Counted from the stretch's first letter, positions 1 to 30,990 are shown. The stretch: 30,990 bases of DNA from Alphaproteobacteria bacterium (GCA_015232485.1 JADFZP010000002.1:1-30990), one strand, 5' to 3'. Notes: a model not told the origin generated them from the letters alone. A program made the numbers and translations.

Positions 1-448
1 GAACGGCCGGGCGCGGCTGGCCGGACGGTTGCGCGCCGGGCAGCTTCAGATGCTGGCCGACCACGATGGTGTATGGCGGCGGCAAGTTGTTGAGCCCGGC
101 CAGGCCATCGACGCTCAGCCCATAGCGGCGCGCCACCGCGTAGAGCGTGTCGCCCGGCAGCACCACATGCGCCGACGCCACCGGCATGATCAGCACCTGC
201 CCGGCCGACAGCGCATAAGGCGCCGCCAAATCGTTGCGATGGATCAAATCGCGGAGCGATACCCTGTATTGCCGCGCCAGCCCATAGACGGTGTCGCCGC
301 GCTTGGCGGTCACCTGGACCGGCACCGCGCCACCGACTCGGGCGCGGTCGAACAGGGCCCCCTGATGGTCGTAGACGGGGGCCGGCGGGCCTTCACGTTG
401 GCAGGCGGCCAGAAGCACGAGCGCGGCGAGGACGAAGCGGCGGGTCAT
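1..448 (-). CDS. LysM-domain lipoprotein, NlpD/M23-like; runs off the left window edge (3' part missing)
   Basis: Absent from the ORF track because it has no stop in the window. Hand translation from ATG 448 gives MTRRFVLAALVLLAAC (lipobox), then two LysM repeats: VTAKRGDTVYGLARQYRVSLRDLIHRNDL...GQVLIMP and HVVLPGDTLYAVARRYGLSVDGLAGLNNL...GQHLKLP. A C-terminal M23 domain is inferred, not seen. Confidence 0.85.
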   Translation of the reverse strand, partial: MTRRFVLAALVLLAACQREGPPAPVYDHQGALFDRARVGGAVPVQVTAKRGDTVYGLARQYRVSLRDLIHRNDLAAPYALSAGQVLIMPVASAHVVLPGDTLYAVARRYGLSVDGLAGLNNLPPPYTIVVGQHLKLPGAQPSGQPRPAV

Positions 449-480
449 GGCCGCACTATACGAAGCATCGAGCCGCGCGC

Positions 481-942
481 CTAGCGCTTCGTCCGCGCCT
501 CGTCGCAGGCGTCTTCAAGCGCCGCCTGATCGGGGTGCGTCAGCGGCTGGCCGTTGTAATAGGCCCTGCCGTCGCGGACCTCGACCAGCCCCATCGAGAC
601 GGCGCCGGAATACGTCCCCGCCGGAACGTCCAGGCGGTCCTCGAGGTCGAGTTCCAATTCGATGATTTGATCCCGTGGCAGCACCAATTGCGCGCCGCCG
701 CCGGCATCGGCGGGGGCCACCGGGCGCCCCTCGGCATCGACACCCGGTCGATAGGCGACGTCGGCGTCGGGGGTGTGGCCGACCAGTTCGCGGCAATCGC
801 CTTCGGTGATCCGTATGCCCGCGCCAAATCCGCCAACGGCGGAGGCGCCATAGCCGCCACGGGCCAACTCGGCGGAGGCCGGCGGCGCCACGGCGGCGGC
901 GAGCAACGCGGCGGCCCCGAGCACGATCCTGGCAACGGTCAT
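481..942 (-). CDS. Secreted hypothetical protein, 153 aa, two Cys
   Basis: ORF 481-945. SD-like GAGGGGGG upstream, signal-peptide-like N-terminus (MTVARIVLGAAALLAAAVAPPASA-E), co-oriented with the LysM gene. Start could be GTG 945 or ATG 942. Confidence 0.7.
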   Translation of the reverse strand: MTVARIVLGAAALLAAAVAPPASAELARGGYGASAVGGFGAGIRITEGDCRELVGHTPDADVAYRPGVDAEGRPVAPADAGGGAQLVLPRDQIIELELDLEDRLDVPAGTYSGAVSMGLVEVRDGRAYYNGQPLTHPDQAALEDACDEARTKR

Positions 943-1002
943 CACATCATCCCCCCTCGGAAACCCCCCGAATCGTGCCGCAAGAACGGGCCGCGATCAA
1001 GC

Positions 1003-1031
1003 ACGACAGAGATGCCGGCGCCCGGCATAAT
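1003..1031 (+). promoter_or_regulatory. Possible sigma70 promoter for the NCS2 permease
   Basis: ACGACA-N17-CATAAT, 28 nt upstream of ATG 1060; the -35 match is only 4/6. Confidence 0.3.
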
Positions 1032-1059
1032 GCGCGAATCGACAAGATGGGGGAACGTC

Positions 1060-2349
1060 ATGTTCGATCGCTGGTTCGCGCTGGCCGACAACGGCACCAC
1101 GGCGCGGCGCGAGATGCTTGCCGGCGCGACCACCTTTCTGACCATGGCCTACATCATTTTCGTCAATCCGGCGATGCTGGCCGAGGCCGGCATGGACCAC
1201 GGCGCGGTGTTCGTCGCCACCTGCCTGGCCGCCGCGATCGGCTCGCTGATCATGGGCCTGTTGGCCAATTACCCGATCGCGCTGGCGCCGGGCATGGGCA
1301 TGAACGCGTTCTTCGCCTACACCGTGGTCATCGGCATGGGCCATTCCTGGCAAGTCGCCCTGGGCTGCGTCTTTTTGTCGGGCGTGCTGTTCGTGGCGCT
1401 GAGCCTGTTCAAGGTTCGGGAATGGGTGATCGACGGCGTGCCGCGTTCGATGCGGATGTCGATCGGAGCCGGCATCGGCCTGCTGCTCGGTTTCATCGCC
1501 TTGACCAACGCCGGCATCGTGGTGGCCCACCCAACCACCTTCCTCACCTTGGGGAAATTGGGCGCGCCGGGCGCCCTGCTGGCCGCGCTGGGCTTTTTGA
1601 CGATCATCGCGCTGGAGGCCCGACGGGTACCCGGCGCGGTGATGATCGGCATCCTGGCGGTCACCTTCCTGGCGATGGCGGCGGGGCTGATCCCGTGGGG
1701 CGGGCTGGCCGCGATACCGCCCAGGATCGCCCCCACCCTGTTCGCCATGGACATCATGGGCGCCTTGCGGCCCGATCTGATCGCGGTGATCTTCGCGATG
1801 CTGTTCATGGACGTGTTCGATACGGCGGGCAGCCTGATCGGCACCGGCCAAGCCGCCGGGCTGCTCGACCGCGACGGCAAGCTGCCGCGAATCGGGCCGG
1901 CGCTGCTGGCCGACAGCGCCGCCACGGTGATCGGCGCGGCGCTGGGCACCTCGAACACCACCAGCTATATCGAAAGCCTGTCGGGCATCCGCGCCGGCGG
2001 CCGCACCGGCCTGACCGCCGTGGCCGCCGCCGGCTGCTTCCTGCTCGCCCTGTTCTTCGCGCCACTGGCCGGCGCCGTGCCGGCCTACGCCACGGCCGCC
2101 GCCCTGTTCTACGTCGCCTGCGTGATGTCGAAGAGTCTGGTCGCGCTGGATTGGGACGATATCACCGAATACGGCCCGGCCATGGTCGCGGCGATTTCAA
2201 TCCCGCTGACCTTCTCGATCGCCACCGGGATCGGGCTGGCCTTCGTCTCCTATGCGGCGGTCAAGCTGGTCGCCGGCCGCGCCGCCCATGTCGGAATCGC
2301 CACTTGGCTGATTGCCGCCGCCTTCGCCCTGAAGTTCGCCTTCATGTAA
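1060..2349 (+). CDS. NCS2/AzgA-family purine (guanine/hypoxanthine/adenine) permease, 429 aa
   Basis: Family motifs AGATTFLTMAYIIFVNP, LAPGMGMNAFF, TSYIESLSGIRAGGRTGLTA and a highly hydrophobic sequence. ATG 1060 follows GGGGGA; the upstream extension of the 604-aa track ORF overlaps an opposite-strand gene. Confidence 0.93.
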   Translation: MFDRWFALADNGTTARREMLAGATTFLTMAYIIFVNPAMLAEAGMDHGAVFVATCLAAAIGSLIMGLLANYPIALAPGMGMNAFFAYTVVIGMGHSWQVALGCVFLSGVLFVALSLFKVREWVIDGVPRSMRMSIGAGIGLLLGFIALTNAGIVVAHPTTFLTLGKLGAPGALLAALGFLTIIALEARRVPGAVMIGILAVTFLAMAAGLIPWGGLAAIPPRIAPTLFAMDIMGALRPDLIAVIFAMLFMDVFDTAGSLIGTGQAAGLLDRDGKLPRIGPALLADSAATVIGAALGTSNTTSYIESLSGIRAGGRTGLTAVAAAGCFLLALFFAPLAGAVPAYATAAALFYVACVMSKSLVALDWDDITEYGPAMVAAISIPLTFSIATGIGLAFVSYAAVKLVAGRAAHVGIATWLIAAAFALKFAFM

Positions 2350-2388
2350 AATTAAGGTTAACCAACGCAACAATTCGCAAAATTTGGA

Positions 2389-2417
2389 TCGACTCCTGGA
2401 ACGAAATTTCGTAATCT
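2389..2417 (+). promoter_or_regulatory. Putative sigma70 promoter for an intergenic transcript
   Basis: TCGACT (2389-2394)-N17-TAATCT (2412-2417), with AT-rich UP-like DNA upstream (2347-2388). Confidence 0.5.
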
Positions 2418-2423
2418 CCAGTT

Positions 2424-2557
2424 AGCCCAGTGATGGGCCTCTAGCTCAAGTTTGGGGAGGTTCCGCCGAACAAGCGCCTTTAGGCTGCGACGGCGGACGG
2501 GAGCGAAGGGCAAGTTGAAATAACGGGGCCGTGGTGACGCGGCCCCGTTATTTTTTT
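2424..2557 (+). ncRNA. Candidate small RNA, about 134 nt (could instead be a 3'UTR of the permease mRNA)
   Basis: Lies between convergent genes, bounded by a promoter-like element and an intrinsic terminator. Hairpins GCCCA-GTGA-TGGGC (2425-2438) and TCCGCCG/CGGCGGA (2462-2468/2491-2497). No credible ORF. The 5' end is estimated. Confidence 0.45.
2518..2557 (+). terminator. Rho-independent terminator
   Basis: AAATAACGGGGCCG-TGGTGACG-CGGCCCCGTTATTT: 14-bp stem ending in a T7 run at 2551-2557. Overlaps the tag stop codon on the other strand and may be partly bidirectional. Confidence 0.85.
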
Positions 2558-3084
2558 GTCCAGGGCGGAGCCAAGGCGGCGATCCGCGCCGCCACCGGGC
2601 AGTCGTCGCGATGGGCGCCGGGCAGATATCCGATGCTGGTCAGGAACTCGCCGACCACCTCGCCGCCCATGAATTTGAAGGTGGCGCGGAACAGCTTGAT
2701 CCAGTCCTCGCGGGGCCGCGGGTGGTGCGCCCCGATCCAGGCGGCGAAGGAGCCGTGGGCTTCGACCAGCGCCAAAAGCCGGCGGGCGTTCTCGATGGTG
2801 GCTTGGATTTTCAGCCGGTTGCGGATGATTCCGGCGTCGTCCATCAGCCGGGCGATTTCGGGCTCGCCCCAGCCGGCCACCACGGCGGGGTCGAAGCCGT
2901 GGAAGGCTTCGACCAGGGCGGGCCGCTTCTTCAGCACGATCAACCAGGACAGCCCGGCCTGGAACACTTCCAGCGTCAGCCGCTCGAACAGCGCCGAGTC
3001 GCCCTCCAGCGGGAAGCCGTATTCGTGGTCGTGATACGGACCGTGGACCGGGTGGCCCACCGCCGCCGCGCAGTAGGAGGTCAC
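2548..3084 (-). CDS. tag: DNA-3-methyladenine glycosylase I (Tag family), 178 aa
   Basis: YHDHEYG, LFERLTLEVFQAGLSWLIVLKKR and GIIRNRLKIQATIENA. Zn-ligand pattern Cys/His at the N-terminus and His/Cys (HRDDC) at the C-terminus. GTG start overlaps the mce stop (GTGA). Confidence 0.92.
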   Translation of the reverse strand: MTSYCAAAVGHPVHGPYHDHEYGFPLEGDSALFERLTLEVFQAGLSWLIVLKKRPALVEAFHGFDPAVVAGWGEPEIARLMDDAGIIRNRLKIQATIENARRLLALVEAHGSFAAWIGAHHPRPREDWIKLFRATFKFMGGEVVGEFLTSIGYLPGAHRDDCPVAARIAALAPPWTKK

Positions 3085-3485
3085 GCCTGCTCCAACTCGA
3101 CCAGGGTGCCCAGGAAGTCCTTGGGGTGCAGGAACAGCACCGGCTTGTCGTGGGCGCCGATCTTGGGCTGGCCGTCGCCCAACACGCGGGCGCCGGTCGC
3201 CTTCATCTGGTCGCGGGCGGCCAGGATGTCTTCGACCTCGAAACAGACGTGATGGACTCCGCCCGCCGGATTCTTGTCGAGAAAGCCGCGAATCGGCGAC
3301 GACTCGCCCAGCGGGTGGAGCAGTTCGATCTTGGTGTTGGGCAGGGTCACGAAGACCACCGTGACGCCGTGCGCCGGCTGCGGCACCGGCGCCGAGACGG
3401 TGCCGCCCAGGGTGTCGCGGTAAAGCCTCGTCGCCGCCTCCAGGTCGGGGACGGCGATGGCGACATGATTGAGTTTGCCGATCAT
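3081..3485 (-). CDS. mce: Methylmalonyl-CoA epimerase, 134 aa
   Basis: VOC-fold motifs KLNHVAIAVPDL, HHVCFEV, GAHDKPVLFLHPKDFLGTLVELEQ; GGAGA SD before ATG 3485. Confidence 0.93.
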   Translation of the reverse strand: MIGKLNHVAIAVPDLEAATRLYRDTLGGTVSAPVPQPAHGVTVVFVTLPNTKIELLHPLGESSPIRGFLDKNPAGGVHHVCFEVEDILAARDQMKATGARVLGDGQPKIGAHDKPVLFLHPKDFLGTLVELEQA

Positions 3486-3507
3486 GCTTTGGGTCTCCAA
3501 GAGTTTG

Positions 3508-5163
3508 TCAAACCCGGATCAGATGGACGTCGGTCACCGGCTTCTTGCCCAGCGTCGCCTTGAGATGGCGGCGCACGGCCAGGCGCGCGGCTTCCCTGAG
3601 CACCGCGTCGTCGCGTCGGGCTTGCAGCGGCATTTCCTCGACCGCGTCGCGCACCGCGTCGACCACCGCCTCGTGCTCGCGCGCCTCGTGCTCGGCGTCG
3701 AGGATGCCCATCGCGGTGACCTGCGGATCGGCGAGCAGCCGGCCCATGCGGTCGATCACCAGGGTGACCACCGCCGAGCCATTGGCGATCATCCGGTGAC
3801 GATCGCGCATGATCTCGGAGTCGAGTCGCACCAAGCGGTTGCCATCCAGCGCCAGGCGGCCGGTGGGAACGTGGTCGATCACCTCGGGCCCGTCATCCGT
3901 CAGAAGCAGCATGGCGCCGTTCTCGATCACCGGGGCGTGCGCCACCTGGCACGACAGAGCCAGACGAGCGTGCTCTTCGAGATGGCGCCGCTCGCCATGC
4001 ACCGGCACCAGGATGCGCGGCCGCACGAGTTGATACATGTGGGCCAACTCGTCGCGCGCCGGATGACCCGAGACGTGGACGAATTCGTCACGCTCGGTCA
4101 CCACCTCGACGCCTAAGCGGGCGAGCATGTTCTGCAACTGGCCGATCGCCTTCTCGTTGCCCGGAATGATCCGCGACGAGAAGATCGTCACGTCGCCGCG
4201 CCCCAGCGTGACGTGCGGATGCTGGTCGGTGGCGATGCGCGACAGCGCGGCGCGCGGCTCGCCCTGGCTGCCGGTGCAGATGTAGAGCACCTTGTCCTCG
4301 GGCAAATACCCGGCGTCGTGCTCGTTGAGGAAGGCCGGCGTGCCCTTCAGATAGCCGTTCTTGCGCGCCGCCGCGTCGATGCGCCACAGCGAACGCCCGA
4401 CCAGCGCCACCTCGCGCCCATTGGCGAAGGCGGCGGCGGCGATGCTTTTCACCCGCGCCACGTTGGTGGCGAAGCAGGTCACCGCGACGCGGCGCTGGAA
4501 GCGGCCGATCAGGGGGATCAGATTGGCGCGGACATCGGCCTCGGAGCCCGACCAGCCCTCGGTGAAGACATTGGTCGAATCGCCCATCACGGCGAGCACG
4601 CCCTCGTCGCCCAGTTCGCGCAGCCGGGCCTCGTCGGCCACCTTGCCGACCTGCGGATCGGGGTCGAGCTTCCAGTCGCCGGTATGGAGAACCAGCCCGG
4701 CCGGCGTGCGAATGGCCAACGCGTTGGGCTCGGGAATCGAATGGGTCAGGGTCACGAACTCGACGTCGAACGGGCCGACCGTGAAGCGCCCGCCCAGCGG
4801 CACCACGGTGACCGGCACTTGGCCCGCGATGCCCGCCTCCTGCAACTTGCCGTGCAGCAGGTCGGCCGCGAACGGGCTGGCATAGACGGGGCAGCGCAGC
4901 CGCTTCCACAGATGGCCGATGGCGCCGAGATGGTCCTCGTGCCCATGGGTCACCACGATGCCGACCAGATCCTGGCGGCGGTCGGCGATGAAGGCGGGAT
5001 CGGCCATGAAGACGTCGATGCTGGGCATCGTGTCGTCTCCGAACGACACGCCCAGATCGACGATCAGCCATTTGCCGCCGTAGCCGTACAAATTGAGGTT
5101 CATGCCGATCTCGCCCGCCCCTCCCAGGGGCAGGAAGATCAGCCCGTCTTTATCCTGGGTCAT
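3508..5163 (-). CDS. rnj: Ribonuclease J, 551 aa
   Basis: [10 protein letters not shown], metallo-beta-lactamase [29 protein letters not shown]. Confidence 0.95.
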
Positions 5164-5936
5164 CTGGCCTTCGCGTTTCGGCGGTGAATTTCGAGCAGCC
5201 CTCTCAGGGTGAGGTCGGGATGCAGATGTTGTATGGCGTCGGTGGCATCAAGGAACAAGGGCGCCAGCCCGCCGGTGGCGACCACCGTCATCGGCGCGCC
5301 GAACTCGGCCTGGATGCGGTGGACCAGCCCCTCGATCAGCCCGACATAGCCCCAGAACACGCCCGACTGCATGGCCGGCACGGTGGCCTTGCCGATCACT
5401 TGGCGCGGCCGGCCGACCGCGACGCGCGGCAGCTTGGCGGCCGCCATGTGCAGCGCCTCGAGCGACAGGTTGATGCCGGGCGCGATGGCGCCGCCGCAAT
5501 AATTGCCCACCTCGTCGACCACGTCGAAGGTGGTCGCGGTGCCGAAATCGATGACGATCAGCGGTCCCTTGAAGAAGCGGTGCGCGGCGATCGCGTTGAC
5601 CAACCGGTCGGCGCCCACTTCCTCGGGCCGGTCGAGCAGCACCTCGATGCCCAGATCGACCCCGTCATCGCCGACCACCAGCGGCTCGCAGCGGAAATAC
5701 TTGCGGCACAGGGTTTTCAGCGAGAACACCATGGCCGGCACCACCGAGGCGACGATGGCCGCGTCGATCGATTCGCGGGCCAGCCCCTCGATCGCCATCA
5801 ACTGGGTCAGCCAGACGCCGAACTCGTCGGCCGTGCGGTTGGTGTCGGACGACGCGCGCCATTCGCCGCGCACCTCGTCGCCGTCGAACACCGCGAAAAC
5901 CACGTTGGTGTTGCCCGAATCGATCGCCAGCAGCAT
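5160..5936 (-). CDS. coaX: Type III pantothenate kinase, 258 aa
   Basis: [32 protein letters not shown]; stop overlaps the rnj start (ATGA). Confidence 0.95.
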
Positions 5937-5940
5937 CGAA

Positions 5941-6681
5941 TCACCTTGTCCCGAAAAAGACGTCGCCGGCCAGCACGCGCCGTCGCTCGCCGTTTGGCGG
6001 ATCGAGCAGCAACGCCCCCTGCCCGTCAAGCCCGGCGAACAGGCCGGACAAGGTTTCTCCGGGAAGACGGATCTCGGCGGTGGCGCCCAGCCCGGCGGCG
6101 CGCTCAAGCCAAGCCTCGCGAACCGGCGCGAAACCCTCGGCGGCCCAGCGGGCGAACCAGATGGCGAAGCGGTCGCAGAACGCGGAAAGTACCTCGAAGG
6201 CGTCGCCCCGGAAGCCGAACTCGGCCAAGCTGGCGGCCGGGTGCAGGGCTTGCTCGGGCGCCTCGCGCACGTCGACGCCGACGCCCAGCACCAGAAGATC
6301 GTCCCGCTCGACGGTCTCCAGCAACATGCCGGCCACCTTGCGTCCGTCCACCAGCACGTCGTTGGGCCATTTGCAGGCCACCTTGGCGTCGATCAGCCCG
6401 GCCAACGCCTCGGCCAGCGACAGGCCGGCCGCGAAGGAAAGCTGCGCCGCCTCGGCCAGCGGCCGTCCGGGCGCCACGATCAGCGAGCAGTGGAGATTGC
6501 CGCGCGGACTGACCCAGGGCCGCCCGCGCCGGCCGCGACCGGCCGTCTGCAGGGCGGCGGTGACCACCGTGAAATGGCCGGACCCGCCGAGCGCCAGACG
6601 CCGCGCCTCGTCATTGGTGCTGCCGACGCTGTCCAGGGCAACCAGCGTGAAGCCCGCCGGCAGGGCGGGCCCCCCGCTCAT
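5941..6681 (-). CDS. birA: Biotin-[acetyl-CoA-carboxylase] ligase, no N-terminal HTH, 246 aa
   Basis: C-terminal half of track ORF 5941-7449: [35 protein letters not shown] 6681 overlaps the nuoN stop. Confidence 0.93.
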
Positions 6682-8126
6682 CCGGTCGGGAACAGCGACT
6701 TGGCCGCCTCCTGCGCGCCGGCCACCAGGGGCGCCGGCACGATGGTCAACAGCACCACCACCGCCGCCGAGCCGGCCATGATCAGGCCCAGAGCGCGGCT
6801 GACCGGGCGGTCGAACGATTCGACCGGATCGTCGAAATACATCACCTTGACGATGCGCAGGTAGTAATAGGCCGACACCACGCTGGTCAGCACGCCAAGC
6901 ACCGCCAGCGTGAACAGCCCGCCATTTACCGCCGCGAGGAAGATGTAGAACTTGCCGAAGAAGCCGGCCAGCGGCGGAATGCCGGCCAGCGAGAACATGA
7001 AGATCGCTAGCGCCAGCGCCATCATCGGCTGCGAACGCGACAGGCCGGCAAGGTCGTCGATGCCTTCCAGCAGGCGACCCTTCTGGCGCATCGACAGGAT
7101 CACCGCGAAGGTGCCGACCGTCATGAACAGATAGATGGCGAGATAGATCAGCAGGCCGCGCACGCCCTCCTCGGACCCCGCCGCCACGCCGATCAGGGCG
7201 TATCCGACATTGCCGATCGAGCTGTAGGCCATCAGGCGCTTGATGTTGGTCTGGTTGATCGCAGCGAAGGCGCCGAGGACCATCGAGGCGATCGAGATCA
7301 GGATCACGATCTGCTGCCACTGCGCGAACAACTCGCCGAACGGCCCCAGCATCACGCGGGTCAACAGGGCCAGCGCGGCGATCTTGGGGGCCGCGCTGAA
7401 AAACGCGGTGACCGGGGTTGGCGAGCCCTCGTAGACGTCGGGCGTCCACATGTGGAAGGGCACCGCGCCGACCTTGAAGGCCAAACCGGCCAAAACGAAC
7501 ACCACGCCGATGATCACGCCGGCATGCGGTTGGCCATGCGCGGCATGGAAGACTTGGCTAAGCTGGGTGAAGCCCGTGGTGCCGGCGAAGCCGTAGATCA
7601 GCGAGGCGCCGTAAAGCAGCATGCCCGAGGCCAGCGCGCCGAGGACGAAGTATTTGAGGCCCGCCTCGGTCGCCTTGACGCTGTCGCGCTGATAGGCGGC
7701 CAGCACGTAGAGCGACAGGCTTTGCAGCTCGAGGCCGACATAAAGGGCGATGAAGTCGTTGGCCGACACCATCATCATCATGCCCAGCGTCGCGAACAGC
7801 ATGAGCAGCGGATATTCGAAGCGGGACAGCTTCTCGCGCTCGAGCCAGCCCACCGACATGGTGATGGCCAAGGCCGAGGCCGCCAGGATCAGCACCTTGG
7901 CGAAGCGGGCGAAACCGTCGATCACGAACATGCCGCCGAAGGTGGTGGCGCGCTCGCCGCCCAGCCCCCACACCATCAGCGCGACGAAGCCGAGCAGCGC
8001 CACCGACAGCAGGCTGACCGTGCGGGTCGCGTCGTCCTTGCGGAAGGCGCCCAGCATCAGAAGGGCCATGGCGCCGAGAACCAGGAGCAGCTCGGGCAGG
8101 GCCAGGGAAAGGTTCGGCATTTCCAT
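6678..8126 (-). CDS. nuoN: NADH-quinone oxidoreductase subunit N
   Basis: [39 protein letters not shown]; last gene of the nuo cluster. Confidence 0.96.
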
Positions 8127-8141
8127 CTCTTTCTTCTCTCC

Positions 8142-9656
8142 CTAGCGCGCCGCCACGTGCAGCGGATCGCCCGAGGCCAGCGCCAGTTCGTATTTCTGGA
8201 TCAGGTTCTCGATCGAGGCATGCATGGGGTTCAGGAACGACGACGGATAGATGCCCATCCACAGCACCACTAGGATCAGCGGGGCGAACACCGCCACCTC
8301 GCGCCGATTAAGGTCGAGGATGGTCTTCAAGTCCTCGCGGGTCAGCTTTCCGAAGATCACCCGGCGGTAGAGATACAGCATGTAGGCCGCCCCCAACACC
8401 AATCCGCTGGCGGCGAAGAACGCCACCCAGGTGTTGACCTGGAACACGCCCAAGAGGACCAGGAACTCGCCCACGAAGCCCGAGGTGCCGGGCAGCCCGA
8501 CCGAGGCCAGCGTGAACAGCATGAACACCAGGGCATAGACCGGCATTCGGTTGACCAAGCCGCCGTAGCGGGCGATCTCGCGGGTGTGCATGCGGTCATA
8601 GACCACGCCGACGCACAGGAACAAGGCGCCCGACACGATGCCGTGGCTGAGCATCTGGAACATCGCCCCTTCCAGCCCCTGCACCGTCATCGAGAACACG
8701 CCGATCGTCACGTAACCCATGTGGGCCACCGACGAATAGGCGATCAGCTTCTTCATGTCGTCTTGCACCAGCGCCACCAGCGAGGTGTAGATCACCGCCA
8801 CCACCGACAGCGTGAACACCAGCGGCGCGAAGAACTCGGAGGCCAGCGGGAACATCGGCACCGAGAACCGCAGGAAGCCGTATCCGCCCATTTTCAGCAG
8901 CACGCCGGCCAGGATCACCGAGCCCGCCGTGGGCGCCTCGACATGCGCGTCGGGCAACCAGGTGTGGACCGGCCACATCGGCACCTTGACCGCGAAGGAC
9001 GCGAAGAAGGCCAGCCACAGCCAAGTCTGCATGGCGCGCGGGAAGGTGTGGGCCATCAGCGCCGGAATGTCGGTGGTGCCGGCCTGCTGGTACATGGCCA
9101 GCATGGCGATCAGCATCAGCACCGAGCCGAGCAGCGTGTAGAGGAAGAACTTGAAGGCCGCGTAGACCCGCCGGCCACCGCCCCACACGCCGATGATGAT
9201 GAACATCGGGATCAGCACGCCTTCGAAGAAGACGTAGAAGATGACGAGGTCGAGCGCCGCGAACATGCCGACCATCATGGTCTCGAGGACCAGGAAGGCG
9301 ATCATGTACTCCTTCACCCGCTTGGTGACGGCGCCGAAGCTCGACAGGATGCAAAGCGGCGTGAGGAAGGTCGCCAGCAGGACGAAGAACAGCGAGATGC
9401 CGTCGATGCCCATGTGATAGCTGATCGACAGACCGGGCAGCCACGCGGCGCGCTCTTCGAACTGGAAGTTCGACGTGTTGGGGTCGAAATTCGACCACAG
9501 CAGCAGCGAAACCAGGAAGGTCGCCACCGAGGTGAGCAGCGCGACGCTGCGCGCGTTGCGCGTCACCACGCCTGCGTCGCCGCGGATGGGGAGGATGAAC
9601 GCCGCTCCGACCAGAGGCAGGAACGTGACGATAGTCAGCAGGGGCCAATCGCTCAT
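8142..9656 (-). CDS. nuoM: NADH-quinone oxidoreductase subunit M
   Basis: [45 protein letters not shown]. Confidence 0.97.
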
Positions 9657-9663
9657 GGCTGCC

Positions 9664-11595
9664 TCAACCCATCCTAATAATGAACCAGGTGACGAAGCTC
9701 GCGACGCCGATCAGCATGGCGAAGGCGTAGTGGTAGAGATAGCCGGTCTGCATCCGGCCAAGCCGCCGCGCGATGTCGCGGCTGGCCGAGGCGACCCCGT
9801 CGGGGCCGATCCCGTCGATCACCGCGCCATCGCCGCTCTTCCACAGACCGCGGCCGAGCGCGAAGGCGGGCTTCACGAACAGCATCCCGTACAACTCGTC
9901 GAAGTACCACTTGTTGAGAAAGAAGCGGTAGATCGGGCCGAACAGCGAGGCCAGCAGACCGGGCACGCCCGGCGCGAAGACGTAGAGCAGCACGCCCGTT
10001 CCGATGCCCGCCACCGCCACCGTGGTGCCGAGCATGCCCACCCAGCCGGGCAGATGATGCGCCGCCTCGATGGTGTCGTGGCCGGCCAGCACGACGATCG
10101 CGTCGCCCCAGAAGGCTTCGCGGAAATCGCCGATGAACCAGCCCTTGGCGACCAGACCGGCGAGCACCGCGCCCACCGCCAGCACGACCAGCGGCCCGAT
10201 CATCACCATCGGCGATTCGTGGACATGCGCCATGACGTGCTCGTTGGCGCGCGGCTTGCCGTGGAAGGTCAACACCAGCAGACGGGTCGAGTAGAACGCG
10301 GTCAGGAAGGCCGCCAGCGTGCCCATCCAGAAGGCGTAAGTGCCGGCCGCGCCTTGCGAGGCGTAGGCCGCCTCCAGGATCATGTGCTTCGAGTAGAAGC
10401 CGGCGAAGGGCGGAATGCCGGCCAGCGCGACGCTGCCCACCAGCATGAGGGCGTAGGTCCATTTGATGTGGCGCCAGATGCCGCCCATCCGACGGATGTC
10501 CTGCTCGTCGGACATCGCGTGGATCACCGAGCCGGCGCCGAGGAACAGCAGCGCCTTGAAGAAGGCGTGGGTCATCAGATGGAAGATCGCCGCCTCATAG
10601 GCCGAAACGCCGATCGCGAAGAACATGTAACCAAGCTGCGAGCAGGTCGAATAGGCGATGATCCGCTTGATGTCGTTCTGAACGCAGCCGACCGTCGCCG
10701 CGAAGATCGCGGTGGACGCGCCGACGATCGTCACCACCGTCAGCGCCGTTTCCGAATACTCGAACAGGGGCGACATGCGGGCGACCATGAACACGCCGGC
10801 GGTGACCATCGTCGCGGCATGGATCAGGGCCGAGACCGGGGTCGGGCCCTCCATCGCGTCGGGCAGCCAAGTGTGCAGGCCGAGCTGGGCCGACTTGCCC
10901 ATCGCGCCGACGAACAGCAGCAGGCTGATGATGGTCAAGGCGTGCCAGTCGGTGCCGAAGAAGGTCACCACCGCATCGGCCTTTTCGGGGCCGGCCGCGA
11001 AGATGACGTCGAATTGGACCGAGTCGAACAGGTAGTAGACGCCGAAGATGCCGAGCGCGAAGCCGAAATCACCCACCCGGTTGACCACGAAGGCCTTGAT
11101 CGCCGCCGCGTTGGCCGAGGGCTTTTCGTACCAGAAGCCGATCAGCAGATACGAGGCGAGGCCGACGCCCTCCCAGCCGAAGAACAGCTGGACCAGGTTG
11201 TCCGAGGTCACCAGCATCAGCATGAAGAAGGTGAACAGGCTGAGATAGGACTGGAAGCGGGCGATCGACGTGTCGTGGTGCATGTAGCCGATCGAGTAGA
11301 CGTGGACCATGAACGACACCCAGTTCACCACGATCAGCATGACCGCGGTGAGGGTGTCGATCTTCAAGGCCCAGCTGACGTCGAAGGTGCCCGACGAGAT
11401 CCAGTGCATCAGCGGCACCACGGCGGTGCCGCCGCCCAGGGCGATCTTGATGAAGACCGGCACCGACAGCATCGCCGAGACGCCGATCAGGCTGGTCGTC
11501 AGGATCTGGGCGCCCCGGTCGCCGACCCAGCGGCCGAACAATCCGGCGACGATCGCGCCGAGCAGGGGCAGGAAGACGATTGCGATGTAGACCAT
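9664..11595 (-). CDS. nuoL: NADH-quinone oxidoreductase subunit L
   Basis: [50 protein letters not shown] 11595 (GAGGGG SD) preferred over TTG 11601. Confidence 0.97.
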
Positions 11596-11597
11596 CT

Positions 11598-11909
11598 TCA
11601 ACCCCTCATCTGGCTGATTTCCTCGACGGCGATGGTCCCCTTGTTACGGAAGAAGACCACGACGATGGCGAGCCCGATGGCCGCCTCGGCCGCCGCGACG
11701 GTGAGCACGAACATGGTGAAGACCTGGCCCACGAGGTCGCCCAGATGGCTGGAAAACGCCACGAGGTTCAAGTTGACCGCGAGCAGCATCAGCTCGACCG
11801 ACATCAGGATGATGATGACGTTCTTCCGATTGAGGAAGATGCCGAACACCCCGGTGGTGAACAAGATCGCCGCCACCGTCAGGTAATGCGCGAGACCGAC
11901 CTGGAGCAT
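11598..11909 (-). CDS. nuoK: NADH-quinone oxidoreductase subunit K
   Basis: [32 protein letters not shown]. Confidence 0.97.
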
Positions 11910-12521
11910 TTAGATGCCTCCCCCACTGGGAATCTTGCGCACTTCAAGGGTGTCCTTGGCGCTGCGCGCCAACTGATCGGCGACCACCTGCTTGCGAACG
12001 CCGGGGCGCTGCCGCAGCGTCAGCAGAATGGTGCCGATCATCGCCACCAGCAGGATCACGCCCGCCGCCTGGAACAGATAAAGGTACTGGGTGTAGAGCA
12101 CCCGGCCGAGCGCCTCGGTGTTGTTCATGGTCTGCGCGTCGGGAGTCGGCGCGGCGAGGCCGGCGGCGATCTCGGGCGCGAAGGCCCACGAGCCGAACAC
12201 CATGACCAGCTCGACCAGCAGCACCAGCCCGACCAGCGCGCCGATCGGCAGGTATTGCAGGAAACCCTCCCTGAACTTCAGGAAGTTGATGTCCAGCATC
12301 ATCACCACGAACAGGAACAGCACCGCCACCGCGCCGACATAGACGATGACCAGGACCATCGCCAGGAACTCGGCGCCGAGCAGCAGGAACAGGCCCGCCG
12401 CGTTGAAGAACACCATGATCAGGAAGAGAACGGAATGGACCGGGTTGCGCGCCGAGATCACCATGACCCCGCCGGCCACCGCGAGGGCCGCGAAAACATA
12501 GAACATGATGGCCGGGATCAT
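11910..12521 (-). CDS. nuoJ: NADH-quinone oxidoreductase subunit J
   Basis: NPVHSVLFL, VYVGAVAVLFLFVVMML. Confidence 0.97.
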   Translation of the reverse strand: MIPAIMFYVFAALAVAGGVMVISARNPVHSVLFLIMVFFNAAGLFLLLGAEFLAMVLVIVYVGAVAVLFLFVVMMLDINFLKFREGFLQYLPIGALVGLVLLVELVMVFGSWAFAPEIAAGLAAPTPDAQTMNNTEALGRVLYTQYLYLFQAAGVILLVAMIGTILLTLRQRPGVRKQVVADQLARSAKDTLEVRKIPSGGGI

Positions 12522-12574
12522 GCGTCCCCCTGCCCGGCCGTGCCGGGTCGTCCTGCGAAAGCGTTCGGCGTCAT
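12518..12574 (-). CDS. Putative 18-aa small ORF (MTPNAFAGRPGTAGQGDA) between nuoI and nuoJ
   Basis: ATG 12574, 16 nt after the nuoI stop, preceded by GGGGGACGGGACGCCC; its TGA overlaps the nuoJ ATG (ATGA). Below the ORF-track length cutoff. Confidence 0.3.
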   Translation of the reverse strand: MTPNAFAGRPGTAGQGDA

Positions 12575-12590
12575 GGGCGTCCCGTCCCCC

Positions 12591-13079
12591 TCAGCGGTAA
12601 GGCGCGTCGGCCGCGATGCGCGCGGCCAGTTCGGATTCCCAGCGGTCGCCATTGGCGAGAAGCCGCTGCTTGTCATACATCAACTCGGCCCGCGTCTCGG
12701 TGGCGAACTCGAAGTTCGGCCCCTCGACGATGGCGTCGACCGGGCAGGATTCCTGGCACAGGCCGCAATAGATGCACTTGGTCATGTCGATGTCGTAGCG
12801 ACGCGTGCGGCGCGAGCCGTCGTCGCGCGGCTCGGCCTCGATGGTGATGGCCAGCGCCGGGCACACCGCCTCGCACAGCTTGCAGGCGATGCAGCGTTCC
12901 TCGCCGTTGGGATAGCGACGCAACGCGTGCTCGCCACGGAAGCGCGGCGACAGCGGCCCCTTTTCATGGGGGTAGTTGATCGTCACCTTGGGCTTGAACA
13001 TGTAGCGCAGCGTCAGGGCCAAGCCCTGAAGCAGCTCGACAAGCAGGAAAGCCCTGGCGGTGCGGTCGATAAAGGACAT
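12591..13079 (-). CDS. nuoI: NADH-quinone oxidoreductase subunit I
   Basis: Two 4Fe-4S motifs, [12 protein letters not shown] and [12 protein letters not shown]. Confidence 0.97.
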
Positions 13080-13095
13080 CGTCGTCACCCTCTCG

Positions 13096-14106
13096 TCACT
13101 TCGGCACCCAGCCGGTGGCCGTCAGCACACCGGCGGTCAACACCAGCCAGCCCAGCGAGAACGGCAGGAACACCTTCCAGCCCAGGCGCATGAGCTGGTC
13201 GTAGCGGTAGCGCGGGAAGGTCGCGCGAACCCACAGGAAACCGAACAGCAGGAAGGCGATCTTCGCGCCGAACCAGATGATGCCGGGAATCCAGGTGAAC
13301 GGCGCGATGCCGAAGGGGGCCTGCCAGCCGCCCAGGAACAGGATGGCGCCCATGGCGCTCATCAGGATCATGTTGGCGTATTCGCCCAGGAAGAACAGGG
13401 CGAAGGTCATCGCCGAATATTCGACGTTGTAGCCCGACACCAGTTCGGCCTCGGCCTCGGGCAGATCGAACGGCGAGCGGTTGGTCTCGGCCAAGGCCGA
13501 GATGAAGAAGATCACGAACAGCGGCAGATGCGGCACCACGAACCACAGCTTCTCCTGCGCCCGCACCACGTCCGAGAGGTTCAGCGACCCCACCGAGAGC
13601 AGCACCGAAATCAGCACGAAGCCGATCGACACCTCGTAGGACACCATCTGCGCCGCCGAGCGCAGGCCGCCCAGGAAGGCGTATTTCGAGTTCGACGCCC
13701 AGCCGGCCATGATGATGCCGTAGACGCCCAAGGACGAGATGGCGAACAGGTACAGGATGCCGACATTGATGTCGGCCAGCACCATGCCCTCCTGGAACGG
13801 GATCACCGCCCAGGCCACCAGACTGAGAATGAAGGTGAGCAGCGGCGCCACGATGAACACCGCCCGGTTGGCCCCGGTCGGCAGCACCGTTTCCTTGAGG
13901 AACAGCTTGGCGCCGTCGCAGATCGGTTGCAGCAAGCCGAAGGGGCCGACCACGTTGGGTCCCTTCCGCAACTGCATCGCGCCGATCACCTTGCGCTCGG
14001 CATAGGTGAGATAGGCGACCGACAGCAGCAAAGGCAGCACGATCGCGACGATCTTCAGGACGATGATTATCGTCGGGAAGAGATAGACTTGCCAGATCTC
14101 AGCCAT
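13096..14106 (-). CDS. nuoH: NADH-quinone oxidoreductase subunit H
   Basis: [51 protein letters not shown]. Confidence 0.97.
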
Positions 14107-16162
14107 GGGTTCCCGTCTTCCCCTCCTGGCCCCGCACGAACACAGCCGTACATTCCGCCATCGTCTTCGAGGCGCGGCTGATCGGGTCGGTCATGTAATA
14201 GTTGGCGATCGGCGATTCGAAGCCCCCGGGCGCCACCGCGCCGGCCGCGCCGAAGGCGCCCCAGGCGGCGGGATCGATCCGGTCGGCCGCGCCGAAGACG
14301 GGGTTGACCGCCTTCATCCGCTCGCGGAGTTGCTCGATGGTGTCGTAGGGCAAGGCCTGATCCAGCGTCTCGGACAGCGCCCGGACGATCTTCCAGTCCT
14401 CGCGCGCCTCGCCGGGCGGCGTCACCGCCATGCGGGTGCGCTGCACGCGCCCCTCGGTGTTGACGTAGGTGGCGTTCTTCTCGGTATAGGCCGCGCCCGG
14501 CAGCACCACGTCGGCGCGGTGGGCGCCGTGGTCGCCGTGATGGCCCTGATAGATCACGAAGGCGTCGCCGAACCCGCCCATGTCCAGTTCGTCGGCGCCC
14601 AGCAGCCAGACCACCTTGATCTCGCCGGCCCGCGCCGCGTCCTGGATGCCGGCCACGTCGCGCCCGCCCGGCCCCGGCAGGAAGCCGAGATCGAGGCCGC
14701 CGACCCGGCCGGCCGCGTAATGCAGCATGCCGAAGCCGTTCCAGCCGTCCTTGACCACGCCCAGCGACAGGGCCGCCTGACGGGCCATGGCCAGCACCGC
14801 GGCGCCGTCGGGCCGCGTCAGCGCCCCCTGCCCGATCACCAGCATCGGCCGTTGGGCGTTCTTCAACACGGCGGCGAAGGGATGGCGTCCGGCGGCGATT
14901 TCGGCCAGCACGCCCGAGTCGTTGCCAAGATCCTGGACGCCGTAGGTCAGGTTGGCGTTGGGTCCGATCACCGCGATCGGCAAGCCGTTGCGCACCCAGC
15001 CCTTGCGGATGCGGGCGTTGAGCAGCGGCGCCTCGCGGCGCGGATCGGTGCCGACCAGCAGCAGCGCGTCGGCCTGCTCGATCCCGGCGATGGTCGGGTT
15101 GAACAGGTAGCCGGCGCGCACCGCGGCGTCGATCTTGGCGCCATCCTGGCGGCAATCGAGATTGGCCGAGCCCAGGCGGCCCATCAGATCCTTGAGCGCC
15201 GTCATCGATTCGCAGTCGGCGAGATCGCCGGCGATCGCAGCTATCGCCGAGCCGGGCAGGCCCTTGAGGCGCGAAGCGATGGCGGCGAAGACCTCGCCCC
15301 AACCGGCCGGGCGCAGGCGCCCGCCTTCGCGCAGATAGGGCCGATCGAGCCGCTGGCGCTTCAAGCCGTCATTGGCGAAGCGCGACTTGTCGCCCAGCCA
15401 CTCCTCGTTCACGTCGTCGTTGGTGCGCGGCAGCACGCGCATCACCGCGCCACCCCGCGCGTCGATCCGAATCGCCGCTCCGACCGCGTCGTGAACGTCG
15501 ATGCTGTCGGTCTTGCGCAGTTCCCAGGGCCGCGCCAGGAAGGCGTAGGGCCGGCTGGTCAGGGCGCCGACGGGGCACAGGTCGATGATGTTGCCGGACA
15601 GCTCGCTGCTCAGCGCCTTCTCGACATAGGTGGTGACCTCCATGTTCTCGCCGCGCGAGGTGGCGCCCAGTTCGGGAACCCCGGCGACCTCGGTCATGAA
15701 GCGGATGCAGCGCGTGCAATGGATGCAGCGGGTCATCCAGGTCTTGATCAGCGGGCCGAAATCCTTGTCCTTGACCGCCCGCTTGCCCTCGGCGTAGCGG
15801 CTGCGGTCGAAGCCATAGGCCATCGCCTGATCCTGCAGATCGCACTCGCCGCCCTGATCGCAGATCGGGCAGTCGAGCGGATGGTTGATCAGCAGGAATT
15901 CCATCACGCCCTTGCGGGCCTTCTGGACGGCCGGGGTGGTGGTGCGCACCACCATGCCCTCGGCCACCGGCATGGCGCACGAGGCCACCGGCTTGGGCGA
16001 CTTCTCGACCTCGACCAGACACATGCGGCAATTGCCGGCGATCTGGAGTCGCTCGTGATAGCAGAAGCGGGGAATCTCGACGCCGACCGACTCGGCGGCC
16101 TGCAGGATGGTCGCGCCCGCCTCGACCTCGGTCTCGATTCCGTCGATGGTCAGCTTGGTCAT
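14099..16162 (-). CDS. nuoG: NADH-quinone oxidoreductase subunit G, 687 aa
   Basis: [10 protein letters not shown]...[35 protein letters not shown]; ATG 16162 after GGAGGGG. Confidence 0.97.
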
Positions 16163-16170
16163 GTCCCCTC

Positions 16171-17457
16171 CTAGGCCGCCCGGCCGCGCGCGGAACGGTA
16201 TTCCTCGATGCGGCGCTCCATCTCCGGCCGGAAGTGCCGGATCAGGCCCTGGATCGGCCAGGCCGCCGCGTCGCCGAGCGCGCAGATCGTGTGACCCTCG
16301 ATCTGCTTCGAGACGTCCTCGAGCATGTCGATTTCCTCGACGGTGGCGTTGCCCACCGTGATTCGCTCCATGATGCGCCACATCCAGCCGGTGCCTTCGC
16401 GGCATGGCGTGCACTGGCCGCAACTTTCATGCTTGTAGAAGCGGGCCAGCCGGGTGATGGCGCGGACGACGTCGGTCGACTTGTCCATCACCATGACGCC
16501 CGCCGTGCCCAGCCCCGAGCGGACGTCGCGTAGCGAGTCGAAGTCCATCAGCACGGTGTCGCAGATCTCGCGCGGCAGGATCGGGACCGAGGCGCCGCCG
16601 GGAATGACGCCCAGCAGGTTGTTCCAGCCGCCACGCACCCCGCCCGCGTGCTTCTCGATCAATTCCTTGAGCGGAATGCCCATCTCCTCTTCCACGTTGC
16701 ACGGCTTGTTCACGTGGCCGGAGATGCAGAAGATCTTGGTGCCGACATTGCGCGGCCGGCCCAGCCCGGCGAACCAGGCGGCGCCGCGGCGCAGGATGGT
16801 GGGCGCCACCGCGATCGATTCGACGTTGTTGACCGTGGTCGGGCAGCCATACAGGCCCATGCCGGCCGGGAACGGCGGCTTGAGGCGCGGCTGGCCCTTC
16901 TTGCCTTCCAGGCTTTCGATCAGCGCGGTCTCTTCGCCGCACACATAGGCGCCGGCGCCGCGATGGACGTAAAGCTCGAAATCCCAGCCCGAGCCGCAGG
17001 CGTTCGGGCCGATCAGCCCGGCCTCGCGCGCCTCGTCGATCGCCGCTTGCAGGTTCTGCGCCTCGCGGACGAATTCGCCGCGGATGTAGATGTACGAGGC
17101 GTGGGCGCCGATCGCGAAGCTGGCGATCAGGGCGCCCTCGACCAGCTTGTGCGGGTCGAAGCGCATGACCTCGCGGTCCTTGCAGGTGCCCGGCTCGCCC
17201 TCGTCGGCGTTGATCACCAGATAATGCGGACGCGCGCCCTGCTCCTTGGGCATGAACGACCACTTGACGCCGGTCGGGAAGCCGGCGCCACCGCGGCCGC
17301 GCAGACCCGATTCCTTCATCTGGTCGATGATCCAGTCGCGGCCCTTGCCAAGGATCTCCTTGGTGCCGTCCCAGTCGCCGCGGGCGCGGGCGCCGGCCAA
17401 GCGCCAATCGCCCAGGCCATAGAGATTGGTGAAGATGCGGTCCTGGTCGCGCAGCAT
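16171..17457 (-). CDS. nuoF: NADH-quinone oxidoreductase subunit F
   Basis: [50 protein letters not shown]. Confidence 0.97.
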
Positions 17458-18062
17458 CACTGTTTCCCCTTCGACTCGATGTCGCCCAGCGTGGTCGGCC
17501 CGCCCACCGGGGCGGAGAACTGCCGGTCGATCTGTGGACCGGGCTTGGGCCGCTCGCCGCGCTTGATGGTGTCGAGGATGCGCGCCACGCTTTCGGCGTC
17601 GAGGTCCTCGTAGTAGTCGTCGCCGATCTGCATCATCGGCGCGTTGACGCAGGCGCCCAGGCACTCGACTTCGGACAGGGTGAAGCGGCCGTCGGCCGTG
17701 GTTTCGCCGAAATCGACGCCCAGCGTCTTCTTGCAGGCGTGCGCCACCTCGTCGGAGCCGCGCAGCCAGCACGGCAGGTTGGTGCAGACCTGGACGTGGT
17801 GCTCGCCAACCGGCTTCAACTGGAACATCGAATAGAAGGTGGCGACCTCGTAGACCCGGATCGGCGGCATCGACAGCATGGTGGCGACATGGTCCATCGC
17901 CGCCTTGCTGACCCAGCCTTCCTGGCGCTGGGCGAGATCGAGCAACGGCATCACCGCGCTGCGCTGGCGCCCCTGCGGGTATTTGGCGATCGCCGCCTGG
18001 GCCAGGGCCTTGTTGGCCTCGGTGAAGGCGAAGGTGGCCGGCTGGAAATCTTGTTCACTCAT
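17457..18062 (-). CDS. nuoE: NADH-quinone oxidoreductase subunit E
   Basis: C-terminal part of track ORF 17457-18890: [31 protein letters not shown]. Confidence 0.96.
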
Positions 18063-19237
18063 CGGTCGATCTCGCCGAAAACGATGTCGATGGAGCCGAT
18101 GATCGCCACCACGTCGGCCAGCATGTGGCCCCTGGACATGAAGTCCAGCCCTTGCAGGTGAACATATCCCGGCGAGCGGATCTTGCAGCGATACGGCTTG
18201 TTGGTGCCATCCGAGACCAGATACACCGCGAACTCGCCCTTGGGCGCCTCGGTGGCCGTGTAGGTCTCGCCGGCCGGCACGTGGTAACCCTCGGTGAACA
18301 GCTTGAAGTGATGGATCAGGGCCTCCATCGAACGCTTCATTTCGGCGCGCGGCGGCGGGCTGACCTTGCGGTCGTCCAGGCGGTGCGGGCCGGAGGGCAT
18401 CTTCTGGATGGCCTGGCGCATGATCTTGACCGATTCGCGCATCTCGACCATGCGGATCAGATAGCGGTCGTAACAGTCGCCATGCTTGGTGATCGGAATG
18501 TCGAAATCCATGTCGGGATAGGCGTCGTAGGGCTGCGCCTTGCGCAAATCCCAGGGGACGCCGCAGGCCCGCAGATTGGGTCCGGTAAAGCCCCAGTCGA
18601 GCGCCTGCTCCAAGGTCACGGTGCCGATATCCACGGTGCGCTGCTTGAAGATGCGGTTCTCGGTGACCAGAGTCTCCATGTCGTCGAGCACCTTGGGGAA
18701 GGTGTCGCAGAACGACAGGATGTCTTCGGCCAAACCGGCCGGCATGTCGGCCGCGACTCCGCCGGTGCGGAAGTAATTGGCGTGCATGCGGGCGCCCGAG
18801 ACGCGCTCGTAGAACTCCATCAGGATCTCGCGCTGCTCGAAGCCCCACAGCAGCGGGGTCATGCCGCCGACGTCCAGGACATAGGAGCAAACGTTGAGCA
18901 GATGGTTGATGAGCCGGCTGATCTCGGCGTAAAGCACGCGGATGTACTGGGCGCGCGGCGGCGCGGTGACGCCCAGCAGCTTCTCGACGGCGAGCACGAA
19001 GGAGTGCTCCATGTTCATCGGCGAGCAGTAATCCAGGCGATCGAAATAGGGCGTCGCCTGAAGATAGGTCTTGTGCTCGATCAGCTTCTCGGTGCCGCGA
19101 TGCAGCAGGCCGATATGCGGATCGGCCCGCTCGACCACCTCGCCGCCCATTTCCAGGATGAGGCGAAGCACGCCATGCGCGGCCGGATGCTGCGGCCCGA
19201 AATTGATGTTGTAGGTCTTGATCTGGGCCTCGGGCAT
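18059..19237 (-). CDS. nuoD: NADH-quinone oxidoreductase subunit D
   Basis: [43 protein letters not shown]. Confidence 0.97.
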
Positions 19238-19842
19238 CAGCTCTTCTCCGCCTTCTCGTCGCCGGGCAGGACCCTGGTCGCGCCTTCCCACGGGCTGAGG
19301 AAGTCGAACGAGCGGAATTCCTGGGTCAGCTTGACCGGCTCGTAGATCACGCGCTTTTGTTGGTCGTCGTAACGCAGCTCGACATAGCCGGTCAGCGGGA
19401 AATCCTTGCGCAGCGCGTGCCCCTCGAAACCATAGTCGCTGAGGATGCGGCGCAGATCGGGATGGTCGGAGAACAGCACCCCGAACATGTCCCAAACCTC
19501 GCGCTCGAACCAGATGGCGGTCGAGAAGACGCCGGTGCAGGACGGCACCGGGGTGTCCTCGTCGGTCGCCACTTTGACGCGGATGCGCTGGTTGTGCTTC
19601 ATGGCCAGCAGATTGTAGACCACCTCGAAGCGTTGCTCGCGCGCCGGCCAGTCGACCGCCGTGATGTCGACCAACTGCTTGAACAGGCAGTTGGCGTCGT
19701 CGCGCAGGAAGATCAGCACCTTGAGCAGCGAGGTGGCGCGCACCTCGATCCGCAGCTCGCCCAACGCCACGTCGGCCGACAGCACCTCTTGCGCGAGGGC
19801 GGCCGCGATGTAATCCCCAAGGTCTTTCAGCACTTGCGTCAT
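19237..19842 (-). CDS. nuoC: NADH-quinone oxidoreductase subunit C
   Basis: [32 protein letters not shown]. Confidence 0.96.
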
Positions 19843-19867
19843 GATCGCTTCCAGCCGGTCTAAAGGG

Positions 19868-20404
19868 TCATCGCAGGATGGTCCCGGTACGCCGGATCTT
19901 CTTCTGGAGTTGCAGGATTCCGTAAAGCAGCGCCTCGGCGGTCGGCGGGCAGCCCGGCACGTAGATGTCGACGGGCACGATTCGATCGCAGCCCCGCACC
20001 ACCGCGTAGGAGTAGTGGTAATAGCCGCCGCCATTGGCGCACGAGCCCATCGAGATCACCCAGCGGGGCTCGGCCATCTGGTCGTAGACCTTGCGCAGGG
20101 CGGGCGCCATCTTGTTGGTCAGCGTGCCGGCGACGATCATCACGTCCGACTGCCGCGGGCTGGGCCGGAACACCACGCCGAAGCGGTCGAGGTCGTAGCG
20201 CGAACAGGCGGAATGAATCATCTCGACGGCGCAGCACGCCAAGCCGAAGGTCATCGGCCACATCGAGCCGGTGCGCGCCCAATTCACCAGCTTGTCGACA
20301 TTGGCCAGAACGAAGCCCTTGTCCTGAAGCTCGTCGGTCACGACCGAGAGAATGCGGTCCTGGTCTTGACCGGGCGGCACGGGCCGGCTTTCGGTCACTC
20401 CCAT
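19868..20404 (-). CDS. nuoB: NADH-quinone oxidoreductase subunit B
   Basis: [34 protein letters not shown]; start overlaps the end of nuoA. Confidence 0.96.
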
Positions 20405-20760
20405 TCCAATGCTCCCTTCTTCCACTCGTAGATGAAGCCGATCGTCAGAACGCCCAGGAACGCCACCATCGACCAGAAGCCGAACACGCCGATGGCGCCC
20501 AGCGAAACCGCCCAGGGAAACAGGAAGGCGACTTCAAGGTCGAAGATGATGAACAGAATGGCGACGAGATAGAAGCGCACTTCGAATTTCGAGCGCGCGT
20601 CGTCGAAGGGCTCGAATCCGCATTCGTAGGGCGAATTCTTCTCGGTGTCGGGATGCTGCCGACCGATAAGCCAGGAAGCCGCCACGGCAATGCCGGCGAT
20701 GGCCATCGCGATGGCCAGGAAGATCAGGATCGGCAGGTACTCGCGAAGCAACGCTTCCAT
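20395..20760 (-). CDS. nuoA: NADH-quinone oxidoreductase subunit A
   Basis: [40 protein letters not shown]. Confidence 0.97.
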
Positions 20761-20982
20761 AGGCTGCCCTTTCAGATGACCAGAACGTCGCGGTTCAAGA
20801 AGGCCGAAGCGGCAGAGGTGCCCCACTTCGCGGACGGCGCTCCGAGCCTAGTCATATGACCCGCCGGCCCGCCGAATGGAAGGGAACGAAATCAACCGAG
20901 TACGACCGCGCGACGCCTCCATCATTCCGTAGTCCGATTGCGCGCGGAACCATCCCAATCGATGTGCGCCACAATGCGCGGA

Positions 20983-21059
<77 letters not shown>

Positions 21060-21084
21060 TGAGGTAAACCCCCGCGGGTGGCTC

Positions 21085-21113
21085 CATGTAATCCACGGCC
21101 GCGGGCCTGTCAA
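21085..21113 (-). promoter_or_regulatory. Putative sigma70 promoter for tRNA-Asp
   Basis: TTGACA-N17-TACATG; perfect -35, ending 26 nt before the tRNA 5' end. Confidence 0.55.
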
Positions 21114-21362
21114 GCAGGGACGCCGATTCCCACATCAATTCCTTCGCGGGCGGGATGCAACAATCGCAAGCGGCCCGCCAGTCCTTGGGCGCGGACCCGC
21201 ACAGCGGATCATTAGATGTACCTAATGAATTGGGCACCACAATTCTTGCCGACGACTTGGAGCGATCCAAACCGGCCTTTGGCGAATCCTTGGAAATTTC
21301 TTTTTTGCTTGACAACGGGATGGCCGGAGAATTGCGGACGCCTTGCGTCGCCTGTTCCGGGC

Positions 21363-21438
21363 TGGTGGGCGGTGACGGGATCGAACCGCCGACATCCTGC
21401 GTGTAAAGCAGGCGCTCTGCCAGCTGAGCTAACCGCCC
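21363..21438 (-). tRNA. tRNA-Val (TAC), 76 nt, encoded CCA
   Basis: GGGCGGTTAGCTCAGCTGGCAGAGC-GCCTGC-TT-TAC-AC-GCAGG...GGTTCGATCCCGTCACCGCCCACCA. Confidence 0.97.
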
Positions 21439-21446
21439 GTCCCGCC

Positions 21447-21475
21447 AGCTTAGAAGCCCCGCTCCGCCATGGCAA
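21447..21475 (-). promoter_or_regulatory. Putative sigma70 promoter for tRNA-Val
   Basis: TTGCCA-N17-TAAGCT, 8 nt before the tRNA 5' end. Confidence 0.65.
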
Positions 21476-21482
21476 GACGGGG

Positions 21483-21516
21483 AAAAACGAAAACCGGCCG
21501 CTTCCTGCGGCCGGTT
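21483..21516 (-). terminator. Intrinsic terminator after the HU gene
   Basis: AACCGGCCGC-AGGAA-GCGGCCGGTT followed by TTCGTTTTT. Confidence 0.8.
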
Positions 21517-21541
21517 CGTCAAATTCGGTCGTACCCCAGAC

Positions 21542-21814
21542 TTACTGGACCGATTCCTTCAACCCCTTGCCGGCCTTGAACTTCGGCTGCTTCGATGCCG
21601 GAATCTTGATGGTTTCACCGGTGCGAGGGTTACGCCCCTCGGTCGCCGCACGCTCAGCCACGGCGAACGTGCCGAACCCCACCAAGCGAACCTCGTCCCC
21701 CTTCTTCAGGGCATCGCTGATCGCCTGGAACACACCGTCAACCGCCTTCGACGCGTCGGTCTTCGACAGGCCGGTGCTGCTGGCAACCATCGCCACGAGA
21801 TCATTCTTGTTCAC
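21542..21814 (-). CDS. hupB: DNA-binding protein HU, 90 aa
   Basis: MNKNDLV..., VGFGTF, GRNPRTGETIKI, PKFKAGKGLK; GTG start; located downstream of lon. Confidence 0.95.
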   Translation of the reverse strand: MNKNDLVAMVASSTGLSKTDASKAVDGVFQAISDALKKGDEVRLVGFGTFAVAERAATEGRNPRTGETIKIPASKQPKFKAGKGLKESVQ

Positions 21815-21879
21815 TGAGACCCCCTTTTCGCTAAAACTAACTAATGGCCAGTCCTGATCCCCAGTTCATGTTTTCGCGC

Positions 21880-21909
21880 AGTCTAAATCGCCTATCCGAC
21901 TTGCGTCAA
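21880..21909 (-). promoter_or_regulatory. Putative sigma70 promoter for HU
   Basis: TTGACG-N18-TAGACT. Confidence 0.5.
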
Positions 21910-21964
21910 CCGCGTCAGCCCCGGAATCGTGCGATTTTTAGCCCCTTCGAGTGCCGCATCGCAA

Positions 21965-21994
21965 ACGGCCGCCACCCGGGTGGGTGACGGCCGT
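21965..21994 (-). terminator. Terminator-like hairpin after lon
   Basis: ACGGCCGTCACCC-ACCC-GGGTGGCGGCCGT (13 bp, one G-U), with only a short T tract. Confidence 0.5.
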
Positions 21995-22012
21995 CGAAAT
22001 ACGCTGCGGATA

Positions 22013-24430
<2,418 letters not shown>

Positions 24431-24488
24431 GGTACCTCGTAATTGTTCGGGGCCCTATGCCGGGCCGGACTATCGGCAATACCGAACT

Positions 24489-24528
24489 AAAGTGGCCCCA
24501 TCACCCCTCCCTCTTCAAGGGGTGATGG
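24489..24528 (-). promoter_or_regulatory. 11-bp inverted repeat overlapping a possible RpoH-type promoter of lon
   Basis: CCATCACCCCT-N9-AGGGGTGATGG (24498-24528); CTTGAA at 24519-24514 and CCACTTT at 24495-24489 (18-nt spacing, longer than usual). Confidence 0.35.
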
Positions 24529-24541
24529 TACCCAAATCCGG

Positions 24542-25807
24542 TTATGCGCTGGAGCCGACGTCCTCACGCCGGTCGGCGTAGATGAAAAGCGGCTGCGACC
24601 GTCCCTCGGCCACTTCCTTGTTGATGACCACCTCCTCGACGCTGTCGAGGGTGGGAAGATCGAACATCGTGTCGAGCAGAATCTGCTCCATGATCGAGCG
24701 CAGACCACGCGCTCCCGTCTTGCGGGCGATGGCCTTGATCGCGATGGCCTTCAGCGCGTCTTCATTGAAGCTGAGCTGAACGTCCTCCATCTCGAACAGG
24801 CGCTGGTATTGCTTGACCAGGGCGTTCTTCGGCTTGGACAGGATGTCGACCAAGGCCTGCTCGTCGAGATCCGAAAGCGTGGCGATCACCGGCAGGCGGC
24901 CGACGAATTCCGGGATCAGGCCGAACTTCAGCAGATCCTCGGGTTCCACCTCGCGCAGGATCTCGCCGGTCTGGCGCTCGTCGGGGCCGCGCACGTCGGC
25001 GCCGAAGCCGATCGAGGTGCCCTTGCCGCGCTGCGAGATGATCCGCTCCAACCCGGCGAAGGCACCGCCGCAGATGAACAGGATGTTGGTGGTGTCGACT
25101 TGCAGGAATTCCTGCTGGGGGTGCTTGCGCCCGCCTTGCGGCGGCACCGAGGCCACGGTGCCCTCCATGATCTTCAGCAGCGCCTGCTGGACGCCCTCGC
25201 CCGACACGTCGCGCGTGATCGAGGGGTTGTCCGACTTGCGCGAGATCTTGTCGACCTCGTCGATGTAGACGATGCCGCGTTGCGCGCGCTCGACATTGTA
25301 GTCGGCCGATTGCAGCAGCTTCAGGATGATGTTCTCGACGTCCTCGCCGACATAGCCCGCCTCGGTCAGCGTGGTCGCGTCGGCCATCGTGAACGGCACG
25401 TCGAGGATGCGGGCCAGCGTCTGCGCGAGCAGCGTCTTGCCGCAGCCGGTGGGGCCGACCAGCAGGATGTTCGACTTGGCCAGCTCGACATCGTTGGTCT
25501 TCGAGCTGTGGCTGAGCCGCTTGTAGTGATTGTGGACCGCCACCGCCAAAACCTTCTTGGCGTGCGACTGGCCGATCACATAGTCGTCGAGCACGGCGCA
25601 GATGTCGCGCGGGGACGGAACACCGTCCCGCGAACGCACGAGATGCGTCTTGTGCTCCTCGCGGATGATGTCCATGCACAGCTCGACGCATTCATCGCAG
25701 ATGAACACGGTCGGCCCGGCGATGAGCTTCCGCACCTCATGCTGACTCTTTCCGCAGAAGGAGCAGTAGAGGGTGTTCTTGGAATCGCCGCTCGTGGACT
25801 TTGTCAT
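24542..25807 (-). CDS. clpX: ATP-dependent Clp protease ATP-binding subunit ClpX, 421 aa
   Basis: Zn-binding domain CSFCGK...[21 protein letters not shown] loop, GARGLRS. Confidence 0.98.
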
Positions 25808-25847
25808 CGGATCTCCGTCGAAAAAATAAGCGGCCGCTTTGAATTTC

Positions 25848-25877
25848 ATGCTAGCCGCTCAGGCCGCCGCCTGACAA
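25848..25877 (-). promoter_or_regulatory. Putative sigma70 promoter for clpX
   Basis: TTGTCA-N18-TAGCAT, 40 nt upstream of ATG 25807. Confidence 0.45.
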
Positions 25878-25962
25878 TGCCAAAAACAAACCGACGCGCG
25901 CGGCCCCCCGCGGGTTCACTCGCCCACGGGGACCACGAAGTCGCGCCTGGCTGGCGGGCTTG

Positions 25963-26604
25963 TCAGACGCTGCTCTTCTGGTCCCCCTCGCGGGGCGGGC
26001 GGCTGGCCACCACCTCGTCGATCAGGCCGAATTCCTTGGCCTCCGGCGAGGTCATGTATTTGTCCCGTTCCATCGCCCGTTCGATCACGTCGAGCGTCTG
26101 TCCGGTGTGCTGAACGTAGATATTGTTGAGCCGGGCCCTGAGCGCAAGGATTTCACGGGCCTGGATCTCGATGTCGGTGGCCTGGCCCTGCGCGCCGCCG
26201 GAAGGCTGGTGGATCATGATCCGCGCGTTGGGCAGCGCATAGCGCTTGCCGGCGGCGCCGGCGGCCAGGAGCAGCGAGCCCATCGAGGCCGCCTGCCCGA
26301 TGCACACCGTCGAGACCGCCGGGCGGATGTACTGCATGGTGTCGTAGATGGCCATGCCCGAGGTGACCACGCCGCCCGGCGAATTGATGTAGAACGAGAT
26401 GTCCTTGCTCGGGTTCTCGGATTCGAGGAACAGGAGCTGGGCGCAGATCAGGCTGGCCACTCCGTCGTGGACCGCGCCGGTCAGGAAGATGATCCGCTCT
26501 TTGAGCAAGCGCGAATAGATGTCGTAGGCGCGCTCGCCCCGGTTGGTCTGCTCGACCACCATCGGGACCAGGGTGTTCATGTAAACGTCGATCGGATCTC
26601 TCAT
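25963..26604 (-). CDS. clpP: ATP-dependent Clp protease proteolytic subunit, 213 aa
   Basis: [29 protein letters not shown] (catalytic Ser), MIHQP (catalytic His). Confidence 0.98.
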
Positions 26605-26743
26605 TCGCGGGTCCTTCCGTTCGATCGGAGGGCCGGGAACTCGGGCGCCGTGTCGCGCGAGTTCCCGGGCTCGACTCCGAGGGCTTCGGCGGCCTTTTGA
26701 TCGGCCGCCCTCGTTCTTCGGCTTCGCCTCCGAATCGGCCGGA

Positions 26744-28072
26744 TTACGCTTCGGCGTCCGGGTCCGTCATCAGCTCCGCCGGAGGGACCGGCTTGTCCGT
26801 CACCTTGGCCAGCCCGAGGATGTGGTCGATGACCTTGTCCTCGTAAATCGGGGCGCGCAGCGAATTCATCGCGTCCTGATTCTTCTGGTAGTACTGGAAC
26901 ACCAGGTGCTCCTGGCCGGGGAACCGGCGCGCCTCGTTCATCAGCGCGCGGTTCAGATCCTCCTGCGTGACGGAGATATTGGCGCGCTGCCCCACCTCGG
27001 ACAAGAGCAGGCCAAGCCGCACACGGCGTTCGGCGATGCCGCGATACTCGGCCTTCAGTTCGTCGTCGGTCTTGTTCTTGTCGTCGTCGTCGAGCTTGCC
27101 TTCGGCCTTGCCCTGCTCGATCTGCTTCCAGATCGCGCCGAATTCGAGGTCGAGCATGCCCTGCGGCACGGCGAAGTCGTGGCGTTCGGCCAACACGTCG
27201 AGCAAGGCGCGCTTGGCGCGGCCCCGCGAACGGTTGGCGTAGTCGCGCGAGAACTCCTCGCGCAGCGCCTTCTTCAGCGCCTCGAGGTCGTCGAGGCCCA
27301 TGCCCTTGGCCAGTTCGTCGTCGACCGGCGCGGGCACCTGACGGCGCAGTTCCTTGACCTTGACGTCGAACTCGACCGGCTGGCCGGCCAGTTCCTTGTT
27401 GCCGTAGGCCTCGGGGAAGGTGACGCGGACCACCACGTCCTGGCCCGGCTCGACGCCGACCAGTTGCTCCTCGAAGCCCGGAATGAACATGCCCGAGCCC
27501 AGCACCAGCTCGAAATCCTCGGACGAGCCGCCGGCGAAAGCCACGCCGTCGCGCTTGCCCAGGAAGTCGATCAGCACCACGTCGCCATTCTCGGCCTTGC
27601 GCGTCTCTTCGATCTTTTCCGAGGATTTGCGTCGCTCCGCCAGTTGGCCGAGCGCCTTTTCGATCTCGTCGTCGGGCACTTCGGCCACCGGGCGCTCGAT
27701 CTCGATGGTGGTCAGATCGACCGGCTCGATCTCGGGTAGGCTCTCGACCGCCACCGTGAATTCGAGATCCTTGCCATCGCCATAGGCGGTGATTTCGATC
27801 TTGGGCTGCATCGCGGGCTTCAGCGCGTTGTCCTCGATGGCCTTGGTGGTGCCCTCGTTCACGGCCGATTCGAGAATCTCGCCGGTGACCGAGGTGGCGT
27901 ATTTCTTGCGCAGCAGCGCGAGCGGCGCCTTGCCGGGGCGGAAGCCCGGAAGCTGGGTCTTCTTGCCGATCTCGACGAGACGGCCGACCACCATTTCCTC
28001 GATCTTGCCCGCGGGAACGACGACCTTGAACTCGCGCTTGAGGCCGTCAGCATTGGTTTGGGTGACTTGCAT
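26744..28072 (-). CDS. tig: Trigger factor, 442 aa
   Basis: Ribosome-binding signature [13 protein letters not shown]-type [25 protein letters not shown]. Confidence 0.97.
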
Positions 28073-28148
28073 CAATTCTCTGCCAATCGGTGAACGTCGA
28101 AGTTGCGCGTGCCGAAGCCGGCCGCAGGTGATTTCCTTGTAAGGGCGG

Positions 28149-28233
28149 TGGTGCGGACGAAGGGACTTGAACCCCCATGGCTTGCGCCGCTGGAACCTAA
28201 ATCCAGTGTGTCTACCAGTTCCACCACGCCCGC
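28149..28233 (-). tRNA. tRNA-Leu (TAG), 85 nt, long variable arm, encoded CCA
   Basis: GCGGGCGTGGTGGAACTGGTAGACACA-CTGGA-TT-TAG-GT-TCCAG-CGGCGCAAGCCATGGGGGTTCAAGTCCCTTCGTCCGCACCA. Confidence 0.97.
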
Positions 28234-28277
28234 AAGGCCCTGGTCGGAGCGAACCGCCCGCCGGAGGCGAGTTCTAT

Positions 28278-28307
28278 ATCATAGTGTTTTGCGGTGAAAC
28301 AGGTCAA
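28278..28307 (-). promoter_or_regulatory. Putative sigma70 promoter for tRNA-Leu (and probably tig)
   Basis: TTGACC-N18-TATGAT; no terminator seen between tRNA-Leu and tig. Confidence 0.55.
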
Positions 28308-28433
28308 AACCCGCCCCCCTCGAAAAGCGTGGCCGACAGGAGTACCACTTTAGCGCCATCAACCAAGGGCTTTTCGCGTCGTGTTCGATGGTGTAAGAAG
28401 CCTCATACGAAAGTTTACCCTCGGAGCACCCCC

Positions 28434-29768
28434 ATGCAAGCCGATCTCGACCGCTCGGGCCGCCTGTCCTTCCTCAAGATCGACGACCAGACCCGCCGCG
28501 CCCTCCAGGAGCTTAGGCCGCTGGTCGACCGTCATATCGACGACGTGCTCGAGGGGTTCTATCGCCACGTCGCGAGCGTGCCGTCCATCTCGACCATGTT
28601 CCAGACCAGGGACATGATGGCGCGGGCGCGCGCGATGCAGCGCCAACACTGGATCGACAACCTGTTCACCGGCGAGTTCGGCGACAACTATTTCGCCCAA
28701 GTCGTCAAGATCGGCGAGACGCACGAGCGGATCGGCCTCGAGCCGCGCTGGTATCTGGCCGGCTATTGCTACACGCTGAACCGCCTCGTCGAGGTGGTGG
28801 TCCAAGCCTATCGCAAGAAGCCCGAGCGCGCCGCCGAACTGGTCGCGGCGCTCAACAAGGGCCTGTTCCTCGACATGGACCTCGCCATCTCGGTCTATAT
28901 CCAAAGCTCGAAGGAGACGGCGGCGCGCACCCTCGACGGGCACGCCGACACCTTCGAAAGCGAGATCCACGGCATGGTCGAGATCGTCGCCTCGGCCGCC
29001 ACCGAACTGCAAAGCACGGCGCAGTCGATGGCCGCCACCGCCGACGAGACCAGCCGCCAAGCCACCGCCGTCGCCGCCGCCGCCGAGGAGGCCGCGACCA
29101 ACGTGCAGACCGTGGCGGCCGCCGCCGAGGAATTGACCAGCTCGATCCACGAGATCAGCCGCCAAGTCTCGCAATCGACCCAGATCGCCGGCGCGGCCGT
29201 CGAAGAGACCAAGCGCACCAACCAACTCGTCCAAGGGCTGGCCGACGCCGCCAGCCGCATCGGCGAGGTGGTGAAGCTGATCAACGACATCGCCAGCCAG
29301 ACCAACCTGCTGGCCCTGAACGCCACCATCGAGGCGGCGCGGGCCGGCGACGCCGGCAAGGGCTTCGCGGTGGTCGCCAACGAGGTCAAGAGCTTGGCCA
29401 ATCAGACCGCTCGGGCCACCGAAGAGATCGCCCAGCAGATCGGCGCCGTGCAGGGCGCCACCAAGGAGGCCGTCAGCGCCATCCGCGGCATCGGCGGCAC
29501 CGTCGAGCGGATCAACGAAATCGCCTCGGCGATCGCCGCCGCCGTCGAGGAACAGGGCGCCGCCACCCAGGAAATCGCCCGCAACGTCCAGCAAGCCGCC
29601 GCCGGCACGTCCGAGGTGACCCAAAACATCACCGCGGTGACCCAGGCGGCCGGCGAAACCGGCCACGCCGCCGGCGAGGTGCTGAGCGCCGCCGCCGAAC
29701 TGTCCCGCCAGTCCGAACGCCTGTCCGGTCAGGTGAGCGGGTTCCTGCACACCATCCGCACGCACTGA
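28434..29768 (+). CDS. Globin-coupled methyl-accepting chemotaxis protein (HemAT-like, soluble), 444 aa
   Basis: N-terminal sensor globin (EGFYRHV; [20 protein letters not shown] with the proximal His) and the MCP signalling motif [40 protein letters not shown]. No transmembrane segment. GGAG SD before ATG 28434. Confidence 0.92.
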
Positions 29769-29771
29769 TTA

Positions 29772-29876
29772 TGTTCGTCCCTCGCCGGGCGCGCGCGTGC
29801 CGCGCGCTTGGCCGCCGCCACTGAGTCTTGTTCGTCCCTCGCCGGGCGCGCGCGTGCCGCGCGCTTGGCCGCCGCC
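29772..29876. repeat. Two identical 48-bp direct repeats (29772-29819, 29829-29876), REP-like
   Basis: TGTTCGTCCCTCGCCGGGCGCGCGCGTGCCGCGCGCTTGGCCGCCGCC twice, with a 9-bp spacer ACTGAGTCT; internal hairpin GCGCGCG-TGC-CGCGCGC in each copy. Confidence 0.9.
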
Positions 29877-29904
29877 TCAATGGCGGCTGGTTGGGTTCGG
29901 GGGT

Positions 29905-30990
29905 TCAGCCTTTGAGCAGCGCGCGGATGGCCGGTGAGACGACCACCCGGCCGGCGCCGCTGTACGTCTCGTGGTTCTGGTCGATCTCGGTCAGCTTGTA
30001 GAGATAGTTCACCATCAGCCCGGCCGACTGGGCGATGCCCTTGGGCGACACGTCGCCCAGCCAATCGATTCGCTCGATCCGCGCGCCGTTGCTCAGGTGG
30101 AAATGCGCCACCGGGTCGAGCGCCCGGCCGTCCCCGTTGTTGCGCTTCGCCTCGGCCAGATAGCGGGCGCACAGGCGGACCAGCGGTCCTTCGAGCGCCG
30201 ACTTCAGATCGTCGTCGCGGTGCCAATCGGGCGTGGCGAGCAGGGTTTTCAGGCTGCCCTTGGCGCCGCGCTGGCGCGCCGCCTTGGTCAGCAGGCGGTG
30301 CTCGGCGGCGGTCAGCAGGCCGGGCTCGCCTTCCGCCAGCCGCTCGTCCAGCCAAGCGCGGAAGCCGGGCACCGGCGACAGCGTGGCGAAGGTCTTCAGG
30401 TTCTTGAACTCGCCGGCCAGACTGTCGACCACCCGCTTGATCAGGAAATTGCCAAAGCTGATTCCGGCCAAGCCCTTCTGCGCGTTGGAGATGGAATAGA
30501 AGATCGCGGTGTCCGCCCTGGCCGGATCGTCGACCGGCGCCGCCAGATCGAGCAGCGCCTGGATGTTGCCGGCGATGCCGCGCACCAGCGCCACCTCGAC
30601 GAAGATCAGCGGCTCGTCGGGCATGCGGGGATGGAAATAGGCGTACAGCCGACGATCCGAATCGAGCCGGTTCTTGAGGTCGTCCCAACTGCGGATCGCA
30701 TGCACCGCCTCGTAGAGCATGATTTTTTCCAGCACCAGGGCCGGCGTCCGCCAGGTCAGCCGCCGCAATTCGAGAAAGCCCACGTCGAACCACGAGACGA
30801 GCAGCGACTTCAGATCGGCCTCGAGCGGCGCCAGACCGGGATCGGCGCGCAGCAGGGCCAGGATCTCGGCCCGCATGTCGACCAGGAACTTCACGCCGTC
30901 GGGCAGCGCGTTGAACTGGGTGAGCAGGCGCAGGCGCGGCGCCTCGAGCGCGGCGCGCAATCTCCGCCCGGCCGCCTCGCGCGCCACCGG
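29905..30990 (-). CDS. matA: Malonyl-CoA decarboxylase (5' part lies beyond the right edge)
   Basis: EAVHAIRSW, FHPRMPDEPLIFVEVAL, AIFYSISNAQKGLAGISFGNFLIKRVV, TLSPVPGF, DPVAHFHLSNGA, MVNYLY. Confidence 0.93.
   Translation of the reverse strand, partial: PVAREAAGRRLRAALEAPRLRLLTQFNALPDGVKFLVDMRAEILALLRADPGLAPLEADLKSLLVSWFDVGFLELRRLTWRTPALVLEKIMLYEAVHAIRSWDDLKNRLDSDRRLYAYFHPRMPDEPLIFVEVALVRGIAGNIQALLDLAAPVDDPARADTAIFYSISNAQKGLAGISFGNFLIKRVVDSLAGEFKNLKTFATLSPVPGFRAWLDERLAEGEPGLLTAAEHRLLTKAARQRGAKGSLKTLLATPDWHRDDDLKSALEGPLVRLCARYLAEAKRNNGDGRALDPVAHFHLSNGARIERIDWLGDVSPKGIAQSAGLMVNYLYKLTEIDQNHETYSGAGRVVVSPAIRALLKG

Follow-up and report, generated by a model that had tools for sequence, protein, structure and literature searches.

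A probable CrfA-type sponge of the αR8/MmgR small RNA encoded beside tag in Alphaproteobacteria

A small RNA (sRNA) of about 134 nt, predicted in the gap between convergent permease and tag genes of an alphaproteobacterial genome, is probably a CrfA-type sponge of the αR8/MmgR sRNA, a reading that we derive from comparative sequence analysis and to which we assign a probability of roughly 0.7. The RNA belongs to a conserved family that is absent from Rfam, and its most conserved loop is complementary to the seed of αR8. In the mechanism we propose, a stand-alone sRNA would be transcribed on the plus strand from its own sigma-70-type promoter and would end at an intrinsic terminator overlapping the tag stop codon on the opposite strand. 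Between two helices (P1 and P2), a large G/A-rich loop that is single-stranded and resembles a Shine-Dalgarno (SD) site would then base-pair with the anti-SD seed of αR8, probably on Hfq. Such pairing would occupy the αR8 seed and may trigger αR8 decay, so that the repression of mRNA targets by αR8 would be relieved.

αR8 (also MmgR, SuhB or SisA) is among the most widespread sRNAs of the Alphaproteobacteria, and controls carbon storage, catabolite repression and transporter expression. To our knowledge, CrfA, described in 2025 in one species, is the only known antagonist of αR8. Positions given below are those of the window, i.e., the whole stretch of 30,990 nucleotides analyzed here (GCA_015232485.1, JADFZP010000002.1:1-30990).

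Genomic context and anatomy of the RNA

The gap between the permease and tag genes measures 198 nt (2350-2547) according to the sequence and the ORF list (Table 1). A preliminary description of the locus had put it at about 200 nt, and its structural observations are borne out: the TCGACT-N17-TAATCT promoter, the GCCCA/TGGGC hairpin, a GGGGAGG segment (2454-2460) that is not followed by a start codon, the TCCGCCG/CGGCGGA stem, an outer GCTC/GAGC pairing, and a 14-bp terminator with T7 are all present, and no gene follows the RNA on the plus strand. RNAfold gives the terminator a stem of 17 bp with a GC-rich core of approximately 14 bp, and a U-run lies 3' of the hairpin on the plus strand only. 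The plus-strand RNA has a fold energy of -65.5 kcal/mol (z = -3.83), which was equalled by none of 200 shuffled sequences, and AAGUUUGGGGAGGUU of the loop is unpaired in the minimum free energy structure. A consensus scanner flagged no promoter and no terminator between positions 2000 and 3200; both are nonetheless supported, because they are conserved at the same positions in homologues.

Table 1. Features of the sRNA locus and neighboring genes, in window coordinates
Feature	Position	Strand	Remarks
Xan_ur_permease gene	ends 2349	+	Pfam
Upstream promoter block ACGCAACAATTCGCAAAATTTGGA	2365-2388	+	Matches family acgaAa..tt / A-tract region (42 aligned promoters, MAFFT alignment)
-35-like TCGACT	2389-2394	+	Family consensus gTGACg; same position as TGAC in homologues
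Perfect palindrome ACGAAATTTCGT in promoter spacer	2401-2412	+	Family consensus gaaATTgCgTA
-10 hexamer TAATCT	2412-2417	+	Family TAnnnT; 17-nt spacer after TCGACT
Predicted sRNA, ~134 nt	2424-2557	+	Putative 5' end placed from the -10 hexamer; 3' end is the terminator U-run
5' hairpin GCCCA-GUGA-UGGGC	2425-2438	+	Fold; shortened form of the variable 5' domain
Seed-binding loop GCUCAAGUUUGGGGAGG	2444-2460	+	Complementary to αR8/MmgR seed CCUCCCUAAACUUGAGC
Helix P1, GCUC/GAGC	2444-2447 / 2501-2504	+	Fold; closes loop and P2
Helix P2, UCCGCCG/CGGCGGA, nested GCC..GGC	2462-2468 / 2491-2497	+	Fold; variable stem-loop
Intrinsic terminator, stem 2517-2533/2538-2554 into U7 at 2551-2557	2517-2557	+	Fold
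tag/Adenine_glyco (DNA-3-methyladenine glycosylase) gene	2548-3084	-	Pfam; convergent to permease gene
tag stop codon	2548-2550	-	Inside 3' arm of sRNA terminator
Glyoxalase-family gene	3081-3500	-	
RNase J gene	3508-5163	-	

The C-terminus of the tag product reads ..WTKK*, and the codons of the last two Lys residues are the U-run of the sRNA terminator. On the minus strand, the RNase J gene, the glyoxalase-family gene and tag are arranged head to tail (2548-5163), and probably form a single operon since the glyoxalase stop codon overlaps the tag start.

The absence of a known family at this locus, as suggested in the preliminary description, was confirmed. At gathering score, the only Rfam 15 matches in the window were three tRNA genes elsewhere on it, all on the minus strand (20986-21059, 21366-21438 and 28152-28233; 72.2, 66.5 and 50.9 bits, respectively). 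The best match between positions 2300 and 2650 had an E-value of 0.63, and the corresponding loci of 14 relatives yielded none.

Promoter

The sequence pattern TGAC-N18-TAnnnT is found upstream of the RNA in 42 of 47 distinct homologues, compared with a mean of 0.23 and a maximum of 3 in shuffled sequences. The promoter consensus is acgaAa..tt.a.aaAAAaa..tGgTGACg...G.aA.gaaATTgCgTA.a.T, and TCGACT-N17-TAATCT of the window sits exactly at the family promoter position. The window and its genus-mate (genome G001) carry cGAC for TGAC, and are hence among the five homologues that fail the strict pattern; the window promoter has seven of 12 consensus positions and is weak by consensus. Within the -10 region of the family, A(-11) and T(-7) are always kept and the preceding CG is sometimes lost, which fits a sigma-70-type element and speaks against the EcfG type. 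EcfG/sigma-T promoters follow the pattern GGAAC-N16/17-CGTT, and this reading was rejected, as GGAAC is not conserved here while TGAC and TAnnnT are. Sigma-54 and ECF readings were set aside on the same grounds, TGAC and TAnnnT being the conserved elements. Together with the covarying terminator and the variable upstream gene, the conserved promoter supports the earlier proposal of an independently transcribed RNA of about 135 nt, with transcription predicted to start near position 2424.

Further elements in this region may bind a regulator. The upstream promoter block would be an UP-element-like or regulator site, and the promoter spacer, which is conserved across homologues, includes in the window the perfect palindrome ACGAAATTTCGT, a possible operator. 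This palindrome occurs once in the 3.96-Mb assembly, and because it is unique no regulon was found by way of it. An ACGAAAnnTT-like word appears twice in the promoter (2365-2417 and homologues), near -60 and again in the spacer, with the two strongly conserved copies about 34 nt apart. This repeated word may be a regulator site; no known motif matching it was identified.

Homologues and structural covariation

A BLAST comparison of the gap with 40 relatives gave a full-length match only in the genus-mate (93% identity), along with a few short matches beside tag in other genera. Positions that distinguish the genus-mate from the window are confined to loops, the stretch immediately 5' of P2, and the terminator. 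The sole change in the 5' hairpin is in its loop, and the terminator has undergone a compensatory change from A-U to G-C. The tag gene was found in 76 of 81 genomes, and 30 tag loci were taken from the family. A 17-nt core, GCTCAAGTTTGGGGAGG, allowing up to three mismatches, lies convergent to tag at 23 of these 30 loci, and a covariance model adds three more, giving 26 of 30; in the others (L051, L052, L054 and L059) the RNA was found neither by motif nor by covariance model.

Model R1, built from 10 sequences, yielded 50 hits that were aligned, 47 of them distinct. These alignments are fitted to the model, which favors structure, but controls with slid partners argue that the signal is real: for the 47 distinct sequences, pairing holds in 91.8% of cells as opposed to 74.6% in shuffled controls, both partners have changed in 23 of 26 pairs, and the covariation score is 0.455, versus 0.184 for shuffled sequences and 0.07-0.11 with slid partners. 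A 56-sequence alignment (A6) gave comparable values (91.1% paired, 23 of 26 pairs, score 0.433). Individual helices contribute as follows: all eight modelled pairs of P2 have changed on both sides, 11-12 of the 12 terminator pairs covary in the family, and the P1 homologue GCG.GCUC/GGAG.ACGC is 84-89% paired, also with changes on both sides. The window itself is divergent, scoring 27.8 bits with the first model, and is recovered by the broader model R2 with 50.2 bits (E = 2.4e-10, 2441-2560).

Alignment and single folds reveal a common order of elements, namely a variable 5' domain of one or two hairpins, P1, AAGUUUAGGGAGGA, P2 and the terminator. The AAGUUUAGGGAGGA stretch is nearly invariant and single-stranded, on the 5' side of an internal loop; in a 24-sequence alignment GUU, GGGAGG and four further columns are invariant. 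The distance from the -10 element to the core is 28-89 nt (mostly 38-56 nt) in homologues versus 23 nt in the window, which indicates that the 5' domain of the window RNA is shortened.

Two other pairings were considered and rejected. RNAalifold, applied to 10 sequences, proposed GCGGCUC/GAG.GUCGC, which is impossible in the G066 group and in the window, while P1 with GGAGACGC is conserved. An anti-terminator formed by GGCUCAAG and the 3' arm of the terminator does not covary where the terminator differs. As a separate observation, the terminator stem opens with positions (GGC...GCC, usually GGCAAG...CUUGCC) that hardly vary across the class, being kept in 53-54 of 56 sequences (alignment A6, columns 155-199). 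Such invariance is unusual for a terminator stem, and the stem in the window differs (AACGGGGCC, 2517-2554).

Complementarity to αR8 and co-evolution of loop and seed

When the family was searched for the reverse complement of the loop, most genomes turned out to contain additional exact copies. None of them is a paralogue of the window RNA: read on their own strand, they show the order promoter, stem-loop, CUUUCUUGGACGUUUCCUCCCUAAACUUGAG, terminator and U-run, and they are members of RF00519 (suhB, "Makes More Granules Regulator RNA", the αR8 family), with scores of 57.7-68.4 bits against a cut-off of 41. In the source genome (G000), the reverse complement occurs once more, on contig C322, where αR8 is encoded at C322:1615-1689 (RF00519, 63.4 bits). 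The loop at 2444-2460 and the seed of this αR8 can form 17 pairs (16 Watson-Crick and one G-U), i.e., a loop that looks like an SD site is the complement of the single-stranded anti-SD seed UUUCCUCCCUAAACUUGAG. Cofolding of the two RNAs uses this loop-seed duplex and gave a ddG of -22.2 kcal/mol, compared with -10.7 +/- 2.1 kcal/mol for 100 shuffled loops. Of 30 carrier genomes examined, 28 have an RF00519 hit, and in 26 it exceeds the cut-off. The source genome also encodes hfq. A G-U-tolerant genome-wide scan for targets was also tried and discarded as too noisy.

RF00519 is accordingly the partner and not the window RNA. The window loop is the reverse complement of the RF00519 seed, and the promoter and terminator place the window RNA on the GGGAGG strand rather than the CCUCCC strand; RF00519 gave no match to the window RNA on either strand at E-values up to 10. 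The preliminary description had speculated that the SD-like segment and three GGA motifs could act as a decoy or sponge. Its sponge proposal, which named no partner, is now the best-supported reading, given that the loop is the complement of the αR8 seed and co-varies with it. A Csr-like importance of the GGA motifs is not supported: the three motifs are there, but carry no weight, and a CsrA/Rsm-type sponge was rejected (RsmW, 12.8 bits, E = 7.3), as there is one conserved G-rich loop in the RNA in place of a series of GGA hairpins.

To assess co-variation, the 18-nt loop of each of 27 genomes was set against the 18-nt seed of that genome's best αR8, which gave 16 distinct combinations. Three carriers were left out, two in which no αR8 was found (G095 and G114) and one whose only αR8 hit has no CCUCCC (G181). 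In the majority pairing, CUCAAG of the loop faces CUUGAG of αR8. Eight genomes (G066, G069, G089, G079, G058, G093, G052 and G010) have the converse, loop CUUGAG with αR8 CUCAAG, amounting to two compensated pairs. Two compensated pairs are likewise seen in G021 (GGUCCAAG with CUUGGACC), one in G017 (GUUCAGGG with CCCUGAAC), and one plus two G-U pairs in G140, G118, G221 and G212 (GGCCCGGG with CUUGGGCC). Over the 16 combinations, cognate partners form on average 15.75 Watson-Crick pairs versus 14.70 for non-cognate partners, and 17.06 versus 16.31 pairs in total. The cognate values were reached in none of 20,000 permutations, a count that is not a true probability and overstates significance because the lineages are related. 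The real evidence for co-evolution, which would point to selection on pairing, is in the four compensatory lineages. Poorer pairing with the best-scoring αR8 was seen in G003 and G012, although G003 has a second copy with the exact seed. If the interpretation is correct, this intermolecular covariation is comparative evidence of a kind that is rare for an interaction between two sRNAs.

The αR8 genes of relatives show features of their own. Extra exact copies of the αR8 3' end (terminator and seed) stop right after the seed, for example at L200, L211 and L217 (genomes G023, G056 and G014, respectively), and in general among L199-L218. Short words (GGTAACA or GCATACA) recur after these copies, a pattern resembling the duplication of att sites by integrative elements with the αR8 3' end as their target.

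Distribution in the class

Within the order, model R1 picks up the RNA in 18 of 151 genomes (f1, 7/9; f5, 6/6; f8, 4/10; f2, 1/6), and model R2 gave candidates in 41 of the 151 at E <= 1e-5. At class level, with one genome per family, R2 returned hits in 52 of 151 genomes at E <= 1e-3. Inspection by eye covered 36 of these loci, weaker R2 hits being set aside, and 26 loci (in 26 genomes) had the G/A-rich core together with a terminator on the same strand; most of them also had a TGAC-N17-19-TAnnnT promoter. Matches of distant members to Rfam were only to RF00519, and on the opposite strand: above the cut-off in L270 (45.5 bits) and L282 (46.9 bits), and below it in seven others (L252, L255, L262, L271, L272, L274 and L279). 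All nine may be αR8 genes read backwards or cis-antisense αR8/sponge pairs, which leaves 17 clean candidates of the 26 and thus at least 17 other families of the class. The opposite-strand matches also suggest that the sponge descends from an inverted αR8 copy.

A pattern scan of contig records produced, among the matches listed, mostly chance occurrences, and eight of the matches listed were confirmed by covariance model at E < 1e-5. These comprised two Rhodospirillaceae-labelled MAGs, a third record identical to the copy in G002, Terasakiella sp. PR1, Caenispirillum salinarum, a Proteobacteria MAG, an Alphaproteobacteria MAG, and one MAG labelled Bacteroidota. The last of these (L078) carries a 90.6-bit copy of the RNA with the family promoter, and its contig is probably misbinned.

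Comparison with known sponges and alternative explanations

In Caulobacter crescentus, the four αR8 siblings SisA-D are sponged by CrfA in an Hfq-dependent manner (Vogt et al., Nat Commun 2025, PMC12559287). That study annotates CrfA with a length of 129 nt on the minus strand of strain NA1000 (NC_011916.1:3781372-3781500); carbon starvation induces the RNA, which pairs on Hfq with the αR8 10-mer UUUCCUCCCU through a G/A-rich region (G49-C63). The RNA described here resembles CrfA, as portrayed there, in being a stand-alone sRNA of similar size (~134 nt) with an accessible G/A-rich stretch complementary to the same 10-mer, in having the same partner family, and in the presence of an hfq gene in its genome. 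In most family members the loop starts approximately 45-50 nt from the predicted 5' end, close to the position of G49-C63, and the family stretch GUUUAGGGAGGAAAC is likewise 15 nt long, with G first and C last. Loop position and GUUUAGGGAGGAAAC are consistent with homology to CrfA, without proving it, since CrfA was compared by its published description. The two differ in that the 5' domain of the window RNA is much shorter, with the site only about 20 nt from the predicted 5' end, and in that the duplex of the window family extends into the αR8 terminator flank (17-18 bp). On every feature tested (gene, loop, partner and co-variation), and with CrfA known from that description, the window RNA appears to work as CrfA does.

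Sponging of one sRNA by another has precedents in unrelated systems. SroC and GcvB are a sponge and sRNA pair, in which SroC derives from an mRNA, whereas the window RNA has its own predicted promoter. As in that pair, and as in QrrX of Vibrio, an sRNA sponge described in PMC12559287, one RNA would sequester the seed of a single sRNA or of several siblings; organisms, sequences and partners in those systems bear no relation to the ones considered here.

Complementarity alone cannot tell which RNA controls which, and the direction of regulation proposed here could be reversed, or the role dual: the RNA would then be a trans-acting sRNA with mRNA targets of its own, contacted through the 5' hairpins or P2, and αR8 would bind the loop to control it. 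Such a scheme draws on the symmetry of the complementarity, on conserved sequence that is also present in the 5' domain and terminator stem, and on the Caulobacter RNAs, which lower each other's levels according to PMC12559287. We consider it unlikely, as the αR8-complementary loop is the only nearly invariant single-stranded stretch of the family while the 5' domain varies in length and sequence; moreover, the same account relates that CrfA, too, was first taken as an mRNA regulator, its sponge role being shown later. Somewhat less credible still is a functionless relic, either an inverted and decayed αR8 copy or an att-site duplicate left by an integrative element, whose complementarity is simply inherited. 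The duplicated αR8 3' ends of relatives, flanked by repeated short words as at att sites, are compatible with this, and the αR8-like opposite strand of distant candidates means that complementarity could partly reflect descent from an inverted copy instead of selection for pairing. However, no opposite-strand match to RF00519 was seen in the window's own order, 42 of 47 homologues keep the plus-strand promoter, there is covariation in P2 and the terminator, and the loop tracks lineage-specific changes of a cognate αR8 located elsewhere in the genome, which is not expected of a dead relic.

We give very little weight to explanations in which the element acts in cis, as the 3'UTR and terminator of the permease mRNA or as a shared convergent terminator or antisense control of tag. 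In the sequence, the stretch from the permease stop codon (2349) to the RNA has no terminator, and permease read-through could therefore be another source of the RNA; in addition, the terminator overlaps the tag stop codon, and linkage to tag holds in 24 of 25 loci. Yet the upstream gene is variable, with the permease in that position in only 3 of 25 loci, which argues that the RNA is not a permease 3'UTR, for which a conserved promoter would be needless in any case. Furthermore, the RNA lies away from tag in G002 and about 1 kb from it in G052 and G010, and the U-run follows the hairpin on one strand only. It is equally hard to credit that the loop is a real ribosome-binding site, belonging to a tiny mRNA or to a decoy drawing off 30S subunits or an RNA-binding protein. 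GGGAGG after an A/U-rich tract does look like a strong SD sequence, but an ATG occurs 4-12 nt after GGAGG in none of 56 family members, GTG or TTG at that distance in only 15 of 56, none of them conserved, and conservation reaches a further 10 nt upstream of the SD, with a match to αR8 rather than to 16S rRNA.

A sponge of αR8 thus appears the most probable role for the RNA, and what seems to be new is a co-evolving module conserved far outside Caulobacter, with an RNA family absent from Rfam. A term search of the main text of PMC12559287 found no discussion of CrfA conservation outside Caulobacter, the word "sponge" is absent from a preprint on SuhB (10.64898/2025.12.09.693200), and no αR8 sponge outside Caulobacter was found in the literature searched. 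If the interpretation is correct, a separately promoted, αR8-complementary RNA that co-evolves with αR8 has been conserved in an order other than that of Caulobacter, and probably across many families, and αR8 would quite generally be subject to a further level of control by sponges. The covariance model would now be usable to annotate the family, and the conserved promoter would offer a handle on the upstream signal. More tentatively, and at slightly less than even odds, the CrfA/αR8 pair could be an ancient, co-evolving, class-wide module of the Alphaproteobacteria, in which the sponge arose from an inverted αR8 copy that gained a promoter, and the conserved promoter (A-tract, gTGACg, and spacer gaaATTgCgTA with the palindrome) could be the binding platform of a conserved regulator that reports carbon status.

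The promoters of αR8 and of the sponge differ in at least one kind of word. The sponge promoter is without a TGCAnnGCA word, two of which are found around -35 and -10 in αR8 promoters (L210, L214 and L220), where they agree with YGCRNYGCR, the PhaR/AniA motif that PMC12542648 describes for S. meliloti mmgR. The source genome also carries an αR8-like element on contig C50 (8770-8845) that scores 33.6 bits with RF00519, below the cut-off of 41. A stop codon immediately precedes this element, which is provided with a terminator of its own. With the G-variant loop of the window, the seed of the element, CCUCCCCAAACU, forms 12 Watson-Crick pairs, and the element may be a second partner, of the 3'UTR type.
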